Assembly: GCA_963728565.1 (NCBI GenBank)
Contig: CAVSLC010000001.1
Coordinates: 32,001 to 96,000 of the forward strand
Length of the DNA: 64,000 nt
Direction: 5' to 3'
Source: an uncultured delta proteobacterium
GTDB lineage: Bacteria; Desulfobacterota; Binatia; UBA9968
The notes below the pieces were generated by a model that was not told where the DNA came from, made no database searches, and was given only the letters and a program-made list of their open reading frames with translations. Numbering within the stretch: the stretch's first letter is position 1; every line of letters begins with the position of its first letter. Positions 1 to 64,000 of this stretch are shown piece after piece. Both the position numbers and the translations under genes were made by a program.

Positions 1-1827
1 GGTATTTGCATAGGTTGTCGGCGGCTCGCCGCCGGTAATGTCAACGGGATTGCCGGCGGCGCCAAAAGGCGGAATGAACTTGCGAAACGCAGCGTCGAGA
101 TCCGGCGGCATTTTCATCAAGGACAAGCCGTTGTCGACGCATGCGTCCGACAACAAAACGCCCGATCCGCCGGCACCGGTGATGATCACCACGTTCTCCC
201 CTTGGGGATTCGGCAGCACCTGGAGGCCGCGAGCGAATTGCAGCATGTCATTTAAACTTTTCGCCCGAACAACACCGCATTGTCGCAGCACGTCATCATA
301 GATCTTATCGTTTCCTGCCAGGGCGCCCGTATGGGACGCCGCGGCGCGCGCGCCCAGCGCCGTACGCCCGGCTTTGAGCACAACGATCGGTTTCTTTTTC
401 GACACGCGGCTCGCCACTTCGGCGAACGAACGGCCGTCTTTTAAATCTTCACAGTGCATCGCTATGACCTGGGTATTGTCATCCTGTTCGAAATAAGTCA
501 GGAGATCGTCTTCGTCGAGATCCGCCTTGTTGCCGAGGCCGACTATGGCCGACACTCCCATCTTCGTGGAGCGCGAAAATCCGATAATCGACATGCCGAC
601 GCCGCCCGACTGCGAGCTGAGCGCCACTTTGCCCTTGACGTCGTAGGGCGTGCAAAAAGTGGCGCAGAGATTTTGCGGCGTATAGTAAAAGCCGTAGATA
701 TTGGGACCCATGACACGGACGTTGTGCTTGCGCGCCACTCCAAGCAGCTCGTCCTGCAGCGCCTGCTCACCGATCTCGGCAAACCCCGACGGGATCATGA
801 CGGCGCCGGGAATTTTCTTTTGGCCGACTTCCTCCATCGCGGCGGCGCAGAATTTGGCCGGAATCGCGAACACCGCCACGTCAATTTCGTCATCCACTTT
901 GAGCACGCTTGGGTATGCCTTGCGCCCGAGGATTTCGCCGGCCTTGGGATGAATCGGCAAGATCGCTCCTTGATAGCCGCCGTTGATAAGATTTTTCATC
1001 ACCGAATTGCCGATCTTACCATCTTCCGCCGAGGCGCCGATCACGGCGACGGAACGGGGATTCATGATGCGCTGCATAGCGGCGAGAATTTCGCTCTGAC
1101 TGTAGCGCCGCCGCGATTGTGGCGGCTCTCCCAGGACGATCCGCACGTCCACGGCATTGGCTCCCGTATCCGTGGCAAAGATCGGATTCAAATCAACCTC
1201 GTGAATTTCTGGAAAGTCAGTCACCAGCGTCGACACTTTTGAGATGATGTCGGCCAGTGCCGCGCGCTCAACGCCTTTACCGCCGCGCACGCCGCGCAGA
1301 ACCTCAGCGGCTGCGATAGAATCAAGCATTGCCAGCGCCTCGGTCTCGTTCACCGGGGCCATGCGAAAGGTGATGTCTTTCATCACTTCGACGAGAACGC
1401 CGCCAAGACCGAAGGCGATCATTTTTCCGAAGGTGGTATCGCTCACGGCGCCAACCATGACTTCCTGGCCGCCTTTGAGCATTTGCTGCACCTGCACGCC
1501 CTGTATGCTGACGTTGCTGTTGTACTGCTTGGCATTGTTGACGAGCTGTTCGAATCCCGCCCGCACATCTGCTGCGTTCTCCAGTCCAACGATAACGCCA
1601 CCCGCCTCCGTCTTGTGAAGGATATCGGCCGAAACTATTTTCAATACGACCGGGAAACCCAACGCCGCGGCTACTTCCGCCGCCTTTGACGCTGTTGTTG
1701 CCAGCGCTTGTTTCGGCGTCGAGATTCCGTATGCCTCGCAGAGCTGCTGCGCCTCGGGCGCGGTCAAAGCCCGACGCCCCGCGCTCAGAGCAGAGTTGAT
1801 AATGGCGCGCAAGTTTTCATTGTTCAT
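1..1827 (-). CDS. ADP-forming acetate/acyl-CoA ligase family protein (ATP-grasp domain first, then CoA-binding domain); runs off the left edge
   Basis: Manual minus-strand translation from ATG 1827 (GGAGG upstream): MNNENLRAII...EVDLNP...VAVIGAS...GPNIYG...SQSGG...GLGNKAD...KAGRT..GARAAASHTGALAG...NPVDITG. No stop in window, so absent from the ORF track. Confidence 0.88.
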   Translation of the reverse strand, partial: MNNENLRAIINSALSAGRRALTAPEAQQLCEAYGISTPKQALATTASKAAEVAAALGFPVVLKIVSADILHKTEAGGVIVGLENAADVRAGFEQLVNNAKQYNSNVSIQGVQVQQMLKGGQEVMVGAVSDTTFGKMIAFGLGGVLVEVMKDITFRMAPVNETEALAMLDSIAAAEVLRGVRGGKGVERAALADIISKVSTLVTDFPEIHEVDLNPIFATDTGANAVDVRIVLGEPPQSRRRYSQSEILAAMQRIMNPRSVAVIGASAEDGKIGNSVMKNLINGGYQGAILPIHPKAGEILGRKAYPSVLKVDDEIDVAVFAIPAKFCAAAMEEVGQKKIPGAVMIPSGFAEIGEQALQDELLGVARKHNVRVMGPNIYGFYYTPQNLCATFCTPYDVKGKVALSSQSGGVGMSIIGFSRSTKMGVSAIVGLGNKADLDEDDLLTYFEQDDNTQVIAMHCEDLKDGRSFAEVASRVSKKKPIVVLKAGRTALGARAAASHTGALAGNDKIYDDVLRQCGVVRAKSLNDMLQFARGLQVLPNPQGENVVIITGAGGSGVLLSDACVDNGLSLMKMPPDLDAAFRKFIPPFGAAGNPVDITGGEPPTTYANT

Positions 1828-2067
1828 CGGAAACCTCCGAAGCTGATGCCATATAATCGTGAGTCGGAACAGGCGCGAGAATTCGCGTGTTCAAAGCTGT
1901 GCTGTTTACCGCGATTGGCCCGCCACGTAACAAGTGAGCAAGCCTTCCCGATGCTCATAGGCCAGGCGAACTCGTCACTTCAGTCGCGATCCCGGAACGT
2001 CCGAATGTCTACCCGCCCGGAGTCGTCAGCTCGCGCATCTGTGTGCAGCATTCAGCGCTTAGCAAGA

Positions 2068-3309
2068 TTAAATCGCGCCTTGGTTGCGCGCCGCAGCGAT
2101 TTCCGTGTCACTCCAGCCGACGATCGATTTTAAGATTTCGTCCGTGTGCTCGCCCAGGAGCGGCGGCGTTCTTACCTCGGTCGGCGAGTCGGACAGCTTT
2201 ATCGGATTTCCTACCGTCAGAAATTTGCCGCGCTTGGGATGATCGACTTCGACCACCGTGCCGGTATCACGCAGCGACTGCTCCAAGGCAATCTCGCGCA
2301 TATCGAGAATCGGCCCGCAGGGCACGTCGAATTCGTTAAGCGTGCGCATGACTTCCAGCTTATCGAGTGTCATCGTCCACTGCTCGATGATCTCGAAACA
2401 TTTCCCGAGCTTGGGCAAACGCTTTTCCGGAGTCGCCCATTCGCGATCGGTGATCAGCTCAGGCCGGCCGCAGAGCTTCATCAGGTGTTCCCATCCGGGC
2501 GGTTGAATGATGACGTAGATATAGTCGTTCGGTCCGCCGCCTTTGGTGCGCACGGCCCAGCCTGGCTGTCCGCCGCCCGACGCGTTACCCGCGCGCGGCA
2601 CGGCATCGCCGAAGACTCCATTGGGATACTGCGGGTATTCCATCAGCGGTCCTGCCGCGAGCCGTTGCTGATCGCGCAGCTTGACCCGGCAGAGATTGAG
2701 GACCGTGTCCTGCATGGCGCATGTCACCCGCTGTCCTTGACCGGTTTTTTCGCGCTGGAAAAGCGCCGCAAGGATCCCGGCAACCAGATGGATGCCCGTG
2801 CCCGAATCGCCGATCTGCGCCCCGGTCACCAGCGGCGGGCCATCGTCGAAGCCAGTCGTGCTCGCTGCGCCGCCGGTGCATTGGGCGACGTTTTCATAGA
2901 CCTTGCAATCCTCGTAAGGCCCTGGACCAAAGCCTTTGACGGAAGCATAGATCATGCGCGGGTTGAGTTCACGAATTACTTCCCAGGTAAATCCCTGACG
3001 ATCGAGCGCACCGGGGGCGAAGTTCTCCACCATCACGTCGCAAGCCTTTATGAGTTTGCGGAAAATCTCTTTGCCCTTCTCACTCTTGGTGTTGAGGGTG
3101 ATACTTCGCTTGTTGCAGTTGAGCATGGTGAAATAGAGGCTGTCGAAATCGGGCTTGTCGCGCAATTGGCCGCGGGTAATGTCGCCGCGTCCGGGCAACT
3201 CCACTTTAATGACATCGGCGCCGAACCAGGCCAAAATCTGTGTGCAGGTCGGCCCCGACTGCACATGCGTCATATCGAGAATACGAATTCCGTCGAGCGC
3301 TTTACCCAT
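2068..3309 (-). CDS. frc: Formyl-CoA transferase (CoA-transferase family III)
   Basis: [32 protein letters not shown] and the [10 protein letters not shown] glycine loop are typical of Frc. Confidence 0.93.
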
Positions 3310-3340
3310 AGATCATTCTTCTCCTTGGGAACCTTCGATC

Positions 3341-3414
3341 TCACCACGCAGCACACGAAGGTTGAGGAAAATGATACTCCGTCTTTCGTGTTCTCCGCGT
3401 GTCCTACCTGGTGA
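3341..3414. repeat. REP-like imperfect palindrome
   Basis: TCACCA...CACGAA / TTCGTG...TGGTGA inverted arms in the intergenic space. Confidence 0.45.
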
Positions 3415-3455
3415 ATGTCATGCTCTTCTTCGGGGGCGTATTATGTCAGCCCACC

Positions 3456-5174
3456 TCATTTATACATGGTCTGCGCCTTGGTTCCCGGCGCGTATTCATT
3501 GATATCGACCCAGATGTTGACGATGGCGCATTGACCACCGGCGACGCGCTCGCGCGCTTGTTCCAGTGCAGGGCGAATCTGACCCGGCTCGCGCACCGCA
3601 ATACCCCACCCGCCAAAACATTCGGCGAACTTTTCGAAATCGACATCGCCGAGCTTGTTGCCGACACAGCCGCGCTCGGGACCGTACTTGCCGATCTGGC
3701 CGCAGCGGATTTGGTTCATCGCCGAGTTGTTGCCGATGACGGCGATGTAAGGCAGGCCGAAACGCTGCGCCGTTTCCATATCCCACGATGTCATACCGAA
3801 GGAGCCGTCGCCGTAGTAGCACAGCACTTCTTTCTTGGGATGAACAAATTTGGTCGCCATCGCGAACGAGGTGCCGACTCCCAGCGTACCGAGCGGCCCG
3901 GGATCCATCCAATTGCCGGCTTTGCGCGGTTCCACCGCGGTCGCGGTGATCGTAACTACATCGCCGCCGTCGCCGATGTAAACGGTATTGTCGGTTAGAA
4001 ATTCGTTGATCTCATAGGCAACCCGGTACGGATTGATCGGCGTCGAATCGGATTTGAACGACGGCAGCAGTTTCTCGTAAGCCTTGGCTTCCGCGCTGCG
4101 CAATTCTTTCATCCATTCGGCGCGCTTCGCGTTTCCATTGGAAGCGCGCCCGCTCGCAGCCTGCGCTACGGCGCTCAGAATCGCGCCGCAATCACCCACC
4201 AGCCCCAGTGATATATCGCGGTTCTTGCCGACATTGCGGTAATCCAAATCGATTTGCACGACCGTCGCATCGGCACGCAACCGCCGACCGTAGCCGAGAC
4301 GAAAATCGAACGGACTGCCGACGATAAGGATCACGTCGGCCTTGTCGAACGCAAGCCGCCGTGTTCGATTAAAGCCATGCGGATCGCCGGGGGCGAAAAC
4401 GCCGCGCGCCGAGCCGTTCATATAACCGGGAATATTGAGCGCGCGGCAAAACTCCACCGCCGCGTCATGCCCTCGGCAGGTCCAAACCTGCGTGCCGAAT
4501 AACGCCGCCGGACGCTCGGCCTTGACTAAAATATCGGCGAGCCGTTCGATATCGGCGGGATCGCCCACCGATTTAGTCGAGGCGCGATAGGCGCCGGGTT
4601 TGGGAACCCGCGCTCGCTCAAGCGGCACCTTGGCATCGAGCACGTCACGGGGGATTTCCAAATAGCTCGGTCCCGGGGCGCCATTGACGGATTCACGGAA
4701 AGCCATCGAGACCATGTCGGCGATGCGTTCTGTGTGCGGCACGCTCGCAGCAAACTTGGTTATCGGCGACATGAAATCGACGTGAGGCAGATCCTGCAGC
4801 GATCCCATCTTGTGCTGGCTCAGGGCCCCTTGCCCGCCAATCATGAGAAGCGGGCTTTCGGCGCGAAACGCATTAGCGATGCCGGTCATCGCGTTGGTGG
4901 TGCCGGGTCCCGCGGTCGTCACCACGCAGCCGATCTTGCCGCTCTGACGCGAGTAACCGTCCGCGGCGTGCGCCGCCACCTGTTCATGGCGCACGTCGAT
5001 AATCTTGATCCCTTCGTCGATGCAGCCGTCATAAATATCGATGATATGACCGCCGCATAGGGTCCAGATCACCTCGACGCCCTCGTTTTTGAGCGCCTTG
5101 GCGACTAGATGCCCGCCGGAAATGACCGGTCCGGTGGCTTCCTTTTTGGATTCAGAATTCACTGGCGTTGACAT
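3456..5174 (-). CDS. ThDP-dependent enzyme, oxalyl-CoA decarboxylase / 2-hydroxyacyl-CoA lyase-like
   Basis: RHEQVAAHAADGY, TAGPG, DPGPLGTLGVG and the GDGSFG...NN ThDP motif; sits directly upstream of frc. Confidence 0.85.
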   Translation of the reverse strand: MSTPVNSESKKEATGPVISGGHLVAKALKNEGVEVIWTLCGGHIIDIYDGCIDEGIKIIDVRHEQVAAHAADGYSRQSGKIGCVVTTAGPGTTNAMTGIANAFRAESPLLMIGGQGALSQHKMGSLQDLPHVDFMSPITKFAASVPHTERIADMVSMAFRESVNGAPGPSYLEIPRDVLDAKVPLERARVPKPGAYRASTKSVGDPADIERLADILVKAERPAALFGTQVWTCRGHDAAVEFCRALNIPGYMNGSARGVFAPGDPHGFNRTRRLAFDKADVILIVGSPFDFRLGYGRRLRADATVVQIDLDYRNVGKNRDISLGLVGDCGAILSAVAQAASGRASNGNAKRAEWMKELRSAEAKAYEKLLPSFKSDSTPINPYRVAYEINEFLTDNTVYIGDGGDVVTITATAVEPRKAGNWMDPGPLGTLGVGTSFAMATKFVHPKKEVLCYYGDGSFGMTSWDMETAQRFGLPYIAVIGNNSAMNQIRCGQIGKYGPERGCVGNKLGDVDFEKFAECFGGWGIAVREPGQIRPALEQARERVAGGQCAIVNIWVDINEYAPGTKAQTMYK

Positions 5175-5219
5175 GGTTGCCTCGCGTTAATTCTTCAGAA
5201 TAAGATTTTCCGCTTCAAT

Positions 5220-6035
5220 CTACCGTTCAGCGCGGACTCGGTAAAGCAACTGGCCGGATCCATTGACGCGGGGTGATCGAGCCCGACCGGAGCGATGATC
5301 AAAGGGTTCCTTTCCTCTTCTATTCCGCCTCTCGTTTTTTGACGGACGGCCGGACAACAGCACACTATCTTCAACCTGTTCGATATGGCGCAACATTTCA
5401 CTACGGGCTTTTGACTTATCGTGTTTTTCAATCGCGGCGACGATTCTTCGATGCGCTGCAATCGACGATGCTCTACGGTTGTCGGTCTGCAATGACTCCT
5501 CGCGGCTACGGCTCAACAGCTCCATCAACCCTGACACCAGTTTCTGCAGCGCCTGGTTCCGGGTGGTACGGCTAATGAAGAAGTGCAGCTCAGCATCCGC
5601 GTCGACGCCGCTCTCGCCGCGCCCCACCGCCTCGCTCTGCTTGGCGACAATTCTTTTCAGTTGCGCAACGTCATTCCGGCTGGCCCGCTGAGCGGCCAAA
5701 GCGGCAATATGCGGCTCGATCAACTTGCGCATTTCGAACATGTCCGCGAGAGCCTTTTTCTCGTCGATCAGTAGCCGCGCGAGCGGCCCGATCAAAGATT
5801 CAACCGGCAGGTCGGCAACGAAATTGCCCGTGCCGGTTCGGCTGACGATAAGTCCTTGGGTCTCGAGTGCGCGAAGCGCCTCACGCACCGAAGTTCGGCT
5901 TACTTTGAAAGTTTCAGCCAGTTCCCGTTCCGACGGCAGCTGATCACGCGCCCTGAACCGGCCCTGCTCGATCAGTTGACGGATCTGCTGGAAGACTTCC
6001 TCGTGAATTCGAATTCTTTTGATTGCGCGAAGCAT
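5220..6035 (-). CDS. FadR/GntR-family transcriptional regulator
   Basis: LPSERELAETFKVSRTSVREAL wHTH plus an FCD domain. Confidence 0.93.
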   Translation of the reverse strand: MLRAIKRIRIHEEVFQQIRQLIEQGRFRARDQLPSERELAETFKVSRTSVREALRALETQGLIVSRTGTGNFVADLPVESLIGPLARLLIDEKKALADMFEMRKLIEPHIAALAAQRASRNDVAQLKRIVAKQSEAVGRGESGVDADAELHFFISRTTRNQALQKLVSGLMELLSRSREESLQTDNRRASSIAAHRRIVAAIEKHDKSKARSEMLRHIEQVEDSVLLSGRPSKNERRNRRGKEPFDHRSGRARSPRVNGSGQLLYRVRAER

Positions 6036-6052
6036 CAAGGACCACCGGCCTG

Positions 6053-6065
6053 CTGGTCTGACCAG
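6053..6065. promoter_or_regulatory. FadR-type operator palindrome CTGGTCTGACCAG
   Basis: Matches TGGT-N3-ACCA; about 20 bp upstream of the regulator start and downstream of a minus-strand TTGACA (6091-6086). Confidence 0.7.
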
Positions 6066-6273
6066 TTATCGAATACCGGCAGGCCTGTCAAGTTTATATT
6101 AAGCTCGCGCGAGAGTCAGAATCAATCCATGGCTGTTCGAAAGGGGGAGCATGTGTATGACGGGAGCAAACTCTTGACCTTACCCATCTGGACTACTATG
6201 CATAGCCAGAGCCGCGAGTTAAGAGTTATGATGATAGCAGTGAAACTACAATCGCTCCGAGAGATATAACCAG

Positions 6274-7998
6274 ATGTCCGATGCCGATTTCACTCGCATG
6301 CAATCCATCCTCGCCGGATTAGCGCCGCAAGGACGCGCTGCGCTCCTGCCAGCTCTTCAGCTGGCGCAGCAAATCCATGGCTGGCTCCCCGAAGCGGTGG
6401 CGGCGGAAGTTGGCCGCGTTTTAGGCGTGCCGCTGGCCGATGTTCATGGTGTTATCGATTTTTACGAGATGCTTTCGCGGCAGCCCATCGGCCGAACGGT
6501 CGTACGCGTGTGCAATGCGCCGGTATGCGGGCTCGCCGGTGCCGATGGATTGGCTGACGCGCTGTGCGGATATTTGCAACTTGAACCAGGCCAGGTCAGC
6601 GCCGACGGAGAGTTCACGGTGGAGCATGCTCCTTGCTTGGGTTTGTGCCATCACGCGCCGGCACTATTGGCAGGCGAATCAGCGATCGGACGTGCCGCTC
6701 CCGAGCGGGCAGCAGAAATCTGCGCGCGGAGCGTGGAACGGCCGATCAGCTTTGTCGGCGGCGACATCCGCATACTTACCAGCAATTGCGGTCGGGGCCG
6801 GTCCACATCCCTTGCCGCATACAGCAGCGGCGGCGGTTATACGGGATTGAAAAACGCTTTGACGATGGCGCCACAAGATGTGATCGCGGAGGTGAAGGCC
6901 GCGGGCTTAGTGGGCCGCGGCGGCGCGGCATTTCCAACCGGTATCAAGTGGGAAGGAGCGGCGCAGGCGGCGGGCCAACCCAAGTACATCGTGTGCAACG
7001 CCGACGAATCCGAACCCGGTACATTCAAAGACCGCATTCTCATGGAGGAGGACCCGCACCGTACCATTGAAGGTATGATGATCGCGGCTTTTGCGGTGGG
7101 GGCGAATCGCGGTTACTTCTATATTCGCGGAGAGTATCCCTACGCATTCAAGGTCGTGAGCGATGCCGTTGACGAGGCGCGGCAGGCCGGCGTCATTGGC
7201 AAAAATATTTTCGGCTCGAAATTAGACTTCGATATTGAAATGCGGCTAGGCGCCGGCGCCTATATTTGTGGCGAGGAAACCGCGCTGCTGGAATCCATCG
7301 AGGGCAAACGCGGCTTTCCGCGCATCAAGCCGCCGTTTCCAACCACCCATGGATTGTTTGGCAAGCCGACTGTGATCAACAATGTGGAGACTTTTTGCAA
7401 CATCCCACTGATTTTCCAAGGCGGCGCTGCAGAGTACCGCAAGCTAGGCACGCAACGCTCGCCCGGGCCCAAACTGTTTTGCGTGTCGGGGCAGATACAA
7501 GGACCCGGGCTGTACGAAGTGCCGTTTGGCGTCACCTTACGCCATTTGCTGTTTGAGCTGGCGGGCGGGTTGAAGCAAGGGCGCAAACTTCAAGCCGTTC
7601 TCATGGGCGGTGCTGCGGGCGCGTTCGCCACTGAGAAAGAATTGGATGTGATCTTATCATTCGAGAATCTGAGCGCGGCGGGTCTGCCGCTCGGCTCGGG
7701 CGCGGTGATGGTCTTCGACGATACTGCGGACCTGCGCGATGTGCTGAAGCGACTATCGCACTTCTTTGCCGACGAAAGCTGCGGCAAATGCTATCCTTGC
7801 CAGCTCGGCACGCAGCGACAGCATGAAATTCTCGATCGCGCCGCTGCCGGAGCTGCCGTTGGCGGCGACCGGGAACGCTTATCGGATGTCGGCGGCACGA
7901 TGATAGACGCATCCCTGTGCGGCCTGGGACAAACGGCGGCGACGGCGGTATTGAGCGCAATGAAGCTATGGCCGGAAATGTTTGAGAGACAAAAATGA
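6274..7998 (+). CDS. NuoE-NuoF fused diaphorase subunit of NAD-dependent formate dehydrogenase
   Basis: N-terminal NuoE cysteines (CNAPVC...CLGLC); GRGGAAFPTG, NADESEPG, GAYICGEETAL, ESCGKCYPC...CGLG. Confidence 0.9.
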   Translation: MSDADFTRMQSILAGLAPQGRAALLPALQLAQQIHGWLPEAVAAEVGRVLGVPLADVHGVIDFYEMLSRQPIGRTVVRVCNAPVCGLAGADGLADALCGYLQLEPGQVSADGEFTVEHAPCLGLCHHAPALLAGESAIGRAAPERAAEICARSVERPISFVGGDIRILTSNCGRGRSTSLAAYSSGGGYTGLKNALTMAPQDVIAEVKAAGLVGRGGAAFPTGIKWEGAAQAAGQPKYIVCNADESEPGTFKDRILMEEDPHRTIEGMMIAAFAVGANRGYFYIRGEYPYAFKVVSDAVDEARQAGVIGKNIFGSKLDFDIEMRLGAGAYICGEETALLESIEGKRGFPRIKPPFPTTHGLFGKPTVINNVETFCNIPLIFQGGAAEYRKLGTQRSPGPKLFCVSGQIQGPGLYEVPFGVTLRHLLFELAGGLKQGRKLQAVLMGGAAGAFATEKELDVILSFENLSAAGLPLGSGAVMVFDDTADLRDVLKRLSHFFADESCGKCYPCQLGTQRQHEILDRAAAGAAVGGDRERLSDVGGTMIDASLCGLGQTAATAVLSAMKLWPEMFERQK

Positions 7999-8072
7999 AA
8001 CCGGAAAGGATGAAAACGGAAACCGTTCCGATTCAGCTTTCAGATTTCCGCTTTCCAAGGATTTAAGGCATT

Positions 8073-8774
8073 ATGGCTGATGTAACTCTTACTCTCGACG
8101 GCGAGTCCGTCACGGTTCCTGACGGCACGACGATCCTCAAGGCGGCGGAAAAAGCCGGACGGCAAATTCCCACCATCTGCTACCACGATCATTGCACGGC
8201 CAACGGGCTCTGCCGCATCTGCGTGGTCGAAGTCGACGGCGTAAAGCCGCTTGTCCCGGCCTGTCTGAGCCGGGCGAGCGAGGGCATGAAAGTCTCGACC
8301 TCGAGCGCGCGCGCCGAGCGCAGCCGCCGGACAATCCTGGAGATGCTCGCGTCGGCCGTGGACCTGTCCGAGGCGCCGGAGATTCAAAAATTCATCGACG
8401 CGTATCGCGCCGACACCGCGCGCTTTCCCGATGCCGAGCGCCGCGAGTATCCGGTGCTCGATGACAACCCGATGTATCTCCGCGATTACTCCAAATGCAT
8501 CTTGTGCTGGCGCTGCGTTCAGGTGTGCGCCGACGATGCGCAGTACACCTACGCGCTCAGCTTCAAAGGGCGCGGTTTCGACACCGGCATCGCCACCTTC
8601 TTTGACAAGCCGATGCCTGAAACTACCTGCGTATTTTGCGGCCAGTGCGTCGGCGTCTGTCCCACCGGCGCGCTCAAGCCCAAGCGCGAGTCACTGCTCG
8701 AGCAGGGCCTTTCGTTGGATGAAATCATGCAGGCGACCAGGGGTGGGAAGAAACGCCGGAGGAAGTCACCATGA
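8073..8774 (+). CDS. Fe-S subunit (2Fe-2S plus 2x4Fe-4S; NuoG/FdsA N-terminus-like)
   Basis: IPTIC...CRICVVE...PAC; [11 protein letters not shown]; [12 protein letters not shown]. Confidence 0.9.
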
Positions 8775-10933
8775 TTACACCGGATCGCATCGTCCCGACC
8801 ACCTGCCCCTACTGCGGCGTCGGGTGCAATCTGGAACTGCACATCAAGGACGATTTCGTTTACAAAGTGACCTCGCCATTTGACGCGGTGGTGAATCACG
8901 GCAACCTCTGCGTCAAAGGACGGTTCGGCTACGACTTTGTTTACAACAAGGACCGGATAACCACGCCGCTGATTCGCAAGACCGCGCAGGAGCCCGGCAG
9001 GCGCACCCAGGCCTTCGACCGCGAGCAGTGGCGCGAAGTATCCTGGGATGAGGCGCTCGATTATGCCGCAGGCCGGCTGGTGCAGATTTACCGGCGCGAC
9101 GGCGCCGAGGCGATGGCGGTCTACTGCTGCGCCAAGGCGACCAACGAAGACAACTATCTCCTGCAAAAACTGTTTCGCGCGCTGTTCCGCAGCAATAACG
9201 TCGATCACTGCACCCGATTGTGCCATGCGGGCTCGGTAGTAGCGCTGCAAATGGCCCTTGGCTCCTCGGCGATGAGCAACACCGCAGCGGAGGTCATTCA
9301 CAGCGACGTTTTTCTCGTTACCGGTTCCAACACCGCAGAGACCCATCCGATCATTGCGCTGCAAATGAAAGCGGCGGTGGCCAATCACGGCGCCAAGCTC
9401 ATCGTTGTCGATCCGCGGCGAGTGGAGATGGTCAACTGGGCCACACTGTGGCTGCCAGAGAAGCCCGGCACCGACGTGCCGCTCTTTTCGGCGATGGCGC
9501 ATGTCATTATCAAAGAGAAACTTTATAACGGCGATTTCATCGAACGGCGCACCGAAGGCTTCGCAGAGTTCGTGAAGTCGATGGAGAAATTCACGCCCGC
9601 CTATGCCGAGTCGATCTCCGGTGTGGACCGCGACCTGATCGTTGAAGCGGCCCGGATGTATGCGACGGCAAAGAACGCGGCGATCTATTGGGCGCTGGGC
9701 ATTCCCGAGCACTCACACGGCACCGACAATGCGATGTCGCTGATTCATCTCGCGCTGCTCACCGGCCATATTGGCCGCCCAGGCACCGGCCTCAACCCCT
9801 TGAGGGGGCAGAACAACGTGCAGGGTGCATCGGATTCCGGCGCCATGCCATGGCACTATCCCGGTTATCAGAGAGTCGACGACGAGGCGGCCGCAAGTAA
9901 ATTTGAGCACGCTTGGAACAGCGAACCCGGTAGTTTGAACCGCAGGCTGGGTCTGACCACCACAGAAATCATGAGCGCAGTGGGACCGGGCGGCGTGCGC
10001 GCTCTTCACATCATGGGCGAGAATCCGATGATGTCCGAGCCCAACCTGAACCACACGCGCCACAAGATGGAACAACTGGAATTCCTGGTGGCGCAAGACC
10101 TGTTCATCAATGAGTCCGGCGCCTATGCCGACGTCTTTTTGCCGGCGGCTTCATGGGCGGAGAAGGAAGGGACTTTTACCAACACGGACCGGCGCGTCCA
10201 GCGCGTGCGCAAGGCGCTGGAGCCGCGCGGGCAATCCCGTTCCGATTGGCAGATCATTTGTGATCTTGCTCAGCGTATCGAAAAAAAGCTTAGCCGACCG
10301 CAGACAGCTTTTTGGGCATATCAGAGTCCAGCCGAAGTGCTCGAAGAGATGGGCCGTTTGGTTCCTGAATACGCCGGAGTGAAATATTCTCGCATAGAGA
10401 AGGAAGGCTTGCAGACGCCGGTGTGGCACGACAGTCACCCGGGCACTCCCTATCTGTTCGCCGAGACCTTCCCCAGCGGCAAGGGTAAGTTCCACCCGCT
10501 TGAGTATGTGCCGTCTGTGGAAATGCCGGATGACGAATACCCGTTCATCCTCACCACCGGACGCTTGCTCGAGCACTGGCACGGCGGCACGCTAACGCGC
10601 CACTCGAAGCTCGACGAGCTCTATCCCGAGGCGCGCATTGAGATCAATCCCGCGGATGCCGCCCGCCTCACGATCGAAGACGGACAGACGGTGCGGGTCT
10701 CGTCACGGCGAGGTTCCATAGTCCTGCGCGCTTGGGTGACACAGCGGGCGACGCTGGGTGTGGTCTTCATCCCTATGCATTTCGCCGAGGCTGCCGCCAA
10801 TCTGCTGACCATCGACACTTTGGATCCCGTGGCAAAGATCCCCGAGTACAAAGCCTGCGCGGTGCGCGTCGTGCCGGCCACTGACGACCAACTAGTCAGG
10901 CCCGAGGGGAAAGTTCAAAGAGGTAGATACTAA
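8771..10933 (+). CDS. fdhF: Formate dehydrogenase catalytic (Mo/W-bisPGD) subunit, Cys-type
   Basis: TCPYCGVGC...LCVKG, RLCHA active site, [11 protein letters not shown]-terminal KIPEYK. Confidence 0.92.
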
Positions 10934-11029
10934 CGTCCGAACGGAACGAGGATCAACCTCGGTGACCCCGGTGAAAGTTCCGCGACGAACTCTGATTGCG
11001 CCGATTTATCAAATCAACAAAGAGCGCTT

Positions 11030-11095
11030 ACCGCAGAGTCGCGCAGGACGCGGAGACCGGATTCACAAGTGATCGGCGCTCTGTGCCTCTGCGGT
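11030..11095. repeat. REP-like palindrome, possibly a terminator between convergent genes
   Basis: ACCGCAGAG (11030-11038) ... CTCTGCGGT (11087-11095). Confidence 0.5.
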
Positions 11096-11203
11096 GAAAA
11101 TCCCGCTTTTCGCTTAGGTTAGCGCTTGTCGCTTCGACAGTTCGTAGCGACGCCGGATTCTTCGTTTGTGACACCCTGCCGCCCTGAGTCTCTGCACGCC
11201 CAC

Positions 11204-12728
11204 TTATAGATGAGCTGAGTCAGGCTTGCGATCAGGTATCCCCCGCATCTTACGCCACCACGGTGTAAACAACGGCAAAATGAAAAAGAAAATGGCCAGC
11301 GCCGTGATCCCACCCGATATCGGCCGGTTAAAAAAGATCGTCGAATGATCCTTGAGACATAATCAGACTCTGCCGCAAGGGCATTTTCAGCCATGTCGCC
11401 GAGCACCAGCGCCAGCACCAGCGGCGCCAGGGGATAATCGAGTTTCTTGAAGATATAGCCGATCACGCCGAAGATCAGCATGTACCAGATGTCGATCATG
11501 CTGTTGTGCACCGCGTAAGAGCCGATCGCGCAGATCACAACAATCAGCGGCGTAAGAATCGCAAACGGAATGCGCAGGATCGCCGCGAAGAACGGCACGA
11601 ACGCCAGCACAAGCAGCACGCCGATGACATTCCCCGTATACATGCTGGCGATCAGACCCCAGACGAAGTCCGGGTTGTCGATGAAAAGCATCGGGCCCGG
11701 CTGGAGACCCCAGATGATGAGCCCGCCGAGCATCACCGCCGCCGTTGGCGAACCTGGGATGCCAAGGGTGATCATCGGCAGCATGGCCGCGACGCCGGCA
11801 GCATGGGCGGCGGTTTCAGGGGCCACGATGCCCTCGATCTCGCCTTTGCCGAATCGCTCCGGATGCTTTGAAAAGCGCTTGGCGAAGGCATAGCTCATGA
11901 AGGACGCCGGAGTAGCGCCGCCGGGTTTGAAACCCATCCAGAAGCCGATGATGGAGCTGCGTACGAATGTCCGGTAATATCGCGGTAAAATTTTCCAGGT
12001 ATCGAGTACGACGCGCAGGTTCATTACCGTCTTTGCCCCTTGGAAGCGCAGCCCCTCTTCAACGCTGAGCAAAATTTCGCCGATGCCGAATAGACCAATA
12101 ACCGCGATGATGAAGTCAAAGCCCTTCATCAGATCAGTGAAACCGTAAGGTGAGCCTGAGCTGGCCGGTTACGATATCCAACCCAACCGTCGAGAGCATG
12201 AAGCCGATGAGAATCGTCGCTAACGACTTGAGCGGATTGCCCCCGCCGAGTCCGACAAAACTCGAAAACGTCAGGAGTTGGATGGCAAAAAACTCGGGCG
12301 GCCCAAACTTCAGCGCAACCTCGGCCAGGAGCGGCGCGAAAAACGTGATCAGCACGATTGAGAAGAAAGCACCGACAAACGAAGAGGTAAACGCCGCCGT
12401 AAGCGCCTCCCCGCTTCTGCCTTCCTTGGCCAGCGGATAGCCGTCGAACGTCGTCGCCACCGACCACGGCTCGCCCGGAATATTGAAGAGCACCGAGGTG
12501 ATCGCGCCGCCGAATAAAGCGCCCCAGTAAATGCACGTCAGCAGGATGATGGCGGAAGTCGGAGGCATCGTGAAAGTAAGCGGCAGCAGAATCGCGACAC
12601 CGTTCGCGCCTCCGAGGCCCGGCAGTACGCCGATGATGGTGCCAAGCAAGTATCCCCACTACAGCGATAAAAAGATTAAAAGGCGTTACCGCAATCTGGA
12701 AACCAAGGAAAAGATTCTCAATCCCCAC
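11204..12728 (-). CDS. tctA: Tripartite tricarboxylate transporter large subunit TctA (frameshifted near 12650, 12135 and 11380)
   Basis: GVLPGLG, NIPGEPWS, APETAAHA, LGIPGSPTAAV and PGP motifs spread over several frames. Confidence 0.88.
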
Positions 12729-12731
12729 GAC

Positions 12732-13213
12732 TCAGTACCCGAACCAGGCTCTCGACCGGTCCTTTGGGCATGGGCACCAAAAACCAGGTTTCGAAAATGA
12801 GGAATGTGATGACCGGTACCGTTGTGGCGAGCGCCACGACCGTCCGCCAATCGTGGCCGCCCGACCCAGCGCATGTAAAAGCCGAGATAAAGACCCGCCG
12901 CGACATACAGCCCCAGCCCGGGCCATGGGCCCGGCGGATCGGTTATGAGGATGAAGCCGGCCAGAGGTCCCAGAACCTTTAGAACCGGCACGAACCGCGG
13001 CCAAGTAACAAACGCTTCTTGCGACCGGATGCGCAAAGCCTGTACGAATAAAACGATGCTGACCGCCGCCAGGAGGATTGCCAGCCAAAACGGGAAGAAA
13101 CCGCTCTGCGGCCCTTCACTGCCCCAGCCGGCGCCGAGACGCAGAGCATCGTAGATCACCGTTGCGCTCAAAAGCATCAACAGCGCCGCGGTCATGCTAT
13201 CGATAACGCGCAT
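12732..13213 (-). CDS. tctB: TctB small membrane subunit (frameshifted)
   Basis: GPQSGFFPFW; C-terminal FETWFLVPMPKG in another frame; lies between tctC and tctA. Confidence 0.82.
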
Positions 13214-13214
13214 C

Positions 13215-14201
13215 CTACTTGTTGACCAAACCGCCTTTCGTCATCAATTCCTTATGGAGCTTGTCATTCTCCTCTACCCATTTCACATACTCGCTTCCGG
13301 TGGCAAAGGCCGGTTTGAGCGCGCCCGTTGTGTAAATAATCCTGAAAGTCCTTAGTCTCGAAGATCTTCTTTAAAAAGCCGACGTACCAGTCCAGCGCTT
13401 CCTTGGGCATGTCGGGAGGGCCGAAGATGCCGCGGAGCATGTTGTAGGAGATGTCCGCGCCGAGCGACTCTTTGATGGTCGGGATTCCGCTCCATTCCTT
13501 GTCAGGGATACGCTCCGGGTCGAATACTGCCAGCGGCCGCACGCGCTTTGCCTTCCAATTGCTTACGCATTCGGCCGGGTTATTGACCGTTGAGTCGATG
13601 TGATTGCCGACCAGATTGGTGCACACCTCGCCGCCGCCTTTGAAGGGCACATAAGTGAACTTCACGCCCTGGCTCTGCTCCAGCAGCACGGTGATGATCT
13701 GATCTTCCTGTCTGGATCCGGTGCCGCCCATCTTCATGCCCGGCTTCTGCTTCACAGCGGCCAAGTATTCTTTGGCGCTCTTGTACGGTGTTTCTGCGTT
13801 CACCCAGAGGATGAAACGATCAAGCGCCATGCGCGCGATCGGCGTGAAATCGCGCCAGCTAAACGGCGTGCCCGGTCGCCAGCGGCGTGGTGAACAGGTT
13901 TGACAAGGTAATGATGATCGTGTGCGCGTCGCCCTTCTTTTCCTTCACATGCAGGAAACCCTTCGGCGCCAGCGCCGCCGGATTTATTGACCACGATGAA
14001 AGGTCGAGGTGAGAGCTTGTGTTTATCGCTGATACCGGCCATCAGACGCGCCATTTGATCGGCGCCGCCGCCAGTGCCGGCCGGTATCACGAACTCAATG
14101 GGCTTGGTGGGCTCCCAAGCCATTGCTATGGATGGTCCAAGAAGGAGCTGAATGATAAAAGCCGCGGAGATCACAGTACTCAAGCCGCTGATAATTTTCA
14201 T
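13215..14201 (-). CDS. tctC: TctC/Bug periplasmic substrate-binding protein (frameshifted)
   Basis: Signal peptide, PAGTGGGAD, VNKSGGAG, VPFKGGG, RGIFGPP. Confidence 0.88.
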
Positions 14202-14417
14202 AGAACCCCTTTTTCTGGTTCAGCTCTGGCTTCGATCAAGACTCAGGCTACGCTTTGAAGCTGTCACATATCGTTGTCTTTGGCGAGTCCGGCTAATCAA
14301 AATTCGAGGTGCCCGTCAAGTGACCGGCCAATGAGGAACGGTCCGACGATTGTTTTTTCTGCTTTGATCCAATAACGTCCTATCAACTTACAGCTAAAAA
14401 CCGACGGCATCGTACCT

Positions 14418-15236
14418 ATGAAGCGCTTTCGTGAACTAAGAATTTTCCGCATAATCTTAGGAGCGGCAGTTTTCATCAATGTGCTGGTGAGTTTTACTCC
14501 TCTCGCTTATTCCTCTTGCCGCGATCCCGAAGTTGCGCGCGGCTTCGGGTCTGTCGCTTACGCGGCGAACGTCGACGCGACGATCCAATACTTTGGCCAT
14601 AATTTTTTCCTCATCACTACCAGCAGGGGAACGCGCATTGTCACCGACCCTCTCGGACCGGGTTGGTATCCAAACCCGAACGTTGTCGGAGATGTCGTCA
14701 CCGTCGGCAAAGAGCAATTCAACCACAATGCCGTTCAGATCGTGATGGGTAACCCGGTGATTTTGCGCGGGCTCAAGAACTATGGGGCGGGTTGGAATAC
14801 CATCAGCACGAGCGTCAAAGACGCGTTCATCTATAACGTGCCGATTCATCAGAACGCTGAATTTATCCAGGGCATTCATGGATCTGCCTTTGTCTTTGAT
14901 TTGGGAACTTTGTGCATCGCGCACCTCGGCGACTTGAGCCAAAAGCTAAACGATCAACAGATTAAAGCCTTCGGCAAGGTCGATGTGGCGCTCACACCGA
15001 TCGGCGGCCGGCGAACGATGGATCCGGAACTCGCCCGCGAAGTCCTGGCTCAGCTCAAACCGAAAATCGCCATTCCGATGCATCATCGCGATAGTTCGTC
15101 TCTGGTACAACAGTTTAGCGCCGGTATGAGAACGCAGGTGCTACCAGGCGACACCCTGACGCTGAGCAAAAGCGCTCTGCCCCAGCCGACTGAAATCAAA
15201 GTGCTGCAACCGCGCGGCGCAATCAGCTATCGGTGA
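14418..15236 (+). CDS. Exported MBL-fold protein with degenerate metal motif
   Basis: YFGHNFF...IVTDP, AHLGDL, IPMHH; N-terminal hydrophobic signal. Confidence 0.75.
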   Translation: MKRFRELRIFRIILGAAVFINVLVSFTPLAYSSCRDPEVARGFGSVAYAANVDATIQYFGHNFFLITTSRGTRIVTDPLGPGWYPNPNVVGDVVTVGKEQFNHNAVQIVMGNPVILRGLKNYGAGWNTISTSVKDAFIYNVPIHQNAEFIQGIHGSAFVFDLGTLCIAHLGDLSQKLNDQQIKAFGKVDVALTPIGGRRTMDPELAREVLAQLKPKIAIPMHHRDSSSLVQQFSAGMRTQVLPGDTLTLSKSALPQPTEIKVLQPRGAISYR

Positions 15237-15326
15237 TCGGCTCGTGTTAGGACGTACCCCAATGTGAGAACGACGCGAGAGGAGATCAGGAGTGACCGAC
15301 CATTCTCATCATCTCACGGCGGCAAG

Positions 15327-16888
15327 TCACCTTCGGATCTTCCGCCTTGCTGATTTTCCTACCGCAATCAAGAACATCACGCTCTTATCGGCGGCATCGG
15401 GCGAAAAAAATTCGGTCACATCATCGTCGAAGAACGTCAGCCCCGAGGCGCCGAGGCGTTGCGCATAAGCGGCAAGATAGATTCTTCCGCCCATGATCGC
15501 GGCCTCGAGCTGCGCAGCGCGGTAGCCGCGATTGCCGAAACGCTCGAGGATCCGATGCAAATCAGCTAGGAAGTAGATGTTTACACTACAATCGGCCGGG
15601 ATCTCCTGACCGAGTCCGAGGTATCCGGCGTCCCGGCGAAAATCGCCCGTGCTTCAATAACTCGAGTGCGCGCTGCTGAGCGACGAAAGACATAGGCGCC
15701 GGAGGGGAGACCTTCCACGGCATGAACGATCAGATAAAGATCGTTAAGCGTGTCTTCCACGCCGAGAAAATCGGCCGTTAGACCGCGAGTCGCGCGATCG
15801 AGCATGCTTGAAAGTTCAGCAAAAGTAATCGAATCGCGTGAGAACTCGCGGGTCGATCCACGCCGGGTTATCACCTCCTCGATGGTGTCTTTGGGTAGTT
15901 CCCCATCACTAGGTGATTGGAGAGGAAAGAGCTGATCTTCCCTCGCGGCTGCATCCGTTGTCGTTTTTGTAGGTGCTTCTTCTCGCCGCGCGCCACTCCG
16001 CTAACTTCCGCGCCGCTTTCCAACGAGGATGCCTCGTGCATCCGCCTCATCGCGGGATAATCGATTTCTGAGTTGGACAGAGGAGTAGTTTCAAATACTA
16101 CCGGCTCGACCGGTAACGAGAGTGTGATCTTTTTCTTTGCCGAGCGGCCCAACGCCACCAAAGAAAGTGGCGCCTCCCGCTGCGGGTCCAAGGCTAAAAG
16201 CTGGCTCACTGTAGCGTCGACGAAACCCAGGACCACCTTTGCCGGAATATTGCGAGCCGCCGCCGCGGCAAGCAGATTGGCGAGTATGGTTCCATTGTCC
16301 CAATAACAGTGTCGATACGCGCGCGCCTGATATTTCCACGCGTTACGCCAGAAGGTCGAGGCGCTGGCTATGACGCACGACGCTTTTGAAATGGCGGGTT
16401 CCTCGCCGCCGGCTTTCACCAGCGCCGAGTGATAATCACCCTGGCGCAAGCGCCGCAGTGAAAAATCTTGCGGGCTGAAGTGATAGACTCCGGCATCTAG
16501 CCCATCAACATCGCCGCAGATAAGATACAAATCGACATGATAAAGCGCGCCGGTGCAGGCTGCGGCGCGAAACAACATTTCTCCTCCGGCATACTTCCTC
16601 CGTCTGGTGATGCCCGCTGAGAAATAAAAGATTTCCGCCAGAGTTTGCAGATTCACGCCGGATCTCGCTGGTCGCTACGTCTGCGATGGTTGAAATCGCC
16701 GTAAGCGCAGGCACTTTCGAAGATGATAAGTTTTGCGGCAGAGGAATAGCCGGGAGATTTGAATAAATCTTAAAAGGCAGGGGCTGGTTGTCCCAATCCA
16801 AGTGATGCGCCGTGGCCCGGATACTCTGGTACGAGTGCTTGGTCGCGTCATGATACGCCCATGCGGCTTCCGTCTGATGGTTTTCCAT
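15327..16888 (-). CDS. SagB/ThcOx-family tandem nitroreductase-domain protein (several frameshifts)
   Basis: YHDATKHS, QPLPFKIY, RAAACTGALY, WKYQARAYR, RRGSTR, RGYRAAQLEA, GLTFFDD across four ORF pieces. Confidence 0.8.
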
Positions 16889-17119
16889 CCGAACTCCTTC
16901 AATCAATATATTTATCTCGACTTATCCGACCCGTCGTGCGCCAGTAGCTCTGATTCCTTACTCGTACCAAGCCGATCGAGTCGGCGCCAGCGATCCGGCG
17001 GTTCAATAATTTGGACAGCAGCTCTGGCAGTTAATTCTCTGGGAACCGCCAGATAACCGATTTGACTTGTAACTTTGGCCAGCGTCGGTTACCGTCTCGG
17101 CGCAAACGGATAAAACACT

Positions 17120-17554
17120 ATGGAATGGTGGATCTGGATCGTGCTTGGGCTGGTGCTGCTTTTGGGCGAGCTGGTTACTCCTGGCGGCTTTTACATTCTT
17201 TTTTTCGGTGTCGGCGCTATCTTCGTTGGTATTCTCGCCGGCTTCAACATCGCCGGGCCGGTTTGGTTTCAGGTAATCGTCTTCTCCGGTTTTTCACTAA
17301 TCACCCTCTGGTTATTTCGCCAGCGGCTGGTGCAATCAACTCACCGCGACGGTCCGGATGAAGTCGACACGCTGGTCGGAGAGACGGCAGTGATCACCGA
17401 AGAGATACCTTCCAGAGGCATCGGCAAAGCTGAAATGCGCGGCACGTCATGGAGCGCCCACAATGTCGGCGAACAATCTCTGGCATGCGGCCAGCGGTGT
17501 AGAGTCGAACGGGTCGAGGGACTGACAATCTACGTCCGCGCGGAGCAAAGTTAA
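17120..17554 (+). CDS. NfeD-family (YbbJ-like) membrane protein
   Basis: WWIWIVLG, TM helices and a C-terminal OB fold (GTSWSA); upstream of SPFH gene. Confidence 0.9.
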   Translation: MEWWIWIVLGLVLLLGELVTPGGFYILFFGVGAIFVGILAGFNIAGPVWFQVIVFSGFSLITLWLFRQRLVQSTHRDGPDEVDTLVGETAVITEEIPSRGIGKAEMRGTSWSAHNVGEQSLACGQRCRVERVEGLTIYVRAEQS

Positions 17555-17555
17555 A

Positions 17556-18509
17556 ATGGAGACAGCCATGGGTGGAATCGTAGTCGTCATCGTTCTGGCT
17601 TTCGTGATTATCGTCATTGTCGCCAAAACTGCTGTGGTGGTACCGCAGCAGAGCGCTTATGTGGTCGAACGGCTCGGCAGGTACAGCGGCACCTTGGGCG
17701 CCGGATTTCACATTCTGATCCCGTTTCTCGACGTCGTCCGCTATAAGCATTCTTTGAAAGAGCAAGCCGTCGATATTCCACCGCAAGTTTGCATCACCCG
17801 GGACAACGTTCAAGTGTCAGTGGACGGCGTGCTCTACTTGAAGGTTCTCAATCCCGAGCGCGCCTCCTACGGTATTGGCGACTACGCCTTCGGCATTTCG
17901 CAACTGGCGCAGACGACGCTCCGCAGCGAATTCGGCAAGATCGAGCTGGATAGGACCTTCGAGGAGCGGACTAATATCAATACGCAAGTAGTCAGCGAGC
18001 TCGACAAGGCGTCTGAGCCTTGGGGCATCAAAGTGATGCGCTATGAGATCAAAAACATTACGCCGCCCCACGACGTGCTCGCCGCGATGGAAAAGCAGAT
18101 GCGCGCCGAGCGCGAAAAACGCGCCCTCATTCTGACCTCGGAAGGGCAAAGGGACGCGGCGATCAACAGCGCTGAAGGTGAAAAACAACAGGTCATCAAA
18201 GCTTCCGAAGCCAACAAGCAACAGCAAATCAACGAAGCCGAAGGCGAAGCCGCAGCCATCTTGGCGATCGCCGAAGCGACGGCCAACGGTATTCGTAAGG
18301 TCGCAGAATCGATTCAGCAGCCTGGAGGTTTCGAAGCGGTACAACTCCGTGTCGCCGATAACTACCTCACCCAATTCGGCAAGCTCGCGCAGGAAGGCAA
18401 TACGATGATTCTGCCAGCGACGCTCAGCGACGTCGGCTCGATGATTTCGTTAGCCATGAACGTCATCAGGCAAAAGGGAAGCAGCAACGGCGCGCCGGAG
18501 AAGGCCTAG
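17556..18509 (+). CDS. SPFH/stomatin-like protein (QmcA/paraslipin)
   Basis: VVERLG, ITRDNV, LAQTTLRS, QMRAEREKRA. Confidence 0.93.
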   Translation: METAMGGIVVVIVLAFVIIVIVAKTAVVVPQQSAYVVERLGRYSGTLGAGFHILIPFLDVVRYKHSLKEQAVDIPPQVCITRDNVQVSVDGVLYLKVLNPERASYGIGDYAFGISQLAQTTLRSEFGKIELDRTFEERTNINTQVVSELDKASEPWGIKVMRYEIKNITPPHDVLAAMEKQMRAEREKRALILTSEGQRDAAINSAEGEKQQVIKASEANKQQQINEAEGEAAAILAIAEATANGIRKVAESIQQPGGFEAVQLRVADNYLTQFGKLAQEGNTMILPATLSDVGSMISLAMNVIRQKGSSNGAPEKA

Positions 18510-18714
18510 TTCTGATTCTTTCAGCGAAGATTATCCGCACCCATGAGCTCCTTTCCTCGAACCTTCAGATATTGCCATTTCAGCCTATGTTATCATCCGC
18601 CGTTGAAATCGGAGTGTTTGCCGAATCGTAACTTCGGATCTTTGGAAAACCTATGAAGTTCAGTGCAACAATGATCAGGATTGCCCACGGCGTTGTGTCC
18701 GGCTCCCGGGTCGA

Positions 18715-19536
18715 TTATTGCTGGCAAGAGGGGCAATAAAATGCGCTGCGATTACCGATGGCGACCCGCTTGATGATAGCCGCGCAGGCTCTGCATTTTT
18801 CCCCTTCCCGGTCGTAAACGCGAAGGTGGGTTTGAAACTCGCCGCGCTCATCGTCGGCAGTGCGATAATCTGAAAACGATGTGCCGCACCAACGAATCGC
18901 TTGCTGCAGCAAATCGGGAATTGCTTGCGCGATTGCGTATACCTGTTTGCGCGTCAGCCGACAGGCCCGCGCCGTCGGTTTAACGCCGACACTGGCCAAG
19001 ATCTCGTTGGCATAGATATTCCCGAGCCCGCCGATGATTCGCTGATCGAGCAATAAGTCCCGGATGCGCCGGTCAGAAGAGCGCGTGTAGCGAAAAAGAT
19101 ATTCGCCGGTCAAATCTGGATCGAAGGGATCAATACCGAGCGAACACAGCTGCGGCAGCTCGTGCAGAACTTCTTTGCGTGTCACCAGACTAAGGCCGAA
19201 ACGACGCGGGTCATGATAACGCAGCTGCCCGCCGTCAACCAGATGCACGATGATGTGATCGTGTTTGCGACGGGGCGCATCGGCTCCGACACAGATAAGC
19301 TTGCCCGACATACCGAGGTGAAACACCCAGACTAAGCCCTCCGACAACGACATCAGAATGTATTTAGCAGCGCGGCGAATCCCGTGTATCTTCTTGCCGG
19401 CGAGCCCTGTCAGAGCGGTCTCATCGACACGGACCCGCAAGCGCGGCTCCAATATTTCAACTCGCTCGATGGTTCGTCGGACCAAATGAGGCCGCAAACT
19501 CCGGCATACAGTTTCGACTTCGGGCAGTTCAGGCAT
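18715..19536 (-). CDS. mutM: Formamidopyrimidine-DNA glycosylase
   Basis: MPELPEVE start, HLGMSG, GLGNIYANE, C-terminal zinc finger. Confidence 0.96.
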   Translation of the reverse strand: MPELPEVETVCRSLRPHLVRRTIERVEILEPRLRVRVDETALTGLAGKKIHGIRRAAKYILMSLSEGLVWVFHLGMSGKLICVGADAPRRKHDHIIVHLVDGGQLRYHDPRRFGLSLVTRKEVLHELPQLCSLGIDPFDPDLTGEYLFRYTRSSDRRIRDLLLDQRIIGGLGNIYANEILASVGVKPTARACRLTRKQVYAIAQAIPDLLQQAIRWCGTSFSDYRTADDERGEFQTHLRVYDREGEKCRACAAIIKRVAIGNRSAFYCPSCQQ

Positions 19537-19541
19537 GGTCT

Positions 19542-20447
19542 TCAACAATCAAATTGCGGCGTATAATGCTTGGCCAAGTGATTCGCCGGTTGCGCTCTCA
19601 GCAGATGGCTCGAGGCCAACGCGTGCGTCAGATCTATAAAGTTGTCGATGCTTAGCGTTTCACCGCGGCGCCGCGGATCGATATTTTGCGAGCGGAGAAA
19701 TCCCTCAATCTCGTCCCGGCCCGCCTTCAACCATTTGCCCATGACATTGCCGAGAGTCTTGCGCCGTTGTCCAAACGCCGCGCGCAGCAACCCGCGCAGG
19801 ACCGTCATCTCCTCCGAGGGGATGCGCGGGCGCGGGTAAAGTTCCAGTTTAAGCACCGTCGACCGCACTTTCGGCTGGGGGAAAAACGCTTCCGGCGATA
19901 CCTGCAACTTTTTAGTCACCTCCCCGTGAATCTGACACCACACAGATAATGTCCCGTAGGCTTTTGTCCCCGGCGCGCTGGCGATTCGATCGGCGACTTC
20001 TTTTTGCACCATTAAGACAATCGAAGAGAAGTGATCCCGCAATTCAAGCACTCTGAAAAGCACCGGTGTGGAAATGCTGTAAGGCAGATTGCCAATCAAC
20101 TTGATTTTTTGCTTGGGCAGTATTTCTGCCAACGGCACTTTGAGGATGTCCCCTGATATTAGGTGGAATTTTGGATTTGCAATTAGATCGCTTTGTTGCA
20201 ATCTCCGGGTCAGAAACGAATCCACCTCAACCGCCCACACTCCGGCCGCCCGGTCAACCAGACGACGGGTGAGGGCGCCAAGCCCCGGCCCGATCTCCAG
20301 CACCAGATCATCCATTTCAAGAGCCAGAAGGTCCAGGATGGTTTCGAGCACATGCTCATGGACCAAAAAGTTTTGGCCCAGCCGTTTTCTCGGTCTGAAC
20401 TCAGACTCGCGCAACACCGCGCGCACTTCCTCGTACAGGGTTGGCAT
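19542..20447 (-). CDS. rsmA: 16S rRNA dimethyltransferase
   Basis: LGQNFL, EIGPGLGALT, NLPYSIST, QRRKTL. Confidence 0.95.
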   Translation of the reverse strand: MPTLYEEVRAVLRESEFRPRKRLGQNFLVHEHVLETILDLLALEMDDLVLEIGPGLGALTRRLVDRAAGVWAVEVDSFLTRRLQQSDLIANPKFHLISGDILKVPLAEILPKQKIKLIGNLPYSISTPVLFRVLELRDHFSSIVLMVQKEVADRIASAPGTKAYGTLSVWCQIHGEVTKKLQVSPEAFFPQPKVRSTVLKLELYPRPRIPSEEMTVLRGLLRAAFGQRRKTLGNVMGKWLKAGRDEIEGFLRSQNIDPRRRGETLSIDNFIDLTHALASSHLLRAQPANHLAKHYTPQFDC

Positions 20448-20497
20448 GATCTATCAACTCAACCCGTCAACCTTTGGAGCGTGGCAAGTCAACCGAG

Positions 20498-21496
20498 CTA
20501 CAAGGTTAGATCAGCGTCGGCATTAAGAGCGAAGTCGTCCCGGCGGCCTCGATTAATCCAATGATGTCCGGTGAGCGCGATCATCGCAGCATTATCGGTG
20601 CAAAATTTCGCGGAAGGAAAGTGAACTTGCAAATTCTTAGTCGCCGCGCTCTGCTTGATCTTTTCGCGTAACCGGCTATTCGCCGCCACGCCGCCTGCCA
20701 GCACGATGCGGTTGACCTTGTGGGCAATGGCCGCGTTAACCGTCGGATTGATCAGCATATCGACCACTGCTTCCTGAAAGCTTGCCGCGATGTCCGGTAC
20801 GCGTGCCTTCCAAGCATGCTGATCTTGCGATTTAAGATACTGCAACACAGACGTTTTGATGCCGCTAAAGCTGAAATCGTATGGGCTTTTTTTCAATCGT
20901 GCGCGTGGAAACCTGATCGCCTCACGGTCGCCGGTCTTGGCCAGATGGTCGATCACCCGCCCTCCCGGATAGCCCAGTCCCATCATTTTTGCCACCTTGT
21001 CGTAAGCCTCGCCCGCAGCGTCATCACGGGTACCGCCTAAATAGAGGTACTCGCCGACGTCCTGTACACAGTACAGTAGCGTATGCCCGCCGGAAGCAAG
21101 CAGAGCCACGTAAGGGAACGAAACTTCATGCTCCAGGTGAATCGCCAGCAGGTGTGCTTCAAGATGATTCACTCCGACATAAGGCATGCCCCAGCGAAAT
21201 GCCATGCCTTTGGCCACCGACAAACCGACGAGAAGTGAGCCGACGAGTCCGGGGCCACGGGTCACCGCGATACCGCTTAGATCTCTGACGCTAACACCGG
21301 CTTTGCCGAGCGCGCCATCAACGATGGGCAAGATATTGCGGAGGTGTTGGCGTGAGGCAAGCTCAGGCACCACCCCGCCATAGGCGCCATGTATTTGGTC
21401 CTGTGACGAAACCACGTTGGCTAGGATCGTTCTGCCATCGAGCAGCACCGCGGCTGCCGTGTCATCGCAGGAAGTCTCAATACCGAGAACTAGCAT
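20498..21496 (-). CDS. tsaD: tRNA t6A threonylcarbamoyltransferase
   Basis: LGIETSCDDT, HLEAH, SGGHT, DDAAGEAYDK, CTDNAAMI. Confidence 0.96.
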   Translation of the reverse strand: MLVLGIETSCDDTAAAVLLDGRTILANVVSSQDQIHGAYGGVVPELASRQHLRNILPIVDGALGKAGVSVRDLSGIAVTRGPGLVGSLLVGLSVAKGMAFRWGMPYVGVNHLEAHLLAIHLEHEVSFPYVALLASGGHTLLYCVQDVGEYLYLGGTRDDAAGEAYDKVAKMMGLGYPGGRVIDHLAKTGDREAIRFPRARLKKSPYDFSFSGIKTSVLQYLKSQDQHAWKARVPDIAASFQEAVVDMLINPTVNAAIAHKVNRIVLAGGVAANSRLREKIKQSAATKNLQVHFPSAKFCTDNAAMIALTGHHWINRGRRDDFALNADADLTL

Positions 21497-21510
21497 TGAA
21501 GATATCAGTG

Positions 21511-22305
21511 TCACCGCTGAGCGGGCTGGGTTTGCGACTGTTTGGCGGATAAAGCTTCCGCGGCGGTGCGATTGTCGGGATTGATCGCCAGAGCCTTGGC
21601 ATAACTCTCTTCAGCGCGCTCAGCCATGCCGAGGGCGCGATAGTTTTCGCCTTCGAGCGCATAGACCTCCGATAACCAAAACGGCTCGCCGCCGAGACGG
21701 GACTCGGCAACTTCAAGAAAGTTAAGGGAGTCTTTGTAGCGCCTGAGACCAAATTGGGTTTTCGCCAATAAAAAGTGGCCATAGGCGTTGGTAGAATCAA
21801 GCGCGATGGCGCGCTCCAAGCGACTCAGTGCCTTGGCGTACTCGCCGCTGTCTATCAGCTTTCGTGCTTCTTCGGACAAGCGCAGAGATGCGGCTCGCTG
21901 AGGTGGTGTTCCGGGGATGATCTTGGCTAACAGTGAGCTGTCGTCAGCCACAGGCGGTTTTGCCGGCGCAAGAGTTTCCGGGAGCCCAACCGGCGGCGGG
22001 GTCTCCTTTGAAGTCGTTATAGAAGGCTGCACCTTTTCAGTTGTCTTGAGATCTTGCTCGCGAATTTTTGGGTCGGGGGGTATGGACCGACTGCTGGGCT
22101 CGGCGTCCGGCGAAGAAGTCGACGGACTCGGCATTGGCGCTGGAATCGGCTGAGGCTTAGCCCCGACACTTGGGACAGGTTTACGATAAGGCCGTTGCGG
22201 CGCACAGCTTTGGACAGTCAAGATGAACAGCCCAACGGCAATCGCGCTTGCCAAGCCCGGTCGCCATCTTTCGGACTGATTCGATTTATTTGGGCCGAGC
22301 ATCAT
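21511..22305 (-). CDS. TPR lipoprotein with Pro-rich linker (LpoP-like)
   Basis: Lipobox-like VQSC, Pro/Ser-rich linker, C-terminal TPRs; overlaps the PBP1B stop. Confidence 0.75.
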   Translation of the reverse strand: MMLGPNKSNQSERWRPGLASAIAVGLFILTVQSCAPQRPYRKPVPSVGAKPQPIPAPMPSPSTSSPDAEPSSRSIPPDPKIREQDLKTTEKVQPSITTSKETPPPVGLPETLAPAKPPVADDSSLLAKIIPGTPPQRAASLRLSEEARKLIDSGEYAKALSRLERAIALDSTNAYGHFLLAKTQFGLRRYKDSLNFLEVAESRLGGEPFWLSEVYALEGENYRALGMAERAEESYAKALAINPDNRTAAEALSAKQSQTQPAQR

Positions 22306-24617
22306 TCAAACCTGGGAGCTTGCACCTGCTCTCCCGGATGCAACGCACAGGTGAGCGTCGGTTCGTTTCCCTCGGCAAAAGCTTCACGGATCACAGAGGT
22401 ACAGCTTGGCGTAGCCAGTTGCCCGCTGATCGGATCGACGTCGATAAACTTGATCCCCGGAGGCGGCACAAAATCCGTCACAGGGGTTCCGGCTGTCGCA
22501 CGCATCATAAAATCGGTCCAGATTGGCAGCGCAGCCTGAGAACCGGAGAGACCGAGTTTACTCTGGTTGTCGAATCCCACCCAAACCACGGTTAATAGAT
22601 CAGGAGTGTAACCAACGAACCATGCATCTTTATAATCGTTGGTCGTTCCGGTTTTGCCGGCGGCCGGCCGCGTAAATCCGGCGCGCCGCGCGCTGTCCGC
22701 CGTACCTCGATCGAGGACGCCTTTGAGAAGATGATTTATCAAAAACGCCATCTGCGCCGAGACGACCTTTTCAACCCGGACGTCGCGTTTCTCCAGCACG
22801 CGCGCCTCAGGGTCAAGCACCTGCTTGACGGTTAATGGCCGCGTGCGAACGCCATTGTTGGCTAGAGTCGAGAAAGCCACCGCCACTTCGAGCGGCGTCA
22901 CTTCCGCTGCACCCAATGATAGTGACGGCACTGCCGGCAACGAGCTCTGAATACCTAGACGCTGCGCCAGATCGCGAACGCGCCGGATACCCACCTCGCG
23001 CGCGATCCGGGCGGTTGCCGAGTTGAGAGACTTTTCCAGGGCGCGCCGGAGTGTAACAGTACCGAAGAACTCGTCGTTGTAATTACCAGGCTTCCACTCC
23101 TGCCGATCGTATTCCCAGGTGAATGGCGAGTCATCCACCTTGGTCATCGCGGTAAACTTTCTACCGTTGTCGGCTCCATACATCAAAGCGGCCAGGTAGA
23201 CGAACGGCTTGAAGATCGAGCCCGGCTGGCGCTTGGCCTGAAAAACGCGATTAAATTGAGACTTCTGATAGTTGCGACCACCGGCCATTGCCTTGATCTC
23301 TCCGGTTTGCGGTCGGATCACTACCACCGCTCCTTCGAGGCTGTCCTCTTCGCCTCGGCGGCGCAACGCGGGATATTTTGCCTCCAAGCGTCTCAGGCCT
23401 TCCGACAGCGATCGTTCGGCGAGCTTTTGCAGATGCAAATCGAGGCTGGTAAAGATGCGCAATCCCTCTGTGGTCAGTACATCATTGGAATAATTTTCGG
23501 CTAACTCGCGTCGTAGAAAATCCACGTAATACGGAGCATCATTGGTGACTTTGATCAGCTGCCGGTGCGGCAAGGTTTCGCGCACCGAGGCATCATACTG
23601 CTGGGGTGAAATGATTTTGTCGTCGAGCAACTTCGCCAAAACCACGTTGCGTCGCTTAGTCGCCGCTTCCACGCTGCGATACGGAGAGTAGTTATTGGGT
23701 CCGCGGATTAGTCCAGCGAGCAGCGCGATTTCACCAGTGCTCAACTCGGTCAGGGGTTTGGAGAAATAAAACTGGGAAGCTTCCCAGATGCCGTAAATTC
23801 CCTGGGAGCCCTTCTGGCCGAGATAAATCTCATTGAGGTAGTTCTCGAGGATTTCGTTCTTGGAGTAGTTTCGCTCAACGATGAGCGCCATAAAAGCCTC
23901 TTTCACTTTGCGCGATATAGTGCGCTCGCTGCCGAGAAAAAAATTCTTCACCAGTTGCTGCGTCAAAGTGCTGCCGCCTTGGACTACTGCGCCGCTGCGG
24001 AAATTGACCCAGCTTGCGCGCATCAGCGCGACCGGATCCACTCCGAAGTGCCGGTAAAAACGTTCATCTTCGATGGCCAAAATGGCCCGGACCAGTAGCG
24101 GCGGCACTTCCGGCAACTTAACCAACCGTCGCTCTTGCCAGACCGTTTCATAGAGCCCGGTCACCAACTCGGGTTCGAGCTCGAGTGAAAATAGTTCTTC
24201 CCCGCTGTCACCATTTTGCAGTTTGCCAACTGTGTTTCCTTGCAGGGAAATTCGAATCGGAACGCCTTTGAATGTCTCCGTTGGATAACTAAAATCGTGC
24301 AGATAAACGTCCAGAAGGCCGGACGATCGTTGAAAACGATACTCGCCCTTGCCGTCTGGCGCAGCTTTCGTTTCGTGATAGCCGAGGCGTCGCAATTTTT
24401 CGAGGATATCTTCCGTGCGAAGGCTCATGCCGGCATAGAGCAGGTATGAGTCGGAATAGATTTTCGAGGGAAAACGCCATTTCTGACCATCGAACTTGGC
24501 AGTAACGGTATCTTCCAGAGTCCTGAGATACCAGCTGCCAATGACGATGCCGCTCGATGTGATGAGAAGAAGAACGATTAGGGAAATGCTAAAGAAGCGA
24601 AGATTGGATTTCTTCAA
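22302..24617 (-). CDS. mrcB: Penicillin-binding protein 1B (UB2H, transglycosylase and transpeptidase domains)
   Basis: EDERF, GGSTLTQQ, SIFK, SLN and KTG motifs. Confidence 0.92.
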   Translation of the reverse strand: MKKSNLRFFSISLIVLLLITSSGIVIGSWYLRTLEDTVTAKFDGQKWRFPSKIYSDSYLLYAGMSLRTEDILEKLRRLGYHETKAAPDGKGEYRFQRSSGLLDVYLHDFSYPTETFKGVPIRISLQGNTVGKLQNGDSGEELFSLELEPELVTGLYETVWQERRLVKLPEVPPLLVRAILAIEDERFYRHFGVDPVALMRASWVNFRSGAVVQGGSTLTQQLVKNFFLGSERTISRKVKEAFMALIVERNYSKNEILENYLNEIYLGQKGSQGIYGIWEASQFYFSKPLTELSTGEIALLAGLIRGPNNYSPYRSVEAATKRRNVVLAKLLDDKIISPQQYDASVRETLPHRQLIKVTNDAPYYVDFLRRELAENYSNDVLTTEGLRIFTSLDLHLQKLAERSLSEGLRRLEAKYPALRRRGEEDSLEGAVVVIRPQTGEIKAMAGGRNYQKSQFNRVFQAKRQPGSIFKPFVYLAALMYGADNGRKFTAMTKVDDSPFTWEYDRQEWKPGNYNDEFFGTVTLRRALEKSLNSATARIAREVGIRRVRDLAQRLGIQSSLPAVPSLSLGAAEVTPLEVAVAFSTLANNGVRTRPLTVKQVLDPEARVLEKRDVRVEKVVSAQMAFLINHLLKGVLDRGTADSARRAGFTRPAAGKTGTTNDYKDAWFVGYTPDLLTVVWVGFDNQSKLGLSGSQAALPIWTDFMMRATAGTPVTDFVPPPGIKFIDVDPISGQLATPSCTSVIREAFAEGNEPTLTCALHPGEQVQAPRFE

Positions 24618-24670
24618 ACGATAGACTCCGGAGACAGTTAATATTCACTCAGATCCGGGCAAAAATCAAC

Positions 24671-24709
24671 AAAAAGAGGGCGGGATGGCATTCCCATCCG
24701 ACCCTCTTT
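24671..24709 (-). terminator. Intrinsic terminator after degP
   Basis: AAAGAGGGCGGGATGG/CCATCCGACCCTCTTT imperfect stem with minus-strand U tract. Confidence 0.7.
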
Positions 24710-24735
24710 AGTTTTGTCAGAATCTTTTTGAAGAC

Positions 24736-26235
24736 TCAGCCCTGCGGCCTTAATGCAAGAAACAGCGTGCTCTCGCCGCGTCGCACCAAAAACAGCACTC
24801 CTTTGCCTTTACGAACGGTCGCAATAGACTTTTTGTATTCGTCCAGGTTACGAATCGGCTTGCGATCGATCTCGACGATGACATCGCCGCGCCGAATCCC
24901 AGCTTCGTCGGCAGCGCTACCCGGTTCAACTGCTGAGACAACGATGCCCTCAGCTTTCTCCAAACCTAGGCTTTCGGCGATCTGCGGCGTCAGTCTTTGA
25001 ACAGTCAGGCCCATTTCCCCCTTTTCCGGAGCGGAGGCCACGACTTCTTCGTCCTTGAGCTCGCCGACGGCTACGTTCAACGTAAGCTCCTTCTTATCGC
25101 GCAGAACCTTCATCCTGACCTTTTTGTCGATTGGTGTGCGTGCCACTATGATCGGAAGCTCGCCTGAGTCTTTGATCTCTTTGCCGTCGAACTCAACAAT
25201 AACGTCACCTACCTTGACTCCGGACTTGTCCGCGGGTCCATCTTTGGAGACGTTGGCCACGAGTGCTCCTTGGCTCTTCTCCATCCCCAAGCTTTCCGCC
25301 AGTTCCGGCGTGACTTTCTGAATCAACACACCCAGGTATCCACGAGTCACTTTTCCTTTGCCGCGAAGCTGCGGCAGAAGTTCCTTCACCAAATTGACGG
25401 GTATCGCGAATCCAATACCGATATTTCCGCCAGTGCGGCTGAAGATAGCGGTGTTGATCCCGATCACCTCGCCGCGCAAATTGATCAGCGGCCCGCCGGA
25501 ATTTCCTGGATTGATGGAGGCATCGGTCTGAATGAAGTTGTCATAGGGTCCCTGACCGATATGCCGACCTTTGGCGCTGACGATACCCGATGTTACCGTG
25601 CTATCCAGGCCAAAAGGATTGCCAATTGCCATCACCCACTCTCCGACCTCAAGACCGTCAGAGTCGCCGAAGTTGGCTGGGGTAAGTTTTGTTTTCGCCT
25701 CGATCTTGATTACCGCAATGTCCGTCTTCGGATCACGGCCGATCACTTTGGCTTCGTACTCTTGTTCGTCGGCCAATTTAACGACGATCTTCTGAGCGTT
25801 TTCGACGACGTGATTATTGGTAAGAATAGAACCATCGCCATCGATGATGAATCCGGATCCTAGGCTTCGCTGGCGCTGCGGGCCGCGGGGCATTGGACCG
25901 CCAAAAAATCGTCGCCAGAAGTCGTTGAACGGATCTTCCTCGCCGAAGGGGCTGCCGAACTCCTGCGGAGCCTGTTGACCGCGCGATTCGCTCACCTGAG
26001 TTGAGGATATGTTAACGACCACGGGTCGCAATTTTTTCGAAAGGGCGACAAAATCAGGTAACTGATTGGCGATTCTAATGTCGGAGCTTGCGCCTTCTCC
26101 CATGTTGACGGCTCGGCTTGGCGCAAGCCAATCGAAGCTGCCGCTGATGGCGAGGCCGAGCAGTAGCGAAGCAATTGCAACAACCGCAACGCCCTTGAAT
26201 GTGAAGCTCCCGCTCCAGACCCTCTTGATATCCAT
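24736..26235 (-). CDS. degP: DegP/HtrA serine protease with two PDZ domains
   Basis: LTNNHV, DIAV, GNSGGPL; two PDZ domains. Confidence 0.93.
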   Translation of the reverse strand: MDIKRVWSGSFTFKGVAVVAIASLLLGLAISGSFDWLAPSRAVNMGEGASSDIRIANQLPDFVALSKKLRPVVVNISSTQVSESRGQQAPQEFGSPFGEEDPFNDFWRRFFGGPMPRGPQRQRSLGSGFIIDGDGSILTNNHVVENAQKIVVKLADEQEYEAKVIGRDPKTDIAVIKIEAKTKLTPANFGDSDGLEVGEWVMAIGNPFGLDSTVTSGIVSAKGRHIGQGPYDNFIQTDASINPGNSGGPLINLRGEVIGINTAIFSRTGGNIGIGFAIPVNLVKELLPQLRGKGKVTRGYLGVLIQKVTPELAESLGMEKSQGALVANVSKDGPADKSGVKVGDVIVEFDGKEIKDSGELPIIVARTPIDKKVRMKVLRDKKELTLNVAVGELKDEEVVASAPEKGEMGLTVQRLTPQIAESLGLEKAEGIVVSAVEPGSAADEAGIRRGDVIVEIDRKPIRNLDEYKKSIATVRKGKGVLFLVRRGESTLFLALRPQG

Positions 26236-26244
26236 CAACTGCTC

Positions 26245-26679
26245 CTACTTCTTCTTTACCGCCTCGACGTATTTCATTCGAAGGTCAAAGAGAATGTCTT
26301 CTATCAATCGATCTTCCCCGGAATTTAGATTACCCCTGGTTTTTTCGCGTAACATGCCGATGATATCGATCATCTGCTTCGCCACTAGCCGGTCCGGTTC
26401 TACCTTCCCGGTCAGCGGATTGGCAATCTCGCCGAGATGCATGAGCGCTTGTGTGCTAAGGCTGATAACAAAGGTTGAGAAATTGATCTCCGGCAATGGC
26501 CCTTGTTGCTCGTCGGCTTTGCCTGGCGACTGTGAATCCTCGGCGACTTTCGTTTCGACGCTATCGACAGCATCTGTAGACGACCCAGCGTCCTCCCGGC
26601 TGTCCCCGGTTTCAGAGAACCGCCGTCGATCTTGTACAGTGAACCCTTTGCCTTCTTTCTTTTCTTCCTCTCCGGCCAT
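26245..26679 (-). CDS. DUF1844-like protein
   Basis: FTVQDRRRF, FSTFVISL, KTRGNL...LFDLRMKYV. Confidence 0.8.
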   Translation of the reverse strand: MAGEEEKKEGKGFTVQDRRRFSETGDSREDAGSSTDAVDSVETKVAEDSQSPGKADEQQGPLPEINFSTFVISLSTQALMHLGEIANPLTGKVEPDRLVAKQMIDIIGMLREKTRGNLNSGEDRLIEDILFDLRMKYVEAVKKK

Positions 26680-26699
26680 GGCTACCCTCTTCGAAAGAG

Positions 26700-26745
26700 A
26701 AAAAAAGCCTGGGAACTTTGTACCGCACGTAACGAGTTCCCAGGC
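26700..26745 (-). terminator. Intrinsic terminator/attenuator upstream of DUF1844
   Basis: 11-bp stem GCCTGGGAACT/AGTTCCCAGGC followed by a U run on the minus strand. Confidence 0.75.
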
Positions 26746-26821
26746 ACTCTCGTGTTAAGTGACCTGTATTTGATCATTCAAAGGGCGTTAAATAATCGCC
26801 TGAAGCGATCATCCAAGTGCT

Positions 26822-27879
26822 CTATCCTCCCATTAATTCAGGCGAAATCTCAGGAGGAACTCTAATCCCTGCCCCCTGGCTTGTCAAGGTAACGAGCGCT
26901 GGCCAGCGCTCAAGTTGTCGAATGACTTCTGCCGGTGTCAAAGCCGCTAAACAATCACGATGGCGGCAGCTTTTCATCGCCGAAACAGCGCATGGAGAGC
27001 ACGGCACCTGATGTCTGAGTACCAAGACAGTCTTTCCTCGTGGTGCCCACTTATTAACACTAGAAGGACCAAAAACAGCCGCTGTGGGAACTCCAAGAGC
27101 TGCAGCGATGTGAGAAATACCACTGTCATTGCCGACGTACAGACTACAGCGCGCAATCGTTGCCGCCAGACGCCCCAAGGTGCATGCCGCGTATCGTTAG
27201 CCCCTGATGACACAAAGATTCATAGCCTCCGCGCTCGTCTTCCACCGGTCCAAGAATCGTGATTACGCTGCCGCCAACCCGCTCTCGCCACCAGCGAGCG
27301 ATCGCCTCAAATGAGATCAACGGCCAGTTTTTTTCACGCGCGCCGCTTCCCGGAGCGATGGCGAGCACGGGTTTCGATTTGAGGGAATTTTCGGCCCAGT
27401 AAACTTCTGCCCAATGGTTAGCATCCGGCATCAGGGGAATGTGAGGCATACTCGGAACCAAATCGGCTTGAAGGCACGAGAGGTAATAATCCGCCTGGTG
27501 CATCTGCGAGTTCCTCGCATCGAATTGAAATATTCGGAGCCGCCCCTGAGTAGCCGTGTGAAGTTCCTGCTTATAGGTCAAATCTCCACTGCCCATCCAA
27601 GAATAAGTACAGCGGTAGGTTTCGAAAAAGCGCCGCACCTTGTCATCACTACCTCCGTCCCGAGACAAATAGCTGGCGAATTTCAAAGCGCTCCAGCGAT
27701 CCGACCTTTACGCGCGCCGGAACGAGCTCAGAAAATTCCGTCCGCGCTAGCAAATCGATCGACATTCGTTCAGCAAGAAATTGGAGAGTCGGTAAGAAGC
27801 AAACGAAGTCTCCTAACGCCCCGGGAAACAGAACTAGCGCTCGTCGATTGATCACTTCAAGAATGCGCTCCCTTTGCAT
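26822..27879 (-). CDS. Glycosyltransferase family 9 (heptosyltransferase-like), frameshifted
   Basis: PGALGD, APGSGAREKNWP, GNDSGISHIAAALG across three ORF pieces. Confidence 0.82.
26859..26887 (-). promoter_or_regulatory. Sigma70-like promoter
   Basis: TTGACA-N17-TAGAGT on the minus strand. Confidence 0.6.
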
Positions 27880-27964
27880 TTAATTGACTTTAATTTGGCA
27901 AGTATATAGCATACCGGCAAAATCTTTTCGAATTTCGTTCCCACTTAGGAAGTCGAGCACACCA

Positions 27965-28909
27965 TTGGCAACGTTAAACGGCGCTGGGTCCATCCTGGAT
28001 CTGATCGGCTCCACACCCGTCCTCAAACTGAAAAGCTTACCCGGCAAAGATGACGCCGAGGTTTGGGCAAAGTTGGAGGCGTTCAATCCGGGCGGGTCGG
28101 TGAAGGATCGCATCTGTTCTAACATGATAGAAACCGCGGAACGTGAAGGTAAGCTGAAACCGGGGTCAACGATCGTCGAGCCGACTAGCGGTAACACCGG
28201 TATCGGTCTAGCATTAGTTGCAGCCGTGAAGGGCTATCGTTTGGTTTTGACCATGCCAGATACCATGAGCGAAGAACGTCGCAGCTTGTTGGCCGCTTAT
28301 GGAGCACGTTTAATTCTTACTCCAGATACTAAAGGAATGGGCGGGGCTATTCACAAGGCCGAAGAACTCGTGCAAGAAAACAGTGACTACTTCATGCCCC
28401 AGCAATTCAACAACCCGGCCAATCCCGAAAGTCATCGCCGGACGACCGCGATGGAACTGCTAAAACAATTCAAACGGATTGATGCTTTTGTCGCCGGGGT
28501 CGGCACAGGGGGAACGATCACCGGAGTCGGTGAAGTACTGAAAGACCGTTTTAAAGGTGTGAAAGTTTGCGCCGTCGAGCCGGCGTCGTCGCCGGTGATT
28601 TCCGGCGGGGAGCCGGGTTATCATAAAATTCAGGGAATCGGCGCCGGTTTCATACCGGCGGTTCTGAATCGTCAAGTTATCGACGAGATTATTCCGGTCA
28701 GTGATACGGACGCGATCAATTTTACACGCCGTTTAGCGTCTGAAGAAGGTCTTCTGGTGGGCATTTCTTCAGGTGCGGCTTGTTGTGCCGCGCTCCGCGT
28801 CGCCAAGACATTGGGAAAAGGGCAGATTGTTGTTACCGTCTTTGCAGATAAAGGGGAACACTATCTGAGCACAGATTTATTCGGGGAGAAGCGGTGGACG
28901 CAAAATTAA
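27965..28909 (+). CDS. cysK: Cysteine synthase A
   Basis: [28 protein letters not shown]; start (TTG) uncertain. Confidence 0.93.
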
Positions 28910-29704
28910 ACTATCTAGAAGACTCTACTACGTAACACGAACGGCGCAATCGTAGCGTTTTCTGCCGGCGTCGACTCGACGTTTTTGCTGAAGATCGCCT
29001 ATTCTGTCCTAGGGGAGCGCGCCATCGCCTTGACCGCAGCATCGCCCACAGTGCCGCCGGGTGAATTCGAAGCTGCGAAGGAGTTTGCCAAAACGCTCAA
29101 CTGTCGCCACATCGTTATCGAGTCCAATGAATTGGCCAATCCTTCATTCGCCCAGAATCCTTCCAACCGGTGCTTCTTCTGCAAGGACGAGCTTTACCGA
29201 CTCTGTCGAGATCAGGCGGAAAAACTAAACATTCCGGTAATTGTCGACGGTACCAATCTCGACGATCTGAAGGACCATCGCCCCGGGTTGAAAGCGGCCA
29301 AAGATTGGGGCATCCGTCATCCATTGGTAGAAGCGGAGATGACTAAAGAGGATATTCGGCGCTATAGCCGAGCACTTGATCTGCCCACCTGGGACAAACC
29401 CTCGAGCCCTTGCCTTTCATCTCGTTTTCCATACGGCACCGAAATAAATCTCGAGCGACTGCGAAAAGTCGGCGCCTGCGAGGTCTACTTGAAGGAACTC
29501 CGCTTTCGCGAGTTCCGGGTGCGCTATCATGGAGACCTAGCGCGCATCGAGTTGGCTGCACACGAGATCGGCCGATTCTTTGATGAGGCAACGCGACAAG
29601 CCGTGGTAAAAAAATTTAAAGAGATCGGTTTCAACTATGTGAGCCTTGATTTACAAGGCTATCGCACGGGAAGTATGAACGAAACTCTGGCGAAAGCTAT
29701 TTAG
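28894..29704 (+). CDS. larE: LarE-family ATP-dependent sulfur transferase (5' frameshift near 28920)
   Basis: [10 protein letters not shown]-loop upstream of the tracked [27 protein letters not shown]. Confidence 0.88.
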
Positions 29705-30392
29705 TCGACCTGCCGCTCGCAACTAGCGCCTCGGCGAAAAGCAAGTCTTCCGGCAACGTGATCTTGATATTAGTTCGTTCTCCGTCGATCAAATACACCG
29801 GTTTTCCCAAACGCTCCACTAGGCTAGCATCGTCAGTTGCGTCTTGATCGTTCGCAGCTTGATGCGCTTCAAGGATTAAGCTTCGTTCGAACGCCTGTGG
29901 CGTTTGAATTTCCCATAAGCAATCGCGGGGTGGAGTCGAGAGTATTCGCCGATCTCCAGAAATCACTTTGATGGTATCCCGCACCGGCACACCCACCACA
30001 ACTGCCTTTCGCGTCGGCACCTCATCGATAACACGGTCGATCAGCTCGGCAGAGACAAACGGCCGTGCTCCATCATGGATAACCACCACGTCGCATTCAG
30101 AAGAAACTTTTTTCAGCCCGCGTTTGACAGATTCTTGCCGGCTCGATCCGCCGGTCTGTAGGATCCATGATTTCTTGCGCGCCTGTGGGTCACTGCCTAG
30201 CAAGGATCGACAGCGGTCCAAATCCCGTTCGGCAATCACAACGATCAGATTGTTGACTCTCTTGGCGTGGAAAAATTGGTCCAACGTCCGAAGCAAAAGA
30301 GCTCGGCCGCCAATCGGAAGGTATACTTTGCTTATGCCGGCTCCTACCCGGCGTCCTTCTCCTGCCGCAACTATAATTGCTGTTGCATTCAC
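29697..30392 (-). CDS. ispD: 2-C-methyl-D-erythritol 4-phosphate cytidylyltransferase
   Basis: AAGEGRR, RQESV, IHDGARP, QTPQ, TDDASL, NIKIT. Confidence 0.94.
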   Translation of the reverse strand: MNATAIIVAAGEGRRVGAGISKVYLPIGGRALLLRTLDQFFHAKRVNNLIVVIAERDLDRCRSLLGSDPQARKKSWILQTGGSSRQESVKRGLKKVSSECDVVVIHDGARPFVSAELIDRVIDEVPTRKAVVVGVPVRDTIKVISGDRRILSTPPRDCLWEIQTPQAFERSLILEAHQAANDQDATDDASLVERLGKPVYLIDGERTNIKITLPEDLLFAEALVASGRSTK

Positions 30393-30404
30393 CGTGATCC
30401 AGCG

Positions 30405-30447
30405 AAAAACAAAAGAGCCGAGAGGTTGACTCTCGGCTCTTTGTTTT
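30405..30447. terminator. Bidirectional-type intrinsic terminator after carD
   Basis: AAAGAGCCGAGAG/CTCTCGGCTCTTT stem flanked by A and T runs. Confidence 0.75.
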
Positions 30448-30467
30448 GCACCATCCAACTCCCGGTT

Positions 30468-30950
30468 TCAGTGAGTGAAGATATGGCGCAACTCTTCAAG
30501 AATTTTTTCCTCGGAATGAGAGCGCGCGATTGAAAGTTCTTTCACCAGAAGATTACGCGCCGTATCCAACATCTTTCTTTCCCCAAAAGATAATTCTTTA
30601 TCGCCCTTAAGCACAAAGAGGTCCCGCAATACCTTAGCTATCTCGAGAATCGAACCCGTTTTGATCTTTTCCGTGTATTCACGATAACGCCGATTCCATG
30701 TTTGTTGATCCGTTTCGACTTTTTTCTGGCGCAATACTTTGTAGACCTTCGAAACCATGGCGCGATCGATAACCTTTCGTAATCCCACGGAATCTACATT
30801 TTCGATGGGGATCATAATCTTCATGTCGGTTTCCAATATTCGAAGCATGTAGAATTTCCTTTCACTTCCGGAAATAACATGGATTCGAATGGCCTCGATC
30901 TCTCCCACTCCATGAGCGGGATAAACTACTTTTTCGCCAACCTTAAACAT
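30468..30950 (-). CDS. carD: CarD/CdnL RNA-polymerase-binding regulator
   Basis: FKVGEKVVYPAHGVG, WNRRYR, LSFGERKM. Confidence 0.95.
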   Translation of the reverse strand: MFKVGEKVVYPAHGVGEIEAIRIHVISGSERKFYMLRILETDMKIMIPIENVDSVGLRKVIDRAMVSKVYKVLRQKKVETDQQTWNRRYREYTEKIKTGSILEIAKVLRDLFVLKGDKELSFGERKMLDTARNLLVKELSIARSHSEEKILEELRHIFTH

Positions 30951-31197
30951 AGTGACCTCCTCGTGAACGATAGCGTATAGGGCATCTCTTCGAGCTTAGG
31001 CGGATTTGTAGAAGGAACGGGGACGAGAGGTGAAGTTGAGAGGATTAAAGAGTTGAAGCGGATTTGATTGCAGAAACAGCTAGGATGGGATCGGCGGCTG
31101 CTTCTTATTAACATTCGATATACCGTTTCATATCTTCAGATCCTTCAAATAGAATTGGCGGTCATGCTTTCGACCGCCAATTTACCGGCACACCTTA

Positions 31198-31227
31198 CTT
31201 ATACAACAGAGCTCACAGCAGCGTCAA
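31198..31227 (-). promoter_or_regulatory. Candidate carD promoter
   Basis: TTGACG-N18-TATAAG on the minus strand. Confidence 0.45.
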
Positions 31228-31333
31228 GAGAGCTCCATTATTTCCTAAAATGCCAAAAAAATCCGTATCTTACGCCCAAATGTTAGGATCCGGGGAGTTA
31301 AATAGCCGTGCCACGAAACCACGCTTCAGAGGC

Positions 31334-31756
31334 TTAGCGTAGTTCTAGAGCCATCACCAGCGCATCTTCGCCATTGTCAGAATAATAGCCTTTCCGCAGG
31401 CCTCGTATGACAAATCCGAAGCTACGATAAAGATTTTGTGCTGGAGCATTAGAGAACCGAACGTCAAGGGTTACTCGAAGCCGTTCTTGGCGCCGGGCCG
31501 CATCGACCACCTGCTCAAGTAGAAGCCGCCCGATCCCTTGCCGGCGAAAATCGGGATGCACGGCGATGTTATGGATATCTACTTCTTCAGGCAGGAACCA
31601 GAACAGAACATAACCAACAATGCGGCCTTCCACTTCGGCCAGAATGGAACGGGCGCAGTCCACCTGTAGTTCATCTAGAAAAAAGCGGGTGCTCCAGGGA
31701 AATTGAAACGATGCCCTCTCTATGGCAATGACATTTTCTATATCTGCGGCGGTCAT
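31334..31756 (-). CDS. rimI: Ribosomal protein S18 alanine N-acetyltransferase
   Basis: IERASFQFPW, NIAVHP.FRRQGIG, GLRKGYY...EDAL. Confidence 0.9.
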   Translation of the reverse strand: MTAADIENVIAIERASFQFPWSTRFFLDELQVDCARSILAEVEGRIVGYVLFWFLPEEVDIHNIAVHPDFRRQGIGRLLLEQVVDAARRQERLRVTLDVRFSNAPAQNLYRSFGFVIRGLRKGYYSDNGEDALVMALELR

Positions 31757-31786
31757 TGAACGAACCGAAGCGACCTTGCTCGACGC

Positions 31787-31821
31787 AAAAAAGCCACAGG
31801 ATACTTCACTATCCTGTGGCT
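31787..31821 (-). terminator. Intrinsic terminator after the ferredoxin fusion gene
   Basis: AGCCACAGGATA/TATCCTGTGGCT stem plus U tract. Confidence 0.75.
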
Positions 31822-31859
31822 CAGGCCCGTTAAGAGAAGTAGTTTGGGCAGACTTATCT

Positions 31860-33257
31860 TTACTGATAGGTGGCTCCCAAAGGAGTGCTTCGATCTTTTA
31901 ACAGAAGGACTTCAAGCAGCTTATTTTCGAACTTATGCGCAAATCCAACAATTCGATCCTGCAGTGGAATTACGGTGGTAAATTCCGGCGGAAACGCGCC
32001 TACACTGGAGGAGATCTTTCTGACCCGCTCGTCACTGCACCTGCCTCGAACTATAAATTGCCCACTTTTAAGGGCGAGATCATAATCATAGTCGGGCATT
32101 TCATCGGATATCTTATGACGATCAGCAACTCCGATGTCGGGTAGCGATCGGGGAAACTCAAGCCGTAAGAGCAACGCCCCGCCTCGATCTTCAACGGTAT
32201 AAACATTGCCGTAGCGTCTTTCGCGTTCAAGCTTGTCAACGAAACCGCGAGAGTAAAAACCATCGACGGGAATCGGCAGATTGCGAACCATACCAGTCTG
32301 CTTGGCCAACAAAGGTTGCAATAAAATGCCTAGCGGGATGCCGTAAATCGCCGCCGGCAACTTCATCTCTTCTGTAGGCTTGGCGTGAAAGATTCCATCT
32401 CTCAACCGATAAATTCCCTCAATTAGCGCTAGGATAATACCAATAAAAACGAATATATTGATGTCTTGACTGAAGAGGACTGCCGGTCCCTTGACCACCG
32501 CGGCCAGTACCATCAGCACAATTGGGTATAACACCGCATTATGAAGGATGTTCAGACCCGTGGCGCCGGCAGCACTGAAAACAACAGGATTTTGTACCGC
32601 TGACTCCAAGCTTTTCTTCATCTTATGCGGTAACGCGCCGAGCACGGGTTGAGACAATCCGATGAGCAAGCGCTTAATTCGGCTTAACTTTCCACCCCGA
32701 AATTGTATTACAAGTTCGTCGAAGTCGTTCGGCAGTTCATTGGGAAAAATCTTTTTGGGCTTGGCTTCTCTCTTGGGCTCGGGCGCGGTTTTTGGCGTTG
32801 ATTTAACAACATCGGCCGGAGCGACCGCCGGCTTAACCGCTGTGACAGCAGGAGGCGTCAGTGGCTTCACCGATGGAATTGTCATGGCAGCGGCAGCCGT
32901 AACGGGTGCAGAAGGCGGCAGCGCACTTTTCTCAGATGCTTCAACGGCAGGAGCGACCTGAGCTCCATTGCCTTTACGAAATCGTGACTGGAAATCAGCG
33001 CCAAAACTGGTTTCCGGGTGGATCGCTTTGGCCCGAGCAATCAGAACTTCTTCGCTCTCTATATTATTGGGATCGGTTACACAGCAATCGACTGGGCAGA
33101 CAGCCGCGCAGGCTTCGAAATCATGAAACCCAACGCACTCCGTGCATAAAAGCGGGTCGATGACATAAATAGGATCACCCTGACTGATCGCGTTGTTTGG
33201 ACACTCAGGCTCGCAGGCCCCGCAGTTGATACACTCGCTGGTAATCGTCGTCGCCAT
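31860..33257 (-). CDS. YfhL-type 2[4Fe-4S] ferredoxin fused to a Pro/Ala linker, TM helices and a C-terminal Hsp20-like domain
   Basis: CINCGACEPECPN...CTECVG...CAAVCPVDCC; hydrophobic segments around aa 235-320; beta-rich C-terminus. Confidence 0.8.
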   Translation of the reverse strand: MATTITSECINCGACEPECPNNAISQGDPIYVIDPLLCTECVGFHDFEACAAVCPVDCCVTDPNNIESEEVLIARAKAIHPETSFGADFQSRFRKGNGAQVAPAVEASEKSALPPSAPVTAAAAMTIPSVKPLTPPAVTAVKPAVAPADVVKSTPKTAPEPKREAKPKKIFPNELPNDFDELVIQFRGGKLSRIKRLLIGLSQPVLGALPHKMKKSLESAVQNPVVFSAAGATGLNILHNAVLYPIVLMVLAAVVKGPAVLFSQDINIFVFIGIILALIEGIYRLRDGIFHAKPTEEMKLPAAIYGIPLGILLQPLLAKQTGMVRNLPIPVDGFYSRGFVDKLERERRYGNVYTVEDRGGALLLRLEFPRSLPDIGVADRHKISDEMPDYDYDLALKSGQFIVRGRCSDERVRKISSSVGAFPPEFTTVIPLQDRIVGFAHKFENKLLEVLLLKDRSTPLGATYQ

Positions 33258-33282
33258 TAAGAAAACTCCCCGATTTTGTTTT

Positions 33283-33311
33283 TAATTACGTGGTTAGCCT
33301 AGAGTTGTCAA
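33283..33311 (-). promoter_or_regulatory. Sigma70-like promoter for the ferredoxin fusion gene
   Basis: TTGACA-N17-TAATTA. Confidence 0.5.
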
Positions 33312-33367
33312 TATAAACAGAGACGTTCTTGCATGTAAGAGAAAGATCATGTTAGCTATCGCTTCAA

Positions 33368-33443
33368 GGCGGCGTACCCAAGTGGTTAAGGGAGAGGTCT
33401 GCAAAACCTCGATGCAGCGGTTCGAATCCGCTCGCCGCCTCCA
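33368..33443 (+). tRNA. tRNA-Cys(GCA)
   Basis: Acceptor stem GGCGGCG/CGCCGCC, anticodon arm GAGGT-CTGCAAA-ACCTC, GGTTCGAATCC T-arm, U73 and encoded CCA. Confidence 0.97.
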
Positions 33444-33448
33444 GTGAG
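33413..33448 (+). repeat. attL core (3' part of the tRNA)
   Basis: TGCAGCGGTTCGAATCCGCTCGCCGCCTCCAGTGAG, identical to 40582-40617. Confidence 0.93.
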
Positions 33449-33584
33449 GATTCATTTTCATTCAACAATCCTAATCCTCGTCCTCGTCTCACTAAAAAAA
33501 TGTTCCGGTTTTGTTCCAACTTCGGCGTCAAAACCGCGTTGATCGCTTCTTTCATTTCCGGTGACACGGTTGCGTTTTGAGACT

Positions 33585-34655
33585 TCATTCATCGGCCGCT
33601 TTAAACCGTTCTTCTAACTTGGCCACAGCTTGCGCCTTGTGTTCCGGCGTAAGATGAGAGTAGCCGCAATGTCATGTTGATCTGTTTGTGGCCAAGCAAT
33701 TCTTTCACTGTGACCAAATCAACGCCGGCCATGACGAGATGGGACGCGAAGGTATGCCGAAGGTCATGGAAATGGAAATCTTCGATTCTTGCGGCCTTAC
33801 AGGCTCTTTTAAAGGCATCATAGACGGTAGTCTTGCCGACAGCATCACCCCACGGCCACATGAACAGACGTATCACCGTAGCGGTTGGCTTGAAACCAGT
33901 TAAGCGCCTCGCGCGCTTGCTCATTGATGGCGATGGTCTTTACCGTAGCGTTTTGCTCTGAATAATTGTAATCGATACCACGTTCAAAGCTAACATTATT
34001 CCACTTTGAGCCTTAGCAATTCGCCCTGCCTCATGCCGGTATTAAGTGCCAGCTTCACTAAAGGATGAAGCCAAGGCGAGGTAACGTCAGCTTTGCATTT
34101 CGACAATAAGCTCTGAACTGATCCGGCGGTTAAAAACCGGGTGCGCTTTGAGGTAACCGTAAACCGCTTAAACACCCGTGGCCGGATTGCTCTTTGTTAG
34201 TCTCAATCAAGAGCTTTCTTGAACATGTGCTTTATGACCGTAAAGGTATCGTTTGACTGTGCCTGGCTGTTACCGTTTTTGCCTTTGTCTGATTTCCACT
34301 TCTCGATCTGCCAAGTAGTGATCTGCGCCAAGGGAGTATCGCCGAACAATGACTGCAAACTCTTCGACGATTTATTTTTCCTTGTACCATCCTCGCTTAT
34401 ATCCGCTGGCAAATTCTCGATATCGTTTCGGCTAAGCTTTGAGAAAGGAATCGGCCGGCGCGTTTTCTCCAGATTGAAATGACCGCGGGCCATATCCCGC
34501 AGGCGAGATTTTAACGCCTCCTTCGCCACCTCCCGAGTGAATCCCCGCGACTTTCTGCCCCACCCGCTCTTTGATTTCGGTGCCGTCTACCTGATATCGG
34601 ATGTAGTAAGTTACGTCCCATTCTTGCCCTTGCGCTCGTAGATGCCTTTAGCCAT
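33585..34655 (-). pseudogene. Tyrosine recombinase/phage integrase with multiple frameshifts
   Basis: MAKGIYERKGK start; LNTGMRQGE; FHDLRHTFASHL; ELLGH..INMTLR(Y). Confidence 0.88.
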
Positions 34656-34848
34656 GACTAACGCCTTCGTTGTTTGTTTGCATGCTCGGCGATATTGCGC
34701 AGCGCGCCAATTCGACGACTCTAGGAATAATTACCTCTCCGATTTCCCATCGCGTCACGGTTCGGAGATGCACGTTCATTTCTTTAGCGCGGCTCGCCTG
34801 GGTATGACCCGCTTTAGCGCGAAGCTGCTTGAACTCATCCTTTGTCAT
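34648..34848 (-). CDS. Small XRE/Cro HTH protein
   Basis: FKQLRAKAGHTQ..AKEMNVHLRTVTRWEIG. Confidence 0.75.
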   Translation of the reverse strand: MTKDEFKQLRAKAGHTQASRAKEMNVHLRTVTRWEIGEVIIPRVVELARCAISPSMQTNNEGVSHG

Positions 34849-34872
34849 ACAGCCAATATGGCATTATGCCTA

Positions 34873-35139
34873 CTAGGCAACCGCAGAAATTATAGCTGGC
34901 TTGCTTGGATCGGTGCTGAGACTCGAAAAGCTCTCCAGGTCGTTTCTCTTGACCAATACGCGGCGGCCGACTTTTTGCGCTTGTAATTCACGCCGGCGGA
35001 TCAGCAAACGAAAAGTTGAAGTGCCAAGCCTCGAGGCTTCCGCCGCCTGTCTAATGGTGAGAAAGGCGGTTGCTGGAGACGCCTTTTGATTGAAGCTAAT
35101 CGGATCACGACCCATGGCCTCCTGCACTGCCTCCATCAC
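34873..35139 (-). CDS. Excisionase-like HTH protein
   Basis: FLTIRQAAEASRLGTSTFRLLIRRRELQAQKVGRRVLV. Confidence 0.8.
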   Translation of the reverse strand: MMEAVQEAMGRDPISFNQKASPATAFLTIRQAAEASRLGTSTFRLLIRRRELQAQKVGRRVLVKRNDLESFSSLSTDPSKPAIISAVA

Positions 35140-35547
35140 AAATCGGCTTGATGATTGCAGCCAATGATTCGACTAAAACCAAACCAGCTCATTGATCGGC
35201 CTTATCACTTTGCCTTCCTCATCCGGCCCTTTTCCTCGTCGCTGCTCAAAGTAAGCCGTCAAAATCAGCTCCCGCCACTCCGCAACATAGCCATCACTTC
35301 GGACAAGCGTGCTGGCCCTAAGGCGTCGATTTGGTCTTCAAGGTTCCTAATCTGCCCGTAAGGCCACTGATCGGTCTCCTTGAGAAGCCGGCAGTCGAAA
35401 TCGGGCTCTCAACACAAGCCGTTCATGGAACCTGTGAAAATCGGAATACCACTCTCGTGGTGAAACAATCGGATCTTTATCTCCTAATGGCTTTTCAATC
35501 GCTTCTAGGCTCGCCTCTATGGAATCAGTTTTATGCTTTGAGGATTT

Positions 35548-35629
35548 GCGACAGCGACAGTTGCGGTTTTTGCGACAGTCTCTGCTCTGAGTGGAGGTTT
35601 GTCGCAGCTGTCGCTGTTGTCGCAGTCGC
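35548..35629. repeat. Cluster of GCGACA/TGTCGC hexamers
   Basis: GCGACA at 35548, 35554, 35572; TGTCGC at 35600, 35609, 35618; AGTCGC at 35624. Confidence 0.7.
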
Positions 35630-35872
35630 AGCCGTGCCATGCGGCCGTTTTCGAATAAGCGGCGATAAAGTCATAGCTTATTCCCTTCGAGGAGAGCTGG
35701 ATTTACAAGAATCGCTTTTCGGCCATCTTCATCCAACAGCCGCACGGCCTTTGACTCAACCGATGAAGCGCCTTTACGGAGTGGACACCAGATGGACACT
35801 TACGTCGTTCAAAGTTCTGCGGCTTGAGAAATGACAAAGACGCGCATCCGTGGTTCGGGAGGGATTATCGAC

Positions 35873-36253
35873 TCAGCGATTAGGGGATGAAAACTCGCGC
35901 TTGCGCTTTATGGCCTCACTGCAACATTTAACTAGCAGTTCGCAAAAGCGTTCGCCCGTTGACTTACCCATGGCCTTGAGTTGATTTTCAAAACCGCCGA
36001 AGATTAGCCGCGCTGCATCAAGTTCGCTGATCGAAGACTGTTTGAAGTCCGGGTCTCTGGCCTCGGTACCAGGGATAATCCGAAGTTTTCCGGTGCGAAT
36101 GGCGGCCTGTTCATTCAACGAGCGCAGCCAATACGCGCAAATCTCATTCTCACGGTTTGAAAGCATCGCCCGTTGTAGTGCTTCAAGCTCTTTATCGTCA
36201 AGCCAGGCGAGATCGAAAACGTTAGGATCAACTCTTTGGAATCGTTGTTTCAT
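35873..36253 (-). CDS. Hypothetical protein in the island
   Basis: 126-aa intact ORF co-oriented with the int/xis module; no recognised motif. Confidence 0.55.
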   Translation of the reverse strand: MKQRFQRVDPNVFDLAWLDDKELEALQRAMLSNRENEICAYWLRSLNEQAAIRTGKLRIIPGTEARDPDFKQSSISELDAARLIFGGFENQLKAMGKSTGERFCELLVKCCSEAIKRKREFSSPNR

Positions 36254-37311
36254 GATCTACAACCTGTTGTCCCTGATCAGGGACGGTTCAGACCTCCTGC
36301 AGATAAGCGCGATTTCGCTTGATAGCCCCGTAGATGTCACCAAACTTAGCGAACTTAAATCTCTTGCCGTCTTTCCTACGGAATAACAGATATACGCTGC
36401 TACCACCGCAAAGCTTACCCTCGTCATCATACATATCGAACTCGTCTTCAGAGTTCCTGACACTCCACCTCAAGTACTCTATGAGCGGGAATTTCTAGCC
36501 ACTTCATGAAGTCCCGTCCTTCGGGCTTATACGCGACTACTGTCTTCAGGTGCTGGTGTGAAGATGCAGTCGTGCATAATCGTATGTCTTCTCCCACATA
36601 CGGGTGACTTCCGCCTCGGTGATGTACCCCATGATCCATATAAAGAGAACAACTAGAATTATAAGGATTGCTTCACTCTTTAATAGCCGAACCGAGTCTT
36701 CGATCATCAAGAGTTTCATTCGACCTGCCGGTCCAGTTGTCGCTACAGACTCCCCAAAACCAGTGGCGCGGGGAAGCGAAGAAGATCCATGGTGTCGTTA
36801 CAAGCTGCGCTTCTTCGCCCCCGCTGACGCCGCACTCTGAGCAAGGGTTATGCCCCCCTCAACTTTCATCAGGCCAGCTACGAGTTTGAAGCGTTTCGCG
36901 AGTTACGCGTGGCTCTGTCTGGCCACATTCGGCGGCAGCTTTGCCTGCTAAACCGACGGCGGATAATGATCGGGTTTATTTGTCAGCCGCTTCGGTTAAA
37001 AGACGTGATCATTTCCGAAGCAATAGTAATCCACAGCCGGCATGCTCCATGCTGTAGGGGGCCAAGTTGATAATTTTCGGCCAATCACCCGAGGATCTTA
37101 ACGCAGGTAACCGAAGCATTTGAAGTTGATAGTCAGAGAAATACTAAAGACGCTCCGGCTCGATTTATATCAACCGAGACGGCTTCGTGACTATGCGCTT
37201 GCCGTGGCTAAAGAAGCTTTATTCTTGGACCTACAAACTCTGAGATCTCTTACATTGGTCATACCGCTTAATGAGAACGACGTCCCGCGAAGAGCATAAG
37301 GAAGGGCAGCG

Positions 37312-37770
37312 ATGGAGTGTCTATACCGCCAGCATCTTATTCTTCCGGTAGCTTTCTTCGATTCGGCTATCGGCGATTGGACAGCTAGTGTTCACATCGA
37401 GTTCACTGAAAAACTCAAAATTTATACGGTCGTTTTAAAGTTCGGCGATGCCTTTCAGACTGAAGTGCAAGCTAAGCGGTTTACCATTAAAGAAGCCAAA
37501 CAATGGGTGGATGATAGACTTCGCGGTGCACTGCTGGTGAAGCCTAATCGTAAACACGTCTCATCAGCTATATCCAGGAGTAAACAAGCACTGTATTGGA
37601 TCTGTAGACAATGCAAAAACAATAGACATGATCTCTGCCTCAAAATTTCGACGAGTCGCGCCGGCAGTGACGTCAAGATCCGATGCTGGTGCAGCTTGCA
37701 CCCGACACACGAGTCACGCCTACACGACAAATCACCAGCGCAGATGGTGAATCCACGCAAAGCGCGGTGA
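37312..37770 (+). CDS. Hypothetical protein in the island
   Basis: 152-aa ORF with a GAAGG/AAGGG purine tract upstream; C-terminal Cys/His cluster. Confidence 0.5.
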   Translation: MECLYRQHLILPVAFFDSAIGDWTASVHIEFTEKLKIYTVVLKFGDAFQTEVQAKRFTIKEAKQWVDDRLRGALLVKPNRKHVSSAISRSKQALYWICRQCKNNRHDLCLKISTSRAGSDVKIRCWCSLHPTHESRLHDKSPAQMVNPRKAR

Positions 37771-38377
37771 TCACAATGAGCAGCACACTAACGGCGACAT
37801 CGCAGAATAACATTAAGATAAAAAAACGGCTGACAACGTTCGCCCTGGTCATAGCTCTCATGACTGGGAGCGTGGCACAACTGGCGGTGCTACTATACCG
37901 AGGTGCCCGTATAATTGTGGTAAGTAGCTTGAGCTTTGCCGGGGAGAATGGCTTGGTTGCTTGGGAGCAAGACAGGTTTCAGCAACAAACAATCAAAACC
38001 GCGATGCAGTAGCCATCAACCGTGTATCGGTACGCGATTCCGCGCTGGCAAAACTCATGCGCGGCTTATCCGAACGTCTTCGCATGTAATCGACTCAGTA
38101 CCCGGCCAGCGGACATCGCGACTGTGCTTGCCCCGTTCCCATCTGAACAGATTTAGGCACATGACGTATAACCGCTGGTCAATAAGCCAGAGTAGGACAG
38201 CGCGGAGTGCATTCAGCCTACGCTACATCCGCAGGGGTCGCCTTTTGTAGCTTAGATTCACCCGCCGGTCCCGTACACCGCACGTTTAACCGAGCAGCCT
38301 TTGACTCGCAGTCTTCTAGGCGTATATAGCTGCGCCACGAATGCAATCGAAAACCTTCTATGGGCAACAGTGGTCCT

Positions 38378-39085
38378 CGTGCTAAACCGCGCCATCCAAA
38401 TCCGGGAGCGGTCAAGGCATTGACTTCGTGCGCTGCCGTTCTGCGGCAGACACCTGTACGTAATCAGTGGCCGACATCTTCAACGCATGCACTGACCGTG
38501 AAACTTACATCGAGGAGTACCGGCTCAGCGCGGACCAACTCTGCTGCAAAATCTTCCGTGTAAATCATAGTTCCCAATTCGACTACCGTGCGCACAGCAG
38601 GCGGGAGTGGATCGCTGCGATGAAGGCGGTCTACAAGCAGCACGGCAACGTCTATGCAGGATTTCCGCAAAAGCACTATCCAAATCTCTATCTAGAAGCG
38701 CTTTGGCTAAACAGTGGAGACGGGATGCGGCTCTCCGTGTACTGGGATTCACACCGGAACGGATGCGGCTACGAACGTATTGGGAGGCCGAAAGAGTTGT
38801 CACCAAGATACATTTCTTACGGAAAAAAGGCGTACCGCTCTATCCGGCATATGTCCCAAAACATTACGCTGGACTGTTCTCCGCAGCTCTACGCATATTT
38901 GGGTCTTGGCAAACGCACTACTTGTCGCCGGTCTCGAAGTTCCTGACAGCCCGCATGATGGCCGTCGCGGAGTTTTACGGGCACTGCGTGATGCTTTGGA
39001 ACAGCATTCGGGAATGATCGCGGCGCTTCCGGTCCTGACCACTTCCAGAGAAGCTGAAACTGCACACGATTTACTACTTCGGTAG
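38378..39085 (+). pseudogene. MucR/Ros-like zinc finger plus FGSW..AL repeat protein, fragmented
   Basis: Reassembled across frames: DFVRCR.CGRHLYVISGRHLQRMH.TDRETYIEEYRL; LFSAALRIFGSW..ALLVAGL. Confidence 0.55.
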
Positions 39086-39106
39086 CTTGAGGAATGAGAA
39101 AGCGCG

Positions 39107-39980
39107 TTGAAGAAAGACCGAAGATTCCGGGCCGGATGGAGCACAACGAAGATAATTGCCGGCATTCGTGGCTTACGCGATTTGGGCTGGATCGAAGGAC
39201 AGAACATCACTATTGAACACCGGTACGCGAACAGGAGCTACACTCGTCTTGCAGAAATAGCAGCCGAGTCAGCCCGTCTTAACGTCGATGCTATCGTTGT
39301 GTGCGACTCGGTAGGAATCCGCCCTAGCTCGCAAGCAACGAAAACGATCCCATCGTGATAGTGGTTAGTGGCGATCCAGTTGCAGACGGCGTGATCGATA
39401 GTCTGGCACGGCCCGGCGGTAACATTACCGGCCTGACCAATATCTCACCGCAATTAGCGGGTAAGCGGCTGGAGCTGCTTAAAGACGCAGTTCCAGAAGC
39501 TTCAACGGTGGCGTACTCGGACCGGCTGATCATATGGATTGGAAAGAGCTTCAATTTGCCGCACAGCAGTTGGGAGTCAGGCTTCACACGCTTCAGGTCC
39601 AAAAAGCTGATGCGTTTGATCAGCCCTTCAAAGCCGCAATGCAGGACGTTCTAAAGCACTTATCGTGTTACCACATGCTATTACGAATTATAGTCGAGAA
39701 GACATTGTAACACTTGCGGCCAAGCACCGTCTCCCGACGATGCATGGCGTCAGTGTGTATGTGATCAGTGGCGGCCTCATTCCTATGGACCGCACCTTCC
39801 CGCGTTGCATTATCGCGCCGCTTACTATGTAGATAGGATTCTAAAGGTAACAAAACCCGCAGACTTGCCTGTGGAGCAGCCAACAAAGTTCGAGTGCTGA
39901 TCAATTTGAAAACCGCAAAGCAGATCGGCCTCACGATCCCTCCGAACGTACTGGCGCGGGCGGACAGAGTCATCGAATAG
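39107..39980 (+). pseudogene. ABC substrate-binding protein (ABC_sub_bind type) remnant
   Basis: GLRDLGWIEGQNITIEHRYA, DPV..G.IDSLARPGGNITG, KRLELLK, PADLPVEQPTK, INLKTAKQIGLTIPPNVLARADRVIE; no N-terminus, several frameshifts. Confidence 0.85.
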
Positions 39981-40581
39981 GAGTCATAATGGCACAACTC
40001 GAAAACGGCAACCCCGTATCTCTGGAAGAACTTGTGGTAACCACCCCTGGCGATGACGGACGCACTCGCCAAGCTACTAATAGAGAAGTGCGTCATCACA
40101 GACGCATAGTTTAAGCAGAATCTGATGGAAGAACGTGCGGTATATCAGCACATTTTGAACCCTAGACACAGTAACTAGACGCATATTGCGATGTCACAAT
40201 CAGTAAAGCTCACGGTGTTCGTGCTCGCGTTTAAATGTCATCGGCTTTGCCGTCCCAATAATAATGGGGAGCAACCACGCGAGCCCCAAACCACGCAATA
40301 GGTATCCTCACGCAATAGGTAGCCATTGGACGCGGTGCGCTGAGTCGGCGGGTTTTATGATCGCCAAGCTAATGACGTTGTGGAGACCGCTTTTTGGTTT
40401 TCCGTAACGTGAGGGTAGTACCATTAGAGAATGCCCATACCGGGGGTGTGCCAACATCCTTTGAAAAAAACGTTCCAACTTTGGGTAGCAAACCATAGCA
40501 CTCGGCAACATTCCCAAACGAAAAAAGCCCGGTCTCCCAGGCTTTTCTTACCACTTCGTGTTCTTAGGCTTAGCGCCTCGG

Positions 40582-40617
40582 TGCAGCGGTTCGAATCCGC
40601 TCGCCGCCTCCAGTGAG
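40582..40617 (+). repeat. attR core (duplicated tRNA-Cys 3' end)
   Basis: Exact copy of 33413-33448; extends to 42 bp with one mismatch. Confidence 0.93.
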
Positions 40618-40674
40618 AAATATCAGTTTTCCCTTAAGCTTGTCTGCCTCCGTGCCGTCGGCTCACTCCGTCGA

Positions 40675-40944
40675 TCACGAAGTGCCCGGCGTTTCGTTCA
40701 ACAGTTTATCCAATTCACCAGAGGTCTCCAAACTCAGCACATCGTCGTATCCGCCGATTGGCTTACCGTTGATAAATATTTGAGGGACAGTTCTCCGGCC
40801 TGATAAACGCTCCATATCGAGTCTGAGCTTTGGCTCTTCGGAGACATCTATTTCGGTGAAATCGACCTTCTTTGCGGCAAACAACGACTTCGCTGCCCGA
40901 CAATACGGACACCAGCTGGTTGTATACATGACCACTTGTGGCAT
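40675..40944 (-). CDS. grxC: Glutaredoxin 3
   Basis: CPYC, TVPQIFI, IGGYDD. Confidence 0.93.
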   Translation of the reverse strand: MPQVVMYTTSWCPYCRAAKSLFAAKKVDFTEIDVSEEPKLRLDMERLSGRRTVPQIFINGKPIGGYDDVLSLETSGELDKLLNETPGTS

Positions 40945-41013
40945 AAACTCCTCCCCTGAAATCCGATTCGGCTGTTCGTTGCAACCCCACGTCTATTTTG
41001 CCATTACTGTTGC

Positions 41014-41625
41014 GTGAAATTAATAGGCCTTACCGGCGGCATCGCTTCGGGGAAGAGCACCGTTTCAGCTATTCTTCGCCGACTTGGCGCCCAAGTCATC
41101 GATGCCGATGCGCTTGCCCGCGAAGTTGTCGAGCCGCATCAGCCGGGCTGGAATGAGATCGTCGATACTTTCGGTAAGGAGATCCTGCGGTCGGACCAAA
41201 CACTGGATCGGAAAAAATTGAGAAAACTTGTCTTCGACGAGCCGAAAGCGCGAAAACAGCTGGAAGCCATCACCCATCCCAAGATTCGCCGATTGGCGCA
41301 GGAAAAAATTGCAGAGTGCGCTGCTACCGGAGCGCCTCTTGTGGTTTATGAAGCGCCGCTCTTATTTGAAACCGGGATTCATCTTTGGCTTCGCCCGGTC
41401 ATTCTAGTGGCCTGCGACACTGCGGCTCAGAAACGGCGTCTCCGCCAGCGAGATAGCTTAACCGAAGCGGAAATTGAGCAACATCTCGGAGCTCAAATGA
41501 GCTTGGAGGAAAAACGAAAGCTGGCGGACTATGTGATCGACAACAACGGCACCCTTGAGGATCTCGAGAGTACGGTCGAAGAGGCTAGTCCAAACGATTC
41601 TCGCTACTTGACCCGTTCCAGATAA
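41014..41625 (+). CDS. coaE: Dephospho-CoA kinase
   Basis: IGLTGGIASGKST, LEAITHP, PLLFE, ADYVIDN. Confidence 0.94.
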   Translation: MKLIGLTGGIASGKSTVSAILRRLGAQVIDADALAREVVEPHQPGWNEIVDTFGKEILRSDQTLDRKKLRKLVFDEPKARKQLEAITHPKIRRLAQEKIAECAATGAPLVVYEAPLLFETGIHLWLRPVILVACDTAAQKRRLRQRDSLTEAEIEQHLGAQMSLEEKRKLADYVIDNNGTLEDLESTVEEASPNDSRYLTRSR

Positions 41626-42164
41626 CTGCCCTCTGCGGGATCCACTCTCACTCTATCGCCGACTTGAACAAACGGCGGCACTTGAATGGTAACTCCGGTT
41701 TCGAGTTTCGCCGGTTTGTAGGACGCGCTTGCCGTAGCTCCTTTCATCGAGGGTTCGGTATCGACGACTTCCAGATCCACGGTGGATGGCGGGCTGATCC
41801 CCACCGGCTTACCATCGTACAATTCCACTTCCACCACATGATTAGGCAGCAGAAACGATAGCAGGTCTCCGATATCATCGGCCGATAATGTCATCTGCTC
41901 ATAGTTCTCAGTGTCCATGAAGGTGTGCATATCTCCTTCAGCATATAAGTATTGCATCTGTCGAGTTTGCAAAATCGCCTGGTCGACACGATCTTCAGAG
42001 CGAAACTTGTATTCGGTACCTACACCGGTACGTAGGCTTTTCATTTTAGTCTGCATGAATCCCCGCTTGTTGCCGGGGGTCAGATGGTGCACCGCGGTGA
42101 CACGATAGAGATCATTTTCATGAACGATAATCATGCCGGGTCTTAGTTGAGTTGCTTGAATCAT
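41604..42164 (-). CDS. efp: Elongation factor P
   Basis: MQYLY, FMDTENYEQ, KPAKLETG, VPPFV; loop TPGNKRG. Confidence 0.95.
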   Translation of the reverse strand: MIQATQLRPGMIIVHENDLYRVTAVHHLTPGNKRGFMQTKMKSLRTGVGTEYKFRSEDRVDQAILQTRQMQYLYAEGDMHTFMDTENYEQMTLSADDIGDLLSFLLPNHVVEVELYDGKPVGISPPSTVDLEVVDTEPSMKGATASASYKPAKLETGVTIQVPPFVQVGDRVRVDPAEGSYLERVK

Positions 42165-42243
42165 ATTAACTTCCTTCCTTCGCCACCGCCGCTGTTGTTA
42201 CCGGGGTGCTACGCTTCATCTATTCGTCTAGTTCAACCTATAA

Positions 42244-43503
42244 TCATGCATACAAGCCGCGCCATAGCATGGCCCGCGCAACGCGATCGATGCCGATCAT
42301 CAAAGCGGCTAGCCGCATTTCGACCTCTTGTTTCTGACTCATCTGCAGGACTTCGTGAAATGCTTTGACCAGAATATCCCGCAATTTTCTGGTAATCTCC
42401 TCTTCAGTCCAAAAGAAATTTTGCAAGTCCTGCACCCATTCAAAGTACGACACAACCACACCGCCGGCATTGGCCAAGATGTCGGGGATGACAAAGATGT
42501 CCTTATCCCGCAGTATTGCATCGGCTTCCGGCGTTGTGGGACCATTCGCTCCCTCTGCCAGGATGCGACACTGCAAACGTTGAGCATTTTCTTTGGTGAT
42601 CTGCATTTCCAATGCAGCCGGAACTAGAATGTCGCATTTAAGCTCCAAGAGTTCTGCATTGGTAATTTTCTGTCCGTACGGGAAAGCTTCAAGACTATGA
42701 GTTTGAGAGGCGATCTCGAGCAGTCTGGCTATCGGCAAACCGTTGGCGTCATAAAAGCCGCCCGTCCGATCTGCCACACCGATTATCCTCACGCCGATGT
42801 CATTGAGTTCCTTTACGACGACCGAGCCGACATTACCAAATCCTTGGACTGCCGCGGTGCATTTGCTGAGATCAATTCCTAGATGGTTAGCGGCTTCGAT
42901 GATCGTGTATACAACACCACGACCGGTTGCTTCTCTTCGTCCCAAGGTACCACCGATAGCGACCGGCTTCCCGGTGACTATTTCGGGAACTGCGTGGCCT
43001 TTGTGCTGCGAGTAAGTGTCCATAATCCAGGCCATGATCTGCTCGTTGGTTCCCATATCCGGCGCCGGCACATCGATCTCGGGGCCGATGAAGTTGAGGA
43101 TTTCAGCAGTGTAACGCCTGGTCATGGATTGAAGCTCATTGCGTGACAACTCGGCCGGGTCGCAGGCGATACCGCCCTTTGCTCCGCCAAGGGGAAGGCC
43201 CACAAGGGAGCATTTCCAAGTCATCCACATCGCCAAAGCGGAGACTTCGCCCAGGCTTACACTTGGGTGGTATCGGAGTCCTCCTTTGAACGGCCCCAAA
43301 ACATCATTGTGCTGCACTCGATAGCCGGTGAAAACATTGACCCTACCATCGTCCATTCGGGTGGGCACACTGACAACCATGGCCCGGTCCGGCCTGCGCA
43401 ATCGAACAGCAAGATTGGGATCAAGTCCCAGCTTGGCAGCGGCGACATCGAATTGTTGCACGGCCATGTCGCTGGTTTCATTGCGCCATTCAGTAGTCGC
43501 CAT
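42244..43503 (-). CDS. gdhA: Glutamate dehydrogenase (Glu/Leu/Phe/Val family)
   Basis: GPFKGGLR, GGAKGG, DVPAPD, ATGRG, QGFGNVG, EGANGP. Confidence 0.92.
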   Translation of the reverse strand: MATTEWRNETSDMAVQQFDVAAAKLGLDPNLAVRLRRPDRAMVVSVPTRMDDGRVNVFTGYRVQHNDVLGPFKGGLRYHPSVSLGEVSALAMWMTWKCSLVGLPLGGAKGGIACDPAELSRNELQSMTRRYTAEILNFIGPEIDVPAPDMGTNEQIMAWIMDTYSQHKGHAVPEIVTGKPVAIGGTLGRREATGRGVVYTIIEAANHLGIDLSKCTAAVQGFGNVGSVVVKELNDIGVRIIGVADRTGGFYDANGLPIARLLEIASQTHSLEAFPYGQKITNAELLELKCDILVPAALEMQITKENAQRLQCRILAEGANGPTTPEADAILRDKDIFVIPDILANAGGVVVSYFEWVQDLQNFFWTEEEITRKLRDILVKAFHEVLQMSQKQEVEMRLAALMIGIDRVARAMLWRGLYA

Positions 43504-43553
43504 ATAGCTTCGTTAGCTCCATGATATTTCTTTGTTAAAATCAGCGACTCGCA

Positions 43554-43898
43554 CTAGCCGGGAGGCCAACCCATCTGACGGCCACCGAGCAGGTGGTAAT
43601 GCAGGTGAAAAACGGTCTGACCGGCATCGGCGCCGCAATTGACGACGATACGATAACCGCTTTTTGCGACTCCGAGCTGCTCGGCTAGCTTCCCGGCTGC
43701 GCGGAAAACTGCAGCAACTATCTTGCCGTCGTTCGGCGTTAAATCCGAAAGCATCGCGATATGCGCAGTCGGTATGATCAAAACATGAACCGGCGCTCGG
43801 GGCACGATGTCCTTGAAGGCGATCACGGTTTCATCGCGGTAGACGACATCGGCTTTGATGCTGCCATTGACGATCCCGCAGAAGAGGCAATCACTCAT
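43554..43898 (-). CDS. hinT: Histidine triad nucleotide-binding protein
   Basis: CLFC, GQTVFHLHYHLLGGR. Confidence 0.92.
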   Translation of the reverse strand: MSDCLFCGIVNGSIKADVVYRDETVIAFKDIVPRAPVHVLIIPTAHIAMLSDLTPNDGKIVAAVFRAAGKLAEQLGVAKSGYRIVVNCGADAGQTVFHLHYHLLGGRQMGWPPG

Positions 43899-43928
43899 AC
43901 TCGCGCTCCGGTTTTATCTTCGATCGAA

Positions 43929-44306
43929 TCAATCCCCGGCATCTGAGCATTTGGCAAAAATTTTCTCGCCTTCGATTTCCAGCGAGACACTCTGGAGCGC
44001 AAGACCGGCGCAGGGGCCCCAGATACAGTCGCCGGTCTTGGGCTCGAACACGGCGCCATGATTGGCGCACATCAGATAACGACCATCGACCGAGAAGAAC
44101 TGATTATCAACCCAATCCAATGTGATTCCGACATGAGGGCAACGGTTTCTATAAGCGAAGAATGTCCCCTCGTAATTGACGAGTAATGCTTCCAAGTCGC
44201 GATCGCCGGACCGGATGGTAAATTTTTTACTGGCGCCATGAGCCAGTTCACCCACTTGGCCGACGAGTTTTCTTTTGCCGATCTTTTTTTCTTTGGCTGC
44301 AGTCAT
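43929..44306 (-). CDS. Rieske 2Fe-2S ferredoxin
   Basis: NRCPH...CANHGA. Confidence 0.9.
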   Translation of the reverse strand: MTAAKEKKIGKRKLVGQVGELAHGASKKFTIRSGDRDLEALLVNYEGTFFAYRNRCPHVGITLDWVDNQFFSVDGRYLMCANHGAVFEPKTGDCIWGPCAGLALQSVSLEIEGEKIFAKCSDAGD

Positions 44307-44315
44307 GCTGGCGCT

Positions 44316-44795
44316 TCACTCCTTGAGATAGGACAGGTCTCCTTCCGGGCATCCGACCAAAATTTCGCCCCGATCTACTCTGACGGGCAAGCGATAGAGC
44401 GCTTGGCCCTTGCAAGGTCCGTCAACACACAACCCGGTGGCAAATTCATAAAGAGCGCCATGGGTATAGCACATCAAGTATTTCCCGTCAGCGCTGACAA
44501 ATCGGTCACGAATAAAATCCAAAGGCGTCGGCATATGGCGGCAGCGATTCACATAAGCATGAAAGTTTCCTCGTTCGTTCACTAAAAACCCGTCGACCCG
44601 ATACTTTTGGCAAATGATCCAAAATTTCTTGACCGAACCGGGACTCAGGTCTTCGACCTGGCTGATAACTCTGGCGCCATCGCGGCTTTCATCGCGCATC
44701 CGCCGTTTGTCGCGCAAAAAGTTGCCTCGGTGAATGCCTAGGCTAACTAGGTAAAGAACAAGAAAAACAATCGACAGGTAAACAGTGATTTCCAC
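44316..44795 (-). CDS. Rieske 2Fe-2S ferredoxin with N-terminal TM anchor
   Basis: Hydrophobic N-terminus; NRCRH...CYTHGA. Confidence 0.88.
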   Translation of the reverse strand: MEITVYLSIVFLVLYLVSLGIHRGNFLRDKRRMRDESRDGARVISQVEDLSPGSVKKFWIICQKYRVDGFLVNERGNFHAYVNRCRHMPTPLDFIRDRFVSADGKYLMCYTHGALYEFATGLCVDGPCKGQALYRLPVRVDRGEILVGCPEGDLSYLKE

Positions 44796-44813
44796 GGCAG
44801 GTAAGTGAGAGAG

Positions 44814-45137
44814 CTATTTCGAATCCTTATCGACCGAATGACGGATCCGCTTGACGTTCTCAGTTGTCTGCTGCCCTGATATTCCCATGACCTTCATCAA
44901 CTCAGTTGTCATTTCGGCAGTGACCTGATCTTGTACGCTTCCGTTTCCGTCCGGGTCGGCTTTCAAGAAGGTCATGATCTTCTGCTTGGCCACTCCAGTC
45001 TGCTCGAGCCCATCGAGAAACTCGCCAAATCCGACTTTGCCACGCAACTCATCGACTCGCCCCATGAGCTTTTTACAGTCCGGACACATACGCGACCACA
45101 AACTCGAGCGGTCGCCGCAGTAAACACATTGACGCAT
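44814..45137 (-). CDS. Hypothetical protein with N-terminal zinc ribbon
   Basis: CVYC...CPDC; embedded in the operon. Confidence 0.7.
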   Translation of the reverse strand: MRQCVYCGDRSSLWSRMCPDCKKLMGRVDELRGKVGFGEFLDGLEQTGVAKQKIMTFLKADPDGNGSVQDQVTAEMTTELMKVMGISGQQTTENVKRIRHSVDKDSK

Positions 45138-45155
45138 ATCGATAACGATTAGAAT

Positions 45156-45959
45156 TTATCCGTCGCGTGCCATAGCTTCCACCCACAAGCGCTGCAGTCC
45201 GTCGGCCAAAGATGCATTGGCGGCAACAACGCCGCGATGTTTGGCTTGCGGCCGATTAAACATCAAATCAGCGCCGGGCCCATCAACAACTTTGCCGCCG
45301 GCCTCGAGCACAATCAACACGCCTGCGCAGATATCCCACTCGTGAATCGAGCGGAACGTCAGCGTGCCATCGCCGTCACCCCCGGCTATTTTGGCCAATC
45401 TAAAGGCAATGCTGCCGACTTTCTGGATCTCGCAATGGTCGACGAATACCTGGAATTTCCGCTGCGGCTCCGAGCGGCTGACCAGCAGCAACGCGCCCTC
45501 TAGCGAACTGCGTTGAGAAACGCTAATCGGCTTATCGTTCAAGTAGGCTCCCTGGCCGGCCGCGGCCTTGTAGAGCGAATCTTCGGCCGGGTTGTAAACC
45601 GCCGCGACAGTTGGCCGCCCATCAACGACGAAGCCAATTGACACTGCAAACTGGGGGACGCCTTCAATAAATTCTTTAGTCCCATCTATTGGATCAATGA
45701 TCCAAATTCGGGAGGAACTCAGCCGTTTCGGGCTGTCCCGATCTTCCTCGGAAAGCCATCCGTCGTTTGCAAACCTGCCCGTGATAATTTCGCGAATTCT
45801 GCGATTTGCTTCGATATCGGCGGTCGTGACGGGATTATTTTTACTCTTTTCACGAATATCAAATTGTCCCTTGAACAGCCGCATCACAATCGAGCCTGCT
45901 TCGCGGACCGCTTCTTCGGCAGTCGCCAACTCTTCTCTATAATCATGATCAGCCGTCAT
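45156..45959 (-). CDS. cysQ: Inositol monophosphatase / CysQ family phosphatase
   Basis: PVTTAD, LSEE, IIDPIDGTKEF, EWDICAG. Confidence 0.85.
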   Translation of the reverse strand: MTADHDYREELATAEEAVREAGSIVMRLFKGQFDIREKSKNNPVTTADIEANRRIREIITGRFANDGWLSEEDRDSPKRLSSSRIWIIDPIDGTKEFIEGVPQFAVSIGFVVDGRPTVAAVYNPAEDSLYKAAAGQGAYLNDKPISVSQRSSLEGALLLVSRSEPQRKFQVFVDHCEIQKVGSIAFRLAKIAGGDGDGTLTFRSIHEWDICAGVLIVLEAGGKVVDGPGADLMFNRPQAKHRGVVAANASLADGLQRLWVEAMARDG

Positions 45960-46052
45960 TAACCACCTTGAGCGCTAAATCGGTTTTCGGGACGGGACAC
46001 CCAGCCAAACCGATAGGGAACCTAGCATCGATGTTCAGAGCGACAACAAATT

Positions 46053-46646
46053 TCATTCAAGACGAAAACTGTCTACAGGAGATGCGACGATAACCCCGGC
46101 GTTGACCATAGCGTCAATGGCTTGAGCAGAATCCTCGGGTTGGAGATTGACGCCGCAGATTGCGTCTTGGAGAAGGACAACCTGAAATCCCTGCATGAGG
46201 CCTTCGAGCACAGTTTCTTTGACACAATAATCGGTGGCCAATCCGCCGACATAAATCCGTTCGATTCCGCGTTGCCTTAGAAGATCTTTCAAAGCCGCGC
46301 CGCGCGAATCCGCGGCAGCAAAAGCGGAGTAGCTATCCTCGTCTGCGGCCGTCCCTTTGGATAGAACGACAGCATCGTTGCTGATCTTCAAGTCAGGATG
46401 AAACTCTGCGCCTTTTGATCCTTGAATGCAGTGAGGCGGCCATACCCCTCCTGCCGTATTGAAATGACTCGTCCTCGGCGGATGCCAGTCCCGAGTAACA
46501 AAGACCGGCATGCCCGCTTGAACGAACCTTTCAATGTAGCGGTTGAGAACCGGCACAATACGATCGCCGTTCTGCACGGCCAGAGCGCCGCCTGGACAGA
46601 AATCATTTTGCACGTCGACAATCAACAGCGCTTTGTTCATTTCCAT
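46053..46646 (-). CDS. pncA: Nicotinamidase/pyrazinamidase
   Basis: VDVQNDFCPGG, DWHP, WPPHC, YSAF, GLATDYCV. Confidence 0.93.
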   Translation of the reverse strand: MEMNKALLIVDVQNDFCPGGALAVQNGDRIVPVLNRYIERFVQAGMPVFVTRDWHPPRTSHFNTAGGVWPPHCIQGSKGAEFHPDLKISNDAVVLSKGTAADEDSYSAFAAADSRGAALKDLLRQRGIERIYVGGLATDYCVKETVLEGLMQGFQVVLLQDAICGVNLQPEDSAQAIDAMVNAGVIVASPVDSFRLE

Positions 46647-46716
46647 CGATTTGTATTCATTATAGAGAATGATACCGTCGTTGCAATTGAGACTGTCGGA
46701 ACAAATGGATCACTGA

Positions 46717-47421
46717 ATGTCAATCAAAGCAGTTTTCTTCGACGCCGCGGGAACCCTCATTACGCCGGTCAGGCCCGTGGGTCAAACTTATAGTTCATTC
46801 GCTAAAACCTACGGCATGGAGGTTTCTTCTTTAGAGATCTCGGAACGTTTTCGAACCTGTTTTGACGCCTCGCCCCCGCTCACGTTTGGTCCGGTCTCGC
46901 CGGGATCATTCGAACAGCTCGAGCGCGATTGGTGGAAAAAACTAGTGCAGTGCGTCTTTCAACCCCTGGGACGGTTCGAGCAATTCGATCAATTTTTCAG
47001 CGAACTGTTTTCATATTTTGCCCGACCGGAGGCTTGGACTTTGTACCCTGATGTCGTAGAAACCTTGTCGACCCTGCAAAAACGCGGCTTGGCGTTGGAT
47101 GTCATCTCCAATTTTGATTCTCGTCTAATCGAAATACTCGCGGGACTCGGGATGGCCGGCTATTTTGAAGAGGTTTTCATTTCAAGCCGGGTCGGTCATG
47201 CAAAACCTGCGCGGCAGATCTTTGAAATGGCCTTGAAACGGCACAGCCTGACGCCTGGCGAGGCCATGCACGTCGGCGATAGCGAAGAAAACGATTTATA
47301 CGGTGCCGCTAACGCCGGACTGTTGGGAGTTCTCATCGATCGAAGATCGTATGAACGGCCGGGGAACTATCGGCAGATTAAAACTCTGAACGAAATTATC
47401 TCAATTCTCGATCAGGATTAA
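46717..47421 (+). CDS. HAD-IA hydrolase (REG-2-like)
   Basis: FFDAAGTL, ISNFD, KP, HVGDS..ND. Confidence 0.9.
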   Translation: MSIKAVFFDAAGTLITPVRPVGQTYSSFAKTYGMEVSSLEISERFRTCFDASPPLTFGPVSPGSFEQLERDWWKKLVQCVFQPLGRFEQFDQFFSELFSYFARPEAWTLYPDVVETLSTLQKRGLALDVISNFDSRLIEILAGLGMAGYFEEVFISSRVGHAKPARQIFEMALKRHSLTPGEAMHVGDSEENDLYGAANAGLLGVLIDRRSYERPGNYRQIKTLNEIISILDQD

Positions 47422-47435
47422 AGGCGGTTGCACAC

Positions 47436-47464
47436 TTGACACGCCAGGGCGGCTACGGTAAACG
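47436..47464 (+). promoter_or_regulatory. Sigma70-like promoter
   Basis: TTGACA-N17-TAAACG upstream of ATG 47487. Confidence 0.5.
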
Positions 47465-47486
47465 CCTGCTAACTTTGGGGGAATGA

Positions 47487-48200
47487 ATGGCACAATCTAG
47501 CTGGCAACAAACTACATCCGACAACAGCACGATGCGCATGCACTTGAGCGTTGCCGAAGGACCCGGTCCTTTTCCAGGCATGGTGGTCATCCAGCACCAA
47601 TGGGGCGTTGACGAGTTCATGCAGAGTATCACAGCGCGATTAGCGCAAGCGGGCTACGTCGCCGCTGCGCCGGATCTCTATCACCGCGATGGCCCTGAAT
47701 GCACCGACGATGTTATTGCACGCCGCTCCCGGCTCAGTGATCGCAAAGTTATCAATGATGTCCATGCGAGCGTGAAATTCCTGCGATCTCAACCGGCCGT
47801 TGATGAGAATCGATTGGGCATTATCGGTTTTTGCATGGGCGGTCGCATCGTCTATCTCATGGCTGCTGCCAGTTCCGACTTTAAAGCGGCGGTCGTTTTC
47901 TACGGAGGTAACACGTTTCGCGCCTGGGGCCGCGACCTTCCCTCGCCATTTGAGCGGACTTCGGAAATTCATTGCGCGCTCCAAGGTCACTTCGGCGCCG
48001 ATGATCAGAACCCGTCCCCCGACGATATGCGCAAGCTCGATCTTGAGCTTACGAAGTTTGACAAAAAGCACGAGTTCTATTCATACCCGGACGCCGCCCA
48101 TGCATTCATGGACCATACCCGTGAGAGCTACCGCCGTCATGCAGATGAGGCTGCGTGGCCGCGAACTTTGGAGTTTTTGACAGCGCATTTGTCAACTTAG
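47487..48200 (+). CDS. Dienelactone hydrolase family protein
   Basis: APDLYHR, GFCMGG, YPDAAHAF. Confidence 0.92.
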   Translation: MAQSSWQQTTSDNSTMRMHLSVAEGPGPFPGMVVIQHQWGVDEFMQSITARLAQAGYVAAAPDLYHRDGPECTDDVIARRSRLSDRKVINDVHASVKFLRSQPAVDENRLGIIGFCMGGRIVYLMAAASSDFKAAVVFYGGNTFRAWGRDLPSPFERTSEIHCALQGHFGADDQNPSPDDMRKLDLELTKFDKKHEFYSYPDAAHAFMDHTRESYRRHADEAAWPRTLEFLTAHLST

Positions 48201-48241
48201 CCGGTCCTGTAAAGTGAACGATAACGATCAAGGATAACAAC

Positions 48242-48934
48242 GTGCGCAATACCAGACCGGAACGCAAAGCCGTGGCGGACGCCCTGGTTCGAGAACGCCA
48301 ACGAATCTCGCGCGAGCTCCATGACCGGGCGCTGCAAATCTTATCAAGCGTTAGATTAAGAGCTGAAGTATGCCGCGACCAGCTCGTGACCGACCAAGAA
48401 TCTTTACGGCGGGAGCTAAAAATTATCGAGAAAGAAATCGACACAGTCATCCTCGAAATCCGCAACATACTCGCTGAGACCCAAGAACGAAGAGAACTCA
48501 AGGCGGGCTCGTTGGAGCGAAGACTCAAGGCGGAGCTCGATATCTTTCGCGCGCGAACCGGTTTTAACTTGGATTTTCGCTGCACTGTGCATGCGCGCGA
48601 CTTGCCCCAGGAGATCGAACGAGAATTGTATTTCACGTTGAGAGAAGGCGTTCTCAACGCTGTGCGACATGCCCGTGCATCGCAACTGACATTGGCGCTA
48701 TCCAGAGATGCCACGAGCTGCAACGCCCGATTGATCGATAATGGTGTCGGCTTCGACATGTCGACAGCGGAAGGCGGCAATCATTACGGCCTAAGAAGCA
48801 TGCGCGAGCGAATGAAGAGGGTCGGCGGCGAGCTCACGGTAGAGTCGGCGCCGGGGGCCGGCACACGGCTCTACATCACAATACCTTTGGGCGAACCAGT
48901 GAATGCTTCGGGATCGGCTAAAACACCCGTCTAA
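48242..48934 (+). CDS. HisKA_3 (NarX/DegS-like) histidine kinase lacking a sensor domain
   Basis: ERQRISRELHD, EGVLNAVRHA, DNGVGF, GLRSMRER, GAGT. Confidence 0.85.
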   Translation: MRNTRPERKAVADALVRERQRISRELHDRALQILSSVRLRAEVCRDQLVTDQESLRRELKIIEKEIDTVILEIRNILAETQERRELKAGSLERRLKAELDIFRARTGFNLDFRCTVHARDLPQEIERELYFTLREGVLNAVRHARASQLTLALSRDATSCNARLIDNGVGFDMSTAEGGNHYGLRSMRERMKRVGGELTVESAPGAGTRLYITIPLGEPVNASGSAKTPV

Positions 48935-49043
48935 TCTAACATTAACAAGCGCCAAAGCTACGCAGCGGAATACTATCCCAAGAAGCTGCGGTTAGGTCTA
49001 AGGAGTTCTCCGTAGCCGAAGCTGTCGATGCTGCGCAGACGAT

Positions 49044-49544
49044 TCATTGCGCGGCGAGATTGGCCAAACTTTCTCCCGTCAGCCGAAACACGGTCCAACC
49101 GTTCATTGGGACCGCACCGAGCTTGGTATAGAAATCTACGGCGGGTTTATTCCAGTCTAGCACAGACCATTCGAGCCGGCCGCAGTTTCGCTCGATGGCT
49201 AAGCGCGCTACGTAGCGCAGTAACGCTGCCCCGAACCCCCTCCTGCGGTATGGTTCATCGACGAAGAGATCCTCAATGTAGAGCCCCGGCCGGCCCAAGA
49301 AAGTCGAATAGTTGTGGAAGAACAGCACCAAGCCAATCGGTTTGCTCTGGAAAAAGCCGATGGCAACCTCCGCCGTTTTCCCCGAGCTAAATAGGGTCTC
49401 CCTCAACGACTCCTCGGTGGCGACGACTTCGTCCGCAAGTCTTTCATAGTGGGCGAGCTTTTTGATGAAACAAAGAATCAACGGCACATCATCGATAGTA
49501 GCCCGGCGTATTTCAAAATCCGGCAAACTCCCCGAGAAACTCAT
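49044..49544 (-). CDS. GNAT acetyltransferase (SSAT-like)
   Basis: LAHYE, YSTFLGRPGLYIEDLFV, RLEWSVLDWN. Confidence 0.9.
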   Translation of the reverse strand: MSFSGSLPDFEIRRATIDDVPLILCFIKKLAHYERLADEVVATEESLRETLFSSGKTAEVAIGFFQSKPIGLVLFFHNYSTFLGRPGLYIEDLFVDEPYRRRGFGAALLRYVARLAIERNCGRLEWSVLDWNKPAVDFYTKLGAVPMNGWTVFRLTGESLANLAAQ

Positions 49545-49602
49545 GTGTCCTCTTTGGCCAGGGTCAATCCCTGCGCTCTGCTCGATGGAGCCAGCGAAGA
49601 AG

Positions 49603-51819
49603 TTACTTCTTAGCTTCTTTAAGAGCGCGCCAGACACGTTCAGGGGTCAGCGGCAGGTCTTTGATACGAACTCCTGTGGCCCGCTCCAACGCATTGCAAA
49701 CGGATGGCGCCACCGATAACAAACCGCCTTCACCCATACCACGAACTCCATAGGGACCCGGACCGTCCTCGTTCTCCACCAAGACCGTACGGAACTCCTC
49801 AGGAGTATCGTTGAAACTCGGCACTCGGTAATCAACCAGATTCGGGTTGAGCAGATTACCGTTGGCGTCATAGACCATCTGTTCAAACAGCGTATGACCG
49901 ATTCCCATCATAGCCGCGCCCTCTTCCTGGCCGACGCAGCCCTCTGGATGGATCGCCTTACCGACGTCCGCAACGGAAATCAAACGCTTGACGCCAATTT
50001 CACCGGTATCTTCGTCGATCTGGAGTTCGACCATGCCCATGCCGACTTCCCAGAATACCGGCATTTTGTTCTCCGTTAGTCCTGGAGTGGTCTCGCCGTG
50101 TCCGATCAACTCGCCACCGGAGCCTTTACCGAAACGGCGCTCGAGCGCTTCTTGGAACGTCAGACGCGCCTCGCCGCTAATCAGAGAGCCATCCTGAAGT
50201 TTGACCTGGTTCTGTGGCACGCGAAATGTCTCCGCAGCAATCATGACCAATTGTTTTCTCAAATCTCGAGCCGCGCCTTGCACCGCGTTACCCATACAGG
50301 TGGTCGACCGGCTGGAACCCGTTGAGCTATCATAAGGCGTGACTTTGGTGTCCGCACCGGCCACACGAATACGATCGAGCGGAATACTCAATTCCTCGGC
50401 GGCGATCTGGGAGAGAACCGTTCGCACTCCTTGCCCCATCTCGGTGCTGCCGGCGAAAAGATTCACGACGCCGTCGGACTGCAGGCGTGCCATGGCAACT
50501 GATACCGGGGTGGCTCCCGCATTGGTCACGGCGCAGGCTAATCCAACCGGCGCAGCCTTCTTCTTGGTTATGGATTTCCATTGGCTCGCGCCGACGAGCT
50601 TCTTAAGGCCGTAATTCAAATCCGCATCGATGCCTTTAAGACCGGGACGGAGTTCCTCACCCTTTTTCAAGAGATTTTTTTGGCGCAATTCCGCCGGATC
50701 CATGCCTAGACGGGCCGCCGCAATGTCGATTTGTGATTCGCCTGCGAAAATAACCTGCGGCGCGCCGATCGCGCGAAACGAACCCGCGGAACCGGAGTTG
50801 GTATACACCGAATATGCATGCGTCAGAATATTAGGAATCCGATAAGGACCAATGACGCGTGTGGCCGCGCGAATCGTGACGGCCGGGCCATTGTCGTCAT
50901 AGGCGCCGGTGTCGAGATAGATTTCAGCCTCCCGGGCAGTGATCGTGCCATCGTTCTTGAAACCGGTTTTGACCCTCACCTGCGCCGCGTGGCGGCGGAC
51001 TGTGATCATGGACTCGCCGACCGAGTTACAAACTCGAACAGGCGCTTTCGCTTTGCGCGCCAAGGCGACAACCAGCGGCTCGAACTTGGTGTACGACTTG
51101 CTGCCATAGCCTCCACCCAAATATGAGATCACCATCCGCACTCTCGACGTCGGCAAACGAAATACTTTGGCGATATCGCCCCGTACCTGGAAGGGATGCT
51201 GCGCCGAAGACCAAACAGTGACGCCGTCTTCATTCCAATGCGCAATGACGGCGTGCGGCTCCATCGCATAATGATAAACCATCGGAAACGTAAACTGGTC
51301 TTCGAGAACCAAATGAGACTGCGCAAAGGCCTCGTGCACATCGCCGCGGACCACGCTCTCGTGACTGCAGATATTGCCGCTCCGCCCTTCGTGTATCAGA
51401 GCAGCGCCGGGGGCGCGCGCCCTATCGATGCCGATGGCGGCCGGAAGCTCCTGATATTGCACCTCGATTAGCGCGGCAGCCTGTTCAGCCGTCGCCAGAT
51501 CGACTGCCGCAACAGCTGCTACTGGTTCTCCAACGTAACGGACCTTATTCATGGCAATCACCGGGCGCCCGGAATAAATGGCATTGAGATCCGATATATC
51601 GGCATTCGTCAGTACCGCCGCGACGCCTTCAAGCGCCTCGGCTTTGGACGCGTCGATCGAGACAATCCTCGCGTGAGGATAGGAACTGCGAACCACCTTC
51701 CCGTGCAGCATCCCGGGCACAGACAAATCGCCGAGAAATTTCGCCTGGCCTGTAACTTTTTCGATGCCATCTACTCGCGGGACACTCTGACCGACAAACT
51801 TGAGCGATTGTTTGACCAT
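49603..51819 (-). CDS. Xanthine dehydrogenase family molybdopterin-binding subunit (stand-alone)
   Basis: KVTG, MEPH, GGGYGSK, FRAIGAPQ, EMGQG, RGMGEG. Confidence 0.92.
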   Translation of the reverse strand: MVKQSLKFVGQSVPRVDGIEKVTGQAKFLGDLSVPGMLHGKVVRSSYPHARIVSIDASKAEALEGVAAVLTNADISDLNAIYSGRPVIAMNKVRYVGEPVAAVAAVDLATAEQAAALIEVQYQELPAAIGIDRARAPGAALIHEGRSGNICSHESVVRGDVHEAFAQSHLVLEDQFTFPMVYHYAMEPHAVIAHWNEDGVTVWSSAQHPFQVRGDIAKVFRLPTSRVRMVISYLGGGYGSKSYTKFEPLVVALARKAKAPVRVCNSVGESMITVRRHAAQVRVKTGFKNDGTITAREAEIYLDTGAYDDNGPAVTIRAATRVIGPYRIPNILTHAYSVYTNSGSAGSFRAIGAPQVIFAGESQIDIAAARLGMDPAELRQKNLLKKGEELRPGLKGIDADLNYGLKKLVGASQWKSITKKKAAPVGLACAVTNAGATPVSVAMARLQSDGVVNLFAGSTEMGQGVRTVLSQIAAEELSIPLDRIRVAGADTKVTPYDSSTGSSRSTTCMGNAVQGAARDLRKQLVMIAAETFRVPQNQVKLQDGSLISGEARLTFQEALERRFGKGSGGELIGHGETTPGLTENKMPVFWEVGMGMVELQIDEDTGEIGVKRLISVADVGKAIHPEGCVGQEEGAAMMGIGHTLFEQMVYDANGNLLNPNLVDYRVPSFNDTPEEFRTVLVENEDGPGPYGVRGMGEGGLLSVAPSVCNALERATGVRIKDLPLTPERVWRALKEAKK

Positions 51820-51998
51820 TGCTCTCCATCCACAGCTAAATTTTCGTTGAACCTAACAAAGCCATGTTTCCCGCGCAAGGAAAGCTGCGGCGTGCTACAT
51901 GTCAAAAACGAAAACGCGGCGTCGATTGATGACGCGGCTCGGGATCAGCAAACATCGAATGTTAGGAATCGATTGCCACATCGGCTATAACTTTGTTC

Positions 51999-52694
51999 AT
52001 GCGTTTTCCTGATCGGCTTATCCGCGGCATTCTTGTTCGCCGATACAAACGTTTTCTCGCCGATGTACGCCTGGCTGACGGCCGAGTCGTCATAGCCCAC
52101 TGCACCAATACCGGCAGCATGACAGGCTGCGCCGAACCCGGTAGCACGGTGTATATTTCACCCAGCACGAAGGAAGGCCGCCGTTTGCTGTATACTTGGG
52201 AAATCGTCAAAGTCGGAACAACTTGGGTCGGCATTAACACCCTGCATCCCAACCGACTCGTCGCCGAATCCATAGAAAAAGGCGCCATCAGCGAACTGCG
52301 GGGATATGCGGCAATCCATCGTGAGGTGATCACGCGCCAAGGCACACGGTTAGATCTGCGGCTCGATGGCAATGATGGCTTTTGTTTCGTCGAAGTTAAA
52401 AACGTCACACTTGCCATAGATGGTGCGGCGGCATTTCCCGATGCAGTTACCGCGCGCGGCACTAAACATTTGAAGGAATTGATCTGGCTTCGCAGAAAAG
52501 GCCATCGGGCCGCGGTAGTTTTCGTAATCCAACGCGGCGACTGCAACTATTTTCGACCGGCCGATGAAATCGACTCGGAGTACGGTCGCTGGTTGCGCCG
52601 AGCCGTCAAAGCGGGCGTGGAAGCGCTGCCTTATCGAGCACGAGTCACGGCTAGGGAAGTGGTCCTGACCGAGCGGATTGAAGCGAGATTCTGA
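51999..52694 (+). CDS. sfsA: DNA/RNA nuclease SfsA
   Basis: RYKRFLADV, HCTNTGSM, VEVKNVTL, FPDAVTARGTKHL. Confidence 0.94.
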   Translation: MRFPDRLIRGILVRRYKRFLADVRLADGRVVIAHCTNTGSMTGCAEPGSTVYISPSTKEGRRLLYTWEIVKVGTTWVGINTLHPNRLVAESIEKGAISELRGYAAIHREVITRQGTRLDLRLDGNDGFCFVEVKNVTLAIDGAAAFPDAVTARGTKHLKELIWLRRKGHRAAVVFVIQRGDCNYFRPADEIDSEYGRWLRRAVKAGVEALPYRARVTAREVVLTERIEARF

Positions 52695-52835
52695 TCAGAT
52701 CCCCAACTAGTCCGGATGCAGCTCCAACCCTCGTTGAGAGACGCTTTGAGGTGACAATCAACTTAGCCAACAAGATGAATCGGGCCTCAGCTCTGTTAAA
52801 CGGGGTGCCCTAGCAAGGAATAATAGCTCGAAGCC

Positions 52836-53622
52836 TCAGTTCATCAACCGTCCGCCGGAAACGTTGAGCGATTCACCGGTGGTGTGCGATGAGTCGCTCG
52901 ATGCGAGAAATAAAGCAGCTTTTGCGACTTCCTCGTGTTTGGCATATTTTCGCAAAGGCGTCAGCTCCAAGATGCTTTTCTCCAACTGCGAGAATTCCAT
53001 TCCAAGTCCCTTGGCCCGTTCCGCATACATGACCCGCAGGTCGGGCTCATCCATACCACCGGGACAAACGATATTGGCTCTGATGCCGTAGGGTCCGGCC
53101 TCTTTGGCGATGGTCTGAGTCAATCCCAATAATCCCCACTTGGCGGCGCAAAGAGAACCGCGCAGGGCCATACCTTCTTTTCCGGCGGTGCCGGAGATGC
53201 TGACGATGCTGCCGCTTTTCTGTTTCATCATCACTTTTAACACTGCCCTGCAGCACAGAAACACCGCCTTCAGATTAACTGAAAGAACAAGATCCCATTC
53301 CTCCTCGGTGATGTCTTGCACCGGGACTAGCGGCCCGCGCAATCCCGCGCTGTTGACGAGCACGTCGATTTTGCCATGGCGCTCGATAACTTCTGTTCAC
53401 CATGTTGTCGACCTGGGCATCATCAGTGGCATCGGCAATAACAGCGATTGCATTGCCGTCCCGTTGGTTGATTGCTTGCGCCACGCCATCCAATTGCGAC
53501 TTGGCCTTAGCGACATCGACCAAGACAACGTTGGCGCCTTCTTTAGAGAAGAGGTGGGCGATCGCCTCGCCGATACCTCGAGCACCACCCACCACTACGG
53601 CTATCTGGCCAGCTAATTTCAT
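52836..53622 (-). CDS. Short-chain dehydrogenase/reductase (frameshift near 53395); atypical active site
   Basis: GGARGIG, LVNSAG, NIVCPG, LNVSGG; LCAAK in place of YxxxK. Confidence 0.85.
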
Positions 53623-53680
53623 GATTGCTCCTTTCGGTAGGCAGCCCCACTGCGGAGCCATCCTCTGTGCAACAGAGTTC

Positions 53681-53715
53681 AAAAAAAGAGGGCGACTGCA
53701 TCTGCGGCCGCCCTC
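53681..53715 (-). terminator. Intrinsic terminator after the UbiD gene
   Basis: GAGGGCG/CGCCCTC stem plus U7 on the minus strand. Confidence 0.65.
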
Positions 53716-53739
53716 CTGTAAGCACCACCAGAGTTTTTC

Positions 53740-55231
53740 CTAAGCTTCGATAACTTTCTTCCACTTGTTATAGATCTTCTCGCGCAATTCGGGAGATGAC
53801 TCTGCCACCGGCGGGAACTCTTTCATCCATTCAAACGGCCGGCACGCATCGATGACCGCACGCGAGTTGAAACCCTTCTTACTTGGATGAATGCGCGGAT
53901 CGAGAGGACCGCTCCAGCAACGGCGTAGGATTTCGATGGACTCCACCGGATCCGAACGGCTCGCCAAAGCCCATATAACATCGAACGTATTCGTTGGATC
54001 AATGTCGTCATCGACAACTATCACATAGCGGCCGAGATAAGCGCCGGCATGGACCTGGGAGGCTGCCAGCATGGCTTGACGCGCATGGCCCGGATAACGT
54101 TGCTTGATCGAAATGATGTTAAACAAACGCCCGCCGCCCGCCTCGTGACACCACACGCCTTTGACATCAGGGACGCCGCATTTCTCAACCTGCTCCCAGA
54201 TCAAGGCCGCCTTGACCATACACTTGGCGATTGAATAGTCCGACGGCGGCCGGCCGGGGCGGGCGCAACAGAGAATTGGATCATTGCGGTAGTAAATGTT
54301 TTCAACCCGTACCACCGGTTCCGGACGGCTCGAGCTGGCATAATAACCGGTCCACTCACCGAACGGTCCTTCGGTCTTCCGGTCGGTGGGATCCATCCAC
54401 CCTTCGATGACGATTTCAGCGTTGGCGGCAAATGGTAGTCCGGTGGCTTTACCTTCGATGATCTCGATGGGCGCACCTTTCAGTCCGCCGGCGTAATCAA
54501 ATTCGCCCACACCGTAATCGATCTCGTTACCCGAAACCATAAACAACACAGGGTCCTGACCGACCGAGATAACCACCGGGCAGGGTTTTCCGCGTTCGAA
54601 GTATTTGGCGCGTTGAATGCTGCCATGCTTACCGGGAGAAATGTACAACCCCATGCTCTTTTCGTCATGAACCATGCCGCGGTAGGCGCCGAAGTTAACC
54701 CAGCCTTCATCGGGATCCCGCGTTGTAACCAAGCAGGCAGTGCCGATGAAACGTCCGCCATCGAGCTCGTGCATAAACGGCACCGGGAACTTGAGCAGAT
54801 TGACCTTGTCACCCGAATCCACGTTCTCCAGGATGGGACCTTTGGTCACTACTTTATGCTTGATCGGCTCGTGCGTAACGAGCTTCTGACGGAAGGCTCG
54901 TACCAAGTCGAGATTGGAGAGTTCCAGCGGCAAGCCGAGGTTTAATGCCATTCTTTTAAATGAGGCATTCTGGGCGAAGAGAGTGCGAAATCCTTTCGGG
55001 TAGCCAGGCACGTTATCAAAAAGGACCGCTGGCACAGCCCCAGCCTTTGGTCTCGCGCGAAAGAAGCTCGGCGAGTGTGCCCATTTCGAGATTCCAATCG
55101 GCTCCGTCGATTTTTTTTAGCTCGCCGAAACTGTCGACAATCTCGAGCCAGTCACGTAGATCGGTGTATTTCGGTGTTTTACCGGCTTTGATTTCATCTT
55201 CGGCTAGTTTTCTAGCCTCTAGTGCTGTCAT
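53740..55231 (-). CDS. UbiD-family prFMN-dependent decarboxylase (frameshift near 55040)
   Basis: DLRDWL, PAVLFDNVPGY, DGGRF, NFGAYR, EGPFGEWTGY, VVDDDIDP. Confidence 0.92.
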
Positions 55232-56416
55232 GAAAGTACTCCTTTCGCCTGTGGCGATTCTTTATCGTAGTTCGCTACCATCGTTTCTTCAACACCCTCC
55301 GTATCATCCGCCGGCAATCCATTGCAACTCTTGGGGTCCAAGTGCAAATAAACTTTATCGCCAGGATTCACCGAATGAAATGGGTGCGTGTGAACGGCGA
55401 GAATATCCTCACCGACAGCAATTTTGCACTGGTAAGAATCGCCCATGAAGATTGCTTCCGTGACAGTGCCCTCAAGCACGTTCTCCAAGCTCTGCGGCTT
55501 CTCTTTGTGCAACGGAATGTTTTCCGGCCGGATCGAAATTACCGCCGGACTGATCTTTCTTTAGCCCAGGCGCCGGAATAAAACTCAAAATACCTTTTTT
55601 AGTCTCCATCTTGCCTGGCCTGCCGTCACCGTCAACGTCAAGAACTTTCCCATTAATAAGGTTGGTCAGCCCCAGGAATGTCGCGGTAAATCGCCGTTTG
55701 GGTCGAGTGTAAAGCTGGTGCGGCGAACCGACCTCAATCAGTGTTCCGCCATGCATGACGGCGATCTGATCTGAAATCGCCAAAGCTTCGGCTTGATCAT
55801 GCGTGACGAAGATCGTGGTGATATTGGTCCGTCGCTGCAACGCTTTGATTTCCGAGCGCATCTGCACGCGCAGTTTCGCGTCCAGGTTACTCAGCGGTTC
55901 ATCCAGCAACATAACTTTGGGCTCGTTGATCAGAGCGCGGGCGAACGCAACCCGCTGCTGCTGTCCGCCGGAAAGTTTCGGAGCGGGGCGGTCTTCCAGG
56001 CCGTCAAGTCCTACAATCCTGAGAACGTCTTTGACCCTGCGTTTGATTTCGTCCTTGGATCTACGTTGAATCGTCAGTGGATACGCGACGTTTTGAGCAA
56101 CCGTCATGTGCGGCCAAATCGCATAGGATTGAAACACCATCCCGATCGGTCGTTTGTTGGTGGGAACGTAAACCCGCTCGCCCGAAGCGAAAACCGTTTG
56201 TCCGCCAATGCTGATCCTGCCACCATCCGGCCTCTCTAACCCAGCAACACAGCGCAAGGTGGTGGTCTTGCCGCAGCCGCTTGGGCCCAGAAACGTATAG
56301 AGCAATCCCTCGGGTATGTTCAGCGATACACCCTTGAGAACATGAACGCGTTCCTTGTCTTCGCCGAAATACTTTTCAAGAGCCTCGATTTGAACCATGT
56401 CTCTTCTATCTGCCAT
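55228..56416 (-). CDS. ABC ATPase, FbpC/PotA type with TOBE domain (frameshift near 55545)
   Basis: GPSGCGKTT, VFQSYAIWPHM, LSGGQQQR, DEPLSNLDAKLR. Confidence 0.9.
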
Positions 56417-56471
56417 ATTTCCTCCGGATGGGTGACGGCTATACGGATCTCACTTGTAAAAAGGATCTAAC

Positions 56472-58163
56472 TTATTGCGCGATCCCTATTTTTGCTCCCA
56501 GCTTACGGGCGATAAATGCCATCACAAGAAGCAACAGAACCATCAGGACTCCCAATGCACAAACGTAGGTGTATTGCCCGCCTTCCCACAAGTCAAATGC
56601 CATGATCGAAAGAACCGTACTGTTGTAAGAATAAAGCAAGATCGATGTGGAAAGCTCCCGTAATGCAATGATACTGATGTAAATCCAACCCGCGGTAAAA
56701 CCGGGCATCAACAGCGGCAGAATAATTCTCTTGAAGGTTTGCAACCAGGTGCCGCCGGCCGTGAGGGACGCCTCTTCGAGTTCCTTGTTGATTTGAATCA
56801 TCGAAGCCGACGCCGCCCGAATGCCGTAGGGCATAAACTTGGTGATGTAAGCTAACAGCAATACCCACATCGTGCCATAGATCGGAATCGGCAATGTGAG
56901 ATACACCCATATCAAGCTGACACCCAGTACGATGCCCGGCATCGCAATAGGAATGAAGGTCATATTGTCCAACAGGGCTCGTCCGGGAAGCTTGGTTTTT
57001 ACAGTTATCCAGGCGATTACCGAGGTGAGCAGCATCACCAAGGTTGCCGAACCGACGGACAGATAGAAACTGTTCTTGAACGCAGTCACAGCGAGCGGAT
57101 AGTTCAATATGTAGTGATAATTAGCCAGTGTCATCTTGCCCATGAGCTCACGCGACGGAACGCCGTAATACGGAATGAACGAGGACCACAGCAGCACAAA
57201 CACAGGCAGAATCACGGCAAGAAAGAATATAAAGAACGACAGCGCGCAAGTGAAATATTTCCATTTACCAAGATCGATCACCCTCGGACGATACCCTTTG
57301 CCGGTAACTGTGGCGTAACGCTCCTCACGGCGCGTAATCTTGCCGTAGATTAAAACGCCAATGCTGCTGATGACCAATAACGTGACCGCGTAGGAGCCTG
57401 CCAACCCGAAGTCCGAAGGAAACTGATGGATGGCCAGAAAAATCTTGGTGGTAAAAACGGAGATCTTGGCCGGCACGCCAATCAGCGCCGGCACTTCAAA
57501 TGCCTCAATGCCGCGAATAAAGACGATCAATAACACACTGAACAGGGCCGGGCGCATCAGAGGCAGGGTAATTCGTTTAAAGGTGGTCCACGTACTCGAG
57601 CCAGCTGTCAGCGCCGCTTCTTCGAGCGAAGTGTCCATGTTGCGAAGGGCGGCAGACATGAGAAGAAATACCAGCGGGTAATCATGGATTGCTTCCGCCC
57701 AGATCATGCCCCACATGGAATAAACGTTGAATGGCGCAGACTCCAGGCCTAGGAGTCCCTTTAGAGTCAAATTAATCAACCCGATCTTCGGACTGAGAAG
57801 AAGGATCCAGGAAATCGTGCTGAGAATCCCCGGAATAATGAAGGGGACCAACGCCATCACGACAAAGACTTTTTTAAATGGAGTATTGGTTCGTTCGCTG
57901 ACCCAGGCCAGGAACGTTCCAATCAAACAGGTGAGCGCGCAGGTTCCGACCGCAAAGTAGAGCGAATTGAGAAAGAGAAGATAAAACTCCTTGTCGAAAT
58001 AAGCCCTGACGTAGTTCTGGATCGTATAGGTAGCACCGGGTTCGCCGATGGGAGCGCTTCTTATGCTGCCGTAAAGCAGCATAACAAGCGGAACACCCGC
58101 CAAGTAAACGACAAAAACGATAGCGCCGATCAGAATCAGGGTCTGGGAGTTTGGACGCCGCAC
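56472..58163 (-). CDS. FbpB-type ABC permease with two TM domains
   Basis: Two EAA motifs (SLEEAA, ELEEAS); own AGGAG RBS at 58174-58170 before GTG 58163. Confidence 0.88.
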   Translation of the reverse strand: MRRPNSQTLILIGAIVFVVYLAGVPLVMLLYGSIRSAPIGEPGATYTIQNYVRAYFDKEFYLLFLNSLYFAVGTCALTCLIGTFLAWVSERTNTPFKKVFVVMALVPFIIPGILSTISWILLLSPKIGLINLTLKGLLGLESAPFNVYSMWGMIWAEAIHDYPLVFLLMSAALRNMDTSLEEAALTAGSSTWTTFKRITLPLMRPALFSVLLIVFIRGIEAFEVPALIGVPAKISVFTTKIFLAIHQFPSDFGLAGSYAVTLLVISSIGVLIYGKITRREERYATVTGKGYRPRVIDLGKWKYFTCALSFFIFFLAVILPVFVLLWSSFIPYYGVPSRELMGKMTLANYHYILNYPLAVTAFKNSFYLSVGSATLVMLLTSVIAWITVKTKLPGRALLDNMTFIPIAMPGIVLGVSLIWVYLTLPIPIYGTMWVLLLAYITKFMPYGIRAASASMIQINKELEEASLTAGGTWLQTFKRIILPLLMPGFTAGWIYISIIALRELSTSILLYSYNSTVLSIMAFDLWEGGQYTYVCALGVLMVLLLLVMAFIARKLGAKIGIAQ

Positions 58164-58185
58164 CCTTAACTCCTGAAGGCTGGCG

Positions 58186-59000
58186 CTATGCGTCGATATT
58201 ATGCACGACTTGGTCTGGACCATCGTTTTCTTGACTTCTTCCTCGATCAACGTCCAAAGATGGTCTTCATATTCCAAGAACCTGGGGTCGCGTTTGACGG
58301 CCAGCGGTCTAGGCCGAGGAATGTCGATTTTCATCATTTCTTTCACTCTGCCGGGTCGCGCGCCGAACACGATCACACGGTCGGCCAAATAGATGGCTTC
58401 GTTGATCTGATGCGTGATAAACAGCACGGTCTTCCCCGACTCGCGCCAGATGCGCAACAGCTCGGACTGCATAATTTCTCGAGTTTGCGCATCGAGAGCC
58501 GCAAACGGTTCATCCATGATGAGGATTTCCGGATCGACCGTGAGAGCGCGGGCTAAGTTACAGCGCTGCTGCATACCGCCGGAGAGTTCATGGGGGTAGT
58601 GATCTTCGAAGCCGCCAAGGCCGACCAACTTGATGAACTTCTGCGCCCGCTCTTTGCCTTCGCCGTTATCGAGCCCCTGGCATTCTAGGCCGAAGATCAC
58701 ATTCTTGAAAACGGTTCTCCACGGCATGAGGCAGGAATCTTGAAAAACCATTCCACGATCGGTTCCCGGTCCGGTTACCGGCCGATCATCGATCATCAAT
58801 TGTCCGCCGGTCGGCTTGAGCAACCCATCGGCAAGATTGATGAAGGTGGTCTTGCCGCAACCGCTTGGTCCGACAATGGTGACAAATTCACCTTCGTCGA
58901 CCTGAAGATTGACGTTATCAAGCGCGAGCAGCCGACCTCCGGTACGCGGCTGGTAGTACTCCATCCGTAGATTGACTGCTTTAAGTTTGGTTTGTGCCAC
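58186..59000 (-). CDS. NitT/TauT-family ABC ATPase (reads in-frame into the permease in this assembly)
   Basis: GPSGCGKTT, PGTDRGMVFQ, YPHELSGGMQQR, DEPFAALDAQTR, DIPRPR. Confidence 0.85.
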
Positions 59001-59114
59001 ATGGCCTCCTTAAAATGGGTCTTTTCTCTAAAAAACTTTTTTAATCATCAACAGACGGACAAAACGTCGTACATTTAGCAAAATCAAATCTTTTTTCAAG
59101 CGTTATTCCATAGA

Positions 59115-59143
59115 TTGACAACGCTTAGCCGATTCGGTAGTTT
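59115..59143 (+). promoter_or_regulatory. Sigma70 promoter of the gntR-amidohydrolase operon
   Basis: TTGACA-N17-TAGTTT. Confidence 0.7.
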
Positions 59144-59151
59144 CCCCAAAC

Positions 59152-59179
59152 AATTTGCATAAAATATTTTATGCAAATT
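59152..59179. promoter_or_regulatory. 28-bp perfect palindrome, probable GntR operator
   Basis: AATTTGCATAAAAT|ATTTTATGCAAATT between the -10 and the gntR ATG. Confidence 0.8.
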
Positions 59180-59186
59180 TAGATCG

Positions 59187-59957
59187 ATGAATTATCCCCT
59201 GAAGCAACCTAAAACTAAATCGCGCGGCAGTGAAAATCTTTCAGTTCGCGTTTACAACGAGATCAAGAATTTAATCTTGTGCAATGAAATAATGCCCGGA
59301 CAAAAGCTCCATCATCAGCAACTCAGCGAACGACTCGGCGTGAGTAGAACCCCCGTTCGCGAAGCATTAACCCGATTAGTGCAGGAAGGATACGTCGCGT
59401 TTCTGCCGAACCGGGGTTTTACCTGCAAAGAAATTAGAATGCAAGAGGCCGAAGAGCTCTACGATCTCCGCGAAGCGCTCGAAGCATTTGCGGTGCAAAA
59501 AGCGATTGAGAAGCTTACCGATGCTGGGCTTGATCAGCTGCGCGAGAAGGTGGATTTGTACGGCGGCGACGTGCAGAATCGGTTCACTAGAGAACGTCTT
59601 ATGTACGATCAGGACATTCACCTTGAGATCGCTCAATTGGCTGGCAACGAGACGTTGAAAAAAACCCTTGGGCATGTTTTTGAGCGGATCGTCTTGAAAC
59701 GCAGAACCGACGGGCTCTATGACGCCGCGCGCGGCGTCAACGCTCATCAACAGCATCTACGGCTGTTGCAAGCGATGGAGCAGCGCAATATCGCTGAGGC
59801 GGTGGGCATCGTGAGGGCGCACATCCGCAAAGGAAAACAGAACGTGCTTTCAGATTTGGAGCAAAGGTTGGCGATCCGAGAATTACGTGCAACAGCAACG
59901 GTTGAAAAACGTGAAAACCAAACACAGAGAAAGGAAGAGAAATGGCCGCAGATCTAG
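59187..59957 (+). CDS. GntR-family (FCD) regulator
   Basis: LSERLGVSRTPVREAL..L..EG; FCD domain. Confidence 0.92.
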   Translation: MNYPLKQPKTKSRGSENLSVRVYNEIKNLILCNEIMPGQKLHHQQLSERLGVSRTPVREALTRLVQEGYVAFLPNRGFTCKEIRMQEAEELYDLREALEAFAVQKAIEKLTDAGLDQLREKVDLYGGDVQNRFTRERLMYDQDIHLEIAQLAGNETLKKTLGHVFERIVLKRRTDGLYDAARGVNAHQQHLRLLQAMEQRNIAEAVGIVRAHIRKGKQNVLSDLEQRLAIRELRATATVEKRENQTQRKEEKWPQI

Positions 59958-61312
59958 TAATAAAAAACGGTTGGGTGGTAACACCCGAAGAAACGTTCCA
60001 AGGGGGAGTTGCCATCAGCAACGAGAAAATCGTCGCGATCGGCGCTAACGATGTATTACCTCAGGGGAAAGAAGAAATCGATGCCAAGGGAAAACATATC
60101 CTCCCGGGGATTATCGATGGACACGTCCACTTCAGGGAACCAGGGATGACCCACAAGGAGGATTTCACCACCGGGTCGACCGCCGCCGTTTGTGGCGGAA
60201 TCACCTCGGTCGTTGACATGCCGAATACCGTTCCCCCTACCGCCCAAGCCGAGCAGGTAAAAATAAAGCAGCAGCTGGGCGAGGCCAAGTCACTCGTCGA
60301 CTTCGGCGTCACCGGTGTCGTTGTGCAAACCAACACAAAAGACATTTTGCCGATGGCCGACGCCGGCGCCATTGGCTTCAAGATTTTCTTCGGTGAGACT
60401 ATTGGTAATCTCCCTTTCCCGGACGATGGCATGTGCATGGAGGCATTCGACTACATCGCGCAATCGAAGTTGCCGTTGGGAATTCACGCAGAAAATCGGC
60501 AGATCATGGCGTACTGCACCAACAAGCTAAAAAGCGAGGGAAAGAACGAGGCCCGTTACTGGGAGGCATCGCGCCCGGATATCTGCGAGGCAGAATCCGT
60601 CCATCACGCGATTTTCTTCGCAGAGATGTTCGGCACCAAGCTACATGTCTTCCATATGAGCTCCAAACAGGCAGCCTATATGGTGCGCGATGCCAAGGCC
60701 CGGGGCATGAGGATCACCGCCGAAACCGGCCCGCATTACCTCCTGCGCGAGCCCAACGACATGGATCAAGTCGGCTCATTGCTGAAGATGAACCCCCCGG
60801 TGCGAACCAAGGATCACGGCGAAGTTCTGTGGCAGGGCCTTCGTGAAGGATTTGTTGACACTCTGGCCACCGATCATTCACCGCATACTCTCGATGAAAA
60901 AGGTTCGGATATTTACGGAAAGCTTACCAAACCGGCAATCTGGGACTGCATCTCCGGTTTCTGCGGTGTTGAAACCGGCGTCCCCCTGATCTTGACTGAA
61001 GTAAACAAAGGCCGCTTGACGCTGAATCAGTATGTCAAGGTAGCCTGTGAAAATCCGGCTAGGGTTTGGCAGGTCTACCCAAAAAAGGGCGCCATCAGGC
61101 TTGGCTCCGACGGCGATATCACCATCGTCGATATGGATAAGGAGGGCACCATCGACGTCAATAAGCTGCACAGCAAGAACAAGCCGTCCCCATGGCATGG
61201 TTGGAAAGTCAAAGGACTGCCGGTATGCACGGTCGTGCGAGGTCATGTGCAAATGCGCGACGGCGAGCCTTGTGGTAAGCCGATCGGGCGCATGCTCAGG
61301 CCTTTGATCTAG
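59942..61312 (+). CDS. Cyclic amidohydrolase (allantoinase/dihydroorotase family)
   Basis: PGIIDGHVHFREPG, DMPNT, HAEN, KMNPPVR, ATDHSPH. Confidence 0.88.
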   Translation: MAADLVIKNGWVVTPEETFQGGVAISNEKIVAIGANDVLPQGKEEIDAKGKHILPGIIDGHVHFREPGMTHKEDFTTGSTAAVCGGITSVVDMPNTVPPTAQAEQVKIKQQLGEAKSLVDFGVTGVVVQTNTKDILPMADAGAIGFKIFFGETIGNLPFPDDGMCMEAFDYIAQSKLPLGIHAENRQIMAYCTNKLKSEGKNEARYWEASRPDICEAESVHHAIFFAEMFGTKLHVFHMSSKQAAYMVRDAKARGMRITAETGPHYLLREPNDMDQVGSLLKMNPPVRTKDHGEVLWQGLREGFVDTLATDHSPHTLDEKGSDIYGKLTKPAIWDCISGFCGVETGVPLILTEVNKGRLTLNQYVKVACENPARVWQVYPKKGAIRLGSDGDITIVDMDKEGTIDVNKLHSKNKPSPWHGWKVKGLPVCTVVRGHVQMRDGEPCGKPIGRMLRPLI

Positions 61313-61448
61313 TTCTCCGCAGTCAAATACAGCGAACGTCCGGCGGCATACGCTGAATTGGTTCTAGTAGTGAGTGACGTTTTCTTTCGCTTCCTAACTA
61401 AATTTGGGTTTGCCGCTGGCCGTCTTCGCTTTCGCAAGGAAGTAGCCG

Positions 61449-62360
61449 ATGAAACGCACCGAAGCCTTCGAAATGTACCAGCCGACTTCGCTTAGTGAGG
61501 CCAGTCTGCTCCTGAAAGAGAAAGGCCCTGGCGGCCGTTTTCTTGCGGGAGGTACCGACCTGGTGATCGCGATGAAGGAGAAAGGTTTGGTTCCGAAGTA
61601 TGTTGTCGATCTCAAGCGGCTTCCGGGCTTATCCGGCATCCGTCAAAATAGCGACGGCAGCATTGTTATCGGCGCGTTGACGACCATGCGCGAAATCGAG
61701 ATATCTCCGCTGCTCACGAAGAAGTATCCCTTTCTTTGCCAAAGCGCGGCGGAAGTGGGTTCAATTCAGATCCGCAACCGGGCAACCATCGGCGGCAACA
61801 TGTCCAATGCCACACCTTCAGCCGATGTCGCGCCAAGCCTGATCGCGCTTCAAGCCACAGCAAAAATCGCCAGTGCCCGCAGCGAACGCAGCGTAGCGAT
61901 CGAAGAATTCTTCCGCGGTCCCGGGCTGAATATCATGGATCCGGATGAGATTCTTACGGAAATCACGATACCGAAAACTAGCCCACGGCTTGTCGGCGAG
62001 TACATCAAGTTCTCGCCCCGCGAGATGATGGATCTGGCATACGTCGGCGTAGCGGCAGCGTACACGGTCGGCGAAAAGGAAGATAGATGCGAGGGCGTGC
62101 GGATTGTTCTGGGCGCGGTCGCTCCGACCCCGATTCGCGCGAAAAAGGCGGAAGCCGCACTGGAGGGCCAAATCCTCTCCGAAGAGTTGGCCGGGAAGGT
62201 TGGAGCCATCGCCGCGGAAGAGGCAAGACCGATCAGCGATGTTCGCTCATCAGCGGATTATCGGCGCGCCATGGTCGGAGCTATGACCAAGCGGGCGCTG
62301 CTCAATGCCATGGTCGGTCCGGCAAAGTCCTGGGTCGAGCGGCGCGATCGTAGATACTAG
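61449..62360 (+). CDS. Xanthine dehydrogenase family FAD subunit (CoxM-like)
   Basis: LAGGTDL, QIRNRATIGGN, PISDVRSSADYR. Confidence 0.93.
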   Translation: MKRTEAFEMYQPTSLSEASLLLKEKGPGGRFLAGGTDLVIAMKEKGLVPKYVVDLKRLPGLSGIRQNSDGSIVIGALTTMREIEISPLLTKKYPFLCQSAAEVGSIQIRNRATIGGNMSNATPSADVAPSLIALQATAKIASARSERSVAIEEFFRGPGLNIMDPDEILTEITIPKTSPRLVGEYIKFSPREMMDLAYVGVAAAYTVGEKEDRCEGVRIVLGAVAPTPIRAKKAEAALEGQILSEELAGKVGAIAAEEARPISDVRSSADYRRAMVGAMTKRALLNAMVGPAKSWVERRDRRY

Positions 62361-62435
62361 AACCAGTGCTGGAGAACCGCGGTTAGTTCCCCTCGATCAA
62401 CTCCATCGGTTCGATTACGTTTAAGTGAGGCAGTC

Positions 62436-62915
62436 ATGAATAAGAAAATTCAAATGACGTTGAACGGGAAAAGCATCACAAGGGAGGTTGCCAGCCATCG
62501 GCTATTGCTCGACTTGCTCCGTGATGAAATCGGCCTTACCGGAACTAAGGAAGGCTGTGGCACCGGAGACTGCGGCGCTTGCACGGTTCTGATGAACGGC
62601 AAACCTGTCAATTCGTGCCTGATTCTTTCCGGCGAACTCGACGATGCCACCATCGTCACGATTGAAGGCCTCAAAATCGGTTCCGAGCTTCACGCCATTC
62701 AAAAAGCGTTCATTGAAGATGGCGGGGCGCAATGCGGCTATTGCACGCCAGGAATGTTGATGATGTCGAAAGCCTTGCTCGACGAGAATCCCTCACCCAG
62801 CGAGGAAGACATCCGCTTCGCTCTCTCCGGCAACCTCTGCCGTTGCACCGGATACGCCAAGATCGTTCAAGCCGTCCAAGACGCGGCAGCGATGATGCGC
62901 GATAAGAGCGAGTGA
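62436..62915 (+). CDS. Xanthine dehydrogenase family 2Fe-2S subunit (CoxS-like)
   Basis: GCGTGDCGACTV, QCGYCTPG, GNLCRCTGY. Confidence 0.95.
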   Translation: MNKKIQMTLNGKSITREVASHRLLLDLLRDEIGLTGTKEGCGTGDCGACTVLMNGKPVNSCLILSGELDDATIVTIEGLKIGSELHAIQKAFIEDGGAQCGYCTPGMLMMSKALLDENPSPSEEDIRFALSGNLCRCTGYAKIVQAVQDAAAMMRDKSE

Positions 62916-62989
62916 CCGGTTCTTCAGATGACGGCGGATCTATCGACTATTAAAAGATTGAACGTTTCACACATTTTTAGGAGTTAGCC

Positions 62990-64000
62990 ATGGCCGAGCT
63001 TACAGTCGTCGGGAAGCCAGTCACCCGTGTCGACGCAAACGAGAAAGTTACCGGGGAAGCAGTTTACGGATACGACCTGATCCTACCGAACATGCTCTAC
63101 GGCAAGACTCTATTCAGTCCCAAGGCACACGCCAGGATCAAGAAAATCAATACCGAAAAGGCTAAAAGCTATCCTGGTGTTGTCGCGGTCGTAACCGGCG
63201 CGGATGCGCCGTGGACGCATGGAGAAAGCATCAAAGATAAACCCTTCTTAGCTCACGACAAAGTTCGTTATATCGGTGAACCCGTTGCCGCTGTCGCTGC
63301 AGAAGACGAGGATACTGCGCAGGCCGCAGTAAAGCTGATCGAAGTGGAATACGAAGATTTACCGGTTTACGTGGATCCGGAGCAGGCGAGCAAAGCCGAC
63401 GCCACTGCCATTCACGAGGATTTTCCCAATTACCGTAAAGCTGAGTTCATCGTTCCCGGCGCGCATGCCAACGTCGCTGAACACTTCAAGCTTCGCACCG
63501 GCGATGTCGAGCAAGGCTTCAAAGAATCAGATCTTGTGTTGGACGAAAGATATTTTGTGCCGATGATCCAGCATGCCGCCATGGAACCGCATTCGGCTCA
63601 CGCCCAGTTCGATAAAGATAGCGGTCGTCTGACCATCTGGGTCGCCAACGACGCGCCGTTCCGCGCACTTAATGAACTTACCGAAGCGCTGGAGATGCCC
63701 AAAGAAAAAATTCGCCTCATCAACCCGCTTCAGGGCGGCGGGTTCGGTTCCAAAGGGGGCTTGAAGGTGGAGCCGATCGCCGTAGCGCTGGCGTTCCACA
63801 CCAACGGAAGACCGGTGCGCGTGAAGTTTAACCGCGAAGAAACCTTTATCTCGACATTGACCCGGCACGAGGCCGTCGTTTACTGCAAGACCGGCGTCAA
63901 AAAAGACGGCACGCTGATGGCGCGCGAAATGACGATCTACTGGGGCGCAGGTGCCTACGCTGAAAAGAGCCCGACGGTGTGCATCCGCGGCAGTTTACCC
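62990..64000 (+). CDS. Xanthine dehydrogenase family Mo-binding subunit, truncated at the right edge
   Basis: Manual translation MAELTVVGKPVTRVDANEKVTG...HAAMEPH...GGGFGSK...GAYA. Confidence 0.92.
   Translation, partial: MAELTVVGKPVTRVDANEKVTGEAVYGYDLILPNMLYGKTLFSPKAHARIKKINTEKAKSYPGVVAVVTGADAPWTHGESIKDKPFLAHDKVRYIGEPVAAVAAEDEDTAQAAVKLIEVEYEDLPVYVDPEQASKADATAIHEDFPNYRKAEFIVPGAHANVAEHFKLRTGDVEQGFKESDLVLDERYFVPMIQHAAMEPHSAHAQFDKDSGRLTIWVANDAPFRALNELTEALEMPKEKIRLINPLQGGGFGSKGGLKVEPIAVALAFHTNGRPVRVKFNREETFISTLTRHEAVVYCKTGVKKDGTLMAREMTIYWGAGAYAEKSPTVCIRGSLP

Follow-up and report, generated by a model that had tools for sequence, protein, structure and literature searches.

A conserved fusion of an Alvin-type ferredoxin with a putative, divergent alpha-crystallin-like domain in the class Binatia

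A member of the bacterial class Binatia from soil was found to encode a fusion protein that joins a ferredoxin to a domain resembling the small heat shock proteins. The gene lies in a 64,000-nucleotide stretch of contig CAVSLC010000001.1 (the window). From the N-terminus onward, the protein consists of an Alvin/YfhL-type 2[4Fe-4S] ferredoxin, a long flexible linker, a hydrophobic region that probably inserts into the membrane, and a C-terminal domain that appears to belong, as a highly diverged member, to the alpha-crystallin (Hsp20) superfamily. Confidence in this anatomy is high. The fusion is a single conserved polypeptide in most of the sampled Binatia genomes, which carry one copy each.

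Conservation and integrity of the fusion gene

The open reading frame at 31860..33257 (-) encodes 465 aa plus a stop codon (protein P0001), in exact agreement with the single reading frame described in an earlier note on this DNA. A Shine-Dalgarno-like GGGGAG, read from the sequence, is present 8 nt 5' of the ATG (33266..33271 (-)). A search of the reading frame for a dividing stop codon or an alternative start with a ribosome-binding site found none. The gene had been said to have its own terminator, and a real-looking intrinsic terminator is indeed located 3' of the stop codon (31791..31822 (-), transcribed from 31822 to 31791; 13-bp stem plus T-run, -28.5 kcal/mol, z = -3.46). The candidate promoter that had also been proposed did not hold up. 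The promoter-like match at 33310..33339 (-) (CTTACA, 18-nt spacer, TATATT) is weak, agreeing with the consensus at 9 of 12 positions, and the region contains three such sites against a mean of 1.8 in shuffled sequences. Because the number of sites is not above chance, the site was not counted as evidence. The divergent tRNA-Cys gene was confirmed at 33368..33443 (+). It accompanies the fusion gene at 16 of 16 close loci and at 0 of 18 distant loci. In other words, the linkage is one-clade synteny, and a functional tie to cysteine or Fe-S supply through this tRNA was rejected.

Homologues of the protein are numerous: 969 among 8000 scored sequences matched at E<=1e-3, and the genome collection contained 167 relatives. 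Of the 201 sampled genomes of the class Binatia, 161 carry one copy each. A wider sample of the phylum yielded matches in 8 of 301 genomes, all 8 in the same class, and none in the 291 genomes outside the class. Of the best 120 homologues listed, 110 carry Fer4 Pfam domains, at lengths of 452-474 aa. A ferredoxin lies directly upstream of the rest of the protein at 71 of 80 genome loci and is in frame with it at 69. Thus, the chimeric architecture reported in the earlier note is real and conserved. All regions of the protein are under purifying selection, the pN/pS ratio (a crude estimate against five relatives) being below 0.55 throughout. It is lowest in the ferredoxin (0.00-0.04), intermediate in the Hsp20-like domain (0.07-0.21), and highest in the linker (0.24-0.54).

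Additional evidence for an unbroken gene comes from two contigs of soil RNA libraries that cross the junctions ungapped, one of them corresponding to 31700-33162 (X3 record 17) and the other to 31909-33011 (X1 record 4). These contigs show the presence of a close relative's sequence and are not proof of transcription, strand, or transcript ends. The earlier note had named two genes joined by an indel error as one finding that would undo its reading; independent assemblies and the ungapped contigs instead show one gene.

The same note did not recognize the architecture as described. This agrees with the literature searches, which found no description of a ferredoxin-Hsp20 fusion; the main text of the Binatota genome paper contains none of the terms 'ferredoxin', 'hsp20' or 'heat shock' (PMC8262859). 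Automatic annotation differs: two distant relatives already carry the JGI pipeline name 'ferredoxin/HSP20 family molecular chaperone IbpA'. The current names of these proteins are otherwise 'hypothetical protein', 'ferredoxin' or 'YfhL family ferredoxin'.

The ferredoxin head

The N-terminus (aa 1-85; 33003..33257 (-)) is, by sequence, an Alvin/YfhL-type 2[4Fe-4S] ferredoxin, as had been claimed, and presumably of low potential. Residues 1-77 match the NCBIfam model NF033683 with 102.8 bits (cut-off 86), and the match spans model positions 1-78 of 80. The solved Alvin-type ferredoxins 3exy and 1blu (Allochromatium vinosum Fd) match the same residues at E ~1e-25, and together with 2fgo (P. aeruginosa Fdx) and 2zvs (E. 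coli YfhL) the PDB matches range from 1e-25 to 4e-19. The cysteines can be read from the sequence as cluster motif I, C9-x2-C12-x2-C15-x3-C19-P, and cluster motif II, C38-x2-C41-x8-C50-x3-C54-P. Ferredoxins of this type are described as having two four-Cys motifs, an insertion of 6-8 residues between two cysteines of cluster II, and a C-terminal piece that extends 20-40 aa past the last ligand as a turn and a helix (PMC2984482). The head has eight residues between C41 and C50. Its C-terminal piece also appears to be present, because the alignment reaches residue 78-79 of the 82-aa 3exy/1blu, and it would form the turn and helix.

The head differs from known members in context rather than in type. 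Known Alvin/YfhL ferredoxins stand alone at about 80-100 aa, whereas the ferredoxin in the window heads a 465-aa protein, and in its clade the fused form is the rule. The published ferredoxin inventory covered only proteins of <=100 aa (PMC2984482). More distant Binatia orthologues differ further from the known type in having 15 extra residues inserted between cluster motifs I and II. Across 65 orthologues, the mean identity of the head is 79%.

The linker and the hydrophobic region

The long Pro/Ala linker reported earlier was confirmed. It is a flexible low-complexity segment rich in Ala, Pro, and Lys (aa 86-170; 32748..33002 (-)), with 18 Ala and 15 Pro within aa 86-175. In 65 orthologues its composition averages 31% Ala, 23% Pro, and 10% Lys, and no tandem repeat was found in the linker DNA. 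Linker length is free (68-123 aa, mean identity 38%), in contrast to the fixed length of the C-terminal domain. Directly past the linker is a short, conserved motif, F-P-x-E-L-x3-F-D (aa 171-180; 32718..32747 (-)), whose consensus is FPGELxxxF[D/E]. A loose form of this pattern occurs in 63 of 66 full-length Binatia sequences, and it is also found where the ferredoxin or the hydrophobic region is missing. The same genome encodes a paralogue in which a near-identical ferredoxin and linker are followed by a different C-terminal module. This swap and the free linker length suggest that the tether is modular, and both count toward the tether reading described below.

The earlier note counted two to three hydrophobic helices. 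Two of them stand out as probable transmembrane helices, helix 1 (aa 237-255; 32493..32549 (-)) with a Kyte-Doolittle peak of 2.26 and helix 2 (aa 261-279; 32421..32477 (-)) with 2.16. The third is doubtful: the Pro/Gly-rich segment at aa 300-318 (32304..32360 (-)) peaks at 1.65, reaches the 1.6 threshold in some orthologues only, and is perhaps an amphipathic or re-entrant segment that does not cross the membrane. Between 0 and 4 segments reach the threshold among orthologues. Judged by hydropathy, membrane insertion is probable and the topology is tentative.

On which side of the membrane does the C-terminal domain reside? Three membrane spans would put it outside the cell. The loop between helix 1 and helix 2 averages 4.7 aa, and so short a connection suggests that they form a hairpin. 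Basic residues flank the pair, K+R averaging 3.2 in the 25 residues N-terminal to helix 1 and 3.3 in the 20 residues after helix 2, against 0.3 in the loop. Furthermore, in relatives without any hydrophobic region (P0163, P0166, P0182, and P0149), a single soluble polypeptide carries the ferredoxin, the linker, and the domain. The hairpin features, the basic flanks, and these soluble relatives suggest that the ferredoxin and the Hsp20-like domain share one compartment.

The C-terminal domain and its relation to Hsp20

The conserved C-terminal domain (aa 326-455; 31893..32282 (-)) is larger than first thought, covering ~130 aa rather than ~110 aa. Its length is 129-130 aa in 65 orthologues, with a mean identity of 62%. 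The invariant residues in alignment A1 (R345, R347, R348, Y349, G350, R370, P373, P388, Y390, and P423) are located in four motifs, ERERRYG, LEFPR, EMPDYDY, and AFPPxF.

The alpha-crystallin/Hsp20 strand pattern noticed earlier is borne out at the profile level. Profile-profile alignment by hhalign gave probabilities of 93.2%, 92.7%, 93.1%, and 95.3%, and scores of 48.6-53.6 against canonical Hsp20 profiles. In the controls, a reversed alignment scored 14.9, and the maxima of three sets of 30 shuffles were 18.8, 19.4, and 19.2. The alignment covers 88-97 columns, beginning with the strand that precedes 'VY.VE' and ending with the final strand, 'LLEVLLLK'. Scores this far above those of shuffled controls support placing the C-terminus in the alpha-crystallin (Hsp20) superfamily as a highly diverged member. 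Matches to HSP20 clusters in the Protein Atlas (feature similarity 0.86-0.88) were taken as leads only.

The domain does not look like a canonical small heat shock protein. Small heat shock proteins (sHSPs) are oligomeric holdases that need no ATP, with a beta-sandwich core of seven to eight strands. They are further defined by a variable N-terminal arm and by a C-terminal extension carrying an I-x-I/V anchoring motif, and these two parts serve substrate binding and oligomer building. In the window protein, the N-terminal side is the hydrophobic region and leaves no free arm. The C-terminal tail is 0-10 aa long with 18% identity, and many of the 65 orthologues stop right past the last strand; having no extension, they have no I-x-I anchoring motif. 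A 16-residue insertion between the aligned strands carries its own invariant EMPDY motif; this insertion, the invariant ERERRYG, and the fused ferredoxin and hydrophobic segment set the domain apart from sHSPs. PF00011 gave no match at E<=10 to the whole protein or the isolated domain, and matched 2 of 45 members of the domain family weakly (best E 0.015). CS/p23 models (PF04969 and relatives) were not among the matches at E<=10.

Fusion partners and gene neighbours

The partners of the domain in other proteins offer a clue to its role. A Fer4-type domain is present in 25 of 67 scanned representatives, and no other partner domain recurred among them. The partner ferredoxins are of varied types, namely the Alvin dicluster, the single-cluster Fer4_13, other Fer4, and C-terminal polyferredoxins, and in the tree of the domain the forms that carry them lie on the deep branches. 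In some lineages the domain occurs with no ferredoxin attached, which indicates a role that needs no fused ferredoxin.

The genomic neighbourhood is less telling. The conserved neighbours are housekeeping genes (rimI at 75 of 80 loci, carD at 60, and ispD at 57), and the upstream genes vary between clades and are not conserved in distant Binatia loci. At the four loci of the Fer4_13 sub-family (alignment A6), the neighbours are TatD, a TPR protein, and a tRNA methyltransferase, and these give no functional clue. No related loci for P0325 were found in metagenomes.

Possible function and alternative explanations

How might the parts work together? We tentatively propose, at somewhat less than even odds, a mechanism in which the ferredoxin moves on a flexible tether and the Hsp20-like domain serves as an assembly or docking module. 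The ferredoxin head would be cytoplasmic, since it has no export signal, and would hang on a flexible Ala/Pro/Lys-rich arm of 70-120 residues that a tight two-helix hairpin would anchor at the cytoplasmic face of the membrane. The Hsp20-like domain, on the same cytoplasmic side, would be a fixed module that may self-associate as alpha-crystallin domains do; alternatively, its invariant arginine cluster may be a binding site for the acidic ferredoxin or for a partner. The electron carrier would then stay at the membrane surface and be able to sweep between partner enzymes. The design can be likened to the 2-oxoacid dehydrogenases, in which lipoyl domains swing on Ala/Pro-rich flexible linkers around the E2 core. 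E2 has a small N-terminal carrier domain and a C-terminal module that assembles into the core (PMC8421416). The likeness is an analogy of design only and implies no homology.

The earlier idea of a redox-coupled holdase is unlikely. In this explanation, the domain would capture unfolding proteins at the membrane, an activity switched on or off according to whether the Fe-S clusters are reduced, oxidised, or lost. The profile kinship with Hsp20 is in its favour, and so is the existence of other fusions between a chaperone module and a 4Fe-4S ferredoxin. Chlamydomonas CDJ3-5 and thaumarchaeal relatives join a J domain to a bacterial-type 4Fe-4S ferredoxin domain (10.1101/2025.08.22.671721); they differ from the window protein in that a J domain is not an alpha-crystallin domain, the ferredoxin is of another type, and there is no membrane region. 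Moreover, Binatota are described as aerobes (PMC8262859), in which an oxygen-labile cluster might serve as a sensor. However, the arm and, in many orthologues, the extension that sHSPs use are absent, and the domain has invariant charged motifs of its own instead of hydrophobic patches. Eight or nine ordinary Hsp20 genes are already present in the genome, and no stress genes were found among the neighbours. The four kinds of partner ferredoxin, polyferredoxins included, look like electron transfer rather than a sensor. A general holdase role is likewise not thought likely.

A built-in maturation or protection factor is quite unlikely. Here, the domain would hold or shield a ferredoxin (apo or holo), either the fused one or that of a partner, or it would recruit Fe-S cluster carriers, and would serve cluster insertion or stability rather than electron routing. 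Such a role would suit a domain whose recurrent fusions are all with Fe-S ferredoxins, themselves unrelated in type, and the invariant arginine cluster could face the acidic ferredoxin (14 D+E against 2 K+R in aa 1-85). Nevertheless, genes of Fe-S biogenesis are not among the conserved neighbours in Binatia or at the four Fer4_13 sub-family loci, and a linker of 70-120 aa with a membrane hairpin is hard to square with a shield acting in cis.

It is very unlikely that the C-terminal domain has another beta-rich fold whose strand pattern converged on that of Hsp20, which would make it a new domain of no chaperone ancestry. Several observations do speak for this reading. No Pfam or NCBIfam model matched the domain, its profile found 0 matches among PDB sequences at E<=10, hhalign peaks at 93-95% rather than 99%, and the aligned columns are no more than 15-23% identical. 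Pairwise BLASTP against one of the genome's own Hsp20 proteins was not significant and partly out of register; the profile of the genome's own Hsp20 matches the solved 5j7n, 3gla, 1gme, 1shs, and 4yl9. On the other hand, two disjoint sub-family profiles align with the Hsp20 domain over 88-97 columns (93.1% and 95.3%) and agree in register between strand 2/3 and the final strand, the controls stay at or below 19.4, PF00011 is the only non-ferredoxin chaperone family to recur, weakly, among the 45 members, and the JGI names point the same way.

An artefact, in which a sequencing or assembly indel joined the genes of a stand-alone ferredoxin and a membrane protein, is negligible and for practical purposes refuted: the ferredoxin part is in another frame than the rest at L043 and L058 (2 of 80 loci) and is absent upstream at L032, L039, and L053 (the last two having little upstream DNA), but the in-frame fusion recurs in independent assemblies, both parts occur together in 110 of the best 120 homologues listed, RNA-library contigs bridge the junctions, and the reading frame is undivided.

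Relation to known systems and significance

A known architectural likeness to a domain of this kind within an electron-transfer protein is NCB5OR (CYB5R4). It consists of cytochrome b5, a CS domain, and b5 reductase, and the CS domain is a beta-sandwich of the Hsp20/p23 type thought to serve protein-protein contacts (PMC9706631). The likeness lies in the relatives P0223, P0238, and P0242, in which the Hsp20-like domain is similarly flanked by a ferredoxin module on either side. NCB5OR is eukaryotic, carries haem and flavin rather than Fe-S clusters, has a CS domain rather than the alpha-crystallin sub-type, and has neither a membrane hairpin nor a long Ala/Pro linker, so the two are likened by architecture only.

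The repeated joining of the domain to unrelated ferredoxins in several phyla suggests that the alpha-crystallin fold is used in electron-transfer proteins. A broader and doubtful proposal is that the 130-aa domain founds a ferredoxin-dedicated branch of the alpha-crystallins that organises Fe-S carriers instead of holding unfolded proteins. In Binatia, it would form a membrane-anchored hub from which low-potential ferredoxins on long swinging arms shuttle in a lipoyl-like manner, and in other phyla it would space or orient ferredoxin modules inside polyferredoxins. An old fold may here have been put to a use other than chaperoning, in a domain that so far has no family model and within proteins whose present annotation names conceal two thirds of their length. 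The Alvin-type ferredoxin is essential in Pseudomonas aeruginosa and is described as of unknown function (PMC2984482). A lineage in which such a ferredoxin is permanently joined to a probable membrane anchor and a putative docking domain would indicate where the ferredoxin works, and the tether provides a handle for a search for its partners.

Architecture and expression signals

The gene at 31860..33257 (-) is a single open reading frame of 465 codons. Its product begins with a ferredoxin head whose aa 1-77 match the Alvin/YfhL family model NF033683 with 102.8 bits (cut-off 86), and solved Alvin-type ferredoxins match the same residues at E of about 1e-25. The spacing of the second cluster motif is 8 residues (C41-x8-C50), and a putative C-terminal turn and helix are also present in the head. 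According to the Alvin inventory, that 8-residue cluster II spacing with the C-terminal turn and helix defines the family (PMC2984482). The family score and the presence of both cluster motifs bear out the earlier note, which had called the head a YfhL-type 2[4Fe-4S] ferredoxin. An Ala/Pro/Lys-rich linker, recognized by composition, occupies aa 86-170 and leads directly into a conserved short motif, F-P-x-E-L-x3-F-D (aa 171-180). Two to three hydrophobic helices had been described, and Kyte-Doolittle analysis agrees: two are strong (aa 237-255 and 261-279, ~5 residues apart) and one, containing Pro/Gly, is weaker (aa 300-318). The protein closes with a conserved domain (aa 326-455), delimited in a 38-sequence alignment in which R345, R347, R348, Y349, G350, R370, P373, P388, Y390, and P423 are invariant. 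The motifs housing these residues are ERERRYG, LEFPR, EMPDYDY, and AFPPxF. Past the ferredoxin, Pfam and NCBIfam return no match up to E = 10.

The layout was compared across 65 full-length orthologues, a set from which three over-long ORF calls (L012, L016, and L067) were left out. The linker ranges from 68 to 123 aa (31% Ala, 23% Pro, 10% Lys), and the C-terminal domain is constant at 129-130 aa, and in many orthologues the chain stops directly behind its last strand. The loop between helices 1 and 2 averages 4.7 residues, 0.3 of them basic, and the flanks of the helix pair carry 3.2 and 3.3 basic residues. In relatives that have no hydrophobic region, ferredoxin, linker, and domain form one soluble chain, which argues that both end domains share a compartment.

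A ribosome-binding site, GGGGAG, lies 8 nt upstream of the ATG. As previously proposed, the gene has its own terminator: a strong intrinsic one (13-bp stem plus T-run) at 31822..31791 (-), 3' of the stop, with a folding energy of -28.5 kcal/mol (z = -3.46). The promoter proposed alongside it finds no support. It is a mere 9-of-12 consensus match, and because the region holds 3 such matches versus 1.8 in shuffles, the site carries no weight.

The fusion is genuine

Could the chimera be two genes joined by an indel error? In-frame relatives, gap-free bridging contigs, and purifying constraint all argue that it is genuine. With aa 170-465 as query, 969 proteins were found at E<=1e-3 among 8000 scored. 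Among the 120 listed homologues, 110 have Fer4 Pfam domains and measure 452-474 aa, and the other ten are all shorter. A relative is encoded in 167 stretches of one-genome-per-species contigs; among the 80 loci kept from these, the ferredoxin is directly upstream in 71. Six of the remaining nine are truncated by a contig end and three (L032, L039, and L053) show none, L039 and L053 having little DNA upstream. In two loci on long-read MAG contigs (L043 and L058) the ferredoxin part is out of frame with the remainder of the gene, perhaps because assembly introduced an indel into the low-complexity linker or because the gene is broken.

Further evidence comes from two soil RNA-library contigs that together bridge every domain junction. 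One (1633 nt) spans 31700-33162 with 51 differences and 0 gaps, and the other (1103 nt) spans 31909-33011 with 48 differences and 0 gaps. These contigs show that a close relative's sequence is present in the libraries; transcription is not thereby proven. Crude pN/pS against five relatives was 0.00-0.04 in the ferredoxin, 0.24-0.54 in the linker, 0.08-0.20 in the hydrophobic region, and 0.07-0.21 in the C-terminal domain.

Profile-level relationship of the C-terminal domain to Hsp20

The domain-family alignment A2 (45 rows) aligned with A3, eight canonical Hsp20 proteins of the same genome, over 90 columns (hhalign 93.2%, score 49.6, E 3e-7). In the controls, the reversed alignment scored 14.9 and 30 column shuffles scored at most 18.8. 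Against 35 Hsp20 drawn from the phylum grouping (29 genomes), A2 gave 92.7% and a score of 48.6 (best shuffle 19.4). Two disjoint sub-families gave similar values: the deep-branch set A5, without Binatia, against A3 (93.1%, score 50.3), and a Binatia-only set of 66 rows against the 35 Hsp20 (95.3%, score 53.6, best shuffle 19.2). The Hsp20 alignments share a common register, from the strand preceding 'VYTVED' through the final strand 'LLEVLLLK'. Relative to canonical Hsp20, the EMPDY segment of the domain is an insertion of 16 residues, and the middle loop is shortened. Fainter indications agree: PF00011 matches 2/45 domain-family members (best E 0.015), HSP20-type families are the sole named ones among Atlas feature matches (0.86-0.88), and the JGI names of two distant relatives include HSP20.

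The alpha-crystallin/Hsp20 reading of the earlier note thus holds at the profile level (hhalign 92.7-95.3%, shuffles <=19.4). However, pairwise BLASTP of the domain against one of the genome's own Hsp20 proteins is not significant, and a sequence search with the domain profile found no solved structure. The profile comparisons support a predicted kinship of the domain with the alpha-crystallin/Hsp20 superfamily.

Distribution and genomic neighborhood

Relatives in genome collections are mostly labelled Candidatus Binatia or 'Deltaproteobacteria' metagenome-assembled genomes, and a few bear other labels. In the phylum-grouping sample, the domain profile matches 8/301 genomes, that is, 8/10 members of the window's own class versus 0/291 others. 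In the class sample it matches 161/201 genomes (158/198 excluding three unpublished genomes, G473, G477, and G453, all matching), 155/193 high-quality genomes, and 71/88 genera. Each listed class genome has a single match, and the window's genome has one copy of the gene.

The strong downstream synteny is made up of housekeeping genes: over 80 loci, rimI (TIGR01575, 129 bits) occurs in 75, carD in 60, ispD in 57, a larE-type gene in 47, and a PLP enzyme in 46. The terminator sits between the fusion gene and rimI. The conserved neighbors in these loci include neither redox enzymes nor Fe-S biogenesis genes. Within the conserved downstream block, the gene for a LarE-type sacrificial sulfur transferase (28985-29704 (+); TIGR00268, 285.7 bits) adjoins that for the PLP-dependent enzyme (27884-28909 (+)). 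An 89-nt 'tRNA-Met' called by ARAGORN at 28594-28682 (+) is probably a false positive, as it lies within the PLP-enzyme ORF and has no Rfam match at gathering score.

The upstream genes are clade-dependent. The divergent tRNA-Cys described earlier is indeed present, at 33368..33443 (+), and a tRNA-Cys is upstream in 16/16 close loci versus 0/18 distant loci. A ~7.1 kb mobile element (33444-40611) is inserted at its 3' end. The final 24 nt of the tRNA (33419-33442) recur exactly at 40588-40611 (0 expected by chance), and L010, a 97%-identical relative, lacks 33460-40575. A tyrosine integrase in three pieces (33601-33924, 33996-34175, and 34203-34529, all (-)) adjoins the tRNA. Next come genes resembling those for an HTH repressor (34648-34848) and an excisionase (34873-35139). 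Pfam and PHROGs searches found no match in the remainder of the element.

Ferredoxin partners of the domain family

Searched exhaustively, a set of 1.84 billion cluster representatives yielded just 151 clusters with the domain at E<=1e-3. Of 67 representatives scanned with Pfam, 25 have a ferredoxin domain, 38 lack any Pfam domain, and no other partner domain is recurrent. The ferredoxins are of four kinds: an N-terminal Alvin dicluster, an N-terminal single-cluster Fer4_13, other Fer4, and a four-cluster polyferredoxin after the domain. Three proteins (P0223, P0238, and P0242) have Fer4_13 before the domain and a polyferredoxin after it, and in two (P0229 and P0258) the Hsp20-like domain is fused to a four-cluster ferredoxin. 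In a FastTree phylogeny of 83 complete domains (midpoint-rooted, support values not inspected), the Alvin fusions group together in a single large clade, with the remaining ferredoxin types on the deep branches. Members of a sister clade lack the ferredoxin; their N-terminus is disordered, and they retain the FPGELxxxF motif. Non-Binatia relatives named by the sources are Planctomycetes and Latescibacteria.

A distant sub-family of about 225 aa combines a single-cluster ferredoxin with the Hsp20-like domain (loci L125 3474-4154 and L126 4929-5675). A TatD-family gene is directly 3' in 2/2 of its loci with downstream DNA, and a TPR protein and a tRNA U5-methyltransferase are upstream in 2 loci.

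Alvin ferredoxin ORFs in 51 class genomes measure about 450-580, 270-350, and 100-150 aa. The window's genome (80.6% complete) yielded no stand-alone Alvin ferredoxin above the cut-off. It encodes a 274-aa paralogue (L090 1501-2325 (+), contig 20 of G000) with an Alvin/YfhL ferredoxin whose first 95 residues are nearly identical. A Pro/Ala/Ser linker, much like that of the 465-aa protein, joins this head to a differing C-terminal part that has two CxxC pairs, a charged tail, and no Pfam match.

Possible function and novelty

What might the protein do? The best-supported reading, to which we give somewhat less than even odds, is suggested by the architecture: a ferredoxin on a flexible tether, with the Hsp20-like domain as an assembly or docking module. 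The low-potential head would lie in the cytoplasm, carried on the long Ala/Pro arm, and the helical hairpin would fix that arm at the membrane. The Hsp20-like domain would sit on the same side as the head. The lipoyl arms carried by E2 cores offer an analogy for the tether. For a docking-type domain, one comes from NCB5OR, in which a CS domain is set between redox domains (PMC9706631).

The redox-coupled holdase proposed in the earlier note has a partial precedent in the J-domain-ferredoxin proteins CDJ3-5 (10.1101/2025.08.22.671721). However, it is unlikely: the C-terminal domain has no sHSP arms, and the association with polyferredoxins resembles an electron-transfer architecture. Furthermore, the genome already has 8-9 ordinary Hsp20 genes, namely eight canonical ones past the Pfam cut-off (L001-L008) together with a ninth match that an internal TGA interrupts. 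Eight or more is a high count for a 4.5-Mb genome. A role as maturation or protection factor for the fused ferredoxin is more doubtful still.

Literature searches found no paper on a ferredoxin-Hsp20 fusion, in keeping with the earlier impression that the architecture is undescribed. The main text of the Binatota genome paper contains none of 'ferredoxin', 'hsp20', or 'heat shock' (PMC8262859), and the Alvin inventory left out proteins > 100 aa (PMC2984482). Some relatives are labelled 'ferredoxin/HSP20' by pipelines (JGI names two distant ones 'ferredoxin/HSP20 family molecular chaperone IbpA'); annotation pipelines thus already pick up the fusion, yet it is undiscussed so far as the searches reached. 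Known superfamilies supply both ends of the protein. What is new is the ferredoxin-linker-helices-Hsp20-like architecture, its near-universal presence in the sampled genomes of one class, and a putative branch of the alpha-crystallin superfamily, associated with ferredoxins and so far without a family model.
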